Source of the DNA: an uncultured Solirubrobacterales bacterium
GTDB taxonomy: Bacteria; Actinomycetota; Thermoleophilia; Solirubrobacterales; JBBDJG01
Direction: 5' to 3'
NCBI GenBank assembly: GCA_963716195.1
Contig: OY970293.1
Coordinates: forward strand, 152,462 to 216,461
Length of the DNA: 64,000 bases
The number at the start of each line of letters is the position of its first letter. Position 1 is the stretch's first letter. This document shows positions 1 through 64,000 of this stretch, piece after piece. The notes under the pieces are model-generated. The model was not told where the DNA came from. It ran no database searches and saw only the letters and a program-made list of their open reading frames with translations. The position numbers and the translations under genes were made by a program.

Positions 1-417
1 GTCGTAGCCGCCCTCGCCGAAGTGGTAGTGACGGAGCACGCCACGGCGGTCCCACAGATACAGCGACGGCCACACCTCGTTCCCGTACTGCTTCCAGACC
101 TGGAAATCCGGGTCCGGGGCGACGGCGAACTCGATCCCCAGGCGGCGGACGGCGTCGGCGACCTTGTCCTGGCTGGCGCCGAACCCGAACTGGGGCGAGT
201 GCACGCCGATCACGCGCAGGCCATGCTCGCCGTAGCGGCGATGCCATTCCTGCAGGTAGGGAAGAGAGCGAAGCGCGTTCAACGAGCAGTAGTCCCAGAA
301 CCAGACCAGCGCGACGCTGCGCCCGAGCAGCGTGGACATCGGCAGGAACGGGACGTTGATCCACGCCAGATCGGATGGGAATTCCGGTGCGTTGATCTCG
401 CTCGGCGGCGTGCGCAT
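1..417 (-). CDS. Thioredoxin-fold redoxin (TlpA/DipZ-like), C-terminus beyond window edge; CxxC degenerated to C-S-L-N-A
   Basis: Hand translation from the ATG (complement of 415-417): MRTPPSEINAPEFPSDLAWINVPF...VALVWFWDYCSLNALRSLPYLQEWHRRYGEHGLRVIGVHSPQFGFG...VWPSLYLWDRRGVLRHYHFGEGGYD. It is colinear with the thioredoxin domain of the DipZ-like ORF at 61802-63544. It is absent from the ORF track because there is no stop inside the window. Confidence 0.6.
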   Translation of the reverse strand, partial: MRTPPSEINAPEFPSDLAWINVPFLPMSTLLGRSVALVWFWDYCSLNALRSLPYLQEWHRRYGEHGLRVIGVHSPQFGFGASQDKVADAVRRLGIEFAVAPDPDFQVWKQYGNEVWPSLYLWDRRGVLRHYHFGEGGYD

Positions 418-427
418 GAACCGCAGC

Positions 428-808
428 CTATCCGTGTGCGGGCGGCGGTACGACAGGCCAGCGGGCGCGCCGGTCCGGCCGTGGGTTCTCGCGCAGAGCG
501 AGCACCATCCTCCCCTCGTCGATCACGTGCAGGCCGGAGCGAACCTCCTCCACCCAGCGCCTCCACTGGCCGCGGTACAGGCGAGCGCGGAGCAAGGTTT
601 TCGTGCTCCCGCGTCCGGCGGGAACTTGGCCGCTCCAGCCGCGCGTTCCGCGAGCAGAGACGTCTGCTGCGCCGTGGACGAACTCAACGGAGTCGAAACC
701 GTGCCGCCACGCCGCCTCTACGATCCTGTCGGCCCAGGCATCGACCTGGTCCGTGGCGTAGCCGTGCCAGTCGAGGCGGACCGTGCTCGTGTCGTAGTCG
801 ATGTCCAC
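428..808 (-). CDS. Smr-domain-like protein (tentative)
   Basis: 126-aa ORF. RLDWHGYATDQVDAWADRIVEAAWRHGFDSVEFVHGAA resembles the Smr core (LDLHG...HGxG). Its stop lies 11 nt before the start of the next minus-strand gene. Confidence 0.45.
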   Translation of the reverse strand: MDIDYDTSTVRLDWHGYATDQVDAWADRIVEAAWRHGFDSVEFVHGAADVSARGTRGWSGQVPAGRGSTKTLLRARLYRGQWRRWVEEVRSGLHVIDEGRMVLALRENPRPDRRARWPVVPPPAHG

Positions 809-1190
809 GGCGGTAGTGTGTCGCGCGATGACGAGTCGTGAGAGTTGGCGTGCCGCAGCGGCGCTGTTCTGGATGGCCGCGGGATCGAATCACTTCCTCA
901 ACAAGGACTTCTACACGGCGATCGTGCCGCCGCCCCTCGATCGCTGGAAGGATGAGGTCAACGCGCTCGCCGGAGTCGCGGAGCTGGTCGGCGGGCTGGC
1001 GGTGCTGCCCGAGCGAACACGCCGCGGCGCGCGCTGGTGGCTGCTCACAACACTGATCGCCATCTATCCGGCGAACATCCACATGGCCGTTCGCCACGAG
1101 CGCTTTCCGCAGTACCCGAAGCAGCTGCTGTGGGCACGCCTGCCCGTGCAGGGCCTGTTTGCCTGGCTGACCTGGCGCGGCACAAACTGA
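801..1190 (+). CDS. DoxX-like small membrane protein
   Basis: 129-aa ORF with hydrophobic segments and AGSNHFLNKDFYTAIVPPPL...IAIYPANIHMA, typical of DoxX-like membrane proteins. An alternative ATG start is at 828. Confidence 0.6.
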   Translation: MSTAVVCRAMTSRESWRAAAALFWMAAGSNHFLNKDFYTAIVPPPLDRWKDEVNALAGVAELVGGLAVLPERTRRGARWWLLTTLIAIYPANIHMAVRHERFPQYPKQLLWARLPVQGLFAWLTWRGTN

Positions 1191-1192
1191 GC

Positions 1193-2179
1193 TTGTCCCC
1201 GAAGGCGGTGACGTTCGTCGTGCCGCACCTGCGCCCGTCGTCGGGGGGCGTCTACACCACGGTCGAGTTCGCCCGTCACCTTGCTTCGCAGATGACGATC
1301 AATCTCGCCGTGCGGCGCGGTGCGCAGGAGCCGGTGGAGGGCGTGAACGTGTTCGCTTCCGGCGCGCTCGACGGCGACGTACTGCCCGATGCCGACCTGC
1401 TGATCGTCAATGCCGACGCGGAGAAGGCCGAGCTCGCGTCGGCCCTGCCGGCCCAAAAGGGCAGACCCGTGCTCTTCCTACAGGGCTACGGCGAGCCCGG
1501 CAACCCGGCGGTCGTGTCCAACCTCGAGCGATTCGAGGTCGCGATCACGGGCGCTCACTGGCTGGTTGAGGAGGCGGCTCGGTATGGCTGCCGCGCGACC
1601 CACATCACCTACGGTCTCGACCGCGCGTTCTTCTTTCGCGGTGCGCCGGCCGGTGCGCGGCCGCAGCGCGTCGCGATGATGACCCACGTCCTCGATTGGA
1701 AAGGCACCGAGGACGGCCTAAAGGCGCTCGCGCTCGTGCGGGCCGAGTTGCCCGACGTCGCGATCGATCTCTACGGCCTGCGCGCCCCGGACTTCCCGGC
1801 AGCCAGTTTCCTGCCGGAGCTGTCCGGAAACCGCCCGGCGATCGGAGCGCTCATGCGAGAGAACGCGGTGTTCGTCTGCTCGAGCTGGGAGGAGGGCTTC
1901 GGGCTGTCCGGCCTCGAGGCGATGAGCTGCGGCGCGGCGCTTGCCACGACGGACACGAAGGGAAGCCGCGACTATGCGTTCCACGGCGAGACCGCGCTCG
2001 TCACGCCACCGCGCAGGCCGGACCTGCTTGCGGAGAGCGTCGTCACTCTGCTGCGCGACACCGAGCTGCGAGGCCGCATCGCCGATCGCGGCGCCGTTCA
2101 TGCCGCCGCCGCCTATCCGGACTGGCCGGAGGCGGCGCGGCGTCTGCGTCAGACGCTCGACACTCTCGTCACTCAGTGA
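1193..2179 (+). CDS. Glycosyltransferase, GT-B fold (family 4/1-like)
   Basis: C-terminal EGFGLSGLEAMSCGAALATTDTKGSRDY is the GT4 E-x7-E region. The track ORF starts at 1037 and overlaps the upstream gene, so I prefer the in-frame TTG at 1193. Confidence 0.7.
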   Translation: MSPKAVTFVVPHLRPSSGGVYTTVEFARHLASQMTINLAVRRGAQEPVEGVNVFASGALDGDVLPDADLLIVNADAEKAELASALPAQKGRPVLFLQGYGEPGNPAVVSNLERFEVAITGAHWLVEEAARYGCRATHITYGLDRAFFFRGAPAGARPQRVAMMTHVLDWKGTEDGLKALALVRAELPDVAIDLYGLRAPDFPAASFLPELSGNRPAIGALMRENAVFVCSSWEEGFGLSGLEAMSCGAALATTDTKGSRDYAFHGETALVTPPRRPDLLAESVVTLLRDTELRGRIADRGAVHAAAAYPDWPEAARRLRQTLDTLVTQ

Positions 2180-3213
2180 CGAACGACTGAGTCCACCACG
2201 CCGGCTAGGACCGTGCCGACTGCCTGCACGGAGAACATGTCGATCGCCCGCTCGCGGGCGAGCGCTCCAAGGCGACCGCGTAACTCCGTGGAGCGCAGCT
2301 GCTCCAGCGCGCGAGTCAGGGCATCGGGGTCATCGGGCGGCACGATCAACCCGCTGTCGCCGAGCGCCCAGCGCAGCGGTGGGAGATCGCTGGCAATCAT
2401 TGCCCGGCCCGACATCATGCCGTCAATCAGCTTCACGGGCAGTTGGCCGCGGCCGTAGACCGTCGGGCTCGAGGCGACGACGACAACGTCGGTCCGATCG
2501 ACGAGAGCCAGCCCGTCGGCGACGCCGGTTCTTCCGACCCAGCGTTCGTGGGGCTGCGCGTCCGGCGGCGCGGGCGAGGTGACTGTCAGCGTGGCCCCGG
2601 AAATCCTGCTCACCGCTTCGCGCAGGACGCCGACACCTTTGTGGGGACGGGGAGTGCCGACGAACGCCACGTCGAGCGATTCGTGGTCGGAATGCTCCCG
2701 GCCCGCCGGTCGCACCGCGCGAGCGTGAGGCACGACAGTGCCCTCGCCGTACCAGCGGTGGATGCTGGGGTTCGAGACGGTAATTGGCCCGACGCTGCGG
2801 GCGCGCCGGCGCAGCCGATAGGCGGTCCAGGGCGGGTGCCCGCGCGCGGCCTGGCGCAAGAACGACACGAGCGCCTTTCCTCTCGTCTCGCCGTACGCGC
2901 GCTCCCAGTCCGGGTCGTCCACGTCGAGCACGAAAGGGATCGCCAGCCGCCGGCTCAACTCGAGGCCGCGGTCGAACGAACCCGGCAGCGGCTTGACGAC
3001 GATGAGCGCGCTTGCGCCTGCGGTCGCGGTCTCGGAATCGGTGGTGACGTCGGCCATGAATTCGTCCTCGCCGCGCACCGGCCGCCAGATGGTGCTCAAG
3101 TCCGGCACGAGGACACTGGTCTGCCAACCGAGATGGCGAGCCACGAGCCACAGCGAGTACGCACGACCGAGCGCATTGCCCGCCGCGCTGGGCGAGAGAA
3201 GACAAACCTTCAT
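2173..3213 (-). CDS. Glycosyltransferase family 4-like
   Basis: 346-aa ORF. N-terminal MKVCLLSPSAAGNALGRAY and a C-terminal GT-B sugar-donor domain (GQLPVKLIDGMMSGRAMIASD). Confidence 0.7.
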   Translation of the reverse strand: MKVCLLSPSAAGNALGRAYSLWLVARHLGWQTSVLVPDLSTIWRPVRGEDEFMADVTTDSETATAGASALIVVKPLPGSFDRGLELSRRLAIPFVLDVDDPDWERAYGETRGKALVSFLRQAARGHPPWTAYRLRRRARSVGPITVSNPSIHRWYGEGTVVPHARAVRPAGREHSDHESLDVAFVGTPRPHKGVGVLREAVSRISGATLTVTSPAPPDAQPHERWVGRTGVADGLALVDRTDVVVVASSPTVYGRGQLPVKLIDGMMSGRAMIASDLPPLRWALGDSGLIVPPDDPDALTRALEQLRSTELRGRLGALARERAIDMFSVQAVGTVLAGVVDSVVRH

Positions 3214-3231
3214 GACGGCGCAGGGACGGCG

Positions 3232-4509
3232 TCAGGCGAGCGCGCGCTCGAGCTCGCGCTCGAGTGCCGCGGCGACCGGGTCGTGCAGCGACGTTCCGTC
3301 CAGGCGTGACGCCACGACGCCGAGGAAGCCCCCGACGAGCAGGCGCTCCGCCTCACTGCGGTCGAGCCCCCGGGTGCGCAGATAGAAGACCTGCTCCTCG
3401 TCGATCTTGCCGATCGTTGCCGCGTGCGTGCAGCGAACGTCGTTCGCCTCGATCTCGAGGCCAGGGATGGCGTCCGCGTGCGCAGTGTCGCTCAGCAGCA
3501 GGTTGCGGTTCTCCTGAAAGGCGTCGGTGCGCTGCGCGGGCGGATCGACGCGGATCATCCCGCTCCACACGGCGCGCGCGCGGTCGCGGAGGATGCCGCG
3601 AAACGCTAAGTCCGAGGTGGTGTCCGGCGCCGCGTGCTCCTGCGTGGTGTCGTAGTCGATGCGCTGGTTGCCGTGACCGACGTAGGCGCCGGTAACGCGT
3701 CCGTCCGCGCCGCGACCTTCGAGCGTCGTCTCCATCCGCAGCTTGCCGTCGCCCGCGCCCAGACCGAGCCCCACCCAGTGCAGCGAGCCGTCACGGGCCA
3801 CGCTGGCGCGCTGGCTTCCGAGCACCCAGCTCTGCTCGGACAGGTCCTGAACGCAGAGGTAGCTGACGCGGGCGTTCTCGCCGACCGTCAGTTCGACAAC
3901 CGGGTTGAAGTAGGCGTCGAGCCCGTCGTCGCTCGACAGGTACTGCTCGACGAGAGTCAGCTCGGCCCCTTCCTCGACCACGATCAGCGAGCGCCAGTGG
4001 AGGGCGGTGCCGTCAGTCGCCTGGATGGCGGTCAGAACGACTGGATCGGAGACGCTGACGCCCTTCGGCACGTAGACGAATGCGCCGCCGTGCCAGCGCG
4101 CCGTGTTCTGGGCCGCGAACTTGTCGCGGTCCAGGACCAGGGCGCCGAGGTGCGCGCGCACGAGCTCAGGATGTTGCTCGATGGCCTTTTCCAGCGTCGT
4201 CACGATCACACCCTCGGGAGCGGGAGTCGCGTCGTGCGAAGCGGAGCCGTCGACTTGCTGGACCGAGGCGTGGCCCGTCGACTCCATGACCGGCAGGCGA
4301 CTCGGCAGGGTGTCGAGGTTGCCGTCGGAGGCGGGTTCGAACGTATCGAGGTCGAAACTCGACAGGTCCGTGAACTCCCAGCCCTTGTCCTTCTGAACCG
4401 GGACCGGCAGGGTCTCGAACGCTTCCTCGCCGCGTCGGCGGAGAGCGGTCAGCCAGTCGGGCTCGGTTGTGTTGCGCGAAGCGGTTGCCTGACCACCAGC
4501 GCTACCCAA
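3232..4509 (-). CDS. sufD: Fe-S cluster assembly protein SufD
   Basis: 425-aa ORF with the SufBD beta-helix C-terminus ([55 protein letters not shown]). Overlaps the sufB stop by 8 nt. Confidence 0.9.
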
Positions 4510-5935
4510 TCGAGCCCTCCATCTGGAGCTCGATCAGACGGTTCATCTCGACCGCGTACTCCATCGGCAGCTCGCGCGTGAACGGCTCGATGAAGCCGCC
4601 GACGATCATGCCCGAGGCTTCCTCCTCCGAGAGGCCGCGGCTCCGCAGGTAGAAGAGCTGCTCTTCGCCGATCTTGGAGACGGTCGCTTCGTGGCCCACG
4701 TCTACGTCGTCCTCGCCGATCCGGATCGTCGGGTAGGTGTCGGAGCGGGAGTTCTCGTCGAGCAGCAGCGCGTCGCAGACGACCTTCGACTTCGACTCGC
4801 TTGCGCCGGGCGCGATTTCGAGCAGACCGCGGTAGCTGGAACGCCCCCCATCCTTCGAGATCGACTTCGACGTGATCGTGGAAGTGGTCTTCGGCGCCAC
4901 GTGCACGGCCTTGCCGCCGGCGTCCTGGTGCTGGCCCTTGCCCGCGAACGCGATCGAGAGCACCTCGCCGTGTGCCTCGGGGCCCATCAGGTAGATCGAC
5001 GGATACTTCATCGTCAGCTTGGAGCCGAGGTTGCCGTCGATCCATTCCATCTTCGCCTGCTCATGCGCGATCGCGCGCTTGGTGACGAGGTTGTAGACGT
5101 TGTGCGACCAGTTCTGGATCGTCGTGTAGCGGACGCGTGATCCCGGCTTGCAGATGATCTCCACTACGGCCGAGTGGAGCGAGTCGGTCGTGTAGGTGGG
5201 AGCGGTGCAGCCCTCGATGTAGTGCACGAACGAGCCCTCGTCGGCGATGATCAGCGTGCGCTCGAACTGGCCCATGTTCTCTGTGTTGATCCGGAAGTAG
5301 GCCTGGAGTGGCATCTCGACGTGCACTCCCGGCGGGACGTACACGAACGAGCCGCCCGACCAGACGGCCGAGTTGAGCGCCGCGAGCTTGTTGTCGTTCG
5401 CCGGGATCACGGTGGAGAAGTACTCGCGCACGAGGTCCTCGTGCTCACGCAGGCCGGTGTCCATGTCCTTGAAGATCACGCCCTGCTTCTCGAGGTCCTC
5501 GCGGATCTGGTGGTAGACGACCTCCGACTCGTACTGGGCGCCGACGCCCGCGAGGTACTTCCGCTCCGCCTCCGGGATGCCCAGCTTGTCGAACGTGTTC
5601 TTGATGTCGTCGGGGACCTCGTCCCAGGTGCGGCCCTGCTTCTCGGACGCGCGCACGAAGTAGTGGATGTTCTGGAAGTCGATGCCGTCCATGTGTCCGC
5701 CCGACCAGATGGGCATCGGGCGCGCCTCGAAGTGCTCGAGCGCCTTGAGGCGAAAGTCGCGCATCCACTTCGGCTCGTCCTTGTGCGAGGAGATGTCCTC
5801 GACGACTTCGCGGCTGAGACCCTTCTTCGCCTTGAAGGCGTAGTTCTCGGGGTCGTGGAAGCCGTATTCGTAGCCGTCCTTGATCCCCTTCAGGTCGTCA
5901 GGTGGTTTGACTGCTGCAATCTCGGGCGTAGCCAT
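4502..5935 (-). CDS. sufB: Fe-S cluster assembly protein SufB
   Basis: 477-aa ORF with strong SufB signature blocks ([66 protein letters not shown]). Confidence 0.95.
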
Positions 5936-5937
5936 AG

Positions 5938-6237
5938 CTATCGAACCTCCAGCTTGATCACGCCGTCCTCGACGCGGAGTGGAAAAGTATCAACGGGCAT
6001 GTAGGCCGGCAGCGTCTTCGGTCGGCCGGTCGTAATGTCGAACAAGGAGCCGTGGCGCGGACATTCCACGGTCCTGCGCTCAGGGTCGAAATCCCCTTCG
6101 GCGAGGGGGCCGTCGTCGTGCGAGCAGCGATCCTCGATCGCGTACAGCTCGCCGTCGGCGTTGAAGACGCCGATCTTGCGGCCGTCCACCTCGACGATGC
6201 GCGACTTGCCAGGCGGCAGCTCGCTCAAAGAGCACAC
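5938..6237 (-). CDS. Rieske [2Fe-2S] ferredoxin associated with the suf cluster
   Basis: 99-aa ORF with CSHDDGPL...CPRHGSLF (Rieske CxH...CxxH). Its stop lies 2 nt before the sufB start. Confidence 0.85.
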
Positions 6238-6271
6238 CTCGATTTGGTTTGTTGTCGTGGAGTCAGTAATT

Positions 6272-6311
6272 GGAAATTAGAAATTAGAATTTCCTACTGC
6301 TGTAGTAGGAA
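6272..6311. promoter_or_regulatory. Nested palindromes in an AT-rich island between sufU and the Rieske gene (candidate operator and/or internal attenuator)
   Basis: GGAAATT(6272-6278)-N9-AATTTCC(6288-6294). This overlaps hairpin TTCCTACT(6291-6298)-GCTGT-AGTAGGAA(6304-6311). GAAATTA is duplicated in tandem (6273-6286). I count about 29% GC for 6261-6315. Confidence 0.35.
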
Positions 6312-6334
6312 TTTTAGCCGCCCCGGGGATGGGG

Positions 6335-6775
6335 CTAAACCTCGCTCCTCATGCGGGCGGCCTCTTCAGGGCTGACGTCCTCGGCGTCCTGGGCGCCGCT
6401 TGGCCACTCGTCGGTCCCGAGCAGGGCACCCTGTACGACCTTGAGCGACAGGAGGCCGCACTTGAGGCGGGTGGGGGAGAGATCTATGCCCAGTTCCTCG
6501 ACGACGAAGTGGCGGTCGAGGGCGGCGATCTCCGCCACCGTCTTGCCCTTCAGCTCGTCGGAGATGATCGACGCCGCGGCCTGCGAGATCGCGCAGCCGC
6601 GGCCGTGAAAGCGCAGGTCGGCGACCTTGCCCTCATCGAGCTTCACGTGCACGCCGAGCTCGTCCCCGCACAGCGGGTTGAGGTCGTGGAACTCGGCGTC
6701 CCGCTCGTCCAGCTCACCGAAGTTCCGCGGGTTCTTGTAGTGGTCGAGGATGTACTCGCGGTAAAGAGCGTCCAT
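6335..6775 (-). CDS. sufU: SUF-system Fe-S scaffold / sulfur acceptor SufU (NifU N-terminal family)
   Basis: 146-aa ORF: LYREYILDHYKNPRNFGEL...NPLCGDEL...GRGCAISQAAAS (three conserved Cys of SufU/IscU). Confidence 0.9.
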   Translation of the reverse strand: MDALYREYILDHYKNPRNFGELDERDAEFHDLNPLCGDELGVHVKLDEGKVADLRFHGRGCAISQAAASIISDELKGKTVAEIAALDRHFVVEELGIDLSPTRLKCGLLSLKVVQGALLGTDEWPSGAQDAEDVSPEEAARMRSEV

Positions 6776-8037
6776 CAGGCTCCGAACACCGCCTTGGCGC
6801 CCTCGATTGCGCCGACCAGGCGGTCGACGTCCTCGCGGTTGTTGAAGACCGAGAACGACGCGCGGGCGGTCGCCGCGACGCCCAGCCTCTCCATCAGGGG
6901 CTGCGCGCAGTGGTGACCGGCACGAATGCAGACGGCCTCACGGTTGCAGAGCTCAGCGAGGTCGTGCGGGTGCAGGCCCTCCACGTTGAAGCTCAGGAGC
7001 CCGCCGCGGGAGTCAGGGTCGACGGGTCCGTAGAGCGTCACGCCGGGGATCGCGCCGACGCGCTCGAGCGCGTACGCGGTCAGGTCGCGCTCGTGTGCTC
7101 GCACGGCATTCATCCCGAGGTCCCGCAGGTATGCGACGGCCGCGCCGAGCCCGGCCGCCTCCGCGATGGCCGGGGTGCCCGCCTCGAACTTCGCGGGCAC
7201 GGGAGCCCAGCTCGAGCGGTCACGCTCGACCTTCTTGATCATCGAGCCGCCGCCGAGGAAGGGAGGCATCGCCTCGAGCAGCTGAGGACGCCCGTAGAGC
7301 ACGCCAATGCCGGTCGGACCGAGCATCTTGTGGCCGGTGAAGGCGTAGAAGTCGACATCGAGGTCGCCGACGTCGACCGGCATCTGCGGCACGGCCTGGG
7401 CGCCGTCGACGAGCACGAGCGCACCGGCGTCGTGTGAGCGCGCTGCGATCTCCGCGATCGGGTTGATCGTCCCGAGCACGTTGGACACATGGGTGACGGC
7501 GACCAGCTTCACGCTGCCGCCGGAAAGCTTGGTGTCCAGCTCAGCGAGGTCGAGCGCCCCGTCGTCCCCGGCGGTCAGGTAGTCGAGCGTCGCGCCGCGC
7601 TCCTCGCAGAGGAGCTGCCAGGGGACGATGTTCGAGTGGTGCTCCATCTCGGTGATCAGCACCACGTCGCCGCTCGCTACGTGTTCGCGTGCCCACGTGT
7701 AGCGGACCAGGTTGATCGCCTCGGTCGCGTTGCGGACGAAGATCGTCGCGCTGGGGTCGGCGCCGACGAGCCCCGCGACGGCGGTCCGCCCGCCCTCGTA
7801 GAGGTGCTCCGCCTCCTCGGCGAGCTCGTGCATGCTGCGATGCACGTTCGCGTTCGAGCGCCGGTAGTAGGAGTCGATGGCCTCGATCACCGTCAGCGGC
7901 TTCTGCGAGGTTGCGCCGTTGTCGACGTACACGAGCGGCTTGCCGTTGATGCGGCGCTCGAGGATCGGGAAGTCGGCCCGTATCTGCTCGAGCGGGCGGG
8001 GCAGACCTGTGCCGGGAGGTGTTGTCGCGACCTCCAC
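6775..8037 (-). CDS. sufS: Cysteine desulfurase SufS (class II aminotransferase V)
   Basis: 420-aa ORF: FPILERRINGKPLVYVDNGATSQKP, FTGHKMLGPTGIGVLYG (PLP lysine), RAGHHCAQP (catalytic Cys loop). Confidence 0.95.
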   Translation of the reverse strand: MEVATTPPGTGLPRPLEQIRADFPILERRINGKPLVYVDNGATSQKPLTVIEAIDSYYRRSNANVHRSMHELAEEAEHLYEGGRTAVAGLVGADPSATIFVRNATEAINLVRYTWAREHVASGDVVLITEMEHHSNIVPWQLLCEERGATLDYLTAGDDGALDLAELDTKLSGGSVKLVAVTHVSNVLGTINPIAEIAARSHDAGALVLVDGAQAVPQMPVDVGDLDVDFYAFTGHKMLGPTGIGVLYGRPQLLEAMPPFLGGGSMIKKVERDRSSWAPVPAKFEAGTPAIAEAAGLGAAVAYLRDLGMNAVRAHERDLTAYALERVGAIPGVTLYGPVDPDSRGGLLSFNVEGLHPHDLAELCNREAVCIRAGHHCAQPLMERLGVAATARASFSVFNNREDVDRLVGAIEGAKAVFGA

Positions 8038-8039
8038 CG

Positions 8040-8810
8040 TCAGGCGCTCACCTTCTGCTCGTGCTTCTCGCGTACCCAGTCATAGCCCTTGTCCTCGAGC
8101 TCGGAGGCGAGGCCGGCGCCACCCTCCTCGACGACGCGCCCGTCCAGCATGATGTGGACGTAATCGGGGGCGATGTACTCGAGGATGCGCCGGTAGTGGG
8201 TGATGATCAGGACGCCCAGATCCGGGCCGCGCATCGCTTCGACGGCGTTGGCGACAGTGCGCAGCGCGTCGATGTCGAGGCCGGAGTCCGTCTCGTCCAT
8301 GACGGCGATGAGTGGCTCCAGGATCGCCATCTGCAGGATCTCGCAGCGCTTCTTCTCACCGCCGGAGAAACCCTCGTTGAGGTAACGGCGGGTGAACTCG
8401 CGATCTACCTTGAGCAGGTCCATCTTCCCCTCGAGCGTCTTGCGGAAGTCCTTGAGGTTGATCGGGTCCTCGCCGCGCGCCTTGCGGTTGGCGTTGATCG
8501 CAGTGCGCAGGAAGTTGACGACCGATACGCCCGGGATCGCGGACGGGTACTGGAAGGCCATGAACAGGCCGGCGCGAGCGCGCTCGTCCGGGTCGGCTTC
8601 GGTGAAGTCCTTGCCCTGGAACAGGATCTTGCCCTCCGTCACCTCGTAGCTCGGGTGACCGAGGATCGTGTTGGCGAGCGTCGACTTGCCGGACCCGTTC
8701 GGGCCCATCAGCGCATGGACCTCGCCACGGGACACGGACAGGTCGAGACCCTTGAGGATCTCCTTGCCCTCGACCTGGACGTGCAGGTTCTGGATCTCGA
8801 GGTCGGCCAT
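8040..8810 (-). CDS. sufC: Fe-S assembly ATPase SufC
   Basis: The track ORF (8040-9086) has a 92-aa arginine-rich N-terminal artefact. The true start is the ATG at 8810 ([45 protein letters not shown]), preceded by AAAGGAG. Walker A, LSGGE-like and Walker B motifs are present. Confidence 0.95.
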
Positions 8811-8833
8811 TGGCTCCTTTCGATGCCTTTCGA

Positions 8834-9361
8834 TCACGCCGTGGCCGCAGCGGATCGGCCCGCGGCGGAACGGCTCTTCGACTTTGCCTTGGTCTTTGTC
8901 TGTGACGTCTTCTTGGCGGTCACGCCGTGCTCGGCGAAGTCGACCAGCTCCGCCAGCGTCGTCTGCTCGAGCGCCCGCGTGATGCCGCCCTGGACCCGAG
9001 TCCAGAGCAGTCGCGTCGCGCAGTGCTCGAAGCCGTCCAGCTCGTGGTTGCAGAGGACGCGCATCTCGCCAGGCTCGGCGAGGCACTGCATCGGCGCCAT
9101 CGATCCGCCCTCGAGCGCAGCGACCACCTCGGCCATCGTGATGCCGTCCGCCGCCCGCCCAAGCTCGTACCCTCCGTGCGCCCCCCGCGTCGATTGCACG
9201 AGCCCCGCTTCGCGCAGGCGCGCGATCAGGTGCTCGAGGTATGACAGCGGCAGGCCCTCCGCGGTGGCGATGTCGGCGAGCGACACCGGCCCTTCCTCGC
9301 GCCGGCGCCCCAGCGCGATCATGACTCGCACCCCGTACTCGGATCTGGTTGAGAACATCAT
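8834..9361 (-). CDS. Rrf2-family transcriptional regulator (probable Fe-S-sensing regulator of the suf cluster)
   Basis: [18 protein letters not shown]...[42 protein letters not shown] is a canonical Rrf2 wHTH. Three Cys are spaced C-x10-C-x9-C. The C-terminal tail is Lys/Ser-rich. Start ATGATG at 9361 is preceded by GGAGGT. Confidence 0.85.
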
Positions 9362-9414
9362 TGAATTCCTACCTCCACGGTCAGGATAACAGTGGCGGTA
9401 CCTGGGGACTCCTT

Positions 9415-9688
9415 GGACGGGCACCGAAGGGGGGTGATCCAGGGCGCTCGGCTGGCGACCTAAGTGGGACGAAGCGCAGACGCTGTCGTGCCGGTTTGCA
9501 CGCTTAGCCAGCTTTACGACTTCTTCGTAACACCCCGAATCGTTGCGTGATGAGTTGGGGTGGCTATAGGGACATCAACTCATCACAGAACAAGGGCCCC
9601 CTCACAAATCGGCCATTTTCCACCACTCACGTACGCAAGTCGTGAGCTTCCGCAAACGCTCGTCACGGTCGCCTTTCGATGCCCGTCC
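9415..9688 (+). repeat. Copy A of an intergenic inverted-arm element family (long form, 274 nt)
   Basis: 5' arm GGACGGGCACCGAAGGGGGGTGATCC, 3' arm CGCCTTTCGATGCCCGTCC, central hairpin GTGATGAGTTG...CAACTCATCAC at 9547-9586. Shares blocks GCGCTCGGCTG, GTGCCGGTT, CGTAACACC and TTCCGCAAA with copy D. Lies 53 nt from the rrf2 start. Confidence 0.7.
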
Positions 9689-9733
9689 TTCGGGGGCAGC
9701 GAAACGCGGCGAAATGGCAAAGCTCCGCGCCGC

Positions 9734-10390
9734 CTAGCTCCGCTCCCGCAACAACTCCCGCAGGTCATGCCCGAGCGCCTCGGGCGTGAGGAAGTCGATC
9801 GGGAATCCGACGCGCTGGCGGCCCTCGCGGTCTATCAGGACCACCCACGAGTTGTGCTCGACCCTCTCCGTTTGTGGCGAAAAGCCGTAAGCGCGCCACA
9901 CCGGCCGTAGCTCGTCGCGGGACCCGACCAGGAAGTCCATGTAGCCGCGCACCCGCTGCTCGAGCAGGAACGAGCGGGCGCTGTCAGCGCTGTCGTGTGC
10001 CGGGTCCACGCTCAGCGCAAGCGCCTTCACCTGCTCGCGCTTCCCGTCCGGCAACTCACCGAGCACGTCGCGTATCTGCTGGGCGATCAGCGGGCACGAG
10101 TCCTGGCAGGTCGTGTACATCGGCGCGAGCACCACGACCCGTCCGCGCAGCGCCCGCAGTGAGACCACGTCGCCGTCCTGGTCGGGCAGGGTGAAATCCC
10201 GTGGCGGGGTCTCGGGTCGGACCGCGCCCTTGAACTGCGACGTGGCGCCTTGAACCCCGTCCACCTCGGTCACCTGTGCGGCGGCGCCGTCGTTGCCGTC
10301 ATCGGAGCGGGCGGCGAGCGTGGCGGCGATCGCGCCGCCGAGCGCCATCACGGCGACCACGAGCAGCACCAGTTGCGCCCTTGAGAGCAC
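9734..10390 (-). CDS. SCO1/SenC-family copper chaperone (thioredoxin fold), membrane-anchored
   Basis: 218-aa ORF with an N-terminal TM helix and FTLPDQDGDVVSLRALRGRVVVLAPMYTTCQDSCPLIAQQI (CxxxC of the SCO family). Confidence 0.85.
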   Translation of the reverse strand: MLSRAQLVLLVVAVMALGGAIAATLAARSDDGNDGAAAQVTEVDGVQGATSQFKGAVRPETPPRDFTLPDQDGDVVSLRALRGRVVVLAPMYTTCQDSCPLIAQQIRDVLGELPDGKREQVKALALSVDPAHDSADSARSFLLEQRVRGYMDFLVGSRDELRPVWRAYGFSPQTERVEHNSWVVLIDREGRQRVGFPIDFLTPEALGHDLRELLRERS

Positions 10391-10423
10391 GAAAGACAGG
10401 GTATTTCAGGGTGGAGGGCGAGC

Positions 10424-11047
10424 CTACGGCTCTACGAGCCCGTGCCTGATCGCATAGCGCACGAGCTCCACGCGGTCGCGCATGCCGAGCTTCTGGAGCA
10501 CGTTCGCGCGATGCGACTCCACGGTCTTCTCGGACAGGTGCAGGATCTCCGCGATCTCCTTGTTCGTGTGCGCCTCGGCGATCAGCTTCACCACCTCCTC
10601 CTCGCGGGGCGTGAGCTCGGGCTGCTCGCCGCGCTCCAGGAAGTCGCGGATCAGAGCCTGCTGGGCGGCGGGGGTAAGAAAGGGCTCGCCCCGCCCAGCA
10701 GCGCGCACCGCCTCGACGAGGTCCTGGTCAGCCGCTCGCTTCAGGACGTAGCCCGCGGCGCCCGCGCGCAGCGCCTCGAACAGATAGCGCTCGTCCTCGT
10801 GCATGGACAGGATCAGGATCTGGACGTCGGGCGCCTGCTTGCGGATCTCGTGCGTCGCCTGCAGGCCGGTCATGCGCGGCATGGCGACGTCGAGGATCGC
10901 GAGATCCGGCTGCTCGGCGATCGCCTTCTCTATCGCCTCGACTCCGTCCTCGGCCTCGGCGACCACCTCCATGTCGGGCTGGCGGTCGATCAGCAGCTTC
11001 ACGCCCGAGCGCACGATGCCGTGATCGTCCGCGATCAGGATTCTCAT
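10424..11047 (-). CDS. Two-component response regulator, NarL/LuxR family
   Basis: 207-aa ORF: MRILIADDHGIVRSG...DLAILDVAMPRMTG receiver domain plus a C-terminal LuxR HTH (LTPREEEVVKLIAEAHTNKEIAEILHLSEKTVESHR). Confidence 0.9.
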   Translation of the reverse strand: MRILIADDHGIVRSGVKLLIDRQPDMEVVAEAEDGVEAIEKAIAEQPDLAILDVAMPRMTGLQATHEIRKQAPDVQILILSMHEDERYLFEALRAGAAGYVLKRAADQDLVEAVRAAGRGEPFLTPAAQQALIRDFLERGEQPELTPREEEVVKLIAEAHTNKEIAEILHLSEKTVESHRANVLQKLGMRDRVELVRYAIRHGLVEP

Positions 11048-12018
11048 TGCAGCGGCACCTCGAGCCGCACCGTCGTGCCCTTGCCGGGCCGGGAGTCCAC
11101 TTCGAGCCTGCCGTTCACGAGCAGCGCGCGCTCGCGCATGCCCGAGAGCCCGAGGCCCTTCGTTTCGTCTGCGAACGTGAATCCCTTGCCGTCGTCGACG
11201 ACCCGCAGGACGACGTGCGAGTTGGCCCGGCCGAGGCTGACGCCGATGTTGCTCGCCTGGCTGTGGCGAGCGGCATTGGTGAGCGCCTCCTGCGCGACTC
11301 GGTAGATCACCAGCTCGACGTCCTGCGGCAGTCCATCGAGGTCCTGGTCGAGCTCGAGCCGGGCGTGTGCCGTTCCGCGGCGGTCGTAGTGACGGACCTG
11401 GGTTGCCAGCGCCGCCTTCAGCCCATGGTCGTCGAGGGCCGCGGGGCGGAGCTGGCGGGCGAGGTCGAGGAGCTCGACCATCGCGCGGTTGGCCAGCTGC
11501 TTGGTCTGGTCGAGCTCGGCTCTCAGCTCCGGGGGGGCGTGCTGCGCCGCCGCCTCGAGGCGCAGAAGCAGCGCCGTCAGCGCCTGGTTGACCTCGTCGT
11601 GGAGGTCGCGCGCGACGCGCTTTCTCTCCTCCTCTTGCGCGCTCAGCGCAAGCTCGCCCGAACGCCGGCGTTCTTTCTCGAGCCGGTCGAGCATGCGGTT
11701 GAACGCGGCGGCCAGGCGCTGGATGTCCGTCGTTCCTCCGGTGACCGCCTCGTCCAGCTCCACGCGCCGGCCGGGTTGGGAGAGGTCGATCCGCTCCATG
11801 GTGTCGAGCACGCGCTCCAGGGGCTCGAACCGGCGCCGCAGGAGCCAGATGTTGACCACCAGGGTCAGGAGCAGGGCCAGGGCAAGGACGAGGAACTGCC
11901 GGCGCTGGCCGGCGAGCGTCAGGTCGAGGCCGGCCGCCATGCTGGCCACGAAGATCGCCGTGGCCACGAGCAGCAGGTTGAAGGCCAGTATCTGACCGAG
12001 CAGGGAAGGGCGTCTCAT
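11044..12018 (-). CDS. Sensor histidine kinase (HisKA_3 / NarX-DesK type)
   Basis: 324-aa ORF with N-terminal TM segments, H-box RVARDLHDEVNQALTAL, and an HATPase C-terminus (DDGKGF...GLGLSGMRERA). Overlaps the regulator start by 4 nt. Confidence 0.85.
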   Translation of the reverse strand: MRRPSLLGQILAFNLLLVATAIFVASMAAGLDLTLAGQRRQFLVLALALLLTLVVNIWLLRRRFEPLERVLDTMERIDLSQPGRRVELDEAVTGGTTDIQRLAAAFNRMLDRLEKERRRSGELALSAQEEERKRVARDLHDEVNQALTALLLRLEAAAQHAPPELRAELDQTKQLANRAMVELLDLARQLRPAALDDHGLKAALATQVRHYDRRGTAHARLELDQDLDGLPQDVELVIYRVAQEALTNAARHSQASNIGVSLGRANSHVVLRVVDDGKGFTFADETKGLGLSGMRERALLVNGRLEVDSRPGKGTTVRLEVPLQ

Positions 12019-12170
12019 GGCTCTGTCACGGTTCCGTCGCTAACCTGGATCAGGTGGGCACCGCAAGCCAATGGGGTCCGGACCCGATACCGGGAAAGCC
12101 CGCTCCGGACGATAATTATCGGGCACAAGGCACTGATTCAGGGCAGGGAGCCCGGTAGGAAAGCTTGGAG

Positions 12171-13031
12171 ATGTCACAGGTAACTCAAACGAATTGGAAG
12201 GCGGGAATCCGCACCACCATTCTGCTCGCGTCGCTGACGGGGCTGCTGGTGCTGCTCGGTGCGCTGATCGGCGGTCCGAGCACAGCACTCATGTTCCTGG
12301 TCATCGGGGCAGTCATAAACCTGGGTGCTTATTGGTTCTCGGACAAGATCGCTCTCAAGATGAGCCGGGCGAAGCCTCTGAACGAGGAAGACGCACCGAG
12401 GCTGCACCAGATGGTTCGCGAGCTCGCTCACTCGGCAGGATTGCCGATGCCGCGGCTGTACGTGATCCCGGCAAGCCAGCCGAACGCCTTCGCGACCGGC
12501 CGCAGCCCCAAGCACGCTGCGGTCGCGGTCACCGAGGGCATCACTCACCTCCTGAGCGAGAGTGAGTTGAGGGGCGTCATAGCGCACGAGTTGGCTCACA
12601 TCCGCAACCGCGACACGCTGATCACCTCCGTCGCCGCGACGATCGGCGGGGCGATCACGTGGATCGCCTACCTGCTCCTGTTCGTGGGCGGCGACGACGA
12701 CAGCCCGCTCGGGCTGATCGGCAGCCTCGCGCTGGTGATACTCGCGCCGATCTCGGCGACGATCATCCAGCTCGCCATCTCACGTCAGCGCGAGTACTCG
12801 GCCGACGCGACCGGTGCGCGCATCTCGGGTACGCCGAACGCCCTCGCGGACGCTCTCGAGCGTCTCGAGGCCGGCGCCAAGGAGATGCCGATGCAGGTCA
12901 ACGCGGCATCCGAGCCGCTCTACATCGTCAAGCCGTTCAGCGGCGGGGGCATCGCGGGTCTGTTCTCGACCCACCCCCCGATCGACGAACGCGTGCGGCG
13001 CCTGCGCGAGCTGGCAGGGAGCGTGAGCTAG
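12171..13031 (+). CDS. htpX: Zinc metalloprotease HtpX (M48)
   Basis: HELAHIRNRD zinc motif, four TM segments, C-terminal FSTHPPIDERVRRL. The track start is TTG 12165. ATG 12171 has AGGAAAG 9 nt upstream. Confidence 0.9.
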   Translation: MSQVTQTNWKAGIRTTILLASLTGLLVLLGALIGGPSTALMFLVIGAVINLGAYWFSDKIALKMSRAKPLNEEDAPRLHQMVRELAHSAGLPMPRLYVIPASQPNAFATGRSPKHAAVAVTEGITHLLSESELRGVIAHELAHIRNRDTLITSVAATIGGAITWIAYLLLFVGGDDDSPLGLIGSLALVILAPISATIIQLAISRQREYSADATGARISGTPNALADALERLEAGAKEMPMQVNAASEPLYIVKPFSGGGIAGLFSTHPPIDERVRRLRELAGSVS

Positions 13032-13089
13032 GACAAAGGCTTATGGAACCGGAGTTCTCGCGGAGCTTCGGCAACATAAGGGGGCTACT

Positions 13090-13116
13090 GCGGCGGCGCT
13101 GTTTCAGCGCCGCCGC
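13090..13116 (+). terminator. Stem-loop downstream of htpX (weak intrinsic terminator candidate)
   Basis: GCGGCGGCGCT-GTTTC-AGCGCCGCCGC, an 11-bp perfect stem. The downstream tract AAGCTATTC is only weakly T-rich. Confidence 0.4.
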
Positions 13117-13160
13117 AAGCTATTCGGGGGCGCCGAGGGCTCTCGTCCATTCCTAGACTT

Positions 13161-13988
13161 GTGCCGATGAGCGTGTATCTCGCGGCCTGCGCCATCTACC
13201 GGGACGAGGCGCACTACCTGCCCGAGTGGATCGAGTTTCACCGCCTGCTCGGAGTCGAGCGGTTTTTCCTGTACGACAACTTCAGCGAGGACGACCACCT
13301 GCGCGCACTGCGGCCGTACGTCCGCCAGGGCGTCGTCCATCCGCAGGACTGGCCGCTCTTCGGCGATCAGCAGCGCAGAGCGTACGACCACTGCCTCGGG
13401 GAGCATCGCGACGAGGCGCGCTGGATCGCGTTCATCGACCTCGACGAGTTCCTGTTCTCGCCCGGTGGCCGGCCGCTGCCCGAGCTGCTCGCCGAGTACG
13501 AGGACGCCCCGGGGGTGTGCGTGGCGCGGCGCGAGTACATGATGTCCGGCCACCAGACCCGCCCTGAAGGGCTCGTGATCGAGAACTACGTGCGGGCGCG
13601 GATCCTGCGCCCCGACCGCGCCGTCCCGTTCAAGAGCATCGTCGATCCGAGCCGCGCGAATCACTGCCTGAACTCCCACAACTTCGCCTACCGCGACAGC
13701 GCCCTGCCCGTGGACGAGAAGGGAGAGGTCATGAAGCCGCCCTGGCGCACCAGGGCTGTGCCCTGCGAGCGGCTGCGGGTCAACCACTACTTCACGAAGT
13801 CCGCCGAGGAGGCCAAGAGCAAGCTGGCTACCCTCGACGCTCGCGGCCTGCCGCGCCCGCTCGAGATGCCGGAGGACTTTGACAGGTGGGTCCGGGCCGA
13901 GCCCGACCTCACCTATGAGGACGACGTGCTCGTCTCCTATGGCCCAGCTGTGCGGGCCGCCCTGGAGCGGTCCAGTACCGCTTGCTAG
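13161..13988 (+). CDS. Glycosyltransferase family 92-like protein (paralogue 1)
   Basis: MSVYLAACAIYRDEAHYLPEWIEFHRLLGVERFFLYDNFSEDD...IAFIDLDEFLF matches my recollection of bacterial GT92/DUF23 proteins. Clear paralogue of 43889-44680. Confidence 0.65.
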   Translation: MPMSVYLAACAIYRDEAHYLPEWIEFHRLLGVERFFLYDNFSEDDHLRALRPYVRQGVVHPQDWPLFGDQQRRAYDHCLGEHRDEARWIAFIDLDEFLFSPGGRPLPELLAEYEDAPGVCVARREYMMSGHQTRPEGLVIENYVRARILRPDRAVPFKSIVDPSRANHCLNSHNFAYRDSALPVDEKGEVMKPPWRTRAVPCERLRVNHYFTKSAEEAKSKLATLDARGLPRPLEMPEDFDRWVRAEPDLTYEDDVLVSYGPAVRAALERSSTAC

Positions 13989-14026
13989 CATAGCTATAAA
14001 AGTCAGTCGAAATTAGAGGAATTACG

Positions 14027-15244
14027 GTGACGACCGAGGGAACACGGCACCGCTCCGGGCGGGAGCTGATCAAGGAGATTCGCTCTCGGGTCGAGGAAAT
14101 CGACCCGACCGCGGTCCAGCAGGAGCTGGACGTGCGGGAGAGCAACGGCAGCGCCGACAAGGCGGTGGCGGTGATAGACGTGCGCGAGCAGCACGAGTTC
14201 GAGGCCGGCCACATTCCCGGCGCCGTGCACGTGCCTCGGGGACACCTCGAGTCGAGGATCGAGAACTTCGTCCCCCAGCGCGACCGGCGCATCGTCCTGT
14301 ACTGCCAGACGGGGCAGCGCTCGGCGCTGGCCGCCGACACGCTCAAGGAGCAGCTCGGCTACGAGGACGTCGCCTCCATGAACGGCGGCTTCACGCTCTG
14401 GCGCGACCGTGGTCTTCCCTTCGTGCAGCCGCGCGCCCTCACCGACGTCCAGAAGCAGCGCTATTCGCGTCATCTCTTGATCCCGGAGGTCGGGATCGAG
14501 GGCCAGCAGAAGCTGCTCGACGCGAAGGTCCTGATGATCGGCGCCGGCGGCCTCGGCTCGCCGGCCGCGCTTTACCTCGCGGCGGCGGGCGTGGGCACCC
14601 TCGGGATCGTCGACGACGACGTCGTCGACCTCACGAACCTTCAGCGGCAGGTGATCCACAACTCGGAGCGCATCGGCGAGCCCAAGGTCGATTCGGCGCG
14701 CGAGACCATCGCTGCGCTCAACCCCGACGTCGAGGTGGTCCCCTATCGCACGCGCCTCGACGCGGACAACGTGCTCGACCTGATCCGCGACTACGACGTG
14801 ATCGTCGACGGCGCTGACAACTTCCCCACGCGCTACCTGCTGAACGATGCAGCGGTGCGCGAGCGCAAGCCGGTCGTGCACGCGTCCATCCTCGGGTTCG
14901 ACGGGCAGCTGACGGTTTTCAAGCCTTACGAGGGCCCCTGCTACCGCTGCCTCTACCCGCAACCGCCGCCCGCCGATCTCGCGCCATCGTGCGGCGCCAA
15001 CGGCGTGCTCGGCGTGCTGCCCGGCATCATGGGGCTGCTGCAGGCGAACGAGACGATCAAGCTCATCATCGGTCAGGGTCAGCCGCTGATCGGCAAGCTC
15101 CTTCTCTTTGAGGCGCTTTCGACGCAGTTCACCGAGCTGAAGGTTCGCCGCGACGCGGAGGGGTGCCCGACCTGTGGTGACGGCATCGACCTCGAGAGCA
15201 CCGAGTTCGAGGACTACGAAGCCCTCTGCGCCGCCGCAGGCTAG
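14027..15244 (+). CDS. MoeZ/MoeB-like E1 adenylyltransferase-sulfurtransferase with N-terminal rhodanese domain
   Basis: 405-aa ORF. N-terminal rhodanese (VIDVREQHEFEAGHIPGAVHVP...LYCQTGQRSALAA). Then ThiF/MoeB (KVLMIGAGGLGSPAALYLAAAGVGTLGIVDDDVVDLTNLQRQ) with CYRC...CPTC zinc motifs. GTG start is preceded by AGAGGAA. Confidence 0.85.
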   Translation: MTTEGTRHRSGRELIKEIRSRVEEIDPTAVQQELDVRESNGSADKAVAVIDVREQHEFEAGHIPGAVHVPRGHLESRIENFVPQRDRRIVLYCQTGQRSALAADTLKEQLGYEDVASMNGGFTLWRDRGLPFVQPRALTDVQKQRYSRHLLIPEVGIEGQQKLLDAKVLMIGAGGLGSPAALYLAAAGVGTLGIVDDDVVDLTNLQRQVIHNSERIGEPKVDSARETIAALNPDVEVVPYRTRLDADNVLDLIRDYDVIVDGADNFPTRYLLNDAAVRERKPVVHASILGFDGQLTVFKPYEGPCYRCLYPQPPPADLAPSCGANGVLGVLPGIMGLLQANETIKLIIGQGQPLIGKLLLFEALSTQFTELKVRRDAEGCPTCGDGIDLESTEFEDYEALCAAAG

Positions 15245-15273
15245 GTTGGCCGATTCCGGCTAGGCTTGCGCGC

Positions 15274-15546
15274 ATGGCCGTCGTCAAGATTCCACCGGTA
15301 CTGCGTCCTTCCACCAGCGGCATGAGCCAGCTCGAGGTGGAGGGCGGGACCGTCGGCGAGGTCCTGCGCGGGCTTGCCAATCAGTACCCGGCCACCCAGG
15401 ATCAGCTGCTCTCGGTCGAAGGCGAGCTGAACCGGTACGTCAACGTCTACGTCAACGACGAGGACGTGCGGGTCCAGAACGGTCTCCAGACCAGCGTTGC
15501 GCCGGGTGACACGATCGTGATCCTGCCCGCCATGGCCGGGGGATAG
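15274..15546 (+). CDS. cysO: MoaD/ThiS-family sulfur-carrier protein (CysO-like), C-terminal Gly-Gly
   Basis: 90-aa ORF ending ...TIVILPAMAGG followed by stop. Located between the E1-like gene and the cysteine synthase gene. Confidence 0.8.
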   Translation: MAVVKIPPVLRPSTSGMSQLEVEGGTVGEVLRGLANQYPATQDQLLSVEGELNRYVNVYVNDEDVRVQNGLQTSVAPGDTIVILPAMAGG

Positions 15547-15551
15547 AGCAA

Positions 15552-15595
15552 TTCCGGGTTTTGCTTAGGCGCAAAACCGGGAGCTCCGAGGGCTC
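15552..15595. repeat. 44-nt hairpin repeat, copy 1 (immediately after the cysO stop)
   Basis: TTCCGGGTTTTGCTTAGGCGCAAAACCGGGAGCTCCGAGGGCTC. Nearly identical to 56536-56580. Confidence 0.65.
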
Positions 15596-15613
15596 AACAC
15601 ACCCGATTACACT

Positions 15614-16588
15614 TTGCGCACCATGCTTTCAGCCCGGCCAGTGAGGGAGCCGCGTCCATGTTGTCCCGACCTCGTCGGCGTGATCGGCAACACGCCCATG
15701 GTCGAGCTCAAGCGCATGTCTCCGAAGGAAGGCGTGCGTCTCTTCGCCAAGCTCGAGTTCTACAACCCCACGGGCTCGGTCAAGGACCGAGTTGCCCGCG
15801 CGATGATCGAGCGCGCCGAGCAGGAGGGCGCCATCGCTCCCGGTCAGACGATCCTCGAGCCGACCTCCGGCAACACGGGCATCTCGCTGGGGCTCGTCTG
15901 TCGCCTCAAGGGCTATCCGCTCAAGGTCGTGATGCCGGAGAACGTCACGGAAGAACGGTCGAAGCTCTTGCGCATGTACGGGGCGGAGATCGTCTACTCC
16001 GAGGGCTCTAAGGGATCGAACGGGGCCGTCGAGCTCGCGCTCGAGATGGCGCAGGGCGACCCGAGCTACTACATGCCCTACCAGTACGGCAATCCCGCCA
16101 ACCCCGACGCGCACTACCACGGCACCGCGGAGGAGATCCTCGAGGAGCTGGACGATGTGACGGCTTTCGTGGCCGGCCTCGGCACGGGTGGGACGTTGAT
16201 GGGCAACGGGCGCCGGCTGAAGGAGCACGATTCGAATACGACGATCGTCGCCGCGGAGCCGCTTCAGGGAGAGCTGGTGCAGGGACTGCGCTCACTCGAC
16301 GACGGCTTCATCCCGCCGATCATCGACATCTCCCTCCTGGACCGGAAGATTCTCGTCTCCAATCGCGACGCCATCATCTGGACGCAGAGAATGTTCTTCG
16401 AGGAGGGGATCTTTGCGGGAGTCTCCTCCGGAGCGATCGCGTCGGTGGCGGTACGGGTGGCGAACGAGCTCGACGAGGGAAACGTCGTGTTCATCATCGC
16501 CGACGACGGCTCGAAGTACCTGTCGGCGGACATCTGGACGAAGTCCGTCGACGAGTTGGAGCAGGTCGACTCCACCGTTTGGTGGTAA
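15614..16588 (+). CDS. cysM: PLP-dependent cysteine synthase (CysM-like, thiocarboxylate-dependent)
   Basis: 324-aa ORF: IGNTPMVELKRM...KLEFYNPTGSVKDRVA (PLP Lys)...EPTSGNTGISLG. The start is uncertain (TTG 15614 or ATG 15623). Confidence 0.85.
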   Translation: MRTMLSARPVREPRPCCPDLVGVIGNTPMVELKRMSPKEGVRLFAKLEFYNPTGSVKDRVARAMIERAEQEGAIAPGQTILEPTSGNTGISLGLVCRLKGYPLKVVMPENVTEERSKLLRMYGAEIVYSEGSKGSNGAVELALEMAQGDPSYYMPYQYGNPANPDAHYHGTAEEILEELDDVTAFVAGLGTGGTLMGNGRRLKEHDSNTTIVAAEPLQGELVQGLRSLDDGFIPPIIDISLLDRKILVSNRDAIIWTQRMFFEEGIFAGVSSGAIASVAVRVANELDEGNVVFIIADDGSKYLSADIWTKSVDELEQVDSTVWW

Positions 16589-16651
16589 CGGCCGCGGTGC
16601 CGAACGTTTTCCGGCCGGAGGGGGCGACGCCCCCGCCGTCGGCGTAGCCGC

Positions 16652-17047
16652 ATGGAGATCGAGCGCAGCATGGTCGACGACCTCTTCGCGCACGCGCGCG
16701 AGGACCTGCCCAACGAGTGCTGCGGCCTGATCGCCGCGCAGGACGGGCGTGCGGTGAAGGTCTACCGCGCGCACAATGCCGAGGCCAGTCCCGTCCGCTA
16801 CGGGCTCGATCCGCGCGAGCAGTACAAGATGATGATGGACATGGAGGAGCGCGGGTGGAAGCTCGGCGCCATCTACCACTCGCACACGCGCAGCCCCGCC
16901 TACCCGTCCCAGACCGACGTCAACCTCGCCTTCTATCCGGAGGCGCTCTACCTGATCGTGTCGCTCCAGGATCCCGAGCAGCCAGACCTGCGCGCCTTCA
17001 AGATCGTGGACGGGTCGATCGAAGAGGTTGCCCTCACGGTGTCCTGA
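16652..17047 (+). CDS. mec: JAMM/MPN+ metalloprotease (Mec-like, CysO-cysteine hydrolase)
   Basis: 131-aa ORF: NECCGLIAA...IYHSHTRSPAYPSQTD (the E...HxH...S..D JAMM motif). Confidence 0.85.
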   Translation: MEIERSMVDDLFAHAREDLPNECCGLIAAQDGRAVKVYRAHNAEASPVRYGLDPREQYKMMMDMEERGWKLGAIYHSHTRSPAYPSQTDVNLAFYPEALYLIVSLQDPEQPDLRAFKIVDGSIEEVALTVS

Positions 17048-17084
17048 TCTCCGGCCTCGGCGGCAAGGGCCTACAGTTAACGAC

Positions 17085-17588
17085 GTGGATTCGGCCTCGG
17101 GACCTCTCGCCTGCCCGAAGTGCGCGACGCGCTACTCGCTCGACGAGCGCTTCTGCACGAACTGCGGGATGCCGCTCGTCTACTCCGGGCGCGGCGACGA
17201 GAACCCGGTCACCGAGCAGCACGAGCGCGCGCGCAAGATCAAGGCGCAGTACACGCATGGCGACCTGCGCAGAGTGGTGACGGCACGCCAGCAGGCGGAA
17301 GCCGAGTTCATCCAGCTACTGCTGCTCGAGGAAGGGATTCCGAGCACACTGCGGCGCGCGACCTGGGACGTGCCGGAGTTTCTGGCCGCCGGGCCACGCG
17401 ACGTGCTGGTGCCGGAGTCCGGACTCGAGGTGGCCAGGGACGTTCTGCGCCAGAGCGACATCACGCCCGAGCTCGAGGCCGCTCAACGCACCGGTGCCGG
17501 CGGCGGGCCCTCGCCGGTGATGCTGCTGGCCGGGATCGTGGTCGCGCTCGCGATCATCGCGCTGCTGCTCCTCGTCGGTGGCCGCTAG
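17085..17588 (+). CDS. Zinc-ribbon protein with putative signal-transducing (DUF2007-like) domain and C-terminal TM anchor
   Basis: CPKCATRYSLDERFCTNCG zinc ribbon. The central AEAEFIQLLLLEEGIPSTL...VLVPESGLEVARDVL resembles DUF2007. C-terminal helix LLAGIVVALAIIALLLLV. The start is uncertain (GTG 17085; the track ORF starts at 17028 inside mec). Confidence 0.5.
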   Translation: MDSASGPLACPKCATRYSLDERFCTNCGMPLVYSGRGDENPVTEQHERARKIKAQYTHGDLRRVVTARQQAEAEFIQLLLLEEGIPSTLRRATWDVPEFLAAGPRDVLVPESGLEVARDVLRQSDITPELEAAQRTGAGGGPSPVMLLAGIVVALAIIALLLLVGGR

Positions 17589-17598
17589 CAAGCAGACG

Positions 17599-18384
17599 TC
17601 AAGGATTCGTCCACTCGAACGGATCGAACGTGACCGCGGGGTCTGCCCGCGCCAGCTCGTCCAGGTGCGAGCGCCAGCGCAGCCGGACGTCCGCCAGCGT
17701 CGCGCCGAAGGCGCGTTCGATCATCTGCTCGCCTGACATCGGCTCGCTCGTCAGCGCCAGCTCCACGCATGCATCGATGCCGCGCTCGCGCTCGAGCAGG
17801 TCGTACACGGAGCCGCCCATCAGCGCTGCATCGCGTAGCGTCGGGGGCAGGCGCGGCGGCGAGCCGCGCAGCCGCCGTGCAATTGCCGCGCGCAGATGGG
17901 GAAGCTGGCCCGAGAAGAACTGAGCCGCGCCTTCGGCGAGCCAGGCCATCCGCAGGAAAGCCTGCATCGACGAGACGCGAAACGGCGGCGGCAGCAGCGC
18001 GTTGTTCTCGCCGACGACCAGCAGGGTGAAGCTGCGCTCGGGCGTCAGCATCAGCGCCTTCAACGAGTCCTGGCCGCCGGCCGCGTGGCGCAGCACCTGG
18101 GGGGCCAGCAGGTGGAGCTCGTCACTGGTGTACCAGCCCGCCATGTAGCGCCGGCCGGCCGCAGAGGCGAAGCGGCGGGCGAGCGACACGTGGGGCTGGG
18201 CGAGCGCGAGCTGCAGCGGTGAATCGTGCAGGACCACTGTGATGTTGGCCGGCACCCGCGGGAAGAGTCGCTCCAGCTCGGTGCGATACGCCTCGAGCGA
18301 TTCCAGCACCGCGAGTGCTTCGTCCGCATGAGAGGACTCATGACGGGCGGTGAAGGTCAGCGACGGTGTCTCGGTCCAGGCCAC
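17599..18384 (-). CDS. Hypothetical protein (third gene of the DUF1802/DUF1152 cassette)
   Basis: The track ORF starts at 18480 and overlaps the upstream gene. An in-frame GTG at 18384 lies 4 nt after the upstream stop (TGA 18391-18389). 261 aa with no motif I can assign. Confidence 0.5.
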   Translation of the reverse strand: MAWTETPSLTFTARHESSHADEALAVLESLEAYRTELERLFPRVPANITVVLHDSPLQLALAQPHVSLARRFASAAGRRYMAGWYTSDELHLLAPQVLRHAAGGQDSLKALMLTPERSFTLLVVGENNALLPPPFRVSSMQAFLRMAWLAEGAAQFFSGQLPHLRAAIARRLRGSPPRLPPTLRDAALMGGSVYDLLERERGIDACVELALTSEPMSGEQMIERAFGATLADVRLRWRSHLDELARADPAVTFDPFEWTNP

Positions 18385-18388
18385 GGTC

Positions 18389-19282
18389 TCACGCTTCCGC
18401 AAACGAACGCTCGTAGTCGAGCTCGGTGCTGATGCCGAGCTCGTGCATGGTGTCATTTGCGGCCTCGATCGTGTCGGCATCCATCACGGCGCGGGCGAGT
18501 GCCGCGACGCCAGCAACCGCTATTGCCGGCTGGAACAGGAACGTCAGGGCTCCGAGTGGAGACAGATAGACGGTCCGTCTCCCGCGCCTGATCGTCGCCT
18601 GCCCGATCTCTCCGCGCGCACAGCGAACGGCCTGGGCGCTCGCCTCGGTGGGCACGAGCTCGATGACCCGCTCGAGCTCGTCGACGACGGCATCGGTCAT
18701 GCTCCAGCTCCCCGCCAGCCCGCCGGCCGCGGCGAGCCCAGCCAGCCTGTCGAGCAGCTCCCCGGCTGTCAGCTCCCCGTCGCAGCAGGGGCCGAAGACG
18801 GCGCCGAGCACATGCATGCCGCTGGATTCGAGGCGCGCCGCGGCGGCGAGCATGATCGCGTCGCACAGCGGACTCGCGAGGCCCGGCTCGGTGCCGTTGC
18901 CGAGCACGTCTCCGCCCACGTCCACGCAGACCACGAGGTCGGCGCGAAGCTTCGCTGCCGCGTCAGCCAGCGACTCTGCGATCGCGGCCGGGCTGCGGTG
19001 CAGGTCGAGGAGCAGCGTGTCCTCGCCGAGGTGGGCAGCCATGCCCGCTTCGGCAAACGGCGCTCCATCGACAGTGCGGGTCTGCGGTCCTGCGAGCAAC
19101 ACGGCGTCTGCGAGCGGGCGCGCGCCCACGATCTCGCTCTCGGGGCGCGGGCCGGGGTGGGGGTCGATCGGGAGACGCTCCCACGCGATGCCACCGACCA
19201 CGAACGCAAGCCCCTGCTCCTCCAGCATGCGCGCGGTCGCAAGGGCGCCGACGACGTCACCGCCGCCTCCGATGCCGAGCAC
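18389..19282 (-). CDS. DUF1152-like protein (uncharacterised)
   Basis: 297-aa ORF. N-terminal LGIGGGGDVVGA glycine loop and CVDVGGDVLG resemble my recollection of Pfam DUF1152. No experimentally known function. Confidence 0.65.
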   Translation of the reverse strand: MLGIGGGGDVVGALATARMLEEQGLAFVVGGIAWERLPIDPHPGPRPESEIVGARPLADAVLLAGPQTRTVDGAPFAEAGMAAHLGEDTLLLDLHRSPAAIAESLADAAAKLRADLVVCVDVGGDVLGNGTEPGLASPLCDAIMLAAAARLESSGMHVLGAVFGPCCDGELTAGELLDRLAGLAAAGGLAGSWSMTDAVVDELERVIELVPTEASAQAVRCARGEIGQATIRRGRRTVYLSPLGALTFLFQPAIAVAGVAALARAVMDADTIEAANDTMHELGISTELDYERSFAEA

Positions 19283-19331
19283 GATCGCGCGGCTCGCCTG
19301 GCCGAGGATTCGCTCTAGGCCGGCCGTGCCG

Positions 19332-19973
19332 CTAGACCGCCGACCCGGCGGTGAGCATGCTCGCCTCGCGCGCGATCGACTCGATCGCGGCGGCGGCGCG
19401 TTCGAATTCCTCGTCCGCGATCACCGGCGTGCCCTCGAACGGCAGCTCGCGATCGATCTCGAGCCAGGACAAGCAACCGGCATAGTCCGGTCGCACGCGC
19501 ACGGTCACCGGGCGCGGGATCCTGTAGACGCGCAGGACGAGGATGTGCAGCGGGTGCCTGGGCTTCCAGCGCAGGCGCTTGACCGCGTAGTCCGAGGTCC
19601 AGATGTGAAACGGCGTCAGCCCGTCCACGATCCGGGGGTCCGTGACCTCGTAGTGCTCGTGGACCTCTGCCCAGGCGCGGATGCGTACTCGTTCGGGCTG
19701 CTCGATGCCGCCATCCTGGATCAGCGCCTTGGGAGGCGGCTCGCCGTCCGCCCACACTCCCTCTTCGAGCGCGCGTCGCAGCTCGGGATGGTGCGACTGG
19801 CGCACGAGGTTGTTGCGCTGGTGGTCGAACGTGGGGTAGAGGAAGAACCGGTCGTGGTCCAGCTCGAAATGCTTGTGCTCCTCGCGGATTCCGCCCTTGC
19901 GCAGCGTTACGAGCTGCTCGCCCTCTGCGAGGGCGCGGACGGTGACCGCCCATTCTTTGAAAGCAACTGGCAT
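19332..19973 (-). CDS. DUF1802-like protein (uncharacterised)
   Basis: 213-aa ORF. MPVAFKEWAVTVRALAEGEQLVTLRKGGIRE...FFLYPTFDHQ matches my recollection of the DUF1802 N-terminus. Confidence 0.65.
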   Translation of the reverse strand: MPVAFKEWAVTVRALAEGEQLVTLRKGGIREEHKHFELDHDRFFLYPTFDHQRNNLVRQSHHPELRRALEEGVWADGEPPPKALIQDGGIEQPERVRIRAWAEVHEHYEVTDPRIVDGLTPFHIWTSDYAVKRLRWKPRHPLHILVLRVYRIPRPVTVRVRPDYAGCLSWLEIDRELPFEGTPVIADEEFERAAAAIESIAREASMLTAGSAV

Positions 19974-20140
19974 CTCAGCAGTGATCGATTCCGGCCACGC
20001 GGGTCGAACGGCTGCCTCCCGGCAGCTCTCCCGCTTTTGGCCCTAGCAGGAAAAATCCCGCAAACAAGCGGGAAATCCATGCTGCGTGGCCAGCATTGTA
20101 GGGCTTAGAACGAGAAATACCAAATTGATTGGCGAGTCAG

Positions 20141-21694
20141 TCAGCGCTTGTTGGAGGTCCCGAAACCCCCTCCGCCGGGGGTCTCCAGCCGCAGCCTGTC
20201 ACCCTCGTTCAACCGTCCGGAGGCCTTGGCAGGCAGCTCCTGCTCGCCTCCGTCGGCCGGCAGCGCGAGGTTCGAGCCGCGGGCGCCCGGCCCGCCCCCG
20301 GCTGCACCCGGGGGAGCATGGCGGCGACGCTCCGTGAGCAGTGAGAACTGCATGCCGGAGAGGGCTTCCAGCTCGCGCACCACGCCGTCGCCGCCACGAT
20401 GCGCACCCGCCCCGCCCGAGCCCCTGCGCACGGCGTATTCGGTCACGCGCAGCGGAAACTCCTGCTCGAGCGCCTCGACGGGCGTGTTCAGGGTGTTGCT
20501 CATCGCCACGTGCACGGCCGAAGGACCATCGCGGTCCGGGCACGCCCCCTGCCCGCCGGCGATCGTCTCGTAGTAGGTGAAGTCCTCGTTGCCCAGCGTG
20601 AGGTTGTTCATCGTCCCCTGCCCTAGCGCCGGCAGCTCGACGGCCGAGCCGAGCGCCAGCATCACGACGTCCGCGATCCGGCTCGACGTCTCCACGTTGC
20701 CGCCTGCGACGGCTGCGGGCGGGAGCGCGTTGACGAGCGCGCCCGCCGGCGCGCTGACGCGCACGGGTCGGTACGCCCCCGCCGACGGCGGGATGTCGGG
20801 GTCGGTCGCGACCCTGAGCACGAAGAAGACGGCTGACTTTGTCACCGACAGGGGACAGTTGAGGTTGCCCGCACTCTGAGCATCGGTGCCGGAGAAGTCG
20901 ACGTCGATCTCGTCGCCACGCACCGTCACCGACACGGTGATGCGAAGGTCGTGCGGCTGGCCGCGACCGTCGTCTTCGAGCACGTCGCGCGCCCGGTACG
21001 TGCCATCTGGGAAGCGCTCGATGCACGCACGCGTGCGGCGCTCGGCGTAGTCGAGCACCTCGGTCATTCCGCTCAACAGCGTCTCGACCCCGTGACGTGA
21101 GGTGATCTCTGACAGACGGGTTGCCGCGAGCCGGTTGGCGGCTAGCTGGGCGCGCAGATCGGCCGCGCGCTGAGCGGGCGCCCGCATCTGTGCGGTCAGG
21201 CGGTCGAGCAGGCTGCGGTCGAGCTCGCCGGCCCGGACGAGCAGCGTCGGCGGGATCACGACTCCCTCCTCGTCCAGTGTCGTGGAATCGGCCGGCATGC
21301 TGCCCGGCACCCTGCCGCCGACGTCGGCGTGGTGCGCACGGCTTGCCGCGTAGCCGGCGTGGCGCCCTTCGAGGAAGAGCGGCGACACGAGCGTGATGTC
21401 GGGTAGATGGGTCCCGCCGGCGTAAGGGTCGTTCAGGATCCAGACATCGCCATCAGCCGGCCGTTCGGCCTTGACGGCTGCCACCGCCTCCGGCATCGAG
21501 CCGAGGTGGACGGGGATGTGCTCGGCCTGCATCACCATCTCGCCGGCGGCGTCGAACACCGCGGTCGACGCGTCCCTGCGCTCCTTGATGTTGGCCGAGT
21601 GGGCGGCCCGCACAAGCGCCGCGCCCATCTCCTCGCATGTTGCGCGCAGGGCGCCGGTCAGAACCTGCAGCGTGACGGCGTCGAGCCCAGTCAT
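20141..21694 (-). CDS. hyuB: Hydantoinase B / oxoprolinase family, B subunit
   Basis: The true start is the ATG at 21694 (MTGLDAVTLQVLTGALRATCEEMGAALVRAAHSANIKERRDAS), overlapping the hyuA stop as ATGA. The 140-aa Arg-rich extension in the track ORF is an artefact. Confidence 0.9.
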   Translation of the reverse strand: MTGLDAVTLQVLTGALRATCEEMGAALVRAAHSANIKERRDASTAVFDAAGEMVMQAEHIPVHLGSMPEAVAAVKAERPADGDVWILNDPYAGGTHLPDITLVSPLFLEGRHAGYAASRAHHADVGGRVPGSMPADSTTLDEEGVVIPPTLLVRAGELDRSLLDRLTAQMRAPAQRAADLRAQLAANRLAATRLSEITSRHGVETLLSGMTEVLDYAERRTRACIERFPDGTYRARDVLEDDGRGQPHDLRITVSVTVRGDEIDVDFSGTDAQSAGNLNCPLSVTKSAVFFVLRVATDPDIPPSAGAYRPVRVSAPAGALVNALPPAAVAGGNVETSSRIADVVMLALGSAVELPALGQGTMNNLTLGNEDFTYYETIAGGQGACPDRDGPSAVHVAMSNTLNTPVEALEQEFPLRVTEYAVRRGSGGAGAHRGGDGVVRELEALSGMQFSLLTERRRHAPPGAAGGGPGARGSNLALPADGGEQELPAKASGRLNEGDRLRLETPGGGGFGTSNKR

Positions 21695-23712
21695 CCGCCC
21701 TCCTCGCGCTCGAGCACGAGCGTCCCTTCCGGGCGCACCGATCCACGCCAGCGCGGCGGCACCACGACCGTGGCCTCCGGCAGCTCGCACACGGCAGGCC
21801 CCACCACCTCCGTCCCCGGCTCGAGCTCGCCACGGACGACCGCGGTCTCGACGCGTTCGCCGCCGAAGAGGGCGGGCCTGCTGCCGCGCTTGACGCCGGT
21901 GCCGGTGGCCGCCGCCAGCTGCGGGTGTGCGCCGGGCGCCACCGCCGCGACGCGCACGGTGACGAGCTCCAGCGCTGCTTCGGGATCGGCGTACCCGTAG
22001 CGGTGTTCGTGCTCGCTCTCGAACCGTGCGCGAAGGTCGGCCACGTCGGGCTCCGGCGGTCCTTCCACCGCGAGCTCGAACGCCTGGCCGCGATAGCGCA
22101 GCTCGTACGTGCACTCGACCCGCGCCTGGGGCAGCTCGGCGAGCGCTGCCTGCGCCAGCTCAGCCGTCTCGGCCGCGATCCGCTCGGAAGTCAGGTCGCG
22201 ACCGGACAGCAGGACTGTGCGCGCTACGTCGCGGCGGCGGTCCGAAACGACGAGGCCGAGAGCCGACAACACGCCGGCCGCACGGGGACACAGGACGCGG
22301 CTAACCCCGAGCTCGTCTGCGATCCGGGCAGCGTGCATCGGGCCCGCGCCGCCGAAGGCGACCAGCGCGTGTGCCCGCGGATCCACTCCGCGCTCGACGG
22401 TGACCACGCGCAGGGCCCGCAGCATCTCCGCGTCGGCGACCCGGACGATGCCCGCCGCCACTTCGTCCTCGGACAGGCCGGCACGCTGCGCCAGCGCTCC
22501 GACCGCCCGCCTTGCGGCGTCCGGGTCGAGCGTTATCCCCCCGGCGAGCGGCGCTCCTGCCTCCAGGTAGCCGAGCAGGAGGTTGGCGTCCGTGACGGTG
22601 GCCTCGGTGCCGCCGAGGCCGTAGCAGGCGGGGCCGGGATCGGCCCCGGCCGACTGCGGCCCCACGCGCAAGGCTCCGCCGGCATCGACCCAGCCGATGC
22701 TGCCGCCCCCGGCGCCAACCGTGTGGACATCCACCATCGGCAGTTGGAGCACCCGTCCGCCGATCGGGCGCTCGGCCGTGAGCCGAACGCGGCCGTCCTC
22801 CACGACCGCCACGTCGCATGACGTCCCGCCCATGTCGAAGGAGAGCAGGTCGCGGCGGCCGGCTAGCGAGCCGAGATGCGCCGCCCCGACCGCTCCGCCC
22901 GCAGGGCCTGACAGCACGGTCCAGGCTGCATGTTGCGCCGCTGCTGCGGCGGCGACCAGGCCGCCGCTCGACTGCATGATCTCCGGGGCGGGCAGACCGG
23001 CCGCCGCCGCCCCGTCCGCGAGCCGCTCGAGGTACCGCGACATGAGTGGCGACAGGTACGCGTCGATCACCGTGGTCGAGGTGCGCTCGTACTCACGGAA
23101 GACACGGAGCACCTCGTTCGAGGCGCTGACATGGACCGATGGCAGCCTGCTCGCGATCACCTCGGAGACAGCCTGCTCGTGGCGCGGGTCCATGTAGGAG
23201 TGCAGAAGGCAGACGGCGACTGCCTCGACGTCCGCGTCTGCGACCGCATTCACGACGCTGGTCACGGACGACTCGTCGAGGGCGCGCTCGACTCCGCGCG
23301 GCGAGATGCGCTCGCTCACGCCGAAGCGCAGCTCGGGGGGAACGAGCGGTGCTGGCCGGCCAAGGCAGAGGCGATACAGGTCGGGGCGGTTCTGACGCGC
23401 GATCTCGATCACGTCCTGGAAGCCGTCCGTGGTGACGAGGGCGGTCCTCGCGCCACGCTCTGTGAGCAGCGCGTTCGTTCCAACCGTCATCCCGTGCGCG
23501 AAACGCTCGACCTGCGCTGGCTCCATGCCCGCCCTCTCGAGCACTGCGGCGACTGCGCTCAGTACTCCCCGCGACTGGTCGTCCGGCGTCGTCGGGACCT
23601 TCGCCGTGAGGAGGCGGTCCCCGGCGACGAGCGCCGCATCGGTGAACGTGCCGCCCACGTCCACGCCGAGCAGGGCGCGGGGGAGTGGCTTGCAGCTGGT
23701 GTTGTCCTCCAT
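21691..23712 (-). CDS. hyuA: Hydantoinase A / oxoprolinase family, A subunit (ATP-hydrolysing)
   Basis: 673-aa ORF: LLGVDVGGTFTDAALV..., FDMGGTSCDVAVV (ASKHA-fold ATPase motifs). Confidence 0.9.
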   Translation of the reverse strand: MEDNTSCKPLPRALLGVDVGGTFTDAALVAGDRLLTAKVPTTPDDQSRGVLSAVAAVLERAGMEPAQVERFAHGMTVGTNALLTERGARTALVTTDGFQDVIEIARQNRPDLYRLCLGRPAPLVPPELRFGVSERISPRGVERALDESSVTSVVNAVADADVEAVAVCLLHSYMDPRHEQAVSEVIASRLPSVHVSASNEVLRVFREYERTSTTVIDAYLSPLMSRYLERLADGAAAAGLPAPEIMQSSGGLVAAAAAAQHAAWTVLSGPAGGAVGAAHLGSLAGRRDLLSFDMGGTSCDVAVVEDGRVRLTAERPIGGRVLQLPMVDVHTVGAGGGSIGWVDAGGALRVGPQSAGADPGPACYGLGGTEATVTDANLLLGYLEAGAPLAGGITLDPDAARRAVGALAQRAGLSEDEVAAGIVRVADAEMLRALRVVTVERGVDPRAHALVAFGGAGPMHAARIADELGVSRVLCPRAAGVLSALGLVVSDRRRDVARTVLLSGRDLTSERIAAETAELAQAALAELPQARVECTYELRYRGQAFELAVEGPPEPDVADLRARFESEHEHRYGYADPEAALELVTVRVAAVAPGAHPQLAAATGTGVKRGSRPALFGGERVETAVVRGELEPGTEVVGPAVCELPEATVVVPPRWRGSVRPEGTLVLEREEGG

Positions 23713-23787
23713 TTGGTCGTGAGGCTAACTGTGGAGGGCATGTAGTCGTGGTTGGGCCAGACCCCGTTGACGTCGCGCCACAGGCAG

Positions 23788-24057
23788 GACAGGCATCGAA
23801 GGGGGGTGAGACGGATCTATGCCGAAGCTCGCGACATGCATGAACAAGCGGCATGAGTTGACCGATCCTTGAGGTCCACTTCTTTTGTGATGAGTTGACC
23901 GGGCTATAGCCCCATCAACTCATCACATAGGGATCGGGTGCGTTACGCGAATGTCGTAAAGATCGCTAAGCGCACCAACCGCCACAGCTTCCGCGGTGTC
24001 GCGTTTCACTTGGGTCATCAGCCGTATCGCTCCGGATCACCCCCTTCGATGCCAGTC
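23788..24057 (-). repeat. Copy B of the inverted-arm element family (long form, 270 nt, reverse orientation relative to A)
   Basis: Plus strand: GACAGGCATCGAAGGGGGGTGAGACGG ... CCGGATCACCCCCTTCGATGCCAGTC. Central hairpin GTGATGAGTTG-ACCGGGCTATAGCCCCAT-CAACTCATCAC at 23887-23926. The reverse complement aligns block by block with copy A. Lies 75 nt from the hyuA start. Confidence 0.7.
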
Positions 24058-24099
24058 CCAAAAAGACCCCCCGCACGACTCCGGAGAAAATCAACCCCA

Positions 24100-24138
24100 A
24101 CCCACAAAAGCGAAGCGACCCCCAATCTCGGGGGTCGC
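24100..24138 (-). terminator. Intrinsic terminator of the 24231-24683 gene
   Basis: GCGACCCCC-(6 nt)-GGGGGTCGC, a 9-bp GC stem at 24115-24138. On the minus strand it is followed by TTCGCTTTTGTGGG. Confidence 0.6.
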
Positions 24139-24230
24139 CTCTGTGCGGAGGGGGTCTCTCTTGTACTTCCCGCTTGAAGCGGGTCCGGGGCGGTTGTCAG
24201 ACAACCGCCACCGGCACGAAGTGATCGGCT

Positions 24231-24683
24231 CTACGCGGCCAGCTCGATCCCTTCGAGCTCGTCGAAGCTCTCTCTCAGATGTTGATGGGACGGGCAGTAC
24301 TCGCTCCGCGCGAGCGGCGGGCGCTGACAGGGCTGGCCCTTGCGCGTCATGGCCTGGCACTGGCGCTGCGTTCCGGCCGGGTCGAGGTGCTCCTCGGGCA
24401 CCATCTCGAGCATCGCGAGGGCCGTGTCGATGTGACGCTTGACGATCGTGTAGACGTGCAGCTGCGAGCAGAGCGAGAAGTAGATCCTGATCTCGTTGAA
24501 GAGCGACCGTTCGGGCCGCGCGAAGTGACGCCGGTCGCGCACCAGGCGCTCCATCGTGCGCTCGCAACCCTGCAGCACTCGCAGGCGGTTGCTCTCGCCC
24601 TGGTTCCGGCGGTCGTTCAGGATCAGGGGCGCGAGCTCACGATAGATCGCACGGCTGAAATGGTTCTTGAGCAGGTCTCCCAC
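24231..24683 (-). CDS. Hypothetical protein with C-terminal Cys/His cluster
   Basis: 150-aa ORF. The GTG start is preceded by GAGGAGAGAG. C-terminal CQAMTRKGQPCQRPPLARSEYCPSHQH (C-x9-C-x11-C-x2-H). No family recognised. Confidence 0.6.
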   Translation of the reverse strand: MGDLLKNHFSRAIYRELAPLILNDRRNQGESNRLRVLQGCERTMERLVRDRRHFARPERSLFNEIRIYFSLCSQLHVYTIVKRHIDTALAMLEMVPEEHLDPAGTQRQCQAMTRKGQPCQRPPLARSEYCPSHQHLRESFDELEGIELAA

Positions 24684-24808
24684 GTATCTCTCTCCTCAGA
24701 TCAACAAACTGCGAGCGGCGAGAGTCTCGCATCGGGCTGTGAACGGCTTGTGAGGCGTTCGTTAAGGCTGGGTTAAGCCCGGTACCGCACAAGCTCGCTC
24801 GCCTGGAC

Positions 24809-26284
24809 TCAGGTCCAGCGCTCGAGCTGCGGCTCCTCGGATTCGGCCGGGAAAACGAAGTGGTCTCGGTCGAGCTCGGGGTCCGGCGCGGGCAGATCGG
24901 TGCGCAGGTGGCAGCCCCGGCTCTCCTCGCGTGCGAGCGCGGCTCGGGCGACCAGCCGTGCGAGTGGGTGTGGATCGCCCTCGAGCTCACGCAGGCGCTC
25001 GGGCGAGCGCACGATGCCCGCCCGCTCGGAGAGTGCCTTGCGGGTGTCCTCGCCTGCCTCGACTGCCGGACGCGGGACCGGTGGCGGGGACAGCGAAGGC
25101 CCGGCCGGCGCCGCATGCCCCGCTTCCTCGACGGCGGCAAGGGCGGCTCGCTGTCCGAGGACGAGACACTCGGACAGCGAATTCGACGCGAGCCGGTTTG
25201 CGCCGTGGATGCCGGCGCACGCACACTCTCCGACCGCGAACATGGCCGGGACCGTCGAGCGGGCATCCGTGTCGACTGCGATGCCGCCGATCGAGTAATG
25301 CGCCGCCGGCGCGACCGGCACGAGGTCGTGGCGCGGATCGATGCCGATCTCGGTCAGCGCCTCCACGATGTTCGGGAAGGCCCTTAGTTCGACATCGCGC
25401 ATGTCGAGCATCACAGCTTCGCGCCCGCTGCGCCTCAGCTCGGCGTCGATCGTGCGCGCAACCTCGTCCCGCGGCGCCAGCTCGTCGACGAATCTCCTGC
25501 CGTCGCCGTCGAGCAACCGGGCGCCCTCGCCGCGCACGGCCTCGGTGATCAGGAAGCCGTCACGCCGGCCCGGCGCATACAGGGCGGTGGGGTGGAACTG
25601 CAACAGCTCCAGGTCGGCGAGCGCCGCGCCCGCCGCGCGCGCCAGCAGAAGGCCGGCGCCGACCGACCCGCGCGGGTTGGTGGTGCGGGCCCACAGCGCG
25701 GCCGTTCCGCCCGTCGCGAGGATCGTGGTCGCCGCGGGCATCGCCTCGCCGTCGCACACCACGCCGCGGCAGCGGCCTTCGTGCATCCACAGCGAGACCA
25801 CGGTGGTCCGCTCGTGCACGCTGATGCGCACATCCGCGAGCGCTGCCTGGGACAGAACGCTTGCGACCATCCGGCCGGTGGCGCTTCCCCCGGCGTGGAC
25901 GACGCGCCGGCGCCCGTGCCCGCCCTCGAGGCCGAGCGCAAGCCGCCCCTCCGCGTCGCGGTCGAACGGAACGCCCCTGCGCTCGAGGTCGCGCACGCGC
26001 TCCGGCGCCTCCTCGCACAGGACGCGGGCAGCGCTCTCGCGAGAGAGACGGCGCCCGGCGTTGAGCGTGTCACCGAGGTGAAGCTCGGTGCTGTCGTCGA
26101 CGCCAAGCGCAGCGGCCAGTCCTCCCTGGGCCCAGAAGCTTGCCGATCCGCTCAGCGGCGTCGAGGACACGAGCCGCACGGATGCGCCGGCCTCGGCTGC
26201 CACGAGCGCGGCGTAGAGACCGGCGGCGCCGGCGCCCACGACCGCGAGATCGACAGGGGAGTGGATAGATAGTGAGGGCGTCAC
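24809..26284 (-). CDS. nadB: L-aspartate oxidase
   Basis: [22 protein letters not shown] FAD motif, RHPTALY-like and [24 protein letters not shown] blocks. I prefer GTG 26284 over the track start at 26371. Confidence 0.9.
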   Translation of the reverse strand: [491 protein letters not shown]

Positions 26285-26319
26285 TGTCTGGCAAGCGCCG
26301 GAGCGCTTAGGAGGCGGCG

Positions 26320-27363
26320 GTGTACGGTATCTCCTTGGCCCGGGCGCTCTACATCCATCACCCCTCGTCACTCGAACACGACACGGGAGACCACCCCGAG
26401 AACGTGGCCCGTATCCCGGCGATCGAGCGGGCTCTCGCAGACCGGGACTGGCTCGGCTTCGAGCTCGTCCAGGCCGAGCACATCGAGACGGACCGCCTGC
26501 AGGCGGTGCACCCCGAGGACTACGTCGATCGCATCGCGCGCTTCTGCAGGAACGGGGGAGGGATGCTCGACCTCGACACGGTCGCGAGCCCGGGCTCGTT
26601 CGAGGCAGCGATGCACGCCGCCGGTGGAGCCGTCCAGGCGGTCGATGCGCTCGCGCGCGGCGAGGCGGACGTCACCTTCTGCGGTCTGCGCCCGCCGGGC
26701 CACCACGCCGAGCGATCGCGCGCGATGGGGTTCTGCCTGTTCAACAACATCGCCGTCGCCGCGCAGCACGCGCTCGACGTGCACCGCAGCGAGCGAGTGC
26801 TGGTGCTCGACTGGGACGTCCACCACGGCAACGGCACCAATGACATCTTCTACGCGACGGACTCCGTGCTCTACGTCAGCCTCCACCAGTCTCCGCTCTA
26901 CCCGGGCACCGGCGCGATGAGCGACAACGGCGAGGGGGAAGGGGAGGGCTACACGATCAACCTGCCAGTTCCTCCCGGCTCCGGTCACGAGGACTGGCTC
27001 TCGCTTGTACAGCAGGTCGCCGTGCCGATCGCGCGCTCCTACCGGCCCCGCCTGCTGCTCGTCTCGGCCGGCTTCGACGCGCACCGGAACGATCCGCTTG
27101 CCAATTGCGAGTTGACCGAGTCTACGTACGCCGCGATGACGACGGAAATGGTGAAGCTCGCGCACGAGCTGGAGGCGCCGCTCGGCTTCACGCTCGAGGG
27201 CGGATACGACCTGGACGCTCTCGCGAACTCCGTGGCCGCCGTGCTCGGCGCGTCACGAAACGGGGTCGAGAGCGAGCAGGTTGCCGCCGGCCCGCTGGCC
27301 GACACCGCGCGCTCTCACTACGAGCGCTGGTGGGATGTGCTCGCCGGAGCGAGCTCGCGGTAA
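26320..27363 (+). CDS. Histone deacetylase-family (class II / AcuC-like) deacetylase
   Basis: 347-aa ORF: RPPGHHAE...VLDWDVHHGNGT...SAGFDAH (zinc and catalytic motifs of the arginase-deacetylase fold). Confidence 0.85.
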   Translation: MYGISLARALYIHHPSSLEHDTGDHPENVARIPAIERALADRDWLGFELVQAEHIETDRLQAVHPEDYVDRIARFCRNGGGMLDLDTVASPGSFEAAMHAAGGAVQAVDALARGEADVTFCGLRPPGHHAERSRAMGFCLFNNIAVAAQHALDVHRSERVLVLDWDVHHGNGTNDIFYATDSVLYVSLHQSPLYPGTGAMSDNGEGEGEGYTINLPVPPGSGHEDWLSLVQQVAVPIARSYRPRLLLVSAGFDAHRNDPLANCELTESTYAAMTTEMVKLAHELEAPLGFTLEGGYDLDALANSVAAVLGASRNGVESEQVAAGPLADTARSHYERWWDVLAGASSR

Positions 27364-28274
27364 GCGGCGAGCACTCGCTGCGCCATTCGCCTGGTCGAGA
27401 AGAGCTCGGCTCGCTCGCGGCCCGCGATGCGCGGATCGTCGTGTGCGACGTGCGAGCGCAGAGCCTCGAGCCAGCGCTCCAGCTCGAACGGTGCGCACAG
27501 CACGCCGTCGAGGCCCGTGAGGGCAATCGGCGCCACTCCTACCGGGGTCGACAGCACCGGCACGTTGCAGGCAAGTGCCTCGAGGGCAGCGAGCCCGTAC
27601 CCCTCCTCGTCCGAGGTCACGATGACCGCGTTGACGGCGTTGATCCAGTTGGGCACGTCTTCCGGAGGGACTCTCTGCAGCGTCAAGAGCTCCACGTCGG
27701 GGAGCGCCTCCGCCAGCACGAGCGCGCGGTCGTAGCGCTTCACAGCCCGTTTGGGATCGGCGGCGAACAGAACGTAGGGGCGAAGCGGGTCGAGGCCTAG
27801 CGCGGCGCGAGCCTGGCGGCGGTCGCGCTGGTGGAAGCGCTCGAGGTTGACGCCGCACGGAAGCACCGCCACGCGCCTGCGCGCACCGGCACCGGGCAGC
27901 CTCTCGCGGGCCAGCGATGCAGAGACTGCTGCCGGTAGCGAGACGAGACGGGCGAGAAGACGTGAGAGCGGCCCGACGACAGGATGACGCAAGTCGGTTC
28001 CGTGGAAGGTGACCACGAGCGGCCCGCCGGCGGTCAACGCTGACCAGCCGCTGAGCCCGTAGTGGGCGTGGATGACCTCGAAGCCGCCGCGGCCGGCGGC
28101 GCGCCAAAGCGACAGGGCGGCGCGCGCGTACGACCAAGCGCCGGGCTGGAAGCGTCTCACCTCGACGTCGATGCCCGGCTCGCGGCGCAGCGCGTCGACC
28201 TGATCGCGCACGAAGACCATGTGCTCCGGCCGCGAGGCGGGCGGCCACATGTGGGTGACGATCAGGACGCGCAC
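27318..28274 (-). CDS. Glycosyltransferase family 4-like
   Basis: 318-aa ORF: MRVLIVTHMWPPASRPEHMVFVRDQV..., C-terminal SDEEGYGLAALEALACNVPVLSTPVG. Its 3' end overlaps the convergent deacetylase gene by 46 nt. Confidence 0.75.
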   Translation of the reverse strand: MRVLIVTHMWPPASRPEHMVFVRDQVDALRREPGIDVEVRRFQPGAWSYARAALSLWRAAGRGGFEVIHAHYGLSGWSALTAGGPLVVTFHGTDLRHPVVGPLSRLLARLVSLPAAVSASLARERLPGAGARRRVAVLPCGVNLERFHQRDRRQARAALGLDPLRPYVLFAADPKRAVKRYDRALVLAEALPDVELLTLQRVPPEDVPNWINAVNAVIVTSDEEGYGLAALEALACNVPVLSTPVGVAPIALTGLDGVLCAPFELERWLEALRSHVAHDDPRIAGRERAELFSTRRMAQRVLAAYRELAPASTSHQRS

Positions 28275-28480
28275 GCGACCGGGAAGGTACCTGGCCGCTC
28301 CGGCGTTGCCGCCTGGAAGCCGGCGTCGATCCGTGACGGTGTTCTGGCGCCAGACGCTGGAGACGTCACGTGGTAGGGGTCAGGCTGCTCGTGTTGGGCA
28401 AGGCGACTGATGACAGGGAGGTCGATTTGTACGAAGTACTTGGATACGGGCACGCGCGCCTGGGGGCGGCTGCGGAGCGA

Positions 28481-28669
28481 ATGCGCTCGACGATTGCGCA
28501 GCCGCGCGGACAGGGCACCGTCGAGTACGTCGCGCTCGTGCTGCTGGTTTCGCTCGTGATGCTCGGCGTGGTGGCGGCGATGAAGAACTACAACACCGGT
28601 GAAGGTCAGGAGCTTGGCGACCTGATCCTGAAGAAGATCAAGGAGGCGGTAGGCAAGGTTCGTTACTAG
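28481..28669 (+). CDS. Flp/Fap-type (type IVb, class III signal peptide) pilin-like small protein
   Basis: Internal ATG at 28481 of track ORF 28370-28669: MRSTIAQPRGQGTVEYVALVLLVSLVMLGVVAA... fits the Flp G/xxxxEY prepilin motif followed by a hydrophobic helix. No tad/cpa genes nearby. Confidence 0.45.
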   Translation: MRSTIAQPRGQGTVEYVALVLLVSLVMLGVVAAMKNYNTGEGQELGDLILKKIKEAVGKVRY

Positions 28670-28832
28670 AGGCCTAATACGGGTTCTCCGCACGCACGGA
28701 TGACGCGCGGATACCTTCGCTGGATCGCGCCGTCGGGACTTGCCCATGCCCACCGGCATGGGCTTCGCCCGCCGACCACGCCCAGCTCGGTCCCGCGCGG
28801 CCCCGCACGCACGGGCAACCCACATCAACCCT

Positions 28833-29966
28833 CTAGCTGGACGACCGACAGCGGAGGCGACCGATTTGCTTGGCCTCAGGGGTCGGGCGCCAGACCGGGT
28901 TTCCATACCAGTACTCGAGCGACGTGTCGACGAGGAACCGCGTAGAACAGCTGCCGTCGGCGTTCGACACGAAGACCCCGCTCCCGGGGCGCTCCTCGCT
29001 CACGCCGCCCGCCTGGTAGGCGATCCGCGCTCCGTTCGGAGACCAGCCGGGGCTCGACTCGTTGATGGTGGCCGTCTTGGTCAGCCGGTCGAGGTTGCGC
29101 CCGTCGCTGCTCGCCGCGTACAGCTCCCCCGCGATGCCGCACGATCCGCCGATGCAGAATCGCCCGTTTCGGTCGCGGTCGGTCTCGAACAGGATTCGCT
29201 TGCCGTCGGGCGAGTAAGAGGGCTCGCTGCCTTGAGCGATCAGCTCCTTCTCGTTGGAGCCGTCGGCGTCCATCGTGTAGATGGTGTTCCCGGTCCGACG
29301 CGTGTCGGGGTTATAGGTGGTGCGCGTGACCGCGAGGGTGTTGCCGTCGGGGGAGAAGGAGCCGGCGGCGTCGGTCTCGCCTTCGACGCGCTTCGTGAGG
29401 CGGGTCAGCCCGGAACCGTCCGGCTTCACCGACCACAGCTCGCCGCGCGGCAGCTGCCCCTCGACCGAGCTGCGGGTGAATACGATTCTCTTGCCGTCAG
29501 GCGACCACAGCGGGCTGCTCACGTCCCCGACGTCGGTCACCTGTCTGGGCCCGGAGCTGCGGCCTTGCTCGATGACGTAGACGTCGGTCTTTTCTTCCTG
29601 CGAGCCCGTGCGTTCGCCCTCGCCGCCGGCGAACGCGAGTTTCTTCCCGTCCGGCGACCAGGAGATAGAGGTGTAGAGCTGGGGCCAGGGGGTGCCGGGA
29701 ATCGAATCTCCCGTCAGCACGCCGCCCCTGCGGCCGCGGTCGTCCGTTATGGCGAGGTCGTGGACGGTGCTGTTTTGAAGCCGGAAAAAGGCCATCTGTG
29801 GCCGGGCCGGGTTCGGTGACAGGACTTCACGGGGCGCCGGTTGGCTCGGATTGGTCGCTTTGCTCGTCTCGCCCGAGTCGTCGCCGCCTCCACAGCCCAT
29901 CACGGCCAGCGGAAGCGCGAGGGTGAGCAAGACGAATGCGCGGCGGCCGTCCATGAAACGGATCAT
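28833..29966 (-). CDS. TolB-like beta-propeller (PD40/WD40-like repeat) lipoprotein
   Basis: Repeated W/F-SPDGK motifs (WSPDGKKLAF, WSPDGKRIVF, FSPDGNTLAV, YSPDGKRILF, WSPNGARIAY). Lipobox LALPLAVMGC after the ATG at 29966 (or 29954). The track N-terminal extension would overlap rph. Confidence 0.75.
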   Translation of the reverse strand: MIRFMDGRRAFVLLTLALPLAVMGCGGGDDSGETSKATNPSQPAPREVLSPNPARPQMAFFRLQNSTVHDLAITDDRGRRGGVLTGDSIPGTPWPQLYTSISWSPDGKKLAFAGGEGERTGSQEEKTDVYVIEQGRSSGPRQVTDVGDVSSPLWSPDGKRIVFTRSSVEGQLPRGELWSVKPDGSGLTRLTKRVEGETDAAGSFSPDGNTLAVTRTTYNPDTRRTGNTIYTMDADGSNEKELIAQGSEPSYSPDGKRILFETDRDRNGRFCIGGSCGIAGELYAASSDGRNLDRLTKTATINESSPGWSPNGARIAYQAGGVSEERPGSGVFVSNADGSCSTRFLVDTSLEYWYGNPVWRPTPEAKQIGRLRCRSSS

Positions 29967-30033
29967 TACTGAGATCCGCCCCTCGGTGTCGTGGAAAGTG
30001 CCGCCCATGACGTGGCCTTTATCCTGCCGGAAG

Positions 30034-30810
30034 GTGAGCCCGGAAAGACAGGCGGCGACCATCGCAGGAGGCACGCGGCGCGACGGCCGCGCTGCCGACA
30101 AGCTGCGACCGGTCACGATCGAGCCGGGCTTCGTCCCGGCCGCGGACGGTTCCGTCCTGACCTCGATCGGCAGCACGATGCTGATCTGCACGGCATCCGT
30201 GAGCGAGGGAGTGCCGCCGTGGCGCGAGGCGAGCGGGAAGGGCTGGGTCACGGCCGAGTACGGGATGCTGCCCGCTTCCACAGGAGTGCGCAGGCAACGA
30301 GACGCCGCGCGCGGCCGTCCCGACGGGCGCACGATCGAGATTCAGCGCCTGATCGGGCGCTCGCTGCGGGCGGCGGTCGACTTCCGAGCTCTCGGGCCGC
30401 GCACCGTGAACGTCGACTGCGACGTCGTCCAGGCCGACGGCGGCACGCGCTGCGCCGGCATCACCGGCGGCTACGTCGCACTCGAGCTGGCCCTGCTCGG
30501 GTTGGTGGAGCGTGGGGTCCTGGAGCAGCTGCCATTGACCACCTCGGTGGGCGCGGTGTCGTGTGGCCTCGTGGACGGAGTCGCCCTGCTCGACCTCGAC
30601 TACGCCGAGGACTCGCACGCGGAGGTCGACATGAACGTGGTCATGACAGGCGACGACGGTCTCGTCGAGGTGCAGGCGACCGGTGAGCAGATCACGTTCT
30701 CGCGCCCGTCGCTCGACGAGCTGCTCGAGCTCGCCGCCGCGGGAATCGCAAGCCTGCGCGAGCTTCAGGCGAAGGCGGTGCGGCGTGCGACTGGTGCTGG
30801 GGAGTCGTAA
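30034..30810 (+). CDS. rph: Ribonuclease PH
   Basis: RRDGRAADKLRPVTIEPGF...GKGWVTAEYGMLPAST..R......GR..EIQRLIGRSLR are canonical RNase PH blocks. Start assigned to the in-frame GTG at 30034. Confidence 0.9.
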   Translation: MSPERQAATIAGGTRRDGRAADKLRPVTIEPGFVPAADGSVLTSIGSTMLICTASVSEGVPPWREASGKGWVTAEYGMLPASTGVRRQRDAARGRPDGRTIEIQRLIGRSLRAAVDFRALGPRTVNVDCDVVQADGGTRCAGITGGYVALELALLGLVERGVLEQLPLTTSVGAVSCGLVDGVALLDLDYAEDSHAEVDMNVVMTGDDGLVEVQATGEQITFSRPSLDELLELAAAGIASLRELQAKAVRRATGAGES

Positions 30811-31357
30811 CGCGCACAAGCTGCGTGAGCTGAGCGCCCTGCTCGCTCCGCTCGAGCTGGAGCCGCTGCCGGACGAGATCGAGCTGCCGCCGGAGACGGG
30901 CGACACGTTTGCCGCCAACGCGGTCGTCAAGGCCCGCGTAACGGCGCGTGAGACGGACGGCCCAGCTCTCGGCGAGGACTCCGGCATCGTCGTCGCCGCA
31001 CTTGGCGGCGCGCCCGGCATCCGCTCGGCGCGCTTCGCGGGTGAGGACGCAAACGACGACGACAACCTTCGCAAGCTGCTGCGCGAGACCGATGAAGCAT
31101 CCGATCGCAGCGCTGCGTACGTCTGCTCGCTCGCGCTCGTCTTCGACGGCGAGGAGCACCTGTTCGAAGGACGCTGCGAGGGCACCCTTGCGCGCTCGCC
31201 ACGTGGCAGCGGCGGCTTTGGCTACGACCCGATCTTCATACCGGCGGCGGGTCCTGACGATGAAACCACCATGGCCGAGCTGGCGCCGGCGGACAAGGAC
31301 GCGATCAGCCACCGTGGTGAAGCCGCACGGCGGCTCCTCGAGTGGCTGGAACGATGA
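30785..31357 (+). CDS. rdgB: Non-canonical purine NTP pyrophosphatase (RdgB/HAM1)
   Basis: VRLVLGSRNAHKLRELSALL...EDSGIVVAALGGAPGIRSARF...FGYDPIF. GTG 30785 overlaps the rph end by 26 nt. Confidence 0.9.
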   Translation: MRLVLGSRNAHKLRELSALLAPLELEPLPDEIELPPETGDTFAANAVVKARVTARETDGPALGEDSGIVVAALGGAPGIRSARFAGEDANDDDNLRKLLRETDEASDRSAAYVCSLALVFDGEEHLFEGRCEGTLARSPRGSGGFGYDPIFIPAAGPDDETTMAELAPADKDAISHRGEAARRLLEWLER

Positions 31358-32349
31358 CGCACCGGACCCAGGACGAGCACACGACAGACCACGTCGACGG
31401 GCTGGTCGGGCCGGGCGCGATCGCGGCGCCCGAGGTACGGCCGGGTACGTCGAAGGCCGGCGCGGCGCGGCTGTCGATCGTGTCGAACTCCGCGCTGATT
31501 GCGCTGAAGCTGGTCGCGGGTGCGGTAACCGGGTCGATCGCGATCCTCACCGAGGCGCTGCATTCGAGCATCGACCTGCTCGCCTCGATCGTCGCCTTCT
31601 TCTCGGTTCGCAAGGCCGACGAGCCGGCGGATGCCGACCACATGTACGGACACGCGAAGATCGAGAACCTCGCAGCCGCGATCGAGGGCATGCTGATCCT
31701 GGTCGGGGCGGGGGTCATCGTCTACGAAGCCGCGCGCAGGCTGGCCCTCGGCGGGCACGTCGAGTCGCTCGGCTTCGGCATCGCGGCGGTGGGAGTGTCC
31801 GTGGTCGTCAACCTCGGCGTCTCCACCTATCTGTACCGCCAGGCGCGGCTTCACGACTCGCCCGCGCTCGAAGGCGACGCGGCTCACCTTCGTGTCGACG
31901 CGTTCACGTCTCTGGCGGTTGTGATCGGGCTGGTGCTGGTCGAAGTCACCGGTGTTGTCGAGCTGGATTCCATTATTGCCTTGATGGTGGCGGCGGCGAT
32001 CGTGTACGCGGGTGTGCGCATCTTGATGCGCTCCTCGCGCGTGCTGGTGGACGAAGCGCTGCCGCCGGAGGAGCTCGATGTCGTCAGGGAGGTCATCAAC
32101 TCCTACCCGAGCGCCGAGCTCGTCGGCTTCCACAAGCTGCGCGGCCGCCGCGCGGGCAGCGCGCGCCACATCGACTTCCACCTCCAGTTCGCACCGGGCA
32201 CGACGCTGGAGCGCGCCCACGCCATCGCGCACGAGCTGGCCGACCAGGTACGTGGGCGCATCCGCGGCGCCGAGGTCCTGGTTCACGTCGAGCCGGACAC
32301 GATCCCCCGTAAGGAGGACGGGAACGGCAAGCCGGCCGGTCGCAGTTAG
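31342..32349 (+). CDS. Cation diffusion facilitator (CDF) family metal efflux transporter
   Basis: 335-aa ORF: six TM helices, ALIALKLVAGAVTGSIAILTEALHSSIDL, HMYGHAKIE, and a cytoplasmic C-terminal domain. Confidence 0.85.
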   Translation: MAGTMTHRTQDEHTTDHVDGLVGPGAIAAPEVRPGTSKAGAARLSIVSNSALIALKLVAGAVTGSIAILTEALHSSIDLLASIVAFFSVRKADEPADADHMYGHAKIENLAAAIEGMLILVGAGVIVYEAARRLALGGHVESLGFGIAAVGVSVVVNLGVSTYLYRQARLHDSPALEGDAAHLRVDAFTSLAVVIGLVLVEVTGVVELDSIIALMVAAAIVYAGVRILMRSSRVLVDEALPPEELDVVREVINSYPSAELVGFHKLRGRRAGSARHIDFHLQFAPGTTLERAHAIAHELADQVRGRIRGAEVLVHVEPDTIPRKEDGNGKPAGRS

Positions 32350-32508
32350 CTACGGCAGCAGGTTCACGGCTGCGGCCAGCCCCACGAACAGCAGGACGGC
32401 GCTGTAGCCGTCGTACCCGTTCACGAGCAGCAACAGCGCGGCGATCGCGCAGATCCCCGTCGTGGTCATCCAGGCTGCCCGGCCGAGCGGCATGCGTAGC
32501 CGCCTATA

Positions 32509-32877
32509 TTGTCAGCGATGGCGGCGATCACCGAGGAGCTGGCCCTCCGCTACCTGCTCGAGCTTTCGACGGACATTCGCGCCGCCTTCCTTGTGGACGG
32601 CAGCGGCGAGTTGACGGCGTCGGCGCCGGAGCCGCCACCGGAGCGAATCGCGAGCGCCGGCGTCCGGCTCGCCCGGGAGGCGCGCTCGATGGCCGACGGC
32701 GGTAAGCCCGCCGTCGAGATCGACGTTACGCTCGAGGGCGGCGCAGCTTTCATGGTCTGGGAGGGTGGACCTGCGCTGGTCTGTGTCACCGGCCCCTTTG
32801 CGCTGCCGGGCCTGATCCTCCATGACATGCGCATCGTGCTCTCTGACCTTCGTCGCGGAGAGGAGACAGACAAGTGA
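32509..32877 (+). CDS. Roadblock/LC7 (MglB-like) domain protein (tentative)
   Basis: 122-aa ORF. The IRAAFLVDGSGELTAS...AVEIDVTLEGGAAFMVWEGGPALVCVTG pattern resembles Robl/LC7. The alternative ATG 32518 lies 7 nt after TATATT (32505-32510), which may indicate a leaderless mRNA. Confidence 0.45.
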   Translation: MSAMAAITEELALRYLLELSTDIRAAFLVDGSGELTASAPEPPPERIASAGVRLAREARSMADGGKPAVEIDVTLEGGAAFMVWEGGPALVCVTGPFALPGLILHDMRIVLSDLRRGEETDK

Positions 32878-33095
32878 GATATCCGGAACCAATGCGCCGC
32901 GCAAGTGCAGTGGCCGGTGACCTGGCTGCAGCCATGCGCCGGCGTCGCGAGCGTGGTCGCCCGCGAGTGCGCGTGCGCATCGCGCACGGACATACCGAGG
33001 TGCTCGCCGACGGAACGCCCGAGCAGGAGCGCCTACTGGGCATCGCTCGCGAGCTGGTGGACGAGTACGGAGGACGCTGGCGTGCCGGCCGCTGA
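32874..33095 (+). CDS. Small basic hypothetical protein (73 aa)
   Basis: GTG start overlaps the upstream stop (GTGA). Its 3' end overlaps the tldD start by 14 nt, so the evidence is translational coupling only. Confidence 0.4.
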   Translation: MRYPEPMRRASAVAGDLAAAMRRRRERGRPRVRVRIAHGHTEVLADGTPEQERLLGIARELVDEYGGRWRAGR

Positions 33096-34485
33096 AGCGA
33101 CGGCCCTGTTCGAGCCCGAGCTCGCCGCGCGCGTGCTGGCCCGCGCGCTCGCGCACGGGGGAGACCTTGCCGAGCTGTACGCGGAAAGGCGCACCACGTT
33201 CTCGCTGTCCCTCGACGACCGCAAGGTCGAACGCGCGCTCGGCGGACACGACTTCGGCGGAGCGGTGCGGTTGATCGCCGGTGACGCGACCTACTTCGGC
33301 TACGTGGACGGACTTGCGGAGGAGGACCTGCTGCGGGTGGCGGATTCCGTCGCGGCCGCGGTGCGGTCGGGAGCGACCGAGCCGCGTCCGCTGGAGCCGC
33401 TCGTGGTGCCCGCGGGCCAGGCGATTGTCCAGCGACCCGAGCTCATCGATGCAGCGCGCAAGGCCGACATGCTGCGCGAGTGCGATGAGCGCGCGCGCAG
33501 CCACGGCGGTGACGTGATCCAGGTGAGCGCCAACTACAACGAGGACCGGCGCAGGATCCAGGTCGCCAACTCGGACGGACTGAACACCGGCGACGATCGC
33601 ACGCGCGTGCGCCTCGGCACGCAGGTGGTCGCCCGCCGCGACGATCGCGTCGAGACGGGGATCGAGTCCCTCGCCGGCCACAAGGGCTTCGAGCTGTTCG
33701 ACGGCGATTTCGCGGCCGTCGCCGACACGGCTGCGCAGCGCGCGCTCACGATGCTGGGTGCGCGTGCCGCGCCTGCCGGGCCCACGACCGTCGTGGTCGG
33801 GAACGGTTTCGGCGGGGTCCTCTTCCACGAGGCGACCGGCCACGGGCTGGAGTCGGATGCGGTCCAGAAACGAGCGTCGGTGTACGCGGGCCGGATCGGC
33901 GAGCAGGTCGCGACGCCGATCGTGACTGCCTACGACGACGGCACACTGCAGGGCGAATGGGGCACGGACGCGATCGACGACGAGGGCACACCGTGCCAGA
34001 GCACGCGCGTGCTGGACGAGGGCAAGCTCTGCTTCTACCTCTACGACCTGACCCGGGCACGAAAGGACGGCGCCAGCTCCACGGGTAACGGGCGCCGCCA
34101 GAGCTTCCGCCATCTGCCGATTCCGCGCATGACGAACACCTACATCGCGCCCGGCGACGCTTCTCCGGAGGACATCATCGGGGACGTGAAGCGCGGCGTG
34201 TACGCGAAGTCGTTCGCGGGCGGCCAGGTCGAGCCCGCGACGGGCAATTTCGTGTTCGGCGTCTCGGAGGGCTACCTGATCGAGGACGGGAACGTGACGA
34301 CCCCTCTCAAGGGCATGACGCTGCTGGGCAACAGCCTCGAGGTGTTGAAGGCAATAGACGCGGTCGCCAACGATCTCGATTTCAGGAGCGGTTTCTGCGG
34401 CAAGGACGGGCAGCAAGTGCCCGTCGGGACCGGGCAGCCGACTGTGCGGATCGCGGAGATCACCGTCGGTGGAACCGATGCCTGA
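33082..34485 (+). CDS. tldD: Metalloprotease TldD
   Basis: The track ORF 32905-34485 carries a non-homologous N-terminus. GTG 33082 gives VPAAEATALFEPELAARVLARAL.... HEATGHGLE zinc motif; C-terminal GFCGKDGQ.VPVG.G.PT...I.VGG. Confidence 0.9.
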   Translation: MPAAEATALFEPELAARVLARALAHGGDLAELYAERRTTFSLSLDDRKVERALGGHDFGGAVRLIAGDATYFGYVDGLAEEDLLRVADSVAAAVRSGATEPRPLEPLVVPAGQAIVQRPELIDAARKADMLRECDERARSHGGDVIQVSANYNEDRRRIQVANSDGLNTGDDRTRVRLGTQVVARRDDRVETGIESLAGHKGFELFDGDFAAVADTAAQRALTMLGARAAPAGPTTVVVGNGFGGVLFHEATGHGLESDAVQKRASVYAGRIGEQVATPIVTAYDDGTLQGEWGTDAIDDEGTPCQSTRVLDEGKLCFYLYDLTRARKDGASSTGNGRRQSFRHLPIPRMTNTYIAPGDASPEDIIGDVKRGVYAKSFAGGQVEPATGNFVFGVSEGYLIEDGNVTTPLKGMTLLGNSLEVLKAIDAVANDLDFRSGFCGKDGQQVPVGTGQPTVRIAEITVGGTDA

Positions 34486-35839
34486 GGGGCCAGATCTGGA
34501 GCAGGTCGCCGAGCGCGCGGTCGAGGCGGCGCTGGCCGCGGGCGCAGATGCTGCGGACGCCTGGGCAGAGGAATCCGTCAGCCTGACCGTGCGGGCGTAC
34601 GAGGGCTCGGTCGAGAACCTGACCGAGGCGGGCAGCCGCGGCGTCGGCGTGCGAGCGTTCGTCGGCGGCCGCACCGGATACGGCTACGGGTCGGACCTCG
34701 ACGACGACGGGCTGCGCAGGGTTGCACGCGAGGCCAGCGAGTCCGCGGCAGTCACTCAGGAGGACGAGCACAATGGATTGCCGGACAGCTTCGGCACGGC
34801 GAAGACGCCCCCGCTGACCTCGTCCGAGATCGACTCGTGGTCGACGGAGCGCAGGATCGAGCTGGCGCTTGCCGTCGAGCGCGCCGCGCGCGAGCGCGAC
34901 TCGCTCATCTCGAACGTCGAGGACACCGTTTACTCGGATGGCCGCGGGCGCGTGGCGCTCGCCAACTCCGCCGGCTTCCGGTCGTCATACGAGCAGACCC
35001 AGGCCTTCGCCTACGCCTACGCGTTCGCGGGAGAGGGGGAAGACCTGATGACCGGACTCGGAGTCGGGACCGGGCGTGGACCTGAGCAGCTCGATCCGGA
35101 AGCGATCGGCCGCGAGGCCGCGGACCGGGCCCTGGCGCTGCACGGCGCGCGCCAGCCGCGCACACGGCGCTGTCCTGTCGTGCTCGATCCCTACGTCGCC
35201 GCCAGCTTCATCTCCATCATCGGCGGCACACTGTCTTCACGCGCGGCGCAGCGCGGACGCTCGCCGTTCGCGGGCCGCGAGGGAGAGTCGGTGGCTGCGA
35301 CGACAGTGCGTCTCGTCGACGACGGCCTGAATGCCGAAGGACTTGCGACGGCGCCGTTCGACGGGGAAGGAGTGCCCCAGCAGCAGACGGTGCTGATCGA
35401 GGACGGCAAGCTGCGCACGTTCATGTTCGACAGCTACACCGGTCATGTCGCCGGCCGCGCCTCGACCGGCAACGGCGGCCGCGGCTCCTACCGCTCGCCG
35501 CCTTCGGTCTCGAGCACGAACCTCGTGCTCGAGCGCGGCAACGTCACCGCCGAGGAACTGATCGCATCGGCGGGCGACGGCTTCTACGTGATGGACGTGA
35601 GCGGTCTTCACTCCGGCGTGAACCCCGTGTCGGGCACATTCTCCGTAGGGGCAAGCGGTCGCGTGATAGAGAACGGCGAGCTCGGCGCGCCGGCCCGCGA
35701 GGTGACGATCGCCTCGGACCTGGAGTCGATGCTGACGGCCGTGCGGGCGGCTTCCTCGGAGCCCCGCTGGCTTCCGTTCGGGGGCAGTGTGAACGCCCCG
35801 GCGGTGCTGATAGCCGAGATGACGGTGGGCGGCGGTTGA
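34469..35839 (+). CDS. pmbA: Metalloprotease PmbA/TldE
   Basis: 456-aa ORF of the PmbA_TldD family (GNGGRGSYRSPPSVSSTNLVLERG...GLHSGVNPVSGTFSVGASG). Overlaps the tldD end by 17 nt. Confidence 0.9.
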   Translation: MEPMPEGPDLEQVAERAVEAALAAGADAADAWAEESVSLTVRAYEGSVENLTEAGSRGVGVRAFVGGRTGYGYGSDLDDDGLRRVAREASESAAVTQEDEHNGLPDSFGTAKTPPLTSSEIDSWSTERRIELALAVERAARERDSLISNVEDTVYSDGRGRVALANSAGFRSSYEQTQAFAYAYAFAGEGEDLMTGLGVGTGRGPEQLDPEAIGREAADRALALHGARQPRTRRCPVVLDPYVAASFISIIGGTLSSRAAQRGRSPFAGREGESVAATTVRLVDDGLNAEGLATAPFDGEGVPQQQTVLIEDGKLRTFMFDSYTGHVAGRASTGNGGRGSYRSPPSVSSTNLVLERGNVTAEELIASAGDGFYVMDVSGLHSGVNPVSGTFSVGASGRVIENGELGAPAREVTIASDLESMLTAVRAASSEPRWLPFGGSVNAPAVLIAEMTVGGG

Positions 35840-35902
35840 CCCGCAGATCCCCGCAATTTGCGGGCTTAGAGATTATTTTTGGCTCTGCACCGGGGCCCGC
35901 GT

Positions 35903-35931
35903 TTGCCCACATCCGTCCCCATTGTTAGTGT
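35903..35931 (+). promoter_or_regulatory. Candidate sigma-70-type promoter of hup
   Basis: TTGCCC (35903-35908), 17 nt spacer, TAGTGT (35926-35931, TANNNT). Lies about 36 nt upstream of the hup TTG start with its GAAGGGGGAAG RBS. Confidence 0.35.
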
Positions 35932-35967
35932 GGCCGCGATTTTCACCCACTGACGAAGGGGGAAGTT

Positions 35968-36246
35968 TTGACGAAGCAGGAGCTCATCGACCGGGTCGCG
36001 ACCAAGACCGGCCTGTCGAAGAAGGACGCCGGAGAGGCCGTCGAGGCGGTGTTCGGCGAGATCACCGACACGCTCAGCTCCGGTGGCGAGATAGCGCTCA
36101 CGGGCTTCGGCAAGTTCCACGTCGCCGAGCGCGGTCCGCGCCAGGGAGTCAACCCGCAGACCAGGGAACGGATCACGATCCCGGGCGGCAAGGTGCCACG
36201 CTTCACGGCCGGCTCGCAGCTCAAGCAGGCCGTCAAGGGCGGCTAG
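35968..36246 (+). CDS. hup: Nucleoid-associated DNA-binding protein HU
   Basis: 92-aa ORF: MTKQELIDRVATKTGLSKKDAGEAVEAVFGEI...GFGKF.V.ER..R.GVNPQT.E.I.IP....P.F..G..LK. Confidence 0.9.
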   Translation: MTKQELIDRVATKTGLSKKDAGEAVEAVFGEITDTLSSGGEIALTGFGKFHVAERGPRQGVNPQTRERITIPGGKVPRFTAGSQLKQAVKGG

Positions 36247-36328
36247 CCAGAATCTTCCTGGACATCGGTTCGCCGTCGCACGGCACAGCTCGAGCCGCGC
36301 GCGGCGCCGCACGGTCCGGCGTACGGCT

Positions 36329-37219
36329 GTGAGCTTCTCCGAGCGCCTCGCCGCGACCGTCGCCGAGCGCAGCAGCCAGGTCGTGCTCGGGCTCGATCCT
36401 GATCCGGCGCGTCTGCTCCCGCAGGCACTGCAGGAAGCGCAAGGCGGTACGCCGGCCGAGCGCGCTGCCCGTGCGGTCACCGCTCATTGCCGCGCGCTGA
36501 TCGATGCTGCCGGACCGGCGTGCGTTGCCGTCAAGCTTCAGCTGGCCTGCTTCGAGCGCCTGAGAGCGCCAGGGTGGAGCGCACTGGCCGAAACGACGTC
36601 CGCGGCGCAAGCGGCCGGATTGCTGGTGATCGCCGACGGCAAGCGCGGCGACGTCCCGCACACGATGGAGGTGTACGCGAAAGCACTGCTTGGGGAGACG
36701 CGGACGCCGTGGGGGACCGTGCCAGGACTCGGTGCCGACGCCGTCACCGCCAACCCGATGCTGGGACGCGATGCGTTGGAGCCGCTGATGGACGCTGCCC
36801 GCGCCGCGAACGCCGGCATATTCGTGCTCGTGCGCACGTCCAATCCCGGCGCCGGCGAGCTCCAGGACGCCGACTCAGGCGGAGCCCCATGGCACGAGCG
36901 CCTGGCGCGCATGGTGGGCGAGCTCGACGACGGGCAGGGAGAGCTCGCCGACATCGGCGCCGTGGTCGGCGCCACCGAGCCCGCGCTCGTTGACCGCTTG
37001 CGCGCCCTGATGCCACGCGCGCCCTTCCTGCTCCCCGGCGTCGGCGCGCAAGGAGGACGCGTGGACGAGCTCCGCGCCGCCTTCGCGCCCGGACGAGCGG
37101 CGGGGCTGGTGACGGCGTCGCGCAGCATCGTCGCGCCCGCGCTCGAGACCGGCGATGTCCGTGCTGCGCGCGAGGCGGCGGAGAGGCTACGCGAAGAGGC
37201 ATGGGCGCTTAGCGGGTAG
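36329..37219 (+). CDS. pyrF: Orotidine 5'-phosphate decarboxylase (type 2)
   Basis: 296-aa ORF: VVLGLDPDP..., VKLQLACFE, IADGKRGDV (catalytic Lys). Long actinobacterial-type PyrF. Confidence 0.85.
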   Translation: MSFSERLAATVAERSSQVVLGLDPDPARLLPQALQEAQGGTPAERAARAVTAHCRALIDAAGPACVAVKLQLACFERLRAPGWSALAETTSAAQAAGLLVIADGKRGDVPHTMEVYAKALLGETRTPWGTVPGLGADAVTANPMLGRDALEPLMDAARAANAGIFVLVRTSNPGAGELQDADSGGAPWHERLARMVGELDDGQGELADIGAVVGATEPALVDRLRALMPRAPFLLPGVGAQGGRVDELRAAFAPGRAAGLVTASRSIVAPALETGDVRAAREAAERLREEAWALSG

Positions 37220-37257
37220 CGCCGTCCTCAGCGGCGAAACCGCATGGAAGGACGAAC

Positions 37258-37465
37258 TGCTGCATCGAAGGAGGGAGACTTTGGTGTGAGTTTCAGGACG
37301 GTTGACGCCGGATCCGCGATAGGGGCCGCCGAAGGGTGCGGGATTTCCCTCCCATAGGGTGGCTAACTGCGTAAGCGACCGGAGCCCTATCGCAGCAATG
37401 CATCGTTCGACGCGACGGGCTCCCAAAAGGCCGACCTCCGGGCACCATCCCTTAGGTGCCTCGTC
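37258..37465 (+). repeat. Copy C1 of the inverted-arm element family (short form, about 208 nt)
   Basis: 5' CTGCATCGAAGGAGGGAGAC ... 3' GGCACCATCCCTTAGGTGCCTCGTC. Internal block TGCATCGTTCGACGCGACGGGCTCCCAAAA is shared with C2. Lacks the central hairpin of the long form. Confidence 0.6.
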
Positions 37466-37497
37466 AATAGCGCGAAGCCACGCCTAGGGACTAACAG

Positions 37498-37703
37498 CTG
37501 CATCGAAAGAGGGAGCCTTCTGCGTCAGTCTCGGGACGACCGAAGTGGAGCGCATGACGGCCCCCGAAGTGCATGCAAGATTTGGCCCCTCTAGGCGGCA
37601 TAAAAGCGACAGCAACCGGCGGGCTATTACGAGAGTGCATCGTTTAACGCGACGGGCTCGCAAAAATCAAACGCCCGCACACCACCCCTTTCGATGCCCC
37701 GTC
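37498..37703 (+). repeat. Copy C2 of the inverted-arm element family (short form, 206 nt), tandem to C1
   Basis: 5' CTGCATCGAAAGAGGGAGCC ... 3' CACACCACCCCTTTCGATGCCCCGTC. Block TGCATCGTTTAACGCGACGGGCTCGCAAAA. Lies 68 nt from the LysM-gene ATG. Confidence 0.65.
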
Positions 37704-37771
37704 AAAAGAACGAAACCGGATCGCGGCATTCGCGCGCCACGGACCCGCCCGTACCGCCGGACACGACCACT

Positions 37772-38137
37772 ATGATCGCCGGGGGCATGGGCCTCGAAAG
37801 CCGCATCCCTCTACGCATGCTGGCGCCCGCGTCGCTCGTCCTGTTCGCGGTGGTGCTGTTGATCGTGGTCGTCGCCTCGCTGGGCGGCGGTGAGTCCGGT
37901 TCCAGCTCGGGCGGCACGAGCAGCTCGCCGTCCCGCTCCGGCCAGGCGCGCAGCGAGCGGCCCCAGAACGATCGCGCACGCTTCGCGAGCAGGCGCTCTT
38001 ATGTAGTGCGGTCTGGAGACACACTTGCGCAGATCGCTGAGCGTACGGGCGTGCCGGTGGACCGCCTGGTATCGCTCAATCCCTCGGTCGACCCGCAGGG
38101 GCTCGTCAGCGGTCAGCGGATCAAGTTGCGCGAGTGA
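37772..38137 (+). CDS. LysM-domain membrane-anchored protein
   Basis: ATG 37772 (the track ORF starts at 37694 inside the repeat). N-terminal TM helix LAPASLVLFAVVLLIVVV, Ser/Gly linker, C-terminal LysM YVVRSGDTLAQIAERTGVPVDRLVSLNPSVDPQGLVSGQRIKL. Confidence 0.8.
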   Translation: MIAGGMGLESRIPLRMLAPASLVLFAVVLLIVVVASLGGGESGSSSGGTSSSPSRSGQARSERPQNDRARFASRRSYVVRSGDTLAQIAERTGVPVDRLVSLNPSVDPQGLVSGQRIKLRE

Positions 38138-39333
38138 AGAACGCGCTCGCGCTTGCGCTTGCCCTCTCCATCGGGGTGGGCGCGGTGGCCGCCGCCGAGG
38201 CGCGGGGCGCCGATGCGCCCGCACCGACAGCGCGCGCCGCGATCCTCGTCGACGCCCGCGACGGCCACGTGCTCTATCGACGGGCGCCGCGCGCGCGGCG
38301 CCCGATCGCTTCGGCGACGAAGCTGATGACAGCGCTGCTCGCGATCGAGAAGCTGCCGCTCGCAAAACGGCTCACGGCGCCCAAATACGACGCAGGACCG
38401 CTCGAGTCTCAGATCCATCTGCGCCCGGGCGAGCGGATGTCGGTGGCCGACTTGATGCGCGCTCTGCTGCTCGAGAGCGCGAACGACGCCGCGGTGACGC
38501 TTGCGCGCGGTGTCGCCGGCTCCGTTCCGGCTTTCGTACAGCGCATGAACGCCCGGGCTCGCGCGCTCGGACTGCGCGACACGCATTTCTCGAATCCGAT
38601 CGGACTCGACCAGCCCGGCAACTACTCGAGCGCCTACGACCTTTCACTGCTCGCGCGGCGCCTGCTCGGAAACGACACCTTCGCGACGATCGTCGACCAG
38701 CCGAGCGCGCGCCTCACGACGGGTGCCCGCCCTCGCATCGTCGACAACCGCAACGACCTCGTAGCGCGCTTCCCGTGGATCGACGGTGTGAAGACGGGTC
38801 ACACTCAGACAGCCGGGTACGTGCTGGTCGGAGCCGGGCAGCGACGGGGCGTCCGGCTCGTCAGCGTCGTCCTGGGGGAGCCTTCGGAGGCCGGACGTGA
38901 CTCGGACACCCTCGCGCTGATGAGCTACGGATTCGCGCGTTATCACCGTATCCGCCCGCTTAGGGCAAGCGTGCCGGTGGCGACCGCGGACGTGCGCTAC
39001 TACGGCGACCGCGACGTCGGCCTCACGGTTCCGCGCGATGTCGCGCTCGTCATCCGCCGGGGGGAACGCGTGCGCGTCTCGGTGAGTGCGCCGGGCGAGG
39101 TGGAGGGACCGCTGCGCGCGGGCGCCCGAGTCGGCAGCGCGCGCATCTTCAACGGCGGGCGCCTGGTGAGGATCGCGCCGCTCGTGACGGCGGGTGGCGT
39201 CCCTGAGGCTGGGCCCCTGCGCAAGGCATCGCCCTACCTGTCATGGGTCGCGATCGTGCTCGGCACGGCCCTGGCCCTCGCGATTGCCCTTCAATTGGGA
39301 CGAGGTTGGAGACCGGCCGCCAAGGGTGGGTAG
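38134..39333 (+). CDS. D-alanyl-D-alanine carboxypeptidase (serine peptidase S11, low-MW PBP)
   Basis: 399-aa ORF with a signal peptide, SATKLMT (SxxK), SANDAA (SxN), KTGHT (KTG) and a C-terminal TM anchor. Overlaps the upstream stop (GTGA). Confidence 0.85.
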   Translation: MKNALALALALSIGVGAVAAAEARGADAPAPTARAAILVDARDGHVLYRRAPRARRPIASATKLMTALLAIEKLPLAKRLTAPKYDAGPLESQIHLRPGERMSVADLMRALLLESANDAAVTLARGVAGSVPAFVQRMNARARALGLRDTHFSNPIGLDQPGNYSSAYDLSLLARRLLGNDTFATIVDQPSARLTTGARPRIVDNRNDLVARFPWIDGVKTGHTQTAGYVLVGAGQRRGVRLVSVVLGEPSEAGRDSDTLALMSYGFARYHRIRPLRASVPVATADVRYYGDRDVGLTVPRDVALVIRRGERVRVSVSAPGEVEGPLRAGARVGSARIFNGGRLVRIAPLVTAGGVPEAGPLRKASPYLSWVAIVLGTALALAIALQLGRGWRPAAKGG

Positions 39334-39413
39334 CGCAGCACCCCCGGCCGTGCTTACATAGTCACCACACAGGCAAGTCCAGCCCGCCGTCGCGCCACCA
39401 TTCGCAGCCTCCC

Positions 39414-40382
39414 ATGATCATCACGGTCACCCTCAACGCCGCGATCGACAAGACGCTGGCTGTTCCGAACTTCCGGATCGGGCGCCGCCATCGCTCCACT
39501 GAGCAGCGCACGATGGCCGGCGGCAAGGGCGTGAACGTCGCACGGGCGCTGAAGACGCTAGGCCAACCCGTGATCGCGACCGGCCTCGCCGGTGGCATCA
39601 CCGGCACACGCATCACCGAGCAACTCACCGAGGAGGCGATCCTCAGCGACTTCGTGCGCATCGGTGAAGAGTCCCGCACCTCGACGGCGGTGATCGACCC
39701 GACCTCCGGCGAGCAGACCGAGATCAACGAACGGGGGCCGGAGGCGACCGAGGCGGAGCTCGCGCTCTTCCGCGACAAGCTGCTCTACCTCGCCAAGGGC
39801 GCGGATATCTGCGTGTTCGCCGGCAGCCTACCGCGCGGCATCGACGCGGGCATCTACGCGCAGCTCATCTCGGAGCTCGCCGCCACCGGCGTCACGACCG
39901 TCGCCGACTCCGAGGGCGAGCCGATGCAGCTCGCGCTGCGCGGAGGACCAGACCTCGTCTCCCCGAACGCCGCGGAGGCGGAGGCGCTCGTCGGCCACGA
40001 GTTTCGCGACGAGCCGGACCACCTCAATGCGCTCGACGAGCTCTGCGAGCTGGGCGCGCGCGAGGGGATCATCACCCACTCCGAGGGTTGCTACGCACTC
40101 GTCGGGCGCAACCACGAGCGCGCTCGTTACTCGGTGCGCGCCGAGCCACTCGAGGCGGTATCGGGCATCGGCGCCGGCGATGTCTTCCTCGCCGGCTACC
40201 TCGCCGCCACCTACAGCGGCCGCAGCCGCGAGGAGGCGCTGCGCTTCGCCGTCGCCTGCGGCGCCGAGTCGACGCAGCACTTCGGCGCCGGCGTGCTCGA
40301 TCCGCGCGCAGTCGAGCGGATCGAGGCCGACGTCGAGGTCACGCGGGTCGCTGAGCGCGCCGCGGTCGACGCGAGCGCCTGA
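39414..40382 (+). CDS. PfkB-family sugar kinase (1-phosphofructokinase / tagatose-6-P kinase type)
   Basis: MIITVTLNAAIDKTLAV...AGGKGVNVARAL...GAGDVFLAGYL. ATG 39414; the track extension back to 39243 overlaps the PBP gene. Confidence 0.85.
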   Translation: MIITVTLNAAIDKTLAVPNFRIGRRHRSTEQRTMAGGKGVNVARALKTLGQPVIATGLAGGITGTRITEQLTEEAILSDFVRIGEESRTSTAVIDPTSGEQTEINERGPEATEAELALFRDKLLYLAKGADICVFAGSLPRGIDAGIYAQLISELAATGVTTVADSEGEPMQLALRGGPDLVSPNAAEAEALVGHEFRDEPDHLNALDELCELGAREGIITHSEGCYALVGRNHERARYSVRAEPLEAVSGIGAGDVFLAGYLAATYSGRSREEALRFAVACGAESTQHFGAGVLDPRAVERIEADVEVTRVAERAAVDASA

Positions 40383-40394
40383 CGGGCAGCATCC

Positions 40395-40667
40395 TCAGGA
40401 CGGCTGCGTTCCGTCCGCTAGCTTCGCGGCGATGTGGGTGCGCGACGAGACGCCCAACTTGGCCAGGATGTGAGACATGTGGGTCTCCACCGTCTTCTCG
40501 CTGAGGAAAAGCGCCGATGCGACCTCGCGGTTGGTCCTGCCCTCGGCGACGAGCTTGGCGACCTCGAGCTCGCGTCGACTCAGCCTGGCGCCGTCGCTTG
40601 CTGCGCCGGCCCGACCTGTCCGCGCGCTCGGCTCACCCATCCCTGGCTCTCGTTCCGTCCCCGACAC
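40395..40667 (-). CDS. LuxR-type HTH transcriptional regulator (stand-alone DNA-binding domain)
   Basis: 90-aa ORF: [48 protein letters not shown]. Confidence 0.7.
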
Positions 40668-40876
40668 GCTGCTAACCGGGCGTCAGCCTAAGAGACGAGG
40701 CGGCCTGAAATCAACTCGCGCGTCCCGCCATCGTAAATTTGTGCGGCGCGAAGCTCGCAGTTTGCGTGCTCGGCGCAGGCGGGTTGCCGCAAACCCGTTG
40801 CTAACATCGGCCTCCAGTTGGCTCGCCGCCGGGAAACTGCAGTCTTGCCGTCACCTCCCATCCTTAGGATGAATTG

Positions 40877-42082
40877 ATGGAGCTCGAGATCGGCAAGGGC
40901 AAGAAGGCCCGCAGGGCGTACGGGTTCGATGACATAGCGATCGTGCCTTCGCGGCGCACGCGCGACCCGGACGACGTCGACATCAGCTGGACGCTCGGTC
41001 CCTATCGCTTCGAGCTGCCGCTTCTGGCCTCGGCGATGGACGGCGTCGTATCGCCGAAGACCGCGGCCATCATGGGGCGCCTCGGCGGGCTTGCCGTCCT
41101 CAACCTGGAGGGCATCTGGACCCGCTACGAGGACGCCGACGCCAAGCTCGCCGAGATCGCGAAGCTCCCGCAGGCCAAGGCGACGCGCGGCATGCAGGAG
41201 ATCTACAAGGAGCCCGTCAAGCCGGAGCTGGTCGCCCAGCGGATCGAGGAGATCAAGAGCGATGGCGTGGTGGCGGCCGGCTCGATGACTCCCCAGCGCG
41301 TCCGCGACAACTACGAGGTCGCGCTCGAGGCCGGCCTCGACGTCATGGTCATCCAGGGCACTGTGATCTCGGCCGAGCACGTCTCGTCTTCGGTAGAGCC
41401 GCTCAACCTGAAAGAGTTCATCGCCGAGATGCCGGTTCCGTGCATAGTGGGCGGCTGCGCCAGCTATTCGACCGGCCTGCACCTCATGCGCACGGGCGCT
41501 GTGGGCGTGCTTGTCGGCGTCGGCCCCGGCGCAGCCTGCACGACGCGCGGCGTGATCGGGATCGGCGTGCCGCAGGCAACCGCGATCTCCGACGTTCAGG
41601 CCGCGCGTTCCCAGCACATGCTCGAGACCGGCCAGTACTGCAACGTGATCGCCGACGGCGGCATGCGCACCGGCGGCGACATCGCGAAGGCGTTCGCTTG
41701 CGGCGCAGACGCCGTGATGATCGGCTCACCGCTGGCGCGAGCGCACGAGGCGCCGGGCCGCGGCTACCACTGGGGGATGGCGACCTTCCACCCGTCGCTG
41801 CCGCGCGGGACTCGCGTCGCCACCGTGCAGAACGGCTCGCTCGAGGAGATCGTCGTCGGTCCTGCGTTGGAGAACGACGGCACCTTCAACCTGATGGGAG
41901 CCCTGCGCACCTCGATGGCGACCTGCGGCTACGAGGACATCCCTTCCTTCCACCGTGCCGAGGTGATGATCGCGCCCGCGCTCCAGAGCGAGGGCAAGCA
42001 GCTCCAGCGCGAGCAGAGCGTGGGCATGGGGTCGAACGGCAAAGCGGAGCTGGCGGCGGCGGTCAACGAGCTGGATGAGTAG
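40877..42082 (+). CDS. guaB3: GuaB3-type IMP dehydrogenase-related protein
   Basis: [34 protein letters not shown]... and a TIM-barrel IMPDH fold without CBS domains, as in actinobacterial GuaB3. ATG 40877 follows the track TTG at 40874. Confidence 0.85.
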
Positions 42083-43667
42083 GACCGTCGCGACCTCGGC
42101 GGACGCGGGCATTGAACGCCCAGTGGCCACCGAGGAAGTGCTCGTTCTCGACTTCGGCGGCCAGTACTCGCAGCTGATTGCGCGCCGCATTCGTGAGTGC
42201 GGCGTCTTCTCCGAGCTGCTGCCACACGATGTTCCGCTCGAGCAGCTGCGGCGGCGCAACCCGCGCGGGCTCGTCCTCTCGGGCGGGCCGGCATCGGTGT
42301 ACGAGCCCGGCGCGCCAAGTCTTCGTACCGAGCTGCTGGAGCTCGGTCTGCCGGTGTTGGGCATCTGTTACGGCATGCAGGCGATGGCGCGCGAGCTCGG
42401 CGGCCGCGTCGAGGGCGCGGAGGTGGGGGAGTTCGGGCGCACGGACCTGCGGGTGGCGGATCCGGGGCGATTGCTCACCGGGCTGCCGGCCGAGCAGACG
42501 TGCTGGATGAGCCATCGCGACACGGTCTTCGCCCCGCCACAGGGATTCAGAGCGCTTGCCTCGTCGCCGGCGTCGCCGGTTGCGGCCTTCGAGTCGGACG
42601 AGCTCGGGCTGTACGGCATCCAGTTTCACCCGGAGGTCGTGCACACCCCACACGGCTCGGAGATCCTGCGCACGTTCCTGTACGAGATTTGCGGCTGCGA
42701 CGGGACCTGGACCCCGGCCTCGATCGTCGACGAGCACGTCGCCTCGATCAGGCAGCGGGTCGGCGACGCGCACGTCATATGTGGGCTGTCGGGCGGCGTC
42801 GATTCTTCGACTGCGGCGCTCATCGTGCACAGGGCCATCGGCGAGCAGCTCACGTGTGTATTCGTAGACCACGGGCTCATGCGCAAGAACGAGTCCGAGC
42901 AGGTCGTGGCCGCGTTCCGCGACCACTTTCACGTGCCGCTGGTGCACGTCGATGCGACAGACCGGTTCCTATCCAGACTGGCCGGGGTCGTCGATCCCGA
43001 GCAGAAGCGGCGCATCATCGGAGAGGAGTTCATCCGTGTCTTCGAGGAGGAGGCGGCCAAGCTCGAGAACGCCAGTTTCCTAGTGCAGGGCACTCTCTAT
43101 TCGGACGTGATCGAGTCCGGCGGCAGCGGCGGCAACGGCGCAGCCCGGATCAAGTCGCACCACAACGTCGGCGGCTTGCCAGAGAAGCTCGACTTCGAGC
43201 TGATCGAGCCGCTGCGCCAGCTGTTCAAGGACGAGGTGCGGGTGGTTGCGGCCGAGCTCGGCCTTCCCGATCGCCTCGTGTGGCGTCAACCGTTCCCCGG
43301 GCCCGGCCTCGCAATCCGGGTGATCGGAGGTGAGGTGACTCGCGAGCGGCTCGACATCCTGCGTGAAGCGGACGCGATTCTCCAGGACGAGATCCGCAAG
43401 GCCGGCCTGTACCGCGAGCTCTGGCAATCCTTCTGCGTACTACCCGCTGTCAGGTCGGTGGGAGTGCAGGGGGACGAACGCACCTACGCCTACCCCATCA
43501 TCATCCGCGCCGTCACGTCCGACGACGCGATGACGGCAGATTGGGCACGGCTTCCGTACGACCTGCTCGAGACGGTTTCGAGCCGCATCATCAACGAGAT
43601 CCCGCACGTGAACCGCGTGGCGCTGGACATCTCGTCGAAGCCGCCGAGCACGATCGAGTGGGAGTAA
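42075..43667 (+). CDS. guaA: GMP synthase (glutamine-hydrolysing)
   Basis: 530-aa ORF: [26 protein letters not shown] (catalytic Cys), SGGVDSS (PP-loop), C-terminal KPPSTIEWE. Confidence 0.95.
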
Positions 43668-43796
43668 CGCCGCCGCGCTGACAGAGCGGGCGCCTAGTGG
43701 TCCTTCTCGGAACGTTCGCCAGGAAACGGCGAGGTTCCGGGGCCGACAGGCAAGGATCTCGCGCTACGCGCTCGCACGGCGCCTTACGGCGCCTAA

Positions 43797-43822
43797 GCCC
43801 CCGTACTGGTCAGTACGGGGGC
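43797..43822. terminator. Stem-loop between convergent guaA and GT92 genes (possible bidirectional terminator)
   Basis: GCCCCCGTACT-GGTC-AGTACGGGGGC, an 11-bp perfect stem. There is no clear T-tract on either side. Confidence 0.4.
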
Positions 43823-43888
43823 GACTGAGGACGCCGCATGTCGGTTCCGGAAGCCGTCGTTTCCGGTGAAACGCTTCGGGAAGGGCCA

Positions 43889-44680
43889 CTAGCGTCGCGC
43901 GAGTGCCTCGCGCAGCGCCGGCAGGTAGGTGAGGATCGCCTCGTCGGGGCGGCTGTTCTCTTGATCGCGAATACGCATCCGCCTTCTGGTTCGCCCCGGT
44001 GGGTAGGGCTCGCCCGTGTCGGGTCGGAGGCGGGCGAACTTGGCCTCCAGCTCTTCCTCGGACTTCGTCCAGTAGTGATTGATGCGCAGCCGCTCGGCGG
44101 TGAAGCTCTGCGCCTTTGCGGGCAGCGAGACGGGCCGGTGGAGCTCGTCGACGGTGTCGCCGTCGGTTCTGAACAGGTGCGGATTGATGGGGCGCTCGGC
44201 CCTTTCGGGGTTGACGATGCTCTTCACGAAGTGGGCCTGGACATGCGCGGTGAGGACGCGCCGGTAGCTCTCCACGACAAGACCGGGTGGCTTCGTGACG
44301 TGCCCCGACGTCCCGAAGAAGAGCCGGCAGGCCCCGACGGCGGGCCACTGCTCGTACTCGGTGAGGAGCTCGGGAAGCGGCTGCCCCAGGGGAGAGAACA
44401 GGAACTCGTCGGTATCGATGAAGGCGATCCAGCGCGCGTCTTTCCGGTGCTGCTGGAGACAGTCGCCATAGGCCGGTATCTGCGGAGCCGCTCCGGGCCA
44501 TTCGTGCAGCACGACGGTGCCCTCGGCGCAGTAGGGCGCGAGCAACTCACGCTGGACCTCACGGTCGCCGTTGTTGTAGAGGAAGAAGCGCTTGGCCCCC
44601 ACGAGGCGATGGAACTCGATCCATTCGGCCAGGTAGGGAGCGTCGTAACCGAGGCAGGCGCAGACAGCAAGGTCGACCAT
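43889..44680 (-). CDS. Glycosyltransferase family 92-like protein (paralogue 2)
   Basis: MVDLAVCACLGYDAPYLAEWIEFHRLVGAKRFFLYNNGDRE...IAFIDTDEFLFSP...LRINHYWTKSEEE. Colinear with 13161-13988. Confidence 0.65.
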   Translation of the reverse strand: MVDLAVCACLGYDAPYLAEWIEFHRLVGAKRFFLYNNGDREVQRELLAPYCAEGTVVLHEWPGAAPQIPAYGDCLQQHRKDARWIAFIDTDEFLFSPLGQPLPELLTEYEQWPAVGACRLFFGTSGHVTKPPGLVVESYRRVLTAHVQAHFVKSIVNPERAERPINPHLFRTDGDTVDELHRPVSLPAKAQSFTAERLRINHYWTKSEEELEAKFARLRPDTGEPYPPGRTRRRMRIRDQENSRPDEAILTYLPALREALARR

Positions 44681-44822
44681 CGCTCTGAATGTACTTGGCC
44701 GGCTTCGCGAGGCGCATACCTGTAACTGGCCGCAAATAGCGGGGTAACTTGTGTTGTCTGTTACGAAACACCCTCATCGCCCGGGCCCACGTGGCTCGGG
44801 CGGCGAAAGAGAGGTTTTCTCG

Positions 44823-45056
44823 ATGGAGATGATCAAGCGCTTCGAGCCCCTGGCGCTCCTGCTCGTCGTCCTCGTCGCCCTCAACTGGGCGGTCGATGCG
44901 ATCTTCGACTGGAACGCGATCACCGAAGTCTTCGGCAGCGGCACGGCAGCGGACGTGGTCTACGTCGTGGTCGGCGTAGCGGCGCTGACGTTCGTCCCGA
45001 GGTTGCTGGACGAGCTGCACATCACGCATCACGACGCCCATCCGCGCGGAGCGTAA
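44823..45056 (+). CDS. DUF378-like small membrane protein
   Basis: ATG 44823 inside the track ORF: MEMIKRFEPLALLLVVLVALNWAVDAIFDWNAI...VVYVVVGVAAL, a two-TM pattern typical of DUF378. Confidence 0.65.
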   Translation: MEMIKRFEPLALLLVVLVALNWAVDAIFDWNAITEVFGSGTAADVVYVVVGVAALTFVPRLLDELHITHHDAHPRGA

Positions 45057-45107
45057 GCGAGCCACGAGGCCAGGAGATCCCCGGCCGCAGAAAGCGGCGG
45101 GGCGGAT

Positions 45108-45135
45108 CGATGGGGCGGCGCGAGCCGCCCCATCG
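45108..45135 (+). terminator. Intrinsic terminator candidate after the DUF378 gene
   Basis: CGATGGGGCGGC-GCGA-GCCGCCCCATCG, a 12-bp perfect stem followed by CCTTACGCTCTTTGTT. Confidence 0.55.
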
Positions 45136-45295
45136 CCTTACGCTCTTTGTTACAAGCTCTCCCTGCCCACGCTCGTCCAGGCGTTCCCGGGCAGCCGCCA
45201 GGCAGCGGCTATGATTCTCCGGCCATGGTCGCGGGGAGCCGCGACTGTCGGGGGGGTCCGCGGCGTTCTTGCTGCGGCCCGCGTTCTTTTCGGCC

Positions 45296-45730
45296 TTGAA
45301 GACCTATGTAGCGACACCTGAAAGACGCGAGCGCGACTGGCTGCTCGTGGATGCGAGCGGCCAGACGCTCGGCCGCCTCGCCACCCAGATCGCAGACTCG
45401 TTGCGCGGCAAGCGCAAGCCCGAGTACACGCCCCACATCGACACCGGCGATTTCGTCGTCGTCGTGAACGCGGAGAAGATTCGCGTCACTGGCAACAAGC
45501 TCGAGGACAAGCTGTACCGCCGGCATTCCGGCTACCCGGGCGGGCTGCGAACACGGACGCTCAGGGACATGCTCGAGCGCCGCCCCGAAGAGGTCATCCG
45601 CAAAGCCGTGAAGGGCATGCTCCCGCGCAACCGGCTCGCGCGTCAGCAGCTCAGCAAGCTGAAGGTTTACGCAGGACCCGACCATCCGCACCAGGCCCAG
45701 CAGCCGAAGCCCTTCGAAACGGAGGCCTGA
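45296..45730 (+). CDS. rplM: 50S ribosomal protein L13
   Basis: [63 protein letters not shown] 45296 gives a canonical N-terminus. Confidence 0.9.
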
Positions 45731-45731
45731 T

Positions 45732-46388
45732 TTGGAAGAGCGAAACGAGGAAGTACAGGAGACGCCGGAGGGCCAGGAACCGAGCGAGCAGCCGGAACCC
45801 TCCGAGGAAAGCGCCCCCGCGAGCCAGGTCGACGAAGCCGGCACGGCTGACGAGCCCGATATCGCCGCGGAGTTGATCGCAGAGACCACCCCGGCGGCCG
45901 AGCCAAAGGTGGAGGACCAGCTCCCATCCGGGGAGGAGACGGAGGAAACACCGCCCCAGGCCGAGGAGGCACCCGCACGGGAGCTCGTCGAGCTCGCGAG
46001 CGAGGCGCGTTACTTTGCGACCGGGAAGCGCAAATCAGCGGTGGCGCGGGTGATCGTCCGCCCTGGCAAAGGCGCCTTCGATCTCAACGGCCGCCCGCTC
46101 GAGGTCTACTTCCCCCGTCCGCGACACCAGGCCGTGGTGCGCCAGCCGCTCGAGGCCACCGGTTACCTCGAGCGCGTCGACATCCGCGCTCGCATCCACG
46201 GCGGCGGAATCTCGGGACAGGCGGGAGCTGTCCGGCACGGAATCGCGAAGGCTCTGATCGAGGTGGACCCGAACCTGCGCGGTGAGCTCAAACGCCGCCA
46301 GTTCCTGACGCGCGACCCGCGCGAGAAGGAGCGTCGCAAGGCAGGATTGAAGAAGGCGCGCAAGCGACCTCAGTTCTCGAAGCGGTAG
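45732..46388 (+). CDS. rpsI: 30S ribosomal protein S9 with an acidic N-terminal extension of about 85 aa
   Basis: The C-terminal 130 aa are canonical S9 ([10 protein letters not shown]...[19 protein letters not shown]...[26 protein letters not shown]). The N-terminus is E/P/T-rich and low-complexity. Confidence 0.9.
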
Positions 46389-46397
46389 CCAGCGCGC

Positions 46398-47747
46398 ATG
46401 GCGCTGGCGTCCAAGACGAAGCTGTTCGGTACGGACGGCGTCAGGGGCCGTGTAGGAGAATTCCTCACCCCTGAGCTGGCATTCGCGCTCGGTCGCGCGT
46501 CCGTAGCAGTGTGCGGCAAGCCCGCTCCGCAGGTGCTCGTAGTACGTGACACCCGCGAGTCCGGAGAGATGCTCGAGTCGGCGCTCTGCGCCGGCATCGC
46601 GGCCGGCGGGGGACACGCGCTGCTGGCCGGGGTACTACCCACGCCCGCTGCGGCCGTGCTCGTGCGCAGACTCGGTCTGGACCTGGCGGTCGTGATCTCG
46701 GCGTCGCACAACCCCTATCACGACAACGGCATCAAGTTCTTCTCGGAGGAGGGGCGCAAGCTCTCGGACGAGATGGAGACGGCGATCGAGGAGCAGGTCG
46801 GGATTGCGCCGGCCGGGGTCGCGAGCGGCCACGTGCGCGCTCTCGCGGGTGCGCTCGACGATTACCTGCGTGAGCTGGCGTCGCAGTACCAGCTCGACCT
46901 GTCCGGCGCGCGCGTCCTGCTGGACTGCGCCAACGGCGCCACGTACCGGTCCGCGCCCCTCATGTTCGAGCGCTTGGGCGCGCAGGTGGACGCGATCGCG
47001 TGCGAGCCCGACGGCACCAACATCAACGCGGGTTGCGGGTCGACGCACATGGAGGCCCTCGTCGAGCGAATGCAGAAGGGCGAGCACGACGTCGGCTTCG
47101 CGTTCGACGGTGATGGAGACCGCATGCTCGCAGCCGATCGCGACGGACGCATCGTCGACGGCGACGAGATCATCGCGAACGCAGCGATTCATCTGCGCGA
47201 CCGTGGCGAGCTCGCCGGCAACGGCGTCGTGGTCACGGTGATGACGAACTACGGCTTTCACCAGGCGATGGGCGGGGCGGGAATCGATGTGGCAACGACC
47301 AAGGTGGGCGACCGCTACGTCGTGGAAGAGCTTTTCAAGCGCAACTGGGTGCTCGGCGGCGAGCAGTCCGGTCACACCATCGACAGGCGCTTTACGCCGT
47401 CCGGCGACGGCATCGCCGCGGCGCTCCTGCTGCTCGAGTCGCTCGGCGGCCGGGACCTCGCTCAGGTCCACGCAATCGAAAAGCTGCCGCAGCGCCTGAT
47501 CAACGTGAAGGTGGGGGACAGGGAGGCGTTCGAGCGCTCTCAGGCGGTGCGCGACGCGATCGAGTCGGAGTCGACGGCCCTGCAGCAGCGCGGCCGCGTC
47601 CTCGTGCGTCCCTCTGGAACCGAGCCACTGGTCCGTGTCATGGTCGAGGCGCCGACGCCGGAGGAATGCGAGACGGTCGCCACCCGCCTGGTCGAGGTGG
47701 TGGAAAACGAGCTGGGGGTCGCAAACGGCCGTCCAGAGCGCGCCTAA
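46398..47747 (+). CDS. glmM: Phosphoglucosamine mutase
   Basis: 449-aa ORF: LFGTDGVRG, SASHNPYHDNGIKFF (phosphoserine loop), DGDGDR (Mg site), GEQSGH. Confidence 0.95.
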   Translation: MALASKTKLFGTDGVRGRVGEFLTPELAFALGRASVAVCGKPAPQVLVVRDTRESGEMLESALCAGIAAGGGHALLAGVLPTPAAAVLVRRLGLDLAVVISASHNPYHDNGIKFFSEEGRKLSDEMETAIEEQVGIAPAGVASGHVRALAGALDDYLRELASQYQLDLSGARVLLDCANGATYRSAPLMFERLGAQVDAIACEPDGTNINAGCGSTHMEALVERMQKGEHDVGFAFDGDGDRMLAADRDGRIVDGDEIIANAAIHLRDRGELAGNGVVVTVMTNYGFHQAMGGAGIDVATTKVGDRYVVEELFKRNWVLGGEQSGHTIDRRFTPSGDGIAAALLLLESLGGRDLAQVHAIEKLPQRLINVKVGDREAFERSQAVRDAIESESTALQQRGRVLVRPSGTEPLVRVMVEAPTPEECETVATRLVEVVENELGVANGRPERA

Positions 47748-47821
47748 ACCCCTGTTCTAGTCGCCGCGACAGGGGGAGCGTCTGGTGGTACGATTTTCTT
47801 CGCCCGCGCGGGGTATCGCTG

Positions 47822-47854
47822 GAGAGCCGCAGAGCAGCGGCTCTTTTCGGTTTT
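47822..47854 (+). terminator. Intrinsic terminator after glmM
   Basis: AGAGCCGC-AGAGCA-GCGGCTCT stem followed by TTTTCGGTTTT. Confidence 0.75.
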
Positions 47855-47898
47855 AGAGAAAAGGATTTCTTCCCGCCAACTGGTACGGAGGCATCAAT

Positions 47899-49785
47899 AT
47901 GTGCGGAATCGTTGGATACGTCGGGGAGCGCTCGTGTCAGGAGCTTCTTCTCCACGGCCTGGAGCGTCTCGAGTATCGGGGATATGACTCAGCCGGCCTT
48001 TCGCTGGTCAACGGAGGCACCATCGAATCGGTGCGCTCTGTCGGCAACCTGAGCCGTCTACGCGAGGCCGTCGTCGCCGCGAACGGCAATGGCTCCCATC
48101 ACAGCGATGTCGCCACCTACGTCCACGAGGCGACGACCGGCATCGGTCACACGCGCTGGGCAACGCACGGCAAGCCCTCCGAGCGCAATGCGCATCCCCA
48201 TCCCGACTGCGGCGGGCAAGTGCACATCGCTCTCAACGGCATCGTCGAGAACTACGTCGAGCTGCGCGCGGAGCTGGAGGCCGACGGCCACCACTTCGCC
48301 TCCGAGACCGACGCAGAGGTGGTTGCACACCTGATCGAGAAGTACCTGCTGGAGCTCGGCGACGACGCGACGCTCGCGGAGGCGACTCGTCTCGCCTACC
48401 TCGACCTGCGCGGCCACTATGCGTTCGTCGCGGTGTGGGTCGGAGAGCCGCAGCTGATCGTCGGTGCGCGCAAGGAGTGCCCGCTCGTGGTCGGCGTCGG
48501 CAAAGAGGAGCACTTCATCGCCTCCGCGATCCCGGCCTTCCTGCGCGAGACGCGCAGCGCACAGCTGGTGAACGATGACGAGATCGTCGCGGTGCGGGCC
48601 GATGGGGTTCACTTCATGAGCGCTGCCGGCGAGCCGATCTGGCGCGAGGTCGAGGAGGTCCTCTGGGACGACGACGCCGCCGAGAAGTCCGGCTACCCGA
48701 CTTTCATGCTCAAGGAGATCCACGAGCAGTCGGACGCGGTTGCGGAGACGATCGCCGACCGGTTGCCGCATGCCGACAGCGTCGAGCTCGGTGACCTCGG
48801 CAACATCACGGACGAGGACCTCGCAAGCGTGCGACGGATCGTGATCGTCGCCTGCGGGACCTCTTACCACGCCGGCCTCGTCGGTCGCTATGCGATCGAG
48901 GAATGGGCACGGTTGCCCGTCGAGATGGACATCGCCTCCGAGTACCGCTACCGCAACCCGGTCGTGGGCCCGGAGGACCTCGTGATCGGCATCTCGCAAT
49001 CCGGCGAGACCGCTGACACGCTTGCCGCGATGCGCCTGGCACGCAGCTATGGCGCGAAGGTGCTCGCCATCACCAACATCCTCGGCAGCCAGGCCACTCG
49101 TGACGCCGACGGCGTTCTGTACACGCGGGCAGGCCTCGAGATCGGGGTCGCCGCGACGAAGACATTCGTGGCACAGGTCATTGCGATGTACCTGCTCGGT
49201 CTCCGGTTGAGCGAGCTGCGCGGGACGTTCAGCCGCAAGGAGATGAAACGGCTGATCGCCGAGGTGAAGGCCATCCCGCACAAGATCGAGGAGCTGATCG
49301 CCAACTGTGAGCAGGAGATGCGGGTGATCGCGCGTCAGTACCACGAGCGCGACTTCTTCCTGTACCTCGGACGCCACATCGGCCTGCCCGTATGCCTCGA
49401 GGGCGCGCTGAAGCTGAAGGAGATCTCCTACATCCCGACCGACGCGTATGCGGCGGGCGAGATGAAGCACGGGCCGATCGCCCTTCTGGACAAGTCGACT
49501 CCCGTCATCTGCGTTGCGACCGACAGCCCGATTCTCGACAAGATCCTCTCCAACGCCGAAGAGGTGAAGGCTCGCGGCGCTGAGGTGATCGGTATTGCAA
49601 CCGAGGGTCAGGCGCGCGTCGCGGGAGTTGCGGACCGCACGGTGTACGTACCGCGCACGGATTGGATCCTGCAGCCGGTGCTCGCCGTTATTCCGCTCCA
49701 GCTGCTCGCGTACCACATCGCCCGCCTGCGCGACCTGAACGTCGACCAGCCGCGGAACCTGGCGAAGACGGTCACGGTCGAGTAA
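47899..49785 (+). CDS. glmS: Glutamine--fructose-6-phosphate aminotransferase
   Basis: MCGIVGYVG N-terminal nucleophile Cys, two SIS domains, C-terminal NLAKTVTVE. Confidence 0.95.
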   Translation: MCGIVGYVGERSCQELLLHGLERLEYRGYDSAGLSLVNGGTIESVRSVGNLSRLREAVVAANGNGSHHSDVATYVHEATTGIGHTRWATHGKPSERNAHPHPDCGGQVHIALNGIVENYVELRAELEADGHHFASETDAEVVAHLIEKYLLELGDDATLAEATRLAYLDLRGHYAFVAVWVGEPQLIVGARKECPLVVGVGKEEHFIASAIPAFLRETRSAQLVNDDEIVAVRADGVHFMSAAGEPIWREVEEVLWDDDAAEKSGYPTFMLKEIHEQSDAVAETIADRLPHADSVELGDLGNITDEDLASVRRIVIVACGTSYHAGLVGRYAIEEWARLPVEMDIASEYRYRNPVVGPEDLVIGISQSGETADTLAAMRLARSYGAKVLAITNILGSQATRDADGVLYTRAGLEIGVAATKTFVAQVIAMYLLGLRLSELRGTFSRKEMKRLIAEVKAIPHKIEELIANCEQEMRVIARQYHERDFFLYLGRHIGLPVCLEGALKLKEISYIPTDAYAAGEMKHGPIALLDKSTPVICVATDSPILDKILSNAEEVKARGAEVIGIATEGQARVAGVADRTVYVPRTDWILQPVLAVIPLQLLAYHIARLRDLNVDQPRNLAKTVTVE

Positions 49786-49798
49786 CCAAGGCCGGCCT

Positions 49799-50161
49799 AT
49801 GGGCATAGCGGGTCTCGGCATCGACGTGCTCGAGATCGATCGCCTCGAGCGCGCGCTCGAGCGGTGGCCACGCCTGCCGGAGCGCCTCTTCACCGAGGCT
49901 GAGCGCAATTACGCCGCCGAGCGGGCGCGCCCCGCGCAACACCTCGCGGCGCGCTTCTGCGCGAAGGAGGCGGTCGCGAAGTCGCTCGGGATCGAGGGCT
50001 GGAGCTTCACCGACGTCGAGGTGCTGCCGGGAACACCGCCGACCGTGCGTCTGAGCGGCCGCGCCGAACAGCGCGCGAAGAATCTTGGAGTGTCAGTACA
50101 TGTCTCGCTCACCCACTCGCGAGGCACGGCGGCGGCGGTTGCGCTGGCGAGCAGTAGTTGA
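49799..50161 (+). CDS. acpS: Holo-[acyl-carrier-protein] synthase
   Basis: 120-aa ORF: GLGIDVLEIDRLERAL...FTEAERNYA...LAARFCAKEAVAKSLG...SLTHSRGTAAAVAL. Confidence 0.85.
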   Translation: MGIAGLGIDVLEIDRLERALERWPRLPERLFTEAERNYAAERARPAQHLAARFCAKEAVAKSLGIEGWSFTDVEVLPGTPPTVRLSGRAEQRAKNLGVSVHVSLTHSRGTAAAVALASSS

Positions 50162-50188
50162 CGACTGTGGGTCGCGGCCCATCTCCGG

Positions 50189-50462
50189 GATGGGCATCGA
50201 GGGAGGGTGTGTCATTGCGCTCGGCTGACGAGCTGAGTTGGACGAGACACCGACGGGGTTGTGCCGGTTCTTCCGCCTAGCGACCGTTCGCGACATCCGC
50301 GTAACACCGCCCATCATCGAGTGAACACTTGGAGGACCCACAGGCCCCTCAACTGTTCAGTCGACAGGTGGCCCCTCACAGGTGGGTCAACATCTTTCAT
50401 TCAGGTGCGCGACTTGCGAGGTTCCGCAAAACTATCGTCACAATCCCCTTCGATGCCCGCCC
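50189..50462 (+). repeat. Copy D of the inverted-arm element family (long form, 274 nt)
   Basis: 5' GATGGGCATCGAGGGAGGGTGTGTC ... 3' GTCACAATCCCCTTCGATGCCCGCC. Variant central hairpin GTGAACACTTG...CAACTGTTCAG at 50321-50360. Lies 52 nt from the nnr GTG start. Confidence 0.7.
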
Positions 50463-50514
50463 TTCCGCGGCGCGTCGAGCCAAGGGATCGACCGGTTCTA
50501 GTACCGTCGCGCGC

Positions 50515-52086
50515 GTGAGCGCGCTCCATCCCTGGCTCAGCCCTCTCTATACGGCGGAAGAGATGCGGGCCATCGACCGGTGGGCGATCGAGGAGCGTGG
50601 CATTCCGTCGCTGGAGTTGATGGAGAGCGCGGGTACCGGTGTGGCCGACGCGGTTTCCGACCTCGAGCCCAACGGGCCGGTCCGGATCGTGTGTGGCAAG
50701 GGAAACAACGGGGGCGACGGCTTGGTTGCGGCCCGCAGGCTTGCCGAGCAAGGCCTCGAGACGGACACGCTGATGCTGTGGGGTCCCGACGAGCTGAGTC
50801 CGGACGCCCGCGCGAACCATGATCGCCTGGCTTCGTCCGGCGGCACGGCGCGCGTGATCGAGGCCGGCGACTTGCCTGGGGCATTGGCCGGTTCCGGTGT
50901 GGTCGTCGACGCCCTGCTCGGAACCGGTTTCACCGGAAAGCCGCGCCCGCCGCTCGACGCTGCGATCGAGGCGATCAACGGCTGCGCCGCTCCGGTCGTG
51001 GCGGTCGACGTACCGTCCGGCGTCGATGCCTCCACCGGTGAGGTCGAGGGCGCCTGCGTGGACGCCGATCTGACGGTCACCTTCCATGCGGCGAAGCTCG
51101 GCCTCTGGGTGCTCCCGGGCAAGGAGCGAGCGGGTCACGTCGAGGTGATCGACATCGGGATCCCCGATGAGGACGGCGGACCGCTCAGCGGTTTCACCGC
51201 CGGCTTGATCCAGCCGCAGGTGCTCGACCTCGTCCCGCCCCGCGGCATCGGATCCACGAAGTTCAGCTCTGGCTCCGTGCTCGTTATCGGGGGGTCCCGA
51301 GGTCTCACGGGCGCACCGTGCATGGCGTCCGAGGCGGCGATGCGCGCCGGCGCCGGCTGGGTGCGGGCGGCAGTGCCCGGGTCGCTCGAGCCGATCTTCG
51401 AGCAGAAGCTCACCGAGGCCATGACCGTCGCCTTGCCCGATGAGAACGGCTCGCTCACCGCGGCGGCGGAGGAGCAGGTGCTCGAGGCCGTCGAGCGGGC
51501 GGATGCCGTGGCACTCGGGCCCGGCTTCGGCCGCGCGAAGCCCGCGCTCGCCCTTGCTCGCGCGCTCGCCGCGGAGATCCAGGCGCCGCTTCTGATCGAC
51601 GCCGATGGTCTCAACGCGCTGGGGAAGGACGGGCTGGAGACGCTCCGCGACAGGGACTGCGGGGCGGTGCTGACGCCGCACGCGGGTGAGCTGGCACGGC
51701 TGCTCGGCGTCGAATCGCGTGAGGTGGCCGCACACCGGCTGCGCAGCGCGTGCGCAGCCGCCGCGCGGGCGGACACCACGGTCGTGCTCAAGGGCGACGA
51801 TTCGCTGATCGTGGATGGAGAGCGCACGCCGATCGCGGTCAGCCCGGGCGGAAGCCCGGCTCTGGCGACGGCGGGCACGGGCGACGTTCTGTCTGGAGTG
51901 ATCGCGGCCTTTCTGTCCAAGGGGCTGCCGGAGTTCGAGGCTGCCTGCGCGGGCGTATACGCGCACTCGCAGGCGGGCTGGATCGCCGGCGCGGAGTTCG
52001 GCGTTGACTCCGTGATCGCATCGGACGTGATTGCGGCCGTGCCCGCCGCCTTGCGCCGCCCGGCCGAGCCGGCCGGCTCACCATGA
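50515..52086 (+). CDS. nnr: Bifunctional NAD(P)H-hydrate repair enzyme (epimerase / ADP-dependent dehydratase)
   Basis: GTG 50515: VSALHPWLSPLYTAEEMRAIDRWAIEE.GIPS..LME.AG; CGKGNNGGDG; C-terminal carbohydrate-kinase domain (GTGDVLSG). The track ORF start at 50329 reads through repeat D and is rejected. Confidence 0.85.
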   Translation: MSALHPWLSPLYTAEEMRAIDRWAIEERGIPSLELMESAGTGVADAVSDLEPNGPVRIVCGKGNNGGDGLVAARRLAEQGLETDTLMLWGPDELSPDARANHDRLASSGGTARVIEAGDLPGALAGSGVVVDALLGTGFTGKPRPPLDAAIEAINGCAAPVVAVDVPSGVDASTGEVEGACVDADLTVTFHAAKLGLWVLPGKERAGHVEVIDIGIPDEDGGPLSGFTAGLIQPQVLDLVPPRGIGSTKFSSGSVLVIGGSRGLTGAPCMASEAAMRAGAGWVRAAVPGSLEPIFEQKLTEAMTVALPDENGSLTAAAEEQVLEAVERADAVALGPGFGRAKPALALARALAAEIQAPLLIDADGLNALGKDGLETLRDRDCGAVLTPHAGELARLLGVESREVAAHRLRSACAAAARADTTVVLKGDDSLIVDGERTPIAVSPGGSPALATAGTGDVLSGVIAAFLSKGLPEFEAACAGVYAHSQAGWIAGAEFGVDSVIASDVIAAVPAALRRPAEPAGSP

Positions 52087-53219
52087 GAGACCGGGCTCTT
52101 GCCCGCATAGACCTCGCCGCCGTGCAGCACAACTGCGCCGAGCTGCGCAGGCGGCTCGGAGAGGCAGAGCTGTGCGCCGTGGTCAAGGCCGATGGATACG
52201 GGCACGGGGCGGCCTGGTGCGCACGCGCCGCGATCGCAGGCGGCGCGAGCTGGCTCGCCGTCGCGACTGCGGACGAGGCCGCAGACCTGCGCCGGCACGG
52301 GCTGCGAGGGCGCCTGCTCGTGATGGGAGCGCTCACCGCGGAGGAGGTCGAGACTGCCGTCGGTGCGGATGCCGACATGGTGGGGTGGCGTAGAGGATTT
52401 GTGGAGCTCGCAGCGCGCAAGGCGGAGGCGATGGACACCGCTGCGCGACTGCACGTCAAGTACGACACGGGCATGGGCCGCTTGGGGACGCGCGAAGTCG
52501 ATGAAGCGCGTGAGCTGACGGAGCTCGCGGCCGCCGACAAACGGCTCGAGCTCGCCGGAGTCATGACCCATCTAGCGACCGCAGACGAGATGGACTCGGA
52601 TTTCTACGACGAGCAGCTCGCGCGCTTCCGGCCTTTTGCAGAGGACGTCAAGCGCAAGCAGCCTGATTGCCTGGTACACGCGGCGAACAGCGCCGCGGTC
52701 CTGCGCGACCGCGCCTCTCACTTCGACATGGCGCGCTGCGGTGTTGCGATCTACGGGCTCGATCCCTTTCAGCGTGATCCCGCCACTCACGCCCTCGAGC
52801 CTGCGCTCACGCTGGAGTCCTACGTTGCGGACGTTAAGAGGCTGCAGACGAGGGAGAGCGCGGGGTATGGACGTACGTGGAGGACCGAGCGCGAGACGGA
52901 CATCGCGGTGCTGCCGATCGGCTATGGAGACGGCTACAGGCGGGGCCTCTCGAACCGCGCGAGCGTGATCGTGCGCGGGCGCCGCTATCCGGTGGTGGGA
53001 ACTATCAGCATGGACAACGTCACGGTCGACCTCGGGCCCGGATCGGTCGTCGAGCGCGGTGATCGCGCCGTTCTCATCGGCGTGGACGGGCAAGAGCGGG
53101 TGCTGGCGGAGGAGCTCGCGCAGCAGCTCGGGACCATCAACTACGAGGTCACGTGCGCTGTGGCCCCTCGCGTACGGCGCCTCTATCACCAGGAAGAGCA
53201 GCCGCCGTCCGGTGAGTGA
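52083..53219 (+). CDS. alr: Alanine racemase
   Basis: 378-aa ORF: AVVKADGYGHG (PLP Lys), GIAIYGL, SAGYGRTW, PIGYGDGY, MDNVTVDL. Confidence 0.9.
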   Translation: MRDRALARIDLAAVQHNCAELRRRLGEAELCAVVKADGYGHGAAWCARAAIAGGASWLAVATADEAADLRRHGLRGRLLVMGALTAEEVETAVGADADMVGWRRGFVELAARKAEAMDTAARLHVKYDTGMGRLGTREVDEARELTELAAADKRLELAGVMTHLATADEMDSDFYDEQLARFRPFAEDVKRKQPDCLVHAANSAAVLRDRASHFDMARCGVAIYGLDPFQRDPATHALEPALTLESYVADVKRLQTRESAGYGRTWRTERETDIAVLPIGYGDGYRRGLSNRASVIVRGRRYPVVGTISMDNVTVDLGPGSVVERGDRAVLIGVDGQERVLAEELAQQLGTINYEVTCAVAPRVRRLYHQEEQPPSGE

Positions 53220-54642
53220 GCAGCGCTCGCTCGCGCCCCTGATGGCGCTCTCGCAGCCGCTCGGCGTGGCGCGTGAGGCTCTCGGAGAGAACGCCTGGCT
53301 GGTGGGCGGCACGGTGCGCGACCTCTTGATGGACCGGCCGCTGCTGGACATCGACCTCGTCGTCCCCGACGACGCCGAGCAGGCGGCGGGTGCGCTCGCA
53401 CGCGCGGCCAAGGCGCACGTGTTCCCTCTTTCGGAGCGGTTTGGAGCGTGGCGCGTGATCGCACACGATCGCAGCTGGCAATCGGACGTGTCGCCACTGC
53501 GCGGCGGTTCGATCGAGGTGGATCTGCGGCTGCGCGACTTCACCGTCAACGCGATGGCTGTCCCTCTGTCCACCGGGGAGCCGCTGATCGACCCGCACGG
53601 TGGCACCGCCGACCTGGAAGCAAAGGTGTTGCGCGTGACCGCCGACAGCGCATATCGCGACGATCCCCTGCGCACGCTGCGGCTGGCGCGGTTTGCCTGC
53701 GAGCTGGGGTTCTCCGCGGAGCCCGCGACCGTAACGCTCGCCGCGCAGAGCGTGGACGCCATCGCAACTGTCGCAGCAGAGCGAAGCTTCTACGAGCTGC
53801 GGCGCCTGGTCGTCTGCGACGAAGTGATGCGCGGCTTACAGCTGATGGATGAGATCGGCCTCGTCGCCGCCCTGCTTCCGGAGTTGGAGGCGCTGAAGGG
53901 CGTCGAGCAAAATCCCTATCACCATGCCGATGTATGGGGCCACACGCTGGACGTGCTCGAGCACGTGCTCGAGCTCGAGCGCGACCCGGAGCCCGTCTTC
54001 GGTGACCTGGCGGAGCAGCTTTCCGCGGTCCTGAACGAGCCGCTCGCCGACGAGCTGACGCGCGGCCAGGCGCTCCGGCTTGCTGCGCTCACACACGACA
54101 TCGGCAAGCCCGGCACCCGCAGGATGATGGGTGAGCGTGTGCTGTTCATCGGGCACGATGAGCTTGGCGCGCAGATGAGCGCCGCGCTGTCCGCGCGATT
54201 TCACGCCAGCTCCGCGCTGTCGGACTTCCTGGCAGCGATCGCGCGCCACCACCTGCGCCTCGGCTTTCTCGTTCACGAGCGCCCGCTCGACCGCAGGCAC
54301 GTCTATCGCTACCTGCGCGCCTGCGAGCCGGTGGAGGTCGAGGTGACGGTGTTAACAGTCGCTGACCGGCTCGCGACGCGCGGTGAGCGCACTCGCGACG
54401 AGGCGATCGAGGCGCACCTGGAGGTCGCACGGCTGCTGGCGGGCGAGGCCATTCAGTGGCGGCGCGACCCACCGGTGCCGCCGCTGCGCGGGGATGAGCT
54501 GATCAAGTCGCTCGGCTTGAAGCCCGGGCCGGCGGTGGGCGAGTTGCTGGAGCGGTTGCGAGAGGCGGCGTACGTCGGCGAAGTCAGCACACCCGAGCAG
54601 GCACTGGAGCTGGCTCGCAAGGAGATGGAGAGCGGGGACTAG
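53212..54642 (+). CDS. cca: CCA-adding enzyme / poly(A) polymerase family nucleotidyltransferase with HD domain
   Basis: GTG 53212: ...WLVGGTVRDLLMDRPLLDIDLVV..., RDFTVNAMA, and an HD-domain segment LTHDIGKP. Overlaps the alr end by 8 nt. Confidence 0.8.
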   Translation: MSEQRSLAPLMALSQPLGVAREALGENAWLVGGTVRDLLMDRPLLDIDLVVPDDAEQAAGALARAAKAHVFPLSERFGAWRVIAHDRSWQSDVSPLRGGSIEVDLRLRDFTVNAMAVPLSTGEPLIDPHGGTADLEAKVLRVTADSAYRDDPLRTLRLARFACELGFSAEPATVTLAAQSVDAIATVAAERSFYELRRLVVCDEVMRGLQLMDEIGLVAALLPELEALKGVEQNPYHHADVWGHTLDVLEHVLELERDPEPVFGDLAEQLSAVLNEPLADELTRGQALRLAALTHDIGKPGTRRMMGERVLFIGHDELGAQMSAALSARFHASSALSDFLAAIARHHLRLGFLVHERPLDRRHVYRYLRACEPVEVEVTVLTVADRLATRGERTRDEAIEAHLEVARLLAGEAIQWRRDPPVPPLRGDELIKSLGLKPGPAVGELLERLREAAYVGEVSTPEQALELARKEMESGD

Positions 54643-54643
54643 A

Positions 54644-55825
54644 CTAGGTCCAGCGCTCGTCGAGGCGGCGCACGATCGCCTCGATCACCCTGATGCCGTC
54701 CGAGCAGGTGTCGTAGCGAACGTTCTCCGCGACGTCCGTGCGCCAGTGGTAGTTAGCCGGGGCCTTGTACTCGGTCACCGACCCGATGCAGGCGCACCGG
54801 TAGCCGGCTTTCAGCGCGACGAGCCCGTCGGTCGCGTTGCGAAGGCGCAGCTTCGGGAAAAGGAATACGTCGAGCTCCTTCGCGGCGCCGTCAACGAGCT
54901 CGAGTGCGGCCTGCGGATAGTCGTACATCTTCAGCATCCCCTCGCCGCGGATCGCCGTCAGGTGAGGGGATCCGATCGTGTCCACGTTCAGCACGAACGT
55001 GTCGTCGCGAGGGAGGTGCGGGAAGTGACGGTGTCCGAAGGCCTGCATCCCCTCGAGGATCGACTCCTCCGATCCGGTCGAGACGAACATCACGCGCAGG
55101 TCCGTGGCCGGTCCCTCCACCAGCGCGCGCGCTACCTCGAGTAGCCCGATCACTCCGGTCACGTTGTCGTTTGCGCCGGGAACGACCTCGCTGGCGCCGA
55201 TGTTCGCGAAGGCGGCCGCCGAGCCGGCGGCGAGCACGGTGCCCGCGGCGCTCAGGCGCTTGCTGGCGAGCGTGGCACCGAGCGCCACCAGAGCCGGGCC
55301 GGCGAGCACCGGGAACATCAAGGGCGGGCTGGTGTCGTTGCGCTCGATCGCCTGCGGGAAGTTGCGCCACACGAAGAGCGGGATGCCGGGGTGAAAGATC
55401 AGCCCGGAGTGCGCAGCGTCGTGGTGTGCGACCACCACGACGGTCCGCTTCGCGTCGCGGGGACCGAGCTCGGCCACGACGTTGTATGCGGTTCGCTGCG
55501 GCAGGCGACGGCGAAAGTGCCTGTGACCGGCGGTGAGGTCATCCCAAATCGCGCCCGCCGCAAGCGCGCCGACCGCTGCGGCGAGCAGGCTGCGCCGCCC
55601 ACGCGTCGCGAGACCCGCCAGCGCGCCCACGCCGGTGAGCAGAGCAAGCGGCGACCAGTACTCGCCGTGGACGCGCTCGGGCTCGATGCGCGCCTGGACA
55701 CCGAGCTCGGCGAACCGCGAGACGATCCACTCCGCTGCCTGGCGCTCTCCATCGGATGCGGAGGGACGGTGGATCGCCGACAGCTCGGCGACCCCGGTGC
55801 GCAGGTCATCTGTGGTGACGGCCAT
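54644..55825 (-). CDS. M28-family metallopeptidase with membrane segments
   Basis: 393-aa ORF: VVVVAHHDAAHSG, PGANDNVTGV, FVSTGSEES (zinc ligands of M28), plus central hydrophobic helices. Confidence 0.7.
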   Translation of the reverse strand: MAVTTDDLRTGVAELSAIHRPSASDGERQAAEWIVSRFAELGVQARIEPERVHGEYWSPLALLTGVGALAGLATRGRRSLLAAAVGALAAGAIWDDLTAGHRHFRRRLPQRTAYNVVAELGPRDAKRTVVVVAHHDAAHSGLIFHPGIPLFVWRNFPQAIERNDTSPPLMFPVLAGPALVALGATLASKRLSAAGTVLAAGSAAAFANIGASEVVPGANDNVTGVIGLLEVARALVEGPATDLRVMFVSTGSEESILEGMQAFGHRHFPHLPRDDTFVLNVDTIGSPHLTAIRGEGMLKMYDYPQAALELVDGAAKELDVFLFPKLRLRNATDGLVALKAGYRCACIGSVTEYKAPANYHWRTDVAENVRYDTCSDGIRVIEAIVRRLDERWT

Positions 55826-55870
55826 CGGGGCGCGGCAGCATACAGGGCTGGATCATTAATCTTTCCGGCC

Positions 55871-56278
55871 GTGCCCGAGGACTGCATCTTCTGCAAGATC
55901 GTCGCCGGCGAGCTGCCGGCGGAGATCGTCGACTCCGACGAGCGCACCATCGCGTTCCTGGACATCAACCCGGCGACCCGCGGTCACGCCCTGGTGATCC
56001 CGCGTGCACACTCGCAGGATCTCTTCGAGGTGCCGGAAGCGGACCTCGAGGCGACGGTCCTCGCCGCGCGCCGCCTTGCCGAGCGCATGCGCGACACGAT
56101 TGCGCCGGACGGCATCAACGTCCTCAACGCGTGCGGGCGCGCAGCATGGCAGTCGGTCTTCCACTTTCACCTGCACGTGATCCCGCGCTACCACGACGAT
56201 CCGCTTCAACTTCCCTGGCGCCCGGTTGAGGTCGATCGTGATCAACTCACCGCTGTCGCCGCCGAGATCCGCGGCTGA
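55871..56278 (+). CDS. HIT-family nucleotide hydrolase/transferase
   Basis: GTG 55871: VPEDCIFCKIVAGELPAEIV...DINPATRGHALVIPR...VFHFHLHVIPR (histidine triad). The track N-terminal extension is antisense to the M28 gene. Confidence 0.85.
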   Translation: MPEDCIFCKIVAGELPAEIVDSDERTIAFLDINPATRGHALVIPRAHSQDLFEVPEADLEATVLAARRLAERMRDTIAPDGINVLNACGRAAWQSVFHFHLHVIPRYHDDPLQLPWRPVEVDRDQLTAVAAEIRG

Positions 56279-56315
56279 GCGGCGCCGCTGAGGTACTAGC
56301 TAAGCTTTCGCGCTG

Positions 56316-56534
56316 ATGGGTAAGGAAGAGAAGATCGAGATGGAGGGCGAGATCGTGGAAGCCCTCCCCAACACGATGTTCCGCGTCAAGCTCGACAACG
56401 ATCACATGGTGCTCGGCCACATCTCCGGAAAGATGCGCCGCCACTACATCCGCATCCTCCCAGGCGACCGCGTCAAGATCGAGCTCTCGCCGTACGATCT
56501 GGATCGCGGCCGCATCACGTATCGCTACAAGTAA
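56316..56534 (+). CDS. infA: Translation initiation factor IF-1
   Basis: [72 protein letters not shown]. Confidence 0.95.
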
Positions 56535-56535
56535 G

Positions 56536-56617
56536 TTCCGGTTTTTGCTTAGGCGCAAAAACCGGGAGCTCCGAGGGCTCGGGGTTTCGAGGGCTCGGGG
56601 TTCGGAGGGTCGGGCTT
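56536..56617. repeat. 44-nt hairpin repeat, copy 2 (immediately after the infA stop), followed by a three-unit tandem of 15-16 nt
   Basis: TTCCGGTTTTTGCTTAGGCGCAAAAACCGGGAGCTCCGAGGGCTC (56536-56580). Tandem units CGAGGGCTCGGGGTTT / CGAGGGCTCGGGGTT / CGGAGGGTCGGGCTT span 56572-56617. Confidence 0.65.
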
Positions 56618-56750
56618 CGTACATACGTCCAGACACGGTTGTCTGCGCCCGTTTCGGTGTAACACTTCTCCTTGCCTCCCTGCTAAGCCAATAAGGCAAG
56701 CATCGACGACCGCCCCGGTTCACCCTGCCGGGGCGGCGCCGTTTCTGGGC

Positions 56751-58121
56751 TTAGTACGCGGCGCGAGCTGCTCGCGCCAGCGGCGGCTCCGCGTCGACGA
56801 AGCGCCGGTCGGTCGCGCGCTCCAGGCGCTCCACGACGTCGAGAACGCGCGCCTCGTCGCGCCAGCGTCCGAGGAACTGGATGCCGATGGGAAGCCCCGT
56901 CCGCGTGAAGCCGCATGGCGCGGAAGCGGCGGGCACTCCGGTCAAGTTCGCGATGCCCCCCAAGCGGACGTTCGCGTAGTCCGCCGGCTGGTCGCCTGAG
57001 GGAAGGTTGACGGTTGCAGTCGCGACCGGTGGGGCAGGAGCCGGCAGCGACGGCCACGCGAGGACGTGGACCGACTGGAACGCCGACGCAACCGAGCGGC
57101 GCAACTGCGCGCGCACGCGCTCGGCCTTCAGGAGCACGGCGCCGGGAGTCAGGAGCTGATACTTCGTCAAACCGCGAATCAGCGGCGAGAGATGCGGCTC
57201 GATCTGTGCCACGGCCTCCGGCTTGGTTGCCGGAATGCCCTCCATCGAGAGTGGAAGCACGGTGGCGATGCGCGTGTGCTCTGCGCCCGCGATCGAGACT
57301 ACGACGATGCGCGCGCCGGACTGGCGCAGCGCGTCGACGGCATCGGTGCAGGCCTGCTCGACCTCCGGGTCGAGGTCGCTCCACATCTGCGCGCGCGGGA
57401 CGCCGATCACCAGTTCCCGGTCGCCCGGCTCCTCGATCAGGTGGCCGAGCAACGTATCGCCGAGCAACCTCGCGTCCGCCGCGTCGCGGCAGATCGGCCC
57501 GGCGGTGCCGAGGGTCAGGTATCCATGGGTGAATCCGTCGACCGGTATCTGGCCCCAGGTCAGCTTCAGGCCCGTGACGCCGCAGTATCCGGATGGGAAC
57601 CGGATCGAACCGCCGCCATCGGTTCCGATTGCCCCGGCGACCATGCGCGCGGCGACGGCGGCCGCCGATCCACCGGATGAGCCTCCGGCGCAGCGTTCGG
57701 TGTCCCACGGGTTGCGGCACGGTCCGTACGCCGAGATGTGACCGGTCGATCCGAGCCCGAACTCGTGCATGTTGGTGACGCCGACGATGACGGCTCCGGC
57801 GTCACGCAGCCGGCGGAAGATCCCAGACTCTCCGGCGCCGACGCCGGTCGGATTGGCGTACGCGCCGTCCCGCGGTGCGCGCCATGGCAAAGCGAACTGG
57901 TCCTTCACCGCGACCGGCACTCCGTGCAGCGGCCCCTCGGGCGCCTCCGCGAGCATGCGCGCCGACTCGTTTGCGAACCGGTCGACGATCGCGTTGACGG
58001 CCGGGTCGCGTTCCTCGATCCGGGCCAGCGTTCTCTCGAGCAGCTCGGTCGCGTCGAGCTCGCCGGCCCGGATCGCCTCGGCCTGCTCGGCGAGCGAGAG
58101 ATCTTGCGGATGCCCGCTCAT
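56751..58121 (-). CDS. Amidase-signature enzyme (GatA/AtzE-like)
   Basis: 456-aa ORF: GVPVAVKDQF, GGSSGGSAAAVAA, GTDGGGSIRFPS (the Ser-cisSer-Lys amidase signature). Confidence 0.85.
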   Translation of the reverse strand: MSGHPQDLSLAEQAEAIRAGELDATELLERTLARIEERDPAVNAIVDRFANESARMLAEAPEGPLHGVPVAVKDQFALPWRAPRDGAYANPTGVGAGESGIFRRLRDAGAVIVGVTNMHEFGLGSTGHISAYGPCRNPWDTERCAGGSSGGSAAAVAARMVAGAIGTDGGGSIRFPSGYCGVTGLKLTWGQIPVDGFTHGYLTLGTAGPICRDAADARLLGDTLLGHLIEEPGDRELVIGVPRAQMWSDLDPEVEQACTDAVDALRQSGARIVVVSIAGAEHTRIATVLPLSMEGIPATKPEAVAQIEPHLSPLIRGLTKYQLLTPGAVLLKAERVRAQLRRSVASAFQSVHVLAWPSLPAPAPPVATATVNLPSGDQPADYANVRLGGIANLTGVPAASAPCGFTRTGLPIGIQFLGRWRDEARVLDVVERLERATDRRFVDAEPPLARAARAAY

Positions 58122-58342
58122 CCGGTGGCCGTGTCCGGGGCCGTGTCGGCCGGGGCGCGTGAGGGGTCGAGGCCGATCTCCGGGGCCACGGCGCTCAGGT
58201 CGGCAGCCAGCAGGGCGTCGCGCTCGGGTCCGTAAGCTGCCTCGGCCGCCCGCATCACGGCCAGCTCGATCTCGTCTACCTCCATCCCGTATTGGGCGAG
58301 CCCCGCCCGGACGAAGGCCTCGAACTGGTCGGCGTCCTGCAT
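58118..58342 (-). CDS. Small AtzG/GatC-like partner protein of the amidase (tentative)
   Basis: ATG 58342 inside the track ORF: MQDADQFEAFVRAGLAQYGMEVDEIELAVMRAAEAAYGPERDALLAADL... 74 aa. Its stop overlaps the amidase start by 4 nt. Resembles my recollection of DUF4089/AtzG. Confidence 0.45.
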   Translation of the reverse strand: MQDADQFEAFVRAGLAQYGMEVDEIELAVMRAAEAAYGPERDALLAADLSAVAPEIGLDPSRAPADTAPDTATG

Positions 58343-58444
58343 TAGCTCGGCAACACTACAGTCCCTGCACGATTTGCGCCGAAACTGACAGAGTCCCGGG
58401 ACGCGGTCGAGGCGAAACAATGCGGCCCGGTACGTGTTCGGAGG

Positions 58445-59209
58445 ATGGTGACGGCAAGAAAGCTCACAGCATTGGTTTGCGCGGCGGCGTCACTCGCCGT
58501 GCTTGTGGCGTGGTCGGTCGCGACGGCGGCGGGAGAACCGCGCGTGCAGGCTGCGGCGAAGTCGGTCGTGCTCGGCAAGACTGCGAACTACCCCGCCTCC
58601 GGATGTCCGAAGGAGGACAAGTGCGAGGTGGTCGCGCGCGTGACCGGGATCCAGATGGCGGCCGACGGTGTGATGCATCCGTTCCGGGCACCGTCAAGCG
58701 GCCAGATCGTCGCATGGTGGTTGAAGCTGCCGGCGCTGCACAGTACCCAGATCACCTCCTTTTCCCAGCTGTTCGGCGGCGGCCCGTCCGCGCAGCTCAG
58801 CATCCTGCGACGCGGCAAGCGCGGCCGCGTGCGACTCGTGCGCCAGAGCCCGGCAGAGGACCTGCGCCCTCGCCTGGGCGCGAAAGGACGGGTGCGCTTC
58901 CGGCTCGCGCAGCCACTGCGCGTCAAGGCCGGTGACTACATCGGGCTGACGGCGATCACATGGGTGCCCGCCTTCGCGGTCAACCTCGACGCCGTGGGGG
59001 ATGTCTGGCTCGCAAGCCGCACGTCCGATCGCTGCAGCACGCCGTCCAGCCGCGATCCAAAGCAGTTCGCGCGCTACTACAAGAGGTCAGATGCGCACGT
59101 GCAGACGAGCACCGTGAAGCAGTACCGCTGCAGCTACCGCACCGCGCGCCTGTTGTACTGGGCGCGGCTGGTGCCGGACGAGCAGACTCCAGCGCCGCCG
59201 AGCCCATAG
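58445..59209 (+). CDS. Secreted hypothetical protein
   Basis: 254-aa ORF with signal peptide MVTARKLTALVCAAASLAVLVAWSVATAAG and several Cys pairs. No family recognised. Confidence 0.55.
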   Translation: MVTARKLTALVCAAASLAVLVAWSVATAAGEPRVQAAAKSVVLGKTANYPASGCPKEDKCEVVARVTGIQMAADGVMHPFRAPSSGQIVAWWLKLPALHSTQITSFSQLFGGGPSAQLSILRRGKRGRVRLVRQSPAEDLRPRLGAKGRVRFRLAQPLRVKAGDYIGLTAITWVPAFAVNLDAVGDVWLASRTSDRCSTPSSRDPKQFARYYKRSDAHVQTSTVKQYRCSYRTARLLYWARLVPDEQTPAPPSP

Positions 59210-59244
59210 GGCCGGAATCCCGGGCCGTCGGCCGAGCCGTCCGA

Positions 59245-59335
59245 GCGCCGATCATCGGCTGAACACTTAGGTACCCCAGAGGGTCCTCAACTGTTCAGCC
59301 GGCAAGTGGCTCCTGACTGATCGGCCATCTTGCGC
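59245..59335 (+). repeat. Partial copy E of the inverted-arm element family (central hairpin plus part of the 3' domain)
   Basis: GATCATCGGCTGAACACTTAGG...CCTCAACTGTTCAG (hairpin 59259-59298) parallels D 50312-50360. GATCGGCCATCTTGCGCC parallels A AATCGGCCATTTTCCACC. No terminal arms are visible. Confidence 0.45.
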
Positions 59336-59338
59336 CGG

Positions 59339-59743
59339 CTAACAGGCGCTCGGGTTCTGCTGGCAGAACTCGTCGAACTTAGGGGCGGGGCTGCCGCCGC
59401 TCGACGGTTGATCGTTCTGCTGCGGTCCTCCCTGGGGCTCGTCGGGCGCCGCGCCCGCGCCGCCGGTGTCCGGCTCGCTCGGAGGCGCCGCCGCGCCGCC
59501 GCTCTGGTCGGTGCCCGGGGTGCTCGAGTCGCCGCCGGTCGTTCCTTCCTTGGTCCGTGTTCGGTTCGAGTCCGTCTTGGTGTCCGTCAGGGTGCCGGCC
59601 GAACCACCGGGGACGGTGAGATCGGGGGGTGCCGTATCGGTGGACTTGGAACCTCCGTCGTCGCCCGAGCTGGCGATCACCACGCCGACGAGGAGGCCGG
59701 TCAGCACGGCCCCGAGGGCGATCACTGCGACTCTGTTGCTCAC
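59339..59743 (-). CDS. Membrane-anchored low-complexity (Gly/Thr/Pro/Asp-rich) protein
   Basis: 134-aa ORF with N-terminal TM helix VAVIALGAVLTGLLVGVVIA, a disordered region, and C-terminal KFDEFCQQNPSAC. Confidence 0.5.
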   Translation of the reverse strand: MSNRVAVIALGAVLTGLLVGVVIASSGDDGGSKSTDTAPPDLTVPGGSAGTLTDTKTDSNRTRTKEGTTGGDSSTPGTDQSGGAAAPPSEPDTGGAGAAPDEPQGGPQQNDQPSSGGSPAPKFDEFCQQNPSAC

Positions 59744-59751
59744 GATCTGCT

Positions 59752-60048
59752 CTAGCTGGCGGTGCCGTCGTTCACGGGCGGCAAACGGCGACCGCAGTAC
59801 GGGCAGTCGCTCAGGTCGATCTCGACGAGCTCGCCGCAGTGCGGGCAGACGCGCACGGTGTCCTGCGTCCGCGGGAGGTTGGAGGGGGAGTCCGCGAGCG
59901 GTACCAGTTTGGACACGACCTCGAGCCGTTCGCCGGTGACCCGGTCGTAATAGGCGCTCTCGTTGCCGTCGAGCGGATGATCGAGCGCGAGCACGACCTC
60001 CCGTCCCGAGGCCGGGGCGCGCAGGCGGTATCGCTGCGGTCCTGGCAT
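59752..60048 (-). CDS. Small zinc-ribbon protein
   Basis: ATG 60048 inside the track ORF. C-terminal CPHCGELVEIDLSDCPYCG (CxxC-x10-CxxC). Its stop lies 8 nt upstream of the next gene. Confidence 0.45.
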   Translation of the reverse strand: MPGPQRYRLRAPASGREVVLALDHPLDGNESAYYDRVTGERLEVVSKLVPLADSPSNLPRTQDTVRVCPHCGELVEIDLSDCPYCGRRLPPVNDGTAS

Positions 60049-60101
60049 AGCGGGCAAAGATACCAAGGGGTCCCGCCTCACCGTGGAATATCGTTGAACC
60101 A

Positions 60102-61766
60102 GTGCGGGTGTTGATCTTCCACGGCTACCTGCTTCGCGGGACCGGGTCGAACGTCTACAACGCCCGCCTCGCGGAGGCTCTTGCGCGCCTCGGGCACGAG
60201 GTGCACCTGTTGTGTCAGGACCGCACCCCCCAAGAGTTCGGGTTCGTGGACACGGTCGGAAACTGGGACGGCGGTGAGCTGGAGCTGCGGGCAGTGCGCA
60301 GACCGCCATATCCAGGGCGCTGCATCGTCTACCGGCCGAACATCGGGAGCCTGCTGCCCGTGTACGTATACGACCGCTACGAGCATTTCGAGGCGCGCAC
60401 GTTCGACCGCGTGACGGACGAGGAGCTGGCGCACTACCTGGATGCCAACGTGACCGCCGTCAAGGACGTGGCGGAGCTCGCCAAACCCGATGTCGCCCTC
60501 GGCAATCACCTGGTGATGGGGCCGGTCATCCTCGCGCGTGCCCTGGAGGACGTGCCGTACGCGGTCAAGGTGCACGGCTCGGATCTGGAATACACGGTCA
60601 AGCCCCACTACCAGCGTTTTGCGCCGTACGCTCGCGAGGGCTTGACGCCGGCGCGGGCGGCGCTCGTCGGCTCGCGCCATACCGCCGACAGCCTGTGGGC
60701 GGCGATGCCGATCGAAGGGTTGCAGGAGCGCACACGGCTGGGACCGCCCGGCGTGGACGTGCACACGTTCACACTGCACGAGCCGGGCGAGGCGCTCGAT
60801 GCATACGACGGTCTGGTGCGCTGGCTGGACTCAGCGGAGCGGACCGGCTACAACGCCGCCGGGGCGGAGGCGATCGACATGCTGACCGATCGCCGCCGCG
60901 ACACCCTGGTGAGCGGCGACGAGTTGACCGCCGTGCGCGACGACTACGACCCGGCCGGGATCGACGTCGCTGCACCCGACTGGCTCGCAGCGATCGATCC
61001 GCTGCGCGAACCACTGGTCGTCTACGTCGGCAAGCTGATCGTCTCGAAGGGCGTCGACCTGCTGCTCGCAGCTTGGCCGCTCGTGCTCGCGCGTCATCCG
61101 CGCGCCCGGCTCGTCGTTGTCGGGTACGGCACATACCGCGAGGGCCTGGAGGTGCTCCTGAGAGGACTGGAACGTGACGACGAGCGACTGCTCACTCACG
61201 TGCTTCGCCAGGGACGAGCGCTGGAGGGAGGGCCTCGCGACCAGCTCACCTATCTGCGCACCTTCCTGGAAAGCCTCTCCGGCCGCCATGAGCGTTATTT
61301 CGCCGCTGCTCGCAAGATGCGCGAGCGCATCGTCTTCACGGGCAGGCTCGAGCACGGTGAGCTCGCCCGGTTACTGCCCGCCGCGCAGGCCCTGGTGGTG
61401 CCGAGCATGTTCCCGGAGGCGTTCGGGATGGTGGCCGCGGAGGCCGCCGCCTGCGGCGCGCTGCCGGTGTGCGCGGCGCATTCGGGCCTTGCCGAGGTAG
61501 CGGCGCAGCTGGGGGAGAGGCTCTCGACCCAGGTGCGGCCGCTGCTCACGTTCGAGCGCGGCTTTCGCTCAGTGGACGAGATCGCATATGCGCTGAACAC
61601 CTGGCTCGAGCTAGACGAGGACGTGCGCGAAGCTGCGCGGCGCCGCCTTGCGGAGACAGCGCGCGATCGCTTCGCCTGGGAGAGCGTCGCGGAGGGCGTG
61701 ATCGCCGCGGCGCAGGGCAAGCTCGCAAGGCTCGAGGCGCCCGTCGGGAGGATGGGCCTGACGTAA
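60102..61766 (+). CDS. Large glycosyltransferase family 4-like protein
   Basis: 554-aa ORF: MRVLIFHGYLLRGTGSNVYNARLAEALARLGHEVHLLCQD, C-terminal VVPSMFPEAFGMVAAEAAACGALPVCAAHSGL (E-x7-E). Carries a central insertion relative to typical GT4 proteins of about 380 aa. Confidence 0.8.
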   Translation: MRVLIFHGYLLRGTGSNVYNARLAEALARLGHEVHLLCQDRTPQEFGFVDTVGNWDGGELELRAVRRPPYPGRCIVYRPNIGSLLPVYVYDRYEHFEARTFDRVTDEELAHYLDANVTAVKDVAELAKPDVALGNHLVMGPVILARALEDVPYAVKVHGSDLEYTVKPHYQRFAPYAREGLTPARAALVGSRHTADSLWAAMPIEGLQERTRLGPPGVDVHTFTLHEPGEALDAYDGLVRWLDSAERTGYNAAGAEAIDMLTDRRRDTLVSGDELTAVRDDYDPAGIDVAAPDWLAAIDPLREPLVVYVGKLIVSKGVDLLLAAWPLVLARHPRARLVVVGYGTYREGLEVLLRGLERDDERLLTHVLRQGRALEGGPRDQLTYLRTFLESLSGRHERYFAAARKMRERIVFTGRLEHGELARLLPAAQALVVPSMFPEAFGMVAAEAAACGALPVCAAHSGLAEVAAQLGERLSTQVRPLLTFERGFRSVDEIAYALNTWLELDEDVREAARRRLAETARDRFAWESVAEGVIAAAQGKLARLEAPVGRMGLT

Positions 61767-61801
61767 CAAGCCCGCGCCGCGAGCACACTGCGTAGGCACA
61801 G

Positions 61802-63544
61802 ATGGTGCTTCTCGTCCTCTTTGCGTTCTTCGCCGGAGCAGTGACGGCCGTCACGCCCTGTGTGCTGCCGGTCCTGCCTGCGATCGTGTCCGCCAGCGCG
61901 ACGGGCGGACGGCGTCGACCCGCGGGCGTAGTCATCGGCCTGGGCGTGACGTTCTTCGTCACCATCGTTGGCTTCGCGAAGCTGGTCGACGGTGTCGGTC
62001 TAGCGGATGGCACCACACGGACGGTCGCGATCGCCGTGCTTGCTCTGTTCGGAATCGCGATCGCGCTGCCGCCGCTCGGCCATCGCATCGAGGAGCTGCT
62101 GGCTCCGCTGTCGCGCCTCGGTCCGCGCAGCGCCGGCGATGGCTTCTGGTCGGGCCTCGGCGTAGGCGGCGCCCTCGGGTTCGTCTTTGCCCCATGTGCC
62201 GGGCCGATCCTGGCGGCCGTCATCTCCGTCAGCGCTGCGCAGGACGCGACCGGCGAGATCGTGGCGGTGGCGGCCGCCTACGCGCTCGGATCGGCGGCGA
62301 CGCTGCTCGTCCTCGCGCTCGGCGGGCGTCGGCTGTTCGCGGGCGTGCGCAAAACGGCCCGGGGCGCCGTCCTGCAACGAGCGTTCGGCGTGGTGATGAT
62401 CGCGACCGCTGTGGCGCTGGTCGCCGATCTCGATGTGCGGTTCCAGACTGCGCTCGCGAACGATCTGCCGAGCGTGATCTCGAACCCGACCCACGGGATC
62501 GAAAGCTCGGACGCGGTGGAGGACCGCCTGCGCGATCTACGTGGCGCGTCGAAGTTCGACGTGGCCAACTCGCCGGCACGCGGGGCGAACGTTCCCTCCG
62601 GACTGCCACGTCTCGGTCCAGCCCCTGAGATCGTCGGCACTCAGCGCTGGTTCAACACGCCCGGCGGTCGAGCGCTGACTCTCGAGCAGCTGCGCGGCCG
62701 CGTGGTGCTGATCGACTTCTGGACCTACACGTGCATCAATTGCATCCGCACGCTTCCCTACCTGCGCGCACTCGATGAGCGCTACCGCAGAGCGGGTCTG
62801 ACGGTGATCGGAGTGCACACGCCGGAGTTTGCGTTCGAGCACGATGCCGGCAACGTCGCCGACGCCATCGCGCAGAACAAGCTGCGCTATCCGGTTGCGC
62901 AGGACAACGAGTACGCGACCTGGCGGGCGTTCGGCAACCAGTTCTGGCCTGCGCACTATCTGATCGACGCGAACGGAGAGGTTCGCTACACGCACTTCGG
63001 CGAGGGTAAGTACGGGGAGACGGAGGATGCCGTGCGGGCGCTACTGCGCGAGGCCGGCGGGCGCCAGGCCCGGAGGCGGGTCCACGCCCGGATCGAGCGA
63101 GCCGCGCGTGCGGTGCGGACACCGGAGACCTACATCGGCTATGAGCAGGCGCAGGGATGGCTCGAGCCGCCCCGTCCGGGCAGGCACACCTACCCGGGCG
63201 CCCGCCACGGGCTCGCGCTCAATCAGTTCGCGCTCGGTGGCAGATGGCAGATCGAACAGCAGTCCGCCTCCGCCGTGCGCCGCGCGCGGATCGATGCGAC
63301 CGTCAAGGCCAAGAAGGTTTTCCTGGTGCTCGGTTCCCGCGACGGGCGGCCGCGATCGGTGCGGGTCGCGCTCGGTGGCCGGCCGGTCGGGAGAGACGAG
63401 GGCGGCGCAGACGTGCGCGGCAGTACCGTCACGGTACGGGCACACCGGCTCTACCGGCTGGTCGCTCTGCCACGAGTTGCCGAGCGACGGCTGACGCTGA
63501 CGCTGGATCCGGGCGTGAGCGCGTACGCGTTCACGTTCGGCTGA
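61802..63544 (+). CDS. dipZ: Cytochrome c biogenesis / thiol-disulfide transfer protein DipZ-like (CcdA/DsbD membrane domain plus thioredoxin domain plus C-terminal domain)
   Basis: 580-aa ORF. N-terminal multi-TM domain with TPCVLPVLP and FAPCAGPIL. Thioredoxin domain VLIDFWTYTCINCIRTLPYL. C-terminal beta-rich domain. Confidence 0.85.
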   Translation: MVLLVLFAFFAGAVTAVTPCVLPVLPAIVSASATGGRRRPAGVVIGLGVTFFVTIVGFAKLVDGVGLADGTTRTVAIAVLALFGIAIALPPLGHRIEELLAPLSRLGPRSAGDGFWSGLGVGGALGFVFAPCAGPILAAVISVSAAQDATGEIVAVAAAYALGSAATLLVLALGGRRLFAGVRKTARGAVLQRAFGVVMIATAVALVADLDVRFQTALANDLPSVISNPTHGIESSDAVEDRLRDLRGASKFDVANSPARGANVPSGLPRLGPAPEIVGTQRWFNTPGGRALTLEQLRGRVVLIDFWTYTCINCIRTLPYLRALDERYRRAGLTVIGVHTPEFAFEHDAGNVADAIAQNKLRYPVAQDNEYATWRAFGNQFWPAHYLIDANGEVRYTHFGEGKYGETEDAVRALLREAGGRQARRRVHARIERAARAVRTPETYIGYEQAQGWLEPPRPGRHTYPGARHGLALNQFALGGRWQIEQQSASAVRRARIDATVKAKKVFLVLGSRDGRPRSVRVALGGRPVGRDEGGADVRGSTVTVRAHRLYRLVALPRVAERRLTLTLDPGVSAYAFTFG

Positions 63545-63576
63545 GATTCCGTTCGGCTCGTGACTATCCTTACGGA

Positions 63577-64000
63577 ATGCGGCCGTCCTGGCCACGATCT
63601 CCTCTCCGGCGCAGGGCGGCATTAGTCTTAGCCCTACCTGCGGCGCTGATCCTGAGCGCACCGGCCCCGGCCACTCAAGCCGCCGCCCAGAGGCACACCA
63701 CGGCGTCGGCACCCGCGTCCACGCAGCTGACCCTCGAAGCCAACCGGTCCTCGGTCCGCTATGGCGGCCGCGTCGTGCTCACGGGCAAGCTGACGGCCGC
63801 GGGCAAGCCGCTCTCCGGCAAGGCCGTCGAGCTCGTTCGCGCAGGCGCTGTCGACCAGGCGACCACGAGGCGAAACGGCAAGGTCACGTTCAAGCCGCGA
63901 CCTGTCGCCCCGAACACCTACCAACTCCGGTACACGCCGACTGCACCAGAGGAGGCTCTCGCTTACCAGGCGGCGGCGAGCGCGCCGGTGGCAGTGCGCG
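63577..64000 (+). CDS. Secreted protein, 3' end beyond window
   Basis: Hand translation from ATG 63577: MRPSWPRSPLRRRAALVLALPAALILSAPAPATQAAAQ (signal peptide) ...QLTLEANRSSVRYGGRVVLTGKLTAAGKPLSGKAVELV.... Open to the window edge, so it is not in the ORF track. Confidence 0.5.
   Translation, partial: MRPSWPRSPLRRRAALVLALPAALILSAPAPATQAAAQRHTTASAPASTQLTLEANRSSVRYGGRVVLTGKLTAAGKPLSGKAVELVRAGAVDQATTRRNGKVTFKPRPVAPNTYQLRYTPTAPEEALAYQAAASAPVAVR

Follow-up and report, generated by a model that had tools for sequence, protein, structure and literature searches.

The window, i.e. the complete 64-kb stretch of DNA analyzed here (G+C content of 68.5%), contains six loci of a family of palindromic repeats that lie in the spacers between genes (Table 1). 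Copies A, B and D are full long forms, C1 and C2 are short forms arranged in tandem, and E is an internal fragment. The rrf2 gene in the neighborhood of copy A is adjoined by sufC. Copy A is antisense to its adjacent gene, whereas B, C and D are in the sense orientation. Annotation of the neighboring genes with Pfam confirms that all copies are intergenic, and the adjacent genes (rrf2/suf, hyuA, the LysM protein gene and nnr) are functionally unrelated. The copies occupy spacers only and stay >50 nt from start codons; the four distances to a start codon (Table 1) agree with the 52–75 nt given in the preliminary description of this DNA.

Table 1. Positions of the repeat copies, their parts and other features of the window
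Feature	Position	Strand	Length	Description
Copy A	9415-9688	+	274 nt	Full long form; nhmmer E=3e-88; between the stop of SCO1/SenC (9734, minus) and the start of rrf2 (9361, minus); antisense to rrf2, 53 nt from its start codon
5′ inverted arm of A	9415-9437	+		GGACGGGCACCGAAGGGGGGTGA
3′ arm of A	9665-9688			Partner of the 5′ arm
Central hairpin of A	9547-9587			GTGATGAGTTG...CAACTCATCAC; from the repeat search
3′ extension of A	9689-9706			Equivalent of the extension of D
ORF across A	9560-9910			Artefact of copy A
Copy B	23787-24058	-	272 nt	Full long form; nhmmer E=1e-85; 74 nt ahead of hyuA (minus, start 23712) and after the terminator of a 150-aa gene
Central hairpin of B	23887-23927
3′ extension of B	23769-23786			Equivalent of the extension of D
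ORF across B	23996-24442			Artefact of copy B
Tandem unit 1 (C1)	37234-37471		238 nt	In the spacer between pyrF and the LysM gene
C1	37258-37465	+		Short form; 5′ arm as in the long forms, 3′ arm degenerate, interior unrelated
Tandem unit 2 (C2)	37472-37709		238 nt	In the same spacer as unit 1
C2	37498-37703	+		Short form with two arms; 66 nt upstream of the LysM gene (start 37770)
Copy D	50188-50462	+	275 nt	Full long form; nhmmer E=7e-85; in the spacer between acpS (stop 50161) and nnr (GTG 50515), 52 nt from the nnr start codon
Central hairpin of D	50321-50361
3′ extension past the arm of D	50463-50480	+		Consensus TTCNCGTGGCGCGACGAG; from the alignment with flanks
nnr ORF as called in the window	50329-52086		585 aa	N-terminus extended into D
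Fragment E	59213-59336	+	124 nt	Internal fragment without arms; central hairpin domain, D-type; between two convergent genes
Central hairpin of E	about 59259-59299
First classical MITE	28670-28832		163 nt	Between convergent genes
Second classical MITE	43698-43888		191 nt	Between guaA and a Glyco_transf_92 gene; CTAG at 43694-43697 and 43889-43892
Hairpin repeat of 45 nt	15552-15595			TTCCGGTTTTTGCTTAGGCGCAAAAACCGGGAGCTCCGAGGGCTC
Inverted similarity	13179-13835 / 44027-44671			Spans genes 13161-13988 (+) and 43889-44680 (-)

Copies, arms and element ends

An nhmmer profile made from the three long forms finds A at 9411-9694 (+), B at 24062-23781 (-) and D at 50184-50467 (+) in the window, with E-values of ~1e-85. 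These copies are homologous from end to end, with pairwise identities of 63–69%; by region, identity is 70–87% in the arms and 50–72% in the central hairpin. The preliminary description, which had listed them as full copies, estimated their identity at 60–70% and allowed for old copies rather than a recent burst, is borne out on all three points. Fragment E is matched at 59247-59337 (nhmmer E=3e-11 to 4e-22; 87 bits with the covariance model) and is 76% identical to D across 82 nt. C1 and C2 are 67% identical to each other and represent two units of an old tandem; they share with A, B and D the arms alone (~20 nt, nhmmer E=0.1–0.7). Arm-to-arm lengths are 272–275 nt in the long forms and 206–208 nt in C1 and C2. 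Thus, the initial count of five full copies and one partial copy holds for A, B and D as full copies and for E as the partial one, but not for the two short forms.

No conserved ORF runs through the copies in any frame, which upholds the earlier judgment that the ORFs crossing them are non-coding. Gene callers have extended the N-terminus of nnr into D or its remnant to different degrees (539 aa in JGI and 523 aa in NCBI, compared to the 585-aa ORF of the window), and we attribute these spurious extensions to element D. On the reading favored below, the repeat family would be useful for annotation, since it explains two spurious ORFs, over copies A and B, as well as the extension of nnr.

Each long copy is closed by arms of ~20 nt with the consensus GGAC.GGCATCGARGG.GGGTG / CAC.CCCTTCGATGCC.GTCC. 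Inverted arms are found in A, B, D and C2, and the proposal that the two ends are closed by pairing of these arms is sustained for A, B and D. The arm motif GCAYCGARRGRGG occurs at 11 sites in the window, compared to 2.5 ± 1.6 expected, and 9 of the 11 are at element ends. The two-arm pattern gives 6 matches in the window against 0 expected, and only A, B and D are matched.

Similarity between copies extends outside the arms, by ~18 nt at the 3′ end and, less clearly, by ~12 nt at the 5′ end. The homology past the 3′ arm suggests that the arms may be subterminal. The insertion at the D site, read from the alignment with the related contig L051, is ~320 nt, as expected if the unit reaches somewhat past the arms. 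No regular direct repeat is present beside A, B or D; the flanks share only 2-nt matches (TT, TG and CC), which is the level of chance, and we therefore see no convincing target-site duplication at these copies. The flanks of fragment E show, at best, an imperfect GCCGG. The copies are old enough for a short target duplication to have been erased by mutation.

Predicted fold and substitution pattern

The long copies are imperfect palindromes of ~275 nt, predicted to fold into a rod that is closed by the arms and carries a left-hand branch and a central hairpin. The fold z-scores of the three long copies are -3.5, -4.0 and -7.8, with copy A at -114 kcal/mol (z=-3.5) and copy B at z=-7.8. B is the most palindromic of the copies, as its reverse strand matches the entire profile (E=2e-10).

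Covariation was assessed on an alignment of A, B, the orthologue of B in the related contig L062, D and E, with shuffled and slid partners as controls. In this alignment, 88% of the cells assigned to pairs are paired, and helix 1, formed by the arms, is 93% paired. Sixteen pairs are changed on both sides, compared to 9.3 ± 2.0 with shuffled and 2–5 with slid partners. The central hairpin (helix 8) accounts for 10 of these 16 double changes, which affect 10 of its 21 pairs; its sequence differs between A/B and D/E, and is complementary in each. The excess of double changes over the controls, mostly in the central hairpin, implies that the structure was maintained while the family diversified.

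This signal is symmetric between the strands. Minimum free energies for sense and antisense are -113/-118, -133/-133 and -118/-115 kcal/mol for the three long copies, the alifold energy is -74 for the antisense compared to -69 for the sense strand, and pairs predicted on both strands comprise 9 G-U and 6 A-C cells. Thus, neither folding energies nor the counts of G-U versus A-C cells reveal a strand preference, which fits a palindrome at the level of DNA and not an RNA made from one strand.

A direct view of evolution in place is provided by copy B and its full orthologue in L062, which are 84% identical (44 of 275 alignment columns are changed). This 16% difference compares with 17.2% at the fourfold-degenerate sites of the adjacent hyuA; the flanking spacer is ~71% identical. 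Substitutions affect 12% of paired versus 21% of unpaired positions (p=0.05–0.09). Most changed pairs are broken (20 of 25 in the fold of B itself and 11 of 19 on the consensus of A, B and D), and 0–2 are compensatory. In this single comparison, substitutions affect 7 of ~97 positions in the arms and central hairpin compared to ~21% elsewhere, so that these parts might have some function; the rate of the arms summed over the orthologues of B, C and D, counted from the alignments, is roughly neutral. Judged from A, B and D, one complete orthologue and some fragments, the inserted copies as a whole show no detectable purifying selection. The suggestion that the copies might be constrained, with its implication of a functional RNA, thus finds no support here, since the B orthologue drifts at the synonymous rate and its stem pairs are mostly broken. 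Slow change, compensatory replacement and strand-specific wobble pairs, as expected of a functional structured RNA, are not the pattern of these copies.

Occurrence in relatives and in sequence collections

Contigs of relatives were retrieved via hyuA, nnr, infA and a GerE-type regulator. They fall into a close group (92–96% nucleotide identity, from about ten JGI samples) and a distant group (73–84%). The nearest named Nnr homologues, at 62–63% amino acid identity, are from Solirubrobacterales-like Actinomycetota MAGs. Copies or remnants are present only in contigs that are 92–96% identical to the window (L005, L050, L059/L065, L062–L064, L066, L068 and L069). The distant contigs (L006, L048, L049, L051–L058, L060 and L061; ~220 kb at 73–84%) contain no copy detectable by nhmmer or the covariance model, compared to ~20 copies expected at the density of the window. 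A covariance model of the central domain, run over 420,806 bases, returned known copies only. The nhmmer check for spread proposed in the preliminary description thus limits the family to genomes with ≥92% identity to the window. Since orthologues are found in independent metagenome contigs, an assembly artefact was rejected.

The individual sites differ in how much of the element is left. B has a full orthologue at 9648-9922 of L062 (nhmmer E=3e-70) and one cut by the contig end at 1-162 of L005. The B site is empty in L006 (82% amino acid identity), L048 and L049, where the spacer measures 170–254 nt compared to 518 nt in the window, and these spacers keep the upstream terminator and the ribosome-binding region. 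At 80–84% nucleotide identity, neither the B nor the D site contains an element; in L051 (84%), the upstream stop is only 33 nt from nnr. At the D site of L050, L059/L065, L063 and L064, only the last ~55 nt and the 3′ flank are left, as 259 nt of the window are replaced by 23 nt in the contigs of four relatives. The tandem of C1 and C2 is present in L065, L066, L068 and L069. There, C1 has a 53-nt internal deletion and an intact 3′ arm, whereas C1 of the window lost its 3′ arm by substitution; C2 of the relatives lacks ~69 nt of its 3′ end, including the arm. Fragment E is absent from L050 and L059, in which the flanks join directly and two stop codons are 6 nt apart. E thus reflects indel turnover and not transposition dependent on terminal inverted repeats. 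These losses again speak against the notion of constrained copies, which are cut or lost in relatives of 93–95% identity and absent from more distant ones.

Searches of sequence collections returned no relative of the family. The whole window has zero matches in Rfam 15 at the gathering threshold, and permissive Rfam searches of A, B, C and D gave matches at the level of chance only (E≥0.0085). The cmscan comparison with Rfam suggested earlier therefore has no significant match, and the view that the repeats belong to no known Rfam family is confirmed. Sensitive BLASTN against plasmid and phage collections found no match. Two-arm exact-pattern scans produced 4 matches in GTDB genomes, 28 in JGI metagenome contigs and 13 in IMG/VR viral contigs, none of which is homologous by nhmmer. 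L020 and L025 were considered as homologues because their inverted repeats go well past the pattern, but were rejected, as each is a long and almost perfect palindrome in which the 12-mer is present by symmetry. Two viral contigs of IMG/VR (L039 at 141-419 and L043 at 11189-11467) carry several closely spaced, iteron-like 17-mers resembling GGGGCATCGAAGGGGCT. These have the 12-nt core of the arms and nothing else in common with them, and the likeness is probably a coincidence.

The window was also inspected for genes and signals that could accompany the repeats. No transposase is present among the scanned neighbors in the window, as stated in the preliminary description, and in particular no tnpA, tnpB, IS110 or RAYT-like gene; synteny with relatives across 17–61.6 kb reveals no IS-sized insert. 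No consensus of a sigma-70-type promoter or intrinsic terminator was found inside the copies, and a built-in promoter or terminator was rejected on that ground. Rfam detects no tRNA or rRNA gene within the 64 kb. A retron msr/msd was rejected in view of the several copies and the lack of a reverse transcriptase, a known large RNA or ribozyme because Rfam has no match, and a small-protein gene because no ORF is conserved.

Nature of the repeats and other elements of the window

The family is real and non-coding; it is undescribed in the databases searched and ordinary in kind. Bacterial MITEs are usually <200 bp and at most ~400 bp long, have terminal inverted repeats and no transposase or coding capacity, are flanked by direct repeats, and can form a long stem-loop (PMC3184786). 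The copies described here resemble them in size (272–275 nt) and in having no conserved ORF, and also in being multiple, dispersed, intergenic and variably present among relatives (PMC3184786). We therefore favor, as the probable reading, a lineage-specific family of non-autonomous, MITE-like palindromic DNA repeats that is now decaying. The term MITE-like is chosen because there is no target duplication and no partner transposase, and because the arms are possibly subterminal. The preliminary description had named a decaying MITE as the outcome that would speak against a functional RNA. Absence from relatives, deletion and neutral drift support this outcome, but clean target duplications are missing and the covariation in the central hairpin is real.

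Several characterized MITEs, i.e. Correia/NEMIS of Neisseria, Nezha of cyanobacteria, MaeMITE and Chunjie, offer a close parallel, as they are likewise non-coding, 100–400 bp long, multicopy and intergenic, with inverted repeats at the ends, a single long stem-loop and a lineage-restricted distribution. The family studied here differs from them in having no demonstrable target duplication, in its subterminal arms and in the age of its copies (63–69% identity), and it has no sequence similarity to any searchable element.

The window itself contains two classical MITEs that are unrelated in sequence to the palindromic family and absent from relatives of 93–95% identity. The first is absent from L062 (93% nucleotide identity) and has an exact CTAG duplication (CAGCTAG[...]CTCTAG, followed by TAACG) and imperfect terminal inverted repeats of ~45 nt; its CTAG target presumably points to an IS5-type partner. 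The second, with terminal repeats of ~35 nt (TGGTCCTTCTCGGAACGTTCGCC...) and a folding energy of -138 kcal/mol, is missing in L063, L065 and L066; it occurs just once in the window and bears no relation to the first. Since both are polymorphic with respect to the same relatives, small non-autonomous elements are mobile in this genome. Their exposure by the same comparisons serves as a positive control for the method. They resemble the palindromic family in host genome, in location in spacers near stop codons, in size and in their strong fold. However, they have exact duplications and terminal repeats of 35–45 nt, whereas the palindromic family has no duplications, and copies B, C and D of that family are older and are shared in decayed form with the relatives of 93–95% identity, from which only E is absent.

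If the MITE-like reading is correct, the repeat would have entered or expanded in one species-level actinobacterial lineage, probably of Thermoleophilia or Solirubrobacterales-like affinity, after its split from the relatives of 84% identity. Insertion would be due to an enzyme whose gene lies elsewhere in the genome and which would recognize the arms and possibly, in single-stranded or cruciform DNA, the central hairpin as well. Covariation among the paralogues could then stem from a constraint that acted on the source copies during their propagation, or from the correction of quasi-palindromes with a hairpin as template, which is a known mutational mechanism, rather than from a function for the host. 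The gap of 52–74 nt to the start codons might have been left by purifying selection, because insertions into promoters or 5′ UTRs would have been lost. Once inserted, a copy would be neutral baggage that drifts and is then eroded by deletion.

The copies could instead be intergenic palindromes of the ERIC/REP kind, tolerated or used by the host and spread by recombination or another route with no dedicated transposase, an explanation we regard as unlikely. A long hairpin co-transcribed with its neighbors would then affect mRNA stability, read-through or binding of nucleoid proteins. ERIC/IRU of Enterobacteriaceae and bcr1 of the Bacillus cereus group are also imperfect palindromes with a central inverted repeat and indel size variants; they sit in transcribed spacers, and their mode of spread is unclear. 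Compared to ERIC, the family described here is about twice as large, from another phylum and presumably unrelated in sequence; copies of ERIC are conserved between genera, whereas the present family stays within genomes of at least 92% identity. REP/BIME and the REPINs associated with RAYT transposases resemble it as extragenic palindromes in which the hairpin matters for recognition, and they are propagated by a domesticated enzyme. However, REPs are G+C-rich palindromes of 20–40 nt and REPINs, as inverted doublets, measure ~70–110 nt, whereas the arms here enclose a branched interior of ~230 nt; at ~275 nt, with that interior and no RAYT-like gene among the scanned neighbors, the copies are unlike either. 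The strong folds predicted on both strands, the covariation of the hairpin, the lack of target duplications and the slower change of arms and hairpin in the B orthologue pair are all in keeping with palindromes of this kind, as is the location in short spacers between co-oriented genes, that between acpS and nnr being only 33 nt in L051. Against this, the overall rate equals the synonymous rate, the arms are roughly neutral when the orthologues of B, C and D are pooled, relatives have lost most of D and the 3′ arm of C2 and lack E while the neighboring genes are intact, and relatives manage without the elements at every site examined.

Relics of another structure-dependent element, i.e. a non-autonomous derivative of an HUH/Y1 (IS200/IS605-like) or IS110-like transposon, are a doubtful alternative. 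Elements of these types have subterminal hairpins, produce no target duplication and insert beside a preferred sequence; those of the IS200/IS605 type lack terminal inverted repeats and enter 3′ of a short motif. The subterminal inverted repeats of the long copies, the similar sequence just outside their arms and the missing duplications are compatible with such an origin, and a hairpin kept by compensatory change would suit structure-specific recognition. The similarity of the flanks is, however, drawn from three or four sequences, the ends of IS200/IS605 elements are separate local hairpins whereas the ends here pair as one long stem, and the window has no tnpA, tnpB or IS110 gene. Rfam, which should contain the IS605-orfB and HEARO motifs, gives no match.

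We give a similarly small chance to an undescribed type of mobile unit that depends on its structure, in which the central hairpin domain would be recognized for propagation as single-stranded DNA or as RNA. This domain has persisted through many compensatory changes, with its sequence identity down to 50–58%, and the armless 124-nt fragment E, absent from relatives of 94–95% identity, suggests that the central domain alone might move. If true, the family would represent a new class in Actinomycetota, non-autonomous, with subterminal arms and without target duplication, and a hairpin-dependent element of this sort would be moderately interesting for research on transposons.

A structured non-coding RNA made from one strand, either an sRNA gene or a cis-regulatory leader, is very improbable: compensatory changes above both controls in the central hairpin and other helices, z-scores of -3.5 to -7.8 and the sense orientation of three of the four loci at 52–74 nt from the downstream start are outweighed by the absence of an Rfam match, of strand asymmetry in energy or wobble pairs and of promoter or terminator consensus, by the antisense orientation of A to rrf2, by the unrelated downstream genes, by positions not conserved in orthologues beyond ~92% nucleotide identity, and by a neutral rate with mostly pair-breaking changes and large, tolerated deletions. 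A cis-regulatory leader or riboswitch, in particular, would have a fixed orientation, related genes and conservation in relatives, none of which is seen.

On the MITE-like reading, the window adds one undescribed family from a poorly studied, mostly uncultured actinobacterial lineage, which could help to type strains and to follow the turnover of spacers, and not a new regulatory RNA. Paralogue covariation above controls and strong fold z-scores are thus compatible with neutral evolution in place; comparison of orthologues, tests of strand symmetry and presence or absence in relatives separate an RNA from a palindromic repeat.

The same comparisons drew attention to other features of the window. 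The 45-nt hairpin repeat also occurs at 6447-6491 of L050 and 10221-10265 of L059. It follows infA in close relatives, and a second copy in the window is expected just downstream of infA (stop 56534). The spacer between infA and the amidase gene is ~220–236 nt in this lineage compared to 1–14 nt in L052, L056 and L058. The inverted similarity listed in Table 1 amounts to 74–79% over blocks of 70–123 nt; the orthologue of its second gene in relatives is Glyco_transf_92, and the two genes look like paralogues and not like a repeat element. Finally, the gene calls of relatives give L13 an extra 9 residues, and 3 residues of the protein are different in them.

Follow-up and report, generated by a model that had tools for sequence, protein, structure and literature searches.

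Three closely spaced genes on the minus strand of an uncultured Solirubrobacterales genome raise the question of whether they form one conserved system, and what their proteins do. The window analysed here, that is, the whole stretch of DNA under study, is 64,000 nucleotides long. The original prediction had placed a three-gene cassette in it, and all three ORFs were recovered at the predicted minus-strand positions (Table 1), with gaps of 49 nt between ORF1 and ORF2 and 4 nt between ORF2 and ORF3. The three products are NCBI-annotated proteins, identical residue for residue. Searches at E ≤ 1e-3 returned more than 5467, 791 and 2285 homologues for the three ORFs, and such numbers, in the hundreds to thousands, indicate that these are conserved genes and not chance ORFs.

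Table 1 Positions of the cassette genes, their upstream elements and the neighbouring Hyu pair in the window
Feature	Position	Strand	Remarks
HyuA	23712-21691	minus	conserved upstream neighbour, outside the cassette
HyuB	21700-20141	minus	conserved upstream neighbour, outside the cassette
Sigma-70-type promoter, TTGGTA-N17-TACAAT	20123-20095	minus	sole promoter-like site in 17300-20400
Structured 5′ leader, about 115 nt	20088-19974	minus	holds the hairpin of the original prediction
ORF1, DUF1802 family	19973-19332	minus	213 aa, ATG start
ORF2, DUF1152 family	19282-18389	minus	297 aa, GTG start
ORF3, uncurated family	18384-17599	minus	261 aa, GTG start

As shown in Table 1, a sigma-70-type promoter precedes ORF1, in a region where only 0.2 promoter-like sites were expected by chance. 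The same TTGG(A/T)A-N17-TACAAT was seen in loci L001, L002, L023, L085 and L086, and the looser pattern TTGNNN-N16-18-TANNNT occurred within 230 nt upstream of DUF1802 in 52/62 related loci, compared with a shuffle mean of 2.7. No convincing internal terminator was found inside the cassette. Judging from the spacing and the promoter, the three genes are probably co-transcribed from one promoter, and the view that the cassette is its own unit was upheld by the conservation of this promoter upstream of DUF1802.

A hairpin with a T-tract had been thought to separate the cassette from the hydantoinase genes. The hairpin and its T-tract are indeed present (TCCCGC-TTGTTT-GCGGGA, then TTTTT, at 20073-20056 on the minus strand), but the promoter lies upstream of them, so the hairpin sits at the start of the structured 5′ leader; it is a leader element, not a HyuB terminator. 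The leader has a minimum free energy of -52.2 kcal/mol (z = -2.68), and 2 of 200 shuffles were equally stable. No obvious Shine-Dalgarno sequence precedes the ATG of ORF1. In the closest relatives an equivalent hairpin directly follows the -10 box with changed stem bases (CCGGGC/GCCGGG in L086), and in loci further removed the leader is likewise structured and rich in GC. A single motif could not be aligned across the leaders, and one conserved leader RNA for the class was therefore rejected. A riboswitch was likewise rejected, Rfam giving no match for the cassette leader or for the region beside a Paenibacillus mtnA gene.

ORF1 belongs to DUF1802 as predicted, matching Pfam PF08819 at 191.4 bits (cutoff 25; E = 1.5e-56), with residues 4-194 spanning profile positions 1-172 of 174, a whole-domain match. 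No other member of the cassette is as conserved: the best 120 homologues listed, from many species, are 74-90% identical, and an alignment of 44 sequences contains 93 invariant columns. Neither sequence nor profile search found a PDB relative of ORF1. An ASCH/PUA-like N-terminus for DUF1802 was rejected on an hhalign probability of 0.06% against E. coli YqfB, and no match to ASCH, EVE or PUA appeared in Pfam scans of 44 DUF1802 members (E ≤ 5) or in the PDB profile search.

The assignment of ORF2 to DUF1152 was also borne out (Pfam PF06626, 287.4 bits against a cutoff of 27, E = 1.6e-85), residues 2-293 spanning profile positions 3-293 of 295, again the whole domain. Invariant acidic residues are numerous in ORF2, which also has two Gly-rich loops, GIGGGGD at 3-9 and VDVGGD at 120-125. 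Across 90 diverse members with 29-59% identity, the residues conserved family-wide are D9, E35, R36, D40, D121, D125, E132, S137, D141, D168, E170, E213, R232, R236 and E287. ORF2 retains the conserved motifs GGGGD, WER, DxGGD, SPLxD, DGEL and TEAS together with R232 and R236, and carries the majority residue at all columns conserved at ≥85% except two (G128 for A and C166 for G). ORF2 is probably an enzyme.

The AF2 model of ORF2 is confident (pLDDT 95.1, pTM 0.93), and Foldseek returned nothing from the PDB at E ≤ 1e-3; the only confident structural matches were DUF1152 proteins of giant viruses. No solved structure could be found by sequence for either DUF1152 or DUF1802. Among the non-significant top 50 PDB matches, about half were nucleoside phosphorylases or nucleosidases (E > 0.1, TM < 0.2). 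This over-representation is one likeness to the NP-I superfamily (DeoD, Udp, MtnN, MtnP); the others are the role predicted for DUF1152 from gene context and the resemblance of its motif GIGGGGDVVGALA to Udp GIGGPSTSIAVEEL. In contrast, the DUF1152 motif lies at the extreme N-terminus and not after the first four strands, and the TM-scores, all below 0.2, go together with hhalign probabilities below 1%. With the 90-sequence DUF1152 profile, hhalign against E. coli Udp, DeoD and MtnN gave a probability of 0.7%, the level of 8 unrelated E. coli controls, and homology to nucleoside phosphorylases was rejected. Pfam scans of 77 DUF1152 members at E ≤ 5 gave no match to PNP_UDP_1. Judged by sequence profile, DUF1152 is no member of NP-I and at most an analogue of it.

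For ORF3, no family had been recognised, and none was found in Pfam or NCBIfam. PDB sequence searches gave no match, even with a 58-member alignment, and no peptidase HMM matched. The start of the 261-aa protein is supported by the family alignment, which begins M-A-W-x-E-T; the alternative 293-aa form starting at 18480 is absent from the proteins recorded by NCBI. The AF2 model (pLDDT 91.6) had its best Foldseek matches in the PDB with the peptidase domain of collagenase T (E = 2.4e-3), together with the M1 aminopeptidases ERAP1 and LTA4H. Foldseek probabilities to M9/M1 peptidase domains were 0.9-1.0, with modest scores (E from 2.4e-3 up, TM 0.4-0.56). About 270-290 columns of the model align with catalytic domains of gluzincin metallopeptidases of the MA clan (M1 aminopeptidases and LTA4H, M9 collagenase). 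The helix in the active-site position, placed by secondary-structure order and not by residue-level superposition, reads LTPERSFTLLVVGEN and, over residues 114-127, TPERSFTLLVVGEN. Unlike the gluzincins, the family has the consensus LTPxRxYT at this position, so no HEXXH is present there. HExxH occurs anywhere in only 11/58 family members, at residues 15-19, and the HESSH of the window protein (15-19) begins a different helix. M1 enzymes carry a Glu-bearing 'WLNEG' helix, and the helix that follows the active-site position in ORF3 keeps a similar WLAEGAAQ (148-155), in which E151, a possible third zinc ligand, is conserved as E or D in the alignment. As modelled, ORF3 is a gluzincin-like (zincin peptidase) fold that lacks the canonical HEXXH motif. 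No recurrent remote Pfam or PDB link emerged when every alignment member of ORF3, DUF1802 and the diverse DUF1152 set was scanned.

The trio had been suggested to be conserved across phyla. This was not borne out, since every trio locus recovered comes from Thermoleophilia, with plasmid records as the only sample outside this class; the linkage beyond this genome holds within the class but not beyond it. Among 80 GTDB species loci seeded on DUF1152, DUF1802 lies directly upstream in 48, and among 55 DUF1802-DUF1152 loci with enough downstream sequence, pooled from GTDB, metagenome and look-up loci, ORF3 is within 400 nt in 43. In the loci recovered, the DUF1802-DUF1152 linkage is restricted to Thermoleophilia. 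Three apparent fusions were set aside as Rosetta-stone evidence. P0266 and P0313 looked like joined DUF1802 and DUF1152, but in P0266 two separate gene calls cover DUF1152, a sign of a frameshift or of faulty assembly; P0313 was discounted along with it. In P0457, DUF1152 reads through into ORF3 with many frameshifts.

All trio loci lie within a syntenic block of about 20 kb (Hist_deacetyl, NadB-like, HyuAB, cassette, Zn-ribbon, JAB, CysM, ThiS, ThiF), so that adjacency within the class says little about a common function. Nine DUF1802 loci, at scattered places on the DUF1802 tree, lack DUF1152: in L167-L170, L176 and L178-L180 ORF3 directly follows DUF1802, and in L177 a penicillin amidase does. 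A penicillin-amidase-family gene or fragment stands between DUF1152 and ORF3 in 9 loci, and NAD_binding_2 dehydrogenases also recur as inserts. The DUF1152 genes of haloarchaea and Streptomyces, outside Thermoleophilia, come without DUF1802. Type C DUF1152 loci have neither DUF1802 nor ORF3. The nine DUF1802 loci without DUF1152, together with the type C loci, suggest that the three proteins need not share a pathway. The trio is a loose, lineage-specific mosaic operon, neither obligate nor universal.

Could the three genes then have no common function at all, being kept as neighbours by slow rearrangement in Thermoleophilia and placed under one promoter by positional accident? The synteny of the whole 20-kb neighbourhood would suit such an origin, as would the breakage of every pairwise link among the three genes in some locus and the separate occurrence of the families outside the class. 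We consider it improbable, as the DUF1152-ORF3 spacing is very tight in related loci (4 nt or overlapping), the DUF1802-ORF3 order survives in L176 despite changed flanking synteny, the promoter and leader are conserved, and insertions into the cassette fall between genes, never within one, and always in the same orientation.

The upstream neighbours suggest another possibility. HyuA and HyuB are an ATP-dependent hydantoinase/oxoprolinase/caprolactamase-like pair, recognised in related loci as Pfam Hydantoinase_A and Hydantoinase_B, with best NCBIfam matches, below cutoff, to caprolactamase alpha and beta. In most type A loci DUF1802 is preceded by HyuAB, and so it is in every DUF1802-seeded locus that includes upstream flank, even in L176 with its inverted Hyu order. 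The cassette resembles Hyu operons in that most related loci have such a pair immediately before it; it differs in having a separate promoter, and its proteins are not known to belong to a characterised HyuAB system. The cassette might therefore be an accessory to a HyuAB-centred amide or lactam catabolic island, in which the lactamase's substrate or product is handled by DUF1802 and ORF3, joined in some species by a dehydrogenase and a hydrolase of the penicillin-amidase family, while DUF1152 is a passenger or side-branch enzyme. Besides the position of HyuAB, the amide hydrolases and dehydrogenases among the recurrent inserts, the peptidase fold of ORF3 and the dispensability of DUF1152 in nine loci are in keeping with this. 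All of that evidence, however, comes from one syntenic lineage. The conserved promoter separates HyuB from DUF1802, 5-7 kb intervene between Hyu and DUF1802 in L079, L140-L142 and L162, and ORF3 lacks the catalytic HEXXH. Moreover, a Paenibacillus DUF1802 locus has no Hyu neighbour. On balance, an accessory role in amide or lactam breakdown is possible but on the unlikely side.

The paralogues of DUF1152 point to a different pathway. Known clusters of the DHAP shunt and methionine salvage handle 5′-methylthioadenosine and 5′-deoxyadenosine through mtnP or mtnN+mtnK, mtnA and ald2, arranged as mtnK-mtnA-ald2 or mtnP-mtnA-ald2 in the DHAP-shunt clusters (PMC10986504). We found 67 loci in which a DUF1152 paralogue, with a mean identity of 54% to the window type, stands beside MtnA, a class II aldolase or GNAT, the fullest arrangement being [TetR]-MtnA-(class II aldolase)-DUF1152-GNAT. 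MtnA directly precedes DUF1152 in 27 loci, with overlapping stop and start codons in some; Aldolase_II and DUF1152 form a single ORF in 9 loci and are adjacent in 18. The two signature genes of the shunt are present in these clusters: MtnA is bona fide, with 333-349 bits against the TIGR00512 equivalog cutoff of 279, and the aldolase scores as the FucA / ribulose-1-P-aldolase type and not as the dehydratase MtnB. The clusters differ from the shunt in having no recognisable MtnP, MtnN or MtnK, with DUF1152 and GNAT instead, and no DeoD-, MtnN- or Udp-like gene was present in any of the 170 loci. DUF1802 too has an mtnA neighbour in a single case, in Paenibacillus, where it has no DUF1152 and the two genes are divergent.

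Among the 80 GTDB species loci, DUF1152 is stand-alone in 22 and beside MtnA in 10. Neighbours of stand-alone copies were called with a GC3-minus-GC2 filter and tblastn, which excluded antisense shadow ORFs, and ten loci first classed as stand-alone proved to be MtnA-linked. In haloarchaea, a NUDIX gene precedes DUF1152 in Halalkalicoccus, amid genes for NAD kinase, NaPRTase, a nicotinamidase-like isochorismatase and a macro domain protein, and an HD_3/YfbR-like 5′-nucleotidase gene precedes it in Halostella; the Halocatena match, a 125-aa fragment, was uninformative. The window itself contains no MtnA or class II aldolase by tblastn, and its DUF1152 is paired instead with DUF1802 and the pseudo-zincin, so the pathway link rests on the paralogues and not on the window copy.

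These metabolic neighbours also bear on a possible role of the trio in anti-phage defence or as a toxin-antitoxin-like system. Its compactness and its uncharacterised products may suggest such a role, and in one case a distant DUF1152 on a Streptomyces plasmid adjoins an ATPase and DUF4435 pair. Against this, PADLOC had no matches for any of the three proteins at E ≤ 0.01, the chromosomal position is stable and syntenic and not a variable island, and DUF1802 keeps its high identity across many species; a defence role is barely credible.

Taken together, we tentatively favour, with nearly even confidence, an operon for salvage or catabolism that is specific to the lineage, with a nucleoside or a 5-deoxypentose phosphate as the substrate of DUF1152. 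The cassette would be a Thermoleophilia operon with its own promoter and structured leader, encoding three cytoplasmic proteins that are associated in function but separable, hence no obligate three-part machine. Its stable backbone in the lineage would be HyuAB, DUF1802 and ORF3, in that order, with DUF1152 as an optional insert between the last two; other species have a dehydrogenase or a gene of the penicillin-amidase family at a comparable place. DUF1152 would salvage nucleosides or 5-deoxypentose phosphates in a metal-dependent reaction; its GIGGGGD and VDVGGD loops may hold the substrate by its phosphate and ribose, and its invariant Asp/Glu residues may bind Mg2+ and substrate. Most likely it would catalyse the entry step, a phosphorylase- or nucleosidase-like cleavage of an adenosine-type 5′-deoxynucleoside that makes the ribose-1-phosphate derivative used by MtnA, in the role of MtnP, or MtnN plus MtnK, in the DHAP shunt. 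ORF3 probably binds substrate or hydrolyses an amide non-canonically. The gene structure, the conservation of the promoter, the families, the folds and the counts of neighbours and fusions are observed, whereas we infer co-transcription, the direction of the DUF1152 step and every biochemical activity named here.

A different step in the same MtnA-linked pathway is quite improbable for DUF1152, either as an ATP-dependent kinase of 5-deoxyribose, methylthioribose or ribose-1-phosphate, or downstream on a ketose-1-phosphate or aldehyde. The aldolase fusion would suit an adjacent or later step no less than the entry step, the Gly-rich loops and many acidic residues suit Mg-ATP chemistry, a zinc-type alcohol dehydrogenase is near stand-alone paralogues in 12/21 loci, and hhalign does not support nucleoside phosphorylase homology. 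However, the DUF1152 family has no Walker A motif and no kinase-family match, and the haloarchaeal NUDIX and HD 5′-nucleotidase partners produce nucleosides or nucleotides, which favours the glycosidic-bond step.

The entry-step reading can be extended further, to a form that we regard as rather doubtful. DUF1152 would then be an enzyme of a fold not seen before, a non-homologous substitute for the entry enzymes of 5′-deoxynucleoside salvage (MtnP, or MtnN+MtnK). In Thermoleophilaceae it would supply MtnA/Ald2, and in haloarchaea its substrates would be nucleosides derived from NAD or from nucleotides; the window's copy would have joined DUF1802, also uncharacterised, and a zincin without HEXXH in a new route that salvages another nucleoside, perhaps a modified one, or a lactam-type metabolite.

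As the original prediction supposed, neither DUF has an assigned function: no publication was found on DUF1802 or DUF1152, and Pfam lists both as domains of unknown function. The trio itself is a lineage-specific mosaic operon and falls short of a new system of wide occurrence. Its value as a lead lies in DUF1152, which adjoins, and is sometimes fused to, enzymes that recycle S-adenosylmethionine by-products. Repeated adjacency to and true fusion with the two DHAP-shunt signature enzymes, in clusters that have no recognisable first-step enzyme, give DUF1152 its first concrete, testable pathway assignment. If true, this would add an enzyme fold without a solved relative, and would fill a gap in the disposal of the toxic SAM by-products MTA and 5′-deoxyadenosine in abundant soil Actinomycetota (Thermoleophilia), and possibly in haloarchaea.

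The cassette comprised three minus-strand genes, ORF1, ORF2 and ORF3, whose originally predicted coordinates agreed exactly with the ORF listing and the sequence, and whose products were identical to NCBI-recorded proteins of a 3.88-Mb contig. The genes were separated by 49 nt (ORF1-ORF2) and 4 nt (ORF2-ORF3). The Pfam check confirmed ORF1 and ORF2 as DUF1802 and DUF1152, as had been proposed, and ORF3, for which no family had been recognised, had no match in Pfam or NCBIfam. A longer ORF3 start had no NCBI protein record, and the N-terminus M-A-W-x-E-T was common to all ORF3 homologues. Neither sequence nor profile search found PDB relatives of the three proteins, and no informative mention of DUF1802 or DUF1152 was found in a literature search. 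Conservation of DUF1802 was extremely high, and tests of an ASCH-like relationship were negative. The biochemical roles of ORF1, ORF2 and ORF3 are all ones that we infer.

Positions of the cassette and its neighbouring features in the window
Feature	Position (nt)	Strand	Details
ORF1, DUF1802	19973-19332	minus	213 aa; Pfam E = 1.5e-56
ORF2, DUF1152	19282-18389	minus	297 aa, GTG start; Pfam E = 1.6e-85
ORF3, no family	18384-17599	minus	261 aa, GTG start
Zn-ribbon small protein	17028-17588	plus	N-terminal zinc ribbon, C-terminal hydrophobic segment
Sulfur-carrier cysteine-biosynthesis set	14027-17047	plus	
Promoter	20123-20095	minus	TTGGTA-N17-TACAAT
Hairpin	20073-20056	minus	
DUF1802 5' leader	19974-20094	minus	
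HyuB, mechanical ORF	20141-22114	minus	657 aa
HyuB, conserved start	21700	minus	519 aa

A GTDB scan with one genome per species returned 80 loci, all from Thermoleophilia and mostly from Solirubrobacterales and Thermoleophilaceae MAGs. Classified by tblastn, 48 of them were window-like, with DUF1802 followed by DUF1152 (type A), 22 carried a stand-alone DUF1152 (type B), and in 10 DUF1152 adjoined MtnA (type C). Pooling all sources gave 64 type A loci, 55 with enough downstream sequence to be judged. ORF3 lay within 400 nt downstream in 43/55, was 0.7-6.5 kb away in 10/55 and was missing from 2/55. In 9 of the 10 distant cases a same-strand Penicil_amidase-family gene or fragment stood between DUF1152 and ORF3: an Ntn-hydrolase of about 930 aa (~900-980 aa) in L011, L028, L030, L053, L060, L062, L067 and L079, and a fragment only in L013; in L177, DUF1802 was followed directly by Penicil_amidase. 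DUF1802-seeded look-ups also recovered eight loci (L167-L170, L176, L178-L180) in which DUF1802 led directly to an ORF3 homologue without DUF1152. These were scattered among type A on the DUF1802 neighbour-joining tree, indicating that DUF1152 has been repeatedly lost or gained. Outside Thermoleophilia, haloarchaeal and Streptomyces plasmids carried DUF1152 without DUF1802, while Paenibacillus carried DUF1802 without DUF1152. The conserved trio of the original prediction thus held as close linkage within Thermoleophilia, but not in the records from outside it, where the two DUFs are found apart, nor in every locus of the class. Given the DUF1152-less loci, the inserts and the separate DUFs outside the class, the trio is a lineage-specific mosaic rather than a unit conserved across phyla, and the cassette is a probable operon, restricted to this lineage, for three proteins that are uncharacterised.

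All type A loci shared a long syntenic block of Hist_deacetyl, NadB-like, HyuA, HyuB, the cassette, and the convergent Zn-ribbon, JAB, CysM, ThiS and ThiF-rhodanese genes, and it is possible that the three genes are held together by pure synteny without a shared function. In related loci the Zn-ribbon gene always separated ORF3 from the JAB gene; in the window its stop is 10 nt from that of ORF3, and its relatives gave weak Zn_Ribbon_1 or DUF2007 matches. The sulfur-carrier set converging on the cassette was complete, with a ThiF-rhodanese (MoeZ-like), a ThiS/CysO-like protein, a CysM-like PALP enzyme and a JAB/Mec-type protease. On the upstream side, the mechanical HyuB ORF was rejected for a spurious 5' end, its start lying far inside HyuA; the conserved HyuB start gives a 10-nt overlap with the HyuA stop.

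Apparent gene fusions were also discarded. The DUF1802-DUF1152 fusion P0266 was an apparent frameshift split and the DUF1152-ORF3 fusion P0457 a frameshifted read-through. In locus L084 and in proteins P0266, P0457, P0512 and P0503, 'fusion' or over-long products were frameshift artefacts of long-read MAG assemblies, recognisable by split gene calls and by out-of-frame segments rich in Arg; such proteins would mislead a domain-architecture survey.

No sigma-70-like site other than the promoter listed in the table occurred in this region, and the same promoter was seen in the closest relatives. In 52/62 loci a site of the form TTGNNN-N16-18-TANNNT was present no more than 230 nt from the start of DUF1802, compared with 2.7 in shuffles. 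The proposal that the cassette is its own unit was thus borne out by its own conserved promoter. Because this promoter precedes the hairpin that had been taken to separate the cassette from the hydantoinase genes, the hairpin is part of the 5' leader; the separator reading was given up, and the hairpin was rejected as a HyuB terminator. The 115-nt window leader had a folding energy of -52 kcal/mol (z = -2.7). Leaders 5' of DUF1802 in the window and in L001-L180 were 75-145 nt long. They had strong GC-rich stems that differed between sublineages, and most were missing a Shine-Dalgarno before the DUF1802 ATG. Those of other sublineages were GC-rich and structured with no single alignable motif, and an Rfam search of the leader matched no family. 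The DUF1802 leaders might be lineage-specific regulatory RNAs.

The AF2 model of ORF3 (pLDDT 91.6) had gluzincin catalytic domains as its best PDB structure matches, namely collagenase T, M1 aminopeptidases, ERAP1 and LTA4H. By secondary-structure order, helix 17-40 would be the long backing helix, 114-127 the active-site helix and 147-157 the 'glutamate' helix. Unlike those gluzincins, ORF3 had no HEXXH in the helix so assigned as active-site (LTPERSFTLLVVGEN); WLAEGAAQ was kept on the helix that follows, and a HESSH at residues 15-19 was shared by only 11/58 relatives. On this predicted fold, ORF3 would best be termed a zincin-fold protein in which the canonical metal site has been lost.

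DUF1152 was a small family (794 clusters at 50% identity among 1.84 billion representatives), isolated at sequence level, with two Gly-rich loops, many acidic residues, R36, R232 and R236 conserved. The ORF2 model (pLDDT 95.1, pTM 0.93) matched no PDB chain at E<=1e-3, and its only BFVD matches were DUF1152 proteins of Klosneuvirinae giant viruses. These were A0A3G5AD54, A0A1V0SJT1 and A0A3G4ZPD9, of Hyperionvirus, Klosneuvirus and Terrestrivirus, with E down to 8e-12.

In some representatives DUF1152 was joined to an Aldolase_II domain at the N-terminus, or to the C-terminal end of an IF-2B/MtnA protein. When the DUF1152 domain of such a joined protein was used to seed a metagenome scan, 80 loci were returned, in 57 of which DUF1152 adjoined an MtnA, class II aldolase or GNAT gene. 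Across the type C clusters, metagenome and GTDB together, DUF1152 directly followed MtnA in 27 loci, adjoined the aldolase in 18 and formed a single ORF with it in nine. The fullest type C order was [TetR]-MtnA-(Aldolase_II)-DUF1152-GNAT followed by transhydrogenase genes, and the same arrangement occurred in 10 GTDB Thermoleophilaceae loci. The type C isomerase scored above the salvage_mtnA equivalog cutoff, and the aldolase was FucA / ribulose-1-P aldolase-like rather than the dehydratase MtnB. Type C paralogues had a mean of 54% identity to the window type, a value near the 58% spread inside type A. In known DHAP-shunt clusters, MtnK or MtnP is found with MtnA and Ald2 (PMC10986504); type C clusters likewise hold MtnA and an aldolase, but no DeoD-, MtnN- or Udp-like gene. 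Among stand-alone Solirubrobacterales paralogues (L021, L025, L051, L059, L064, L071, L078 and others), a zinc-type alcohol dehydrogenase/quinone oxidoreductase flanked 12/21 loci, and some had an acyl-ACP-thioesterase-like gene nearby.

In two haloarchaeal plasmids the same-strand gene immediately preceding DUF1152 encoded a nucleotide hydrolase: a NUDIX protein within an NAD-salvage island in the first plasmid, and an HD_3/YfbR-like 5'-nucleotidase in the second. The Halalkalicoccus sp. FCH27 plasmid (L081, 5787-12220) held a compact NAD/ADP-ribose recycling island in the order NUDIX, DUF1152, NAD kinase, MBL-fold hydrolase, nicotinate phosphoribosyltransferase, isochorismatase-type hydrolase and macro-domain protein. 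In Paenibacillus cellulosilyticus (L083, 5573-11142), DUF1802 was flanked by divergent mtnA and a sufC-D-S-U operon, with a DUF1805 gene on the far side of mtnA; a search of the intergenic regions found no riboswitch. Plasmid p3 of Streptomyces angustmyceticus (L082, 6911-10482) carried a distant DUF1152 (~32% identity), then genes for an ATP-binding and a DUF4435 protein, a pair that resembles known two-gene defence modules. That the cassette itself is a defence system is very unlikely.

Since it fits the MtnA-linked, NUDIX and HD_3/YfbR contexts alike, a reaction with a nucleoside or a pentose phosphate as substrate would be the simplest single activity for DUF1152, most likely one that yields the pentose-1-phosphate isomerised by MtnA. 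For homology to the classical nucleoside phosphorylases hhalign was negative, and Foldseek enrichment of MTAN, PNP and Udp was far below significance; if this activity is right, DUF1152 would be an analogue and no member of a nucleoside phosphorylase family. A serious rival is that the cassette is part of an amide or lactam catabolic island with DUF1152 a passenger, because HyuAB immediately preceded DUF1802 in most loci with upstream flank, the recurrent cassette inserts were amidase or dehydrogenase genes, and ORF3 has a predicted peptidase fold. The HyuAB-DUF1802 link held even in L176, despite its different Hyu order and downstream synteny.

The value of the finding lies in linking DUF1152 to a pathway in a new and testable way, in a confident DUF1152 model that has no solved structural relative, and in the recognition of ORF3 as a probable HEXXH-less gluzincin.

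Follow-up and report, generated by a model that had tools for sequence, protein, structure and literature searches.

What kind of object is the hairpin that lies between acpS and nnr at positions 50321-50360? Similar hairpins stand at three other sites in the window (by which we mean the whole 64 kb stretch of DNA analysed here), and their arms differ from site to site in ways that leave them complementary. This raises the question of whether they are maintained as RNA, as DNA, or as part of something that moves. At the level of sequence, the hairpins can be shown to belong to a non-coding, insertion-polymorphic repeat family in which pairing has been kept through changes on both arms. The window has a G+C content of 69%, and its genes are mostly housekeeping genes (suf, cysO/cysM, hydantoinase, pyrF, guaB/guaA, rplM/rpsI, glmM, glmS, acpS, nnr and alr). 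It also contains long inverted repeats at 13179-13835 and 44027-44671 (73-79% complementary), which correspond to two Glyco_transf_92 paralogues, encoded on opposite strands at a distance of about 30 kb.

We label the four sites A, B, D and E. The hairpin of A (9547-9586, plus strand) reads G TGATGAGTTG and, 18 nt later, CAACTCATCA C, with a degenerate apical stem. That of B (23887-23926, in an element on the minus strand) has the same arms as A around a different loop; in full form, the arms of A and B are GTGATGAGTTG / CAACTCATCAC. The hairpin of D (50321-50360, plus strand) reads G TGAACACTTG .. CAACTGTTCA G and that of E (59259-59298, plus strand) C TGAACACTTA .. CAACTGTTCA G, so that both share the arms TGAACACTTG(A) / CAACTGTTCA. 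At all four sites, the loop is the 18 nt between TTG/TTA and CAA. These stems and coordinates had been given by an earlier, sequence-only reading, and re-reading the sequence confirmed them, together with the observation at its centre: a pair-preserving double swap at stem positions 4-5, where A and B have TG/CA and D and E have AC/GT. Its finer points also held up: A and B share an outermost G-C pair, for which E has C-G and D an unpaired G/G; A and B pair G with C at position 7, where D and E have a C·C mismatch; and the loop of B is the perfect palindrome GGGCTATAGCCC. What it overlooked is that B is oriented opposite to A and D, with flanks that align only as the reverse complement. As the hairpin is palindromic, B looks alike despite this inversion, and the loops can be compared only after reversing B.

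Folding predicts a single long hairpin for each of A, B, D and E (z-scores of -2.4 to -8.4), and all seven copies that were folded (the four in the window and three bare ones from metagenomes) form hairpins, with energies of -20.6 to -32.6 kcal/mol. The core stem-loop measures 38-48 nt, an imperfect palindrome of the kind by which REPs are recognised (20-40 nt). A 47-nt degenerate pattern matches the A, B, D and E sites and no others in the window, with 0 matches expected by chance. In D, an additional TCGA/TCGA pairing extends outside the stem (50317-50364).

A few smaller features surround the hairpins. That of B (23887-23926) carries stop codons in three frames (TGA TGA, TGA, and the TAG within its CTATAG loop), and as it is nearly palindromic, these are present on both strands; the D and E hairpins are without such three-frame stops. 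The 12-nt arm sequence ATGAGTTGACCG at 23890-23901 in B is repeated at 23853-23864, 37 nt from the hairpin, and D has GGGTCAAC at 50384-50391, the place equivalent to B's second arm copy, forming an extra arm-like half-site on one side. Pairing of CCGATC with GATCGG could form an outer helix that encloses the hairpin together with some 20 nt 3' of it, but at 69% pairing in six copies this helix is too weak to claim. Its candidate blocks lie at 9536-9541 with 9609-9614 in A (approximate, with an extra A in the 5' block), at 23921-23927 with 23851-23857 in B (minus strand), at 50310-50316 with 50380-50386 in D and at 59248-59254 with 59318-59324 in E. They show a single G-C to C-G swap (in D) and are missing from the copy on contig L063 described below.

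At three of the sites, the hairpin is the centre of a longer element. Element A (9415..9688, plus strand, 274 nt) is flanked by two minus-strand genes, those of SCO1/SenC (stop at 9734) and of an Rrf2 regulator (start at 9360). Element B (23787..24058, minus strand, 272 nt) is downstream of an intrinsic terminator at 24112-24141 (minus strand), a 13-bp G+C-rich stem followed by the T-run GCTTTTGTGG, which is kept in the related contig L055. Element D (50187..50462, plus strand, 276 nt) lies between acpS, which ends at 50161, and nnr, which starts at about 50516. These 272-276-nt repeats are about 66% identical to one another and have terminal inverted repeats of 20-25 nt (GGGCATCGAAGGGG); in D, the left one is GGGATGGGCATCGAGGGAGGGTG and the right one ends in CCCCTTCGATGCCCGCCC. 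The core of the terminal repeats, GGGCAYCGARGGGGG, occurs at each end of A, B and D, and of the L063 copy as well (5 matches vs 0.13 expected). When A, B and D are folded as single strands, their ends pair with each other and the hairpin sits at the centre. A palindrome spanning the whole element was rejected: outside the ends and the hairpin, clear self-complementarity is confined to B and E. A, B and D are non-coding, with overlapping ORFs that lack the GC3 signature of genes. All four elements in the window are intergenic, and the long forms occur in either orientation relative to the neighbouring genes, A being antisense to both of its neighbours.

The target-site flanks contain only short, inconsistent direct repeats, and the available empty sites are too diverged to fix the junctions; the L063 copy has a 10/12 direct match in its flanks (TCGCCCGAGGGA / TCGCCTGAAGGA). 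Elsewhere in the window, GGCATCGAAAGGAG at 8815-8827 (minus strand) immediately precedes the start codon (ATG) of an ABC-ATPase gene, probably sufC, located after the Rrf2 gene. It resembles the terminal-repeat core, which thus looks like a Shine-Dalgarno region, although this may be coincidence.

Element E (59213..59336, plus strand) is a 124-nt insertion that contains the hairpin core and has no terminal inverted repeats. Its match to the long form is limited to about 90 nt around the hairpin, and it lies between convergent genes with stop codons at 59207-59209 (TAG) and 59339-59341 (CTA). The tandem elements C1 and C2 (37234..37705, plus strand; about 238 nt each and 82% alike) have a terminal-repeat core of GCATCGAAGG / CCTTTCGATGCC and ends that read GCATCGAAGGAGGG ... 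CCCTTTCGATGCCCC; they have no central hairpin, and their interiors are unrelated to those of the long forms. This points to C1 and C2 being a second repeat family that uses the ends of the long forms.

To see whether these elements are present in relatives, we compared the window with JGI metagenome contigs from close, Solirubrobacterales-like relatives, whose proteins are 99% (L006-L012), 96-97% (L013 and L063) or 85-91% (L014 and L061) identical to those of the window. The GlmS of the window is 77% identical to an NCBI-named Solirubrobacterales MAG protein. The strain with '99-100%' protein identity still differs from the window at about 12-24% of non-coding sites, and this divergence makes the closest strain a useful evolutionary distance. 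At the D site, the acpS-nnr spacer is 355 nt long in the window, where it holds D, compared to 70 nt in L006, 33 nt in L013 and 13 nt in L014, the last two being empty. In L006, with a 99% identical GlmS, only the right-end ~60 nt of the element is kept (12275-12334). At the E site, where the window has the 124-nt insertion, L006 has 5 nt between the convergent stops (TAGGGC^GGCTA) and in L014 the genes abut. B, in the hydantoinase spacer, is present in L055, which like L056 is among the closest contigs (proteins 99-100% identical), and absent from L061. For the E site and the hydantoinase spacer, the comparison covers the contigs at 99-100% and 85-91% identity.

The Rrf2-SCO1 spacer varies as well. 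The window has A here, on the plus strand and with a TG/CA stem, while the spacer of L061 is empty and 81 nt long. L056 has an orthologue of A (3883-4075) that is shorter by ~75 nt in the stretch from the hairpin to the right terminal repeat. In L063, the spacer (2980-3552) contains a different copy, inverted and with an AC/GT stem and a G-C pair at position 7 (3186-3501). This spacer looks like an insertion hot spot. The same L063 spacer also holds a separate inverted-repeat element of about 80 nt (GGGGCGCCAAGG ... CCTTGGCGCC), which was not seen in the window. The stub of D in L006 and the variant of A in L056 are size variants that arose by deletion. Such differences in presence and size between relatives are characteristic of mobile DNA in which internal deletions also occur.

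The window contains only two stem types (A/B and D/E), which amount to a single set of events that is not beyond chance, and copies from outside the window were therefore needed. We scanned metagenome contigs with a hairpin pattern and obtained 39 matches, of which only L030, L037, L047 and L051 are high-G+C hairpins of this family, on contigs of 70-72% G+C and none with long-form flanks. These four bare hairpins and the L063 copy make five copies beyond the window. The pattern fixed 18 bases of the hairpin region in the bare copies; the L063 copy was found through a neighbouring protein, and those of L055 and L056 were likewise not chosen through their hairpins. All three retain the invariant hairpin core. 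The family is thus seen in three forms: as a bare hairpin of ~40-50 nt between convergent genes, as the 124-nt core (E), and as the centre of the ~275-nt elements bounded by terminal inverted repeats.

In genome contigs, a flank pattern able to match A, B and D found five sites, all judged to be chance as they were low in G+C or lacked both terminal repeat and hairpin. Two scans of viral contigs returned only noise, and these matches served as a control for chance. Plasmids yielded no blastn match to D or B, Rfam (at the gathering score and at E<=10) matched nothing at any element, nor was there a tRNA, and literal sequence searches of the literature returned only unrelated primers. A covariance model (R1, filters off) found no additional copies in the window and ~170 kb of related loci except the orthologues and L063, and no second hairpin, as in an inverted doublet, within the elements or nearby. 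REPs are characterised by more than about 100 copies per genome; the count here is four copies in the 64 kb window and none in a further 7.4 kb of sequence.

Every copy that lacks terminal repeats (E, L030, L037, L047 and L051) lies between convergent genes, whose stop codons abut the hairpin or fall inside its arms. L030 (9037-10787) and L047 (2591-2595) are orthologous loci with 90% identity, at which L030 carries an additional 1751 bases directly next to the hairpin. This indel reads TCGAT at both of its junctions, the far one being preceded by GTCAACT, which resembles a hairpin arm. The TCGAT motif also adjoins the hairpin in most copies and occurs inside the terminal-repeat core. In L047 (2549-2595), each arm has a TGA at its foot, one per strand, and these two triplets are the stop codons of the convergent genes (gene ends at 2551 and 2584); as the feet double as stops, the two genes are separated by the hairpin alone.

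With these copies, covariation could be measured on ten sequences, representing eight independent insertions and two orthologues. Stem positions 4-5 each show three pair types and are never unpaired: the dinucleotides are TG/CA, AC/GT, GG/CC and GT/AC, all Watson-Crick. Among the chance matches, from low-G+C contigs, both pairs were Watson-Crick in 8 of 109 distinct pattern matches (7%), so that the probability of four independent types all pairing by chance is about 3e-5. Over the whole 22-pair stem, 79.5% of cells are paired, compared to 65.7 ± 2.3% in shuffles (0/500 reach the observed value), and pairing falls to 31-43% when the partners are slid by 1-3 columns. Twelve of the 22 pairs have changed on both sides, giving a covariation score of 0.378 vs 0.152 ± 0.028 in shuffles, again reached by 0/500.

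The sequence-only reading had named a count of compensatory changes against chance, on more copies, as the check on its proposal, and in these ten copies the outcome favours maintained pairing. Its wider statement, that structure rather than sequence is kept, needs to be split. Pairing is indeed kept across the ten copies, but several sequence blocks are invariant too, namely TGA..A.TT, TCAACT..TCA and the loop-closing C-G; in the four bare copies the first two were fixed by the search pattern, so their invariance there is partly imposed. A loop motif, C-TAT(A/G)-G, is common to several copies, and the loops were left free by the pattern. The C·C mismatch at position 7 also recurs, in two stem types (D/E and L051). 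The difference between A/B and D/E is one between two subfamilies of a mobile repeat, rather than a change at one locus.

Orthologous copies show what happens to a hairpin in place. Their basal stem has changed at 2/48 positions, compared to 65/407 (16%) elsewhere in the elements (Fisher p=0.03), while the apical 16 nt have changed at 8-9/32, often with loss of pairs. In L030 and L047, the hairpin and 3 adjoining nt are identical at 41/41 positions, whereas the flanks are 90% identical and the adjacent spacer differs. The basal stem thus seems to be constrained at individual loci. The earlier interpretation of a maintained hairpin is supported, with the caveat that the apical stems of individual copies do decay. 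Conservation of the basal stem in place is not needed by a purely selfish element, and may reflect either a role at the level of the host or homogenisation between copies.

Our preferred reading, which we hold to be probable though by no means certain, is that the hairpin is the conserved core of REP- or MITE-like repeats, and that its folded single strand is recognised by a putative transposase or recombinase, with A/B and D/E as subfamilies. This reading draws on only eight independent copies, four of which come from the pattern that fixes 18 bases. Some stem positions are fixed while others vary but stay complementary, as expected if a one-strand fold and a few sequence-specific contacts are preserved. 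We suggest that folded single-stranded DNA would be recognised by the putative enzyme much as in REP/RAYT systems and at IS200/IS605 ends, and that the recurrent C·C mismatch at position 7 might mark one strand. The A/B and D/E stems would then be subfamilies derived from different source copies, and after insertion, the apical part of each copy would drift while its basal stem persisted. No transposase of any kind was present among the called genes of the window or about 100 kb of related contigs, no RAYT, TnpA or TnpB genes were seen in the window and related contigs, and no autonomous IS with the element ends (GGGCATCGAAGG) was found in the window or related loci.

The pairing data are equally compatible with an RNA hairpin and a DNA hairpin. 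The main alternative is that the hairpin works mostly as RNA, as a two-way 3'-end structure (a terminator, exonuclease block or insulator) that is kept by the host and was spread by the repeat. Such a role is compatible with mobility, and we give it a limited but real chance. It fits with the position of the five copies without terminal repeats, all between convergent genes with stops abutting or inside the arms, as well as with the identity of the L030 and L047 hairpins amid diverged flanks and the conservation of the basal stem between orthologues; G·U pairs on the canonical strand at column pair 24-41 also favour it. But no T-run follows the stem on either strand, and a consensus terminator scan was empty in A, in D and at B's hairpin (sigma-70-like promoters were likewise not found inside A, B and D). 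The T-run terminator beside B shows that the organism uses ordinary terminators. An RNA role also sits poorly with the long forms occurring in either orientation, A even being antisense to both neighbours, with the decay of apical stems between orthologues, and with the absence of an Rfam match.

Compensatory changes do not necessarily require selection, since template switching can both create and maintain hairpins without it (doi 10.1101/2021.04.15.439925). Template switching during replication, or conversion between copies, could recopy one arm from the other in reverse complement, so that a multi-base 'compensatory' change arises in one neutral step. The differences between A and its L056 orthologue have this appearance, as the 5' apical arm shows whole groups of bases replaced together (GGGGT vs TGCCC) instead of scattered point changes. 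However, such a process leaves several things unexplained: the positions that are invariant across metagenomes amid variable neighbours (an invariance imposed in part by the search pattern, although L063, L055 and L056 were not selected by it), the C·C mismatch that persists in the two stem types D/E and L051, and the insertion polymorphism. As an account of the pairing, we consider it improbable.

We consider it far less plausible still that the symmetry is kept because a dimeric regulator binds the site as double-stranded operator DNA, with each arm as a half-site. The dyad symmetry with its invariant blocks, TGA..AGTTGA / TCAACT..TCA, and the position of A upstream of an Rrf2-family regulator gene would suit an operator, but the 16-18 nt between the conserved blocks are self-complementary and yet differ from copy to copy, which fits a continuous stem rather than two half-sites. 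Moreover, most copies are at the 3' ends of genes and not at promoters, two specificity variants coexist in one genome, and A lies beyond a conserved motif (GGTCAGGATAACAG) that stays beside the Rrf2 gene in all relatives. The outer core sites of an integron attC are RYYYAAC ... GTTRRRY, in one-directional cassette arrays with IntI nearby. We rejected an attC site, as the order here is GTTGA...TCAAC (GTT before AAC) among housekeeping neighbours, in mixed orientation and with no integrase or cassette array. A LexA box, a CRP-like site and parS were likewise dismissed, as their spacing or motif order does not fit.

Returning to the reading as a mobile repeat, the closest known relatives in kind are REPs and REPINs, which are mobilised by RAYT (TnpA-REP) tyrosine/HUH transposases whose genes the repeats flank. 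Compensatory changes are common in REPIN hairpins and have been reported since 2011 (PMC3116915), REP families contain subsets with different stems, some embedded in longer palindromes (PMC3733652), and the TnpA-REP and IS200/IS605 transposases depend on conserved mismatches in the stem to recognise a specific strand (PMC8266576). The present family is likewise a short, imperfect, extragenic palindrome, often at gene 3' ends. Subfamilies with different stems occur in the same genome, the hairpin is retained through compensatory changes, an irregularity conserved in the stem could single out one of the strands, and singletons decay. It differs in having no GTAG/CGTC tag: in the copy alignments, both hairpin feet lack GTAG/CTAC and CGTC, and instead the 5' flank is ATC-N6 and the stem starts with TGA. 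Its copies are singletons rather than inverted doublets (BIMEs), three of its hairpins sit in ~275-nt elements with terminal inverted repeats of their own, and its host is a Solirubrobacterales-like actinobacterium, a group absent from the two REP surveys we compared.

Correia, RUP and ERIC elements are bacterial MITEs with terminal inverted repeats. A, B and D resemble such elements in being 270-280 nt long, non-coding and intergenic, in either orientation and with terminal inverted repeats of 20-25 nt, as well as in their presence or absence between strains, their size variants by internal deletion, and the second family (C1/C2) with the same ends. No clear target-site duplication could be defined from the available flanks, and no autonomous IS with these ends was found in the window and related loci. 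In contrast to MITEs, the hairpin also exists alone and as a 124-nt insertion free of terminal repeats, which an ordinary MITE model does not predict.

The IS200/IS605 family, with its palindrome-associated miniature derivatives, offers a further parallel, as these elements are recognised through a single-stranded hairpin that contains a mismatched base. Similarly, E was inserted without terminal repeats and with a duplication of at most 1 nt, and the ATCGA/TCGAT beside the hairpin is the junction of the 1.75-kb indel between L030 and L047. However, IS200/IS605 elements have different hairpins near each end, whereas there is one central hairpin here, and for the present family no TnpA/TnpB was seen and there is a single clean junction (n=1), from which no target motif is established. 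Intrinsic terminators are similar in having a strong, G+C-containing hairpin right after stop codons, often between convergent genes, but the present hairpins have no T-run on either side, and their core sequence is conserved across unrelated loci.

This is a new repeat family of the familiar REP/MITE kind, in which compensatory change is typical of bacterial palindromic mobile repeats. As such change has been reported in REPINs since 2011, the known view of how these repeats evolve is unchanged. A bolder suggestion, which we regard as doubtful, is that it represents an undescribed, GTAG-less REP-like system of Thermoleophilia-type actinobacteria. The hairpin would then be a recognition module that is mobile alone (bare or as the 124-nt core), is nested in elements with terminal inverted repeats and is processed at ATCGA; at convergent gene ends it would be kept by the host, its TGA feet serving as stops and as part of a two-way 3'-end signal. 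The finding adds a repeat family from an actinobacterial lineage that is poorly studied and for the most part uncultured. Public metagenomes contain close relatives in which its sites are cleanly filled or cleanly empty, and the family is a practical marker for typing strains in these soil populations. Its unusual modular layout, in which the hairpin stands alone, forms part of a 124-nt unit or is enclosed in elements with terminal inverted repeats, could help to relate REP-like hairpins to MITEs.
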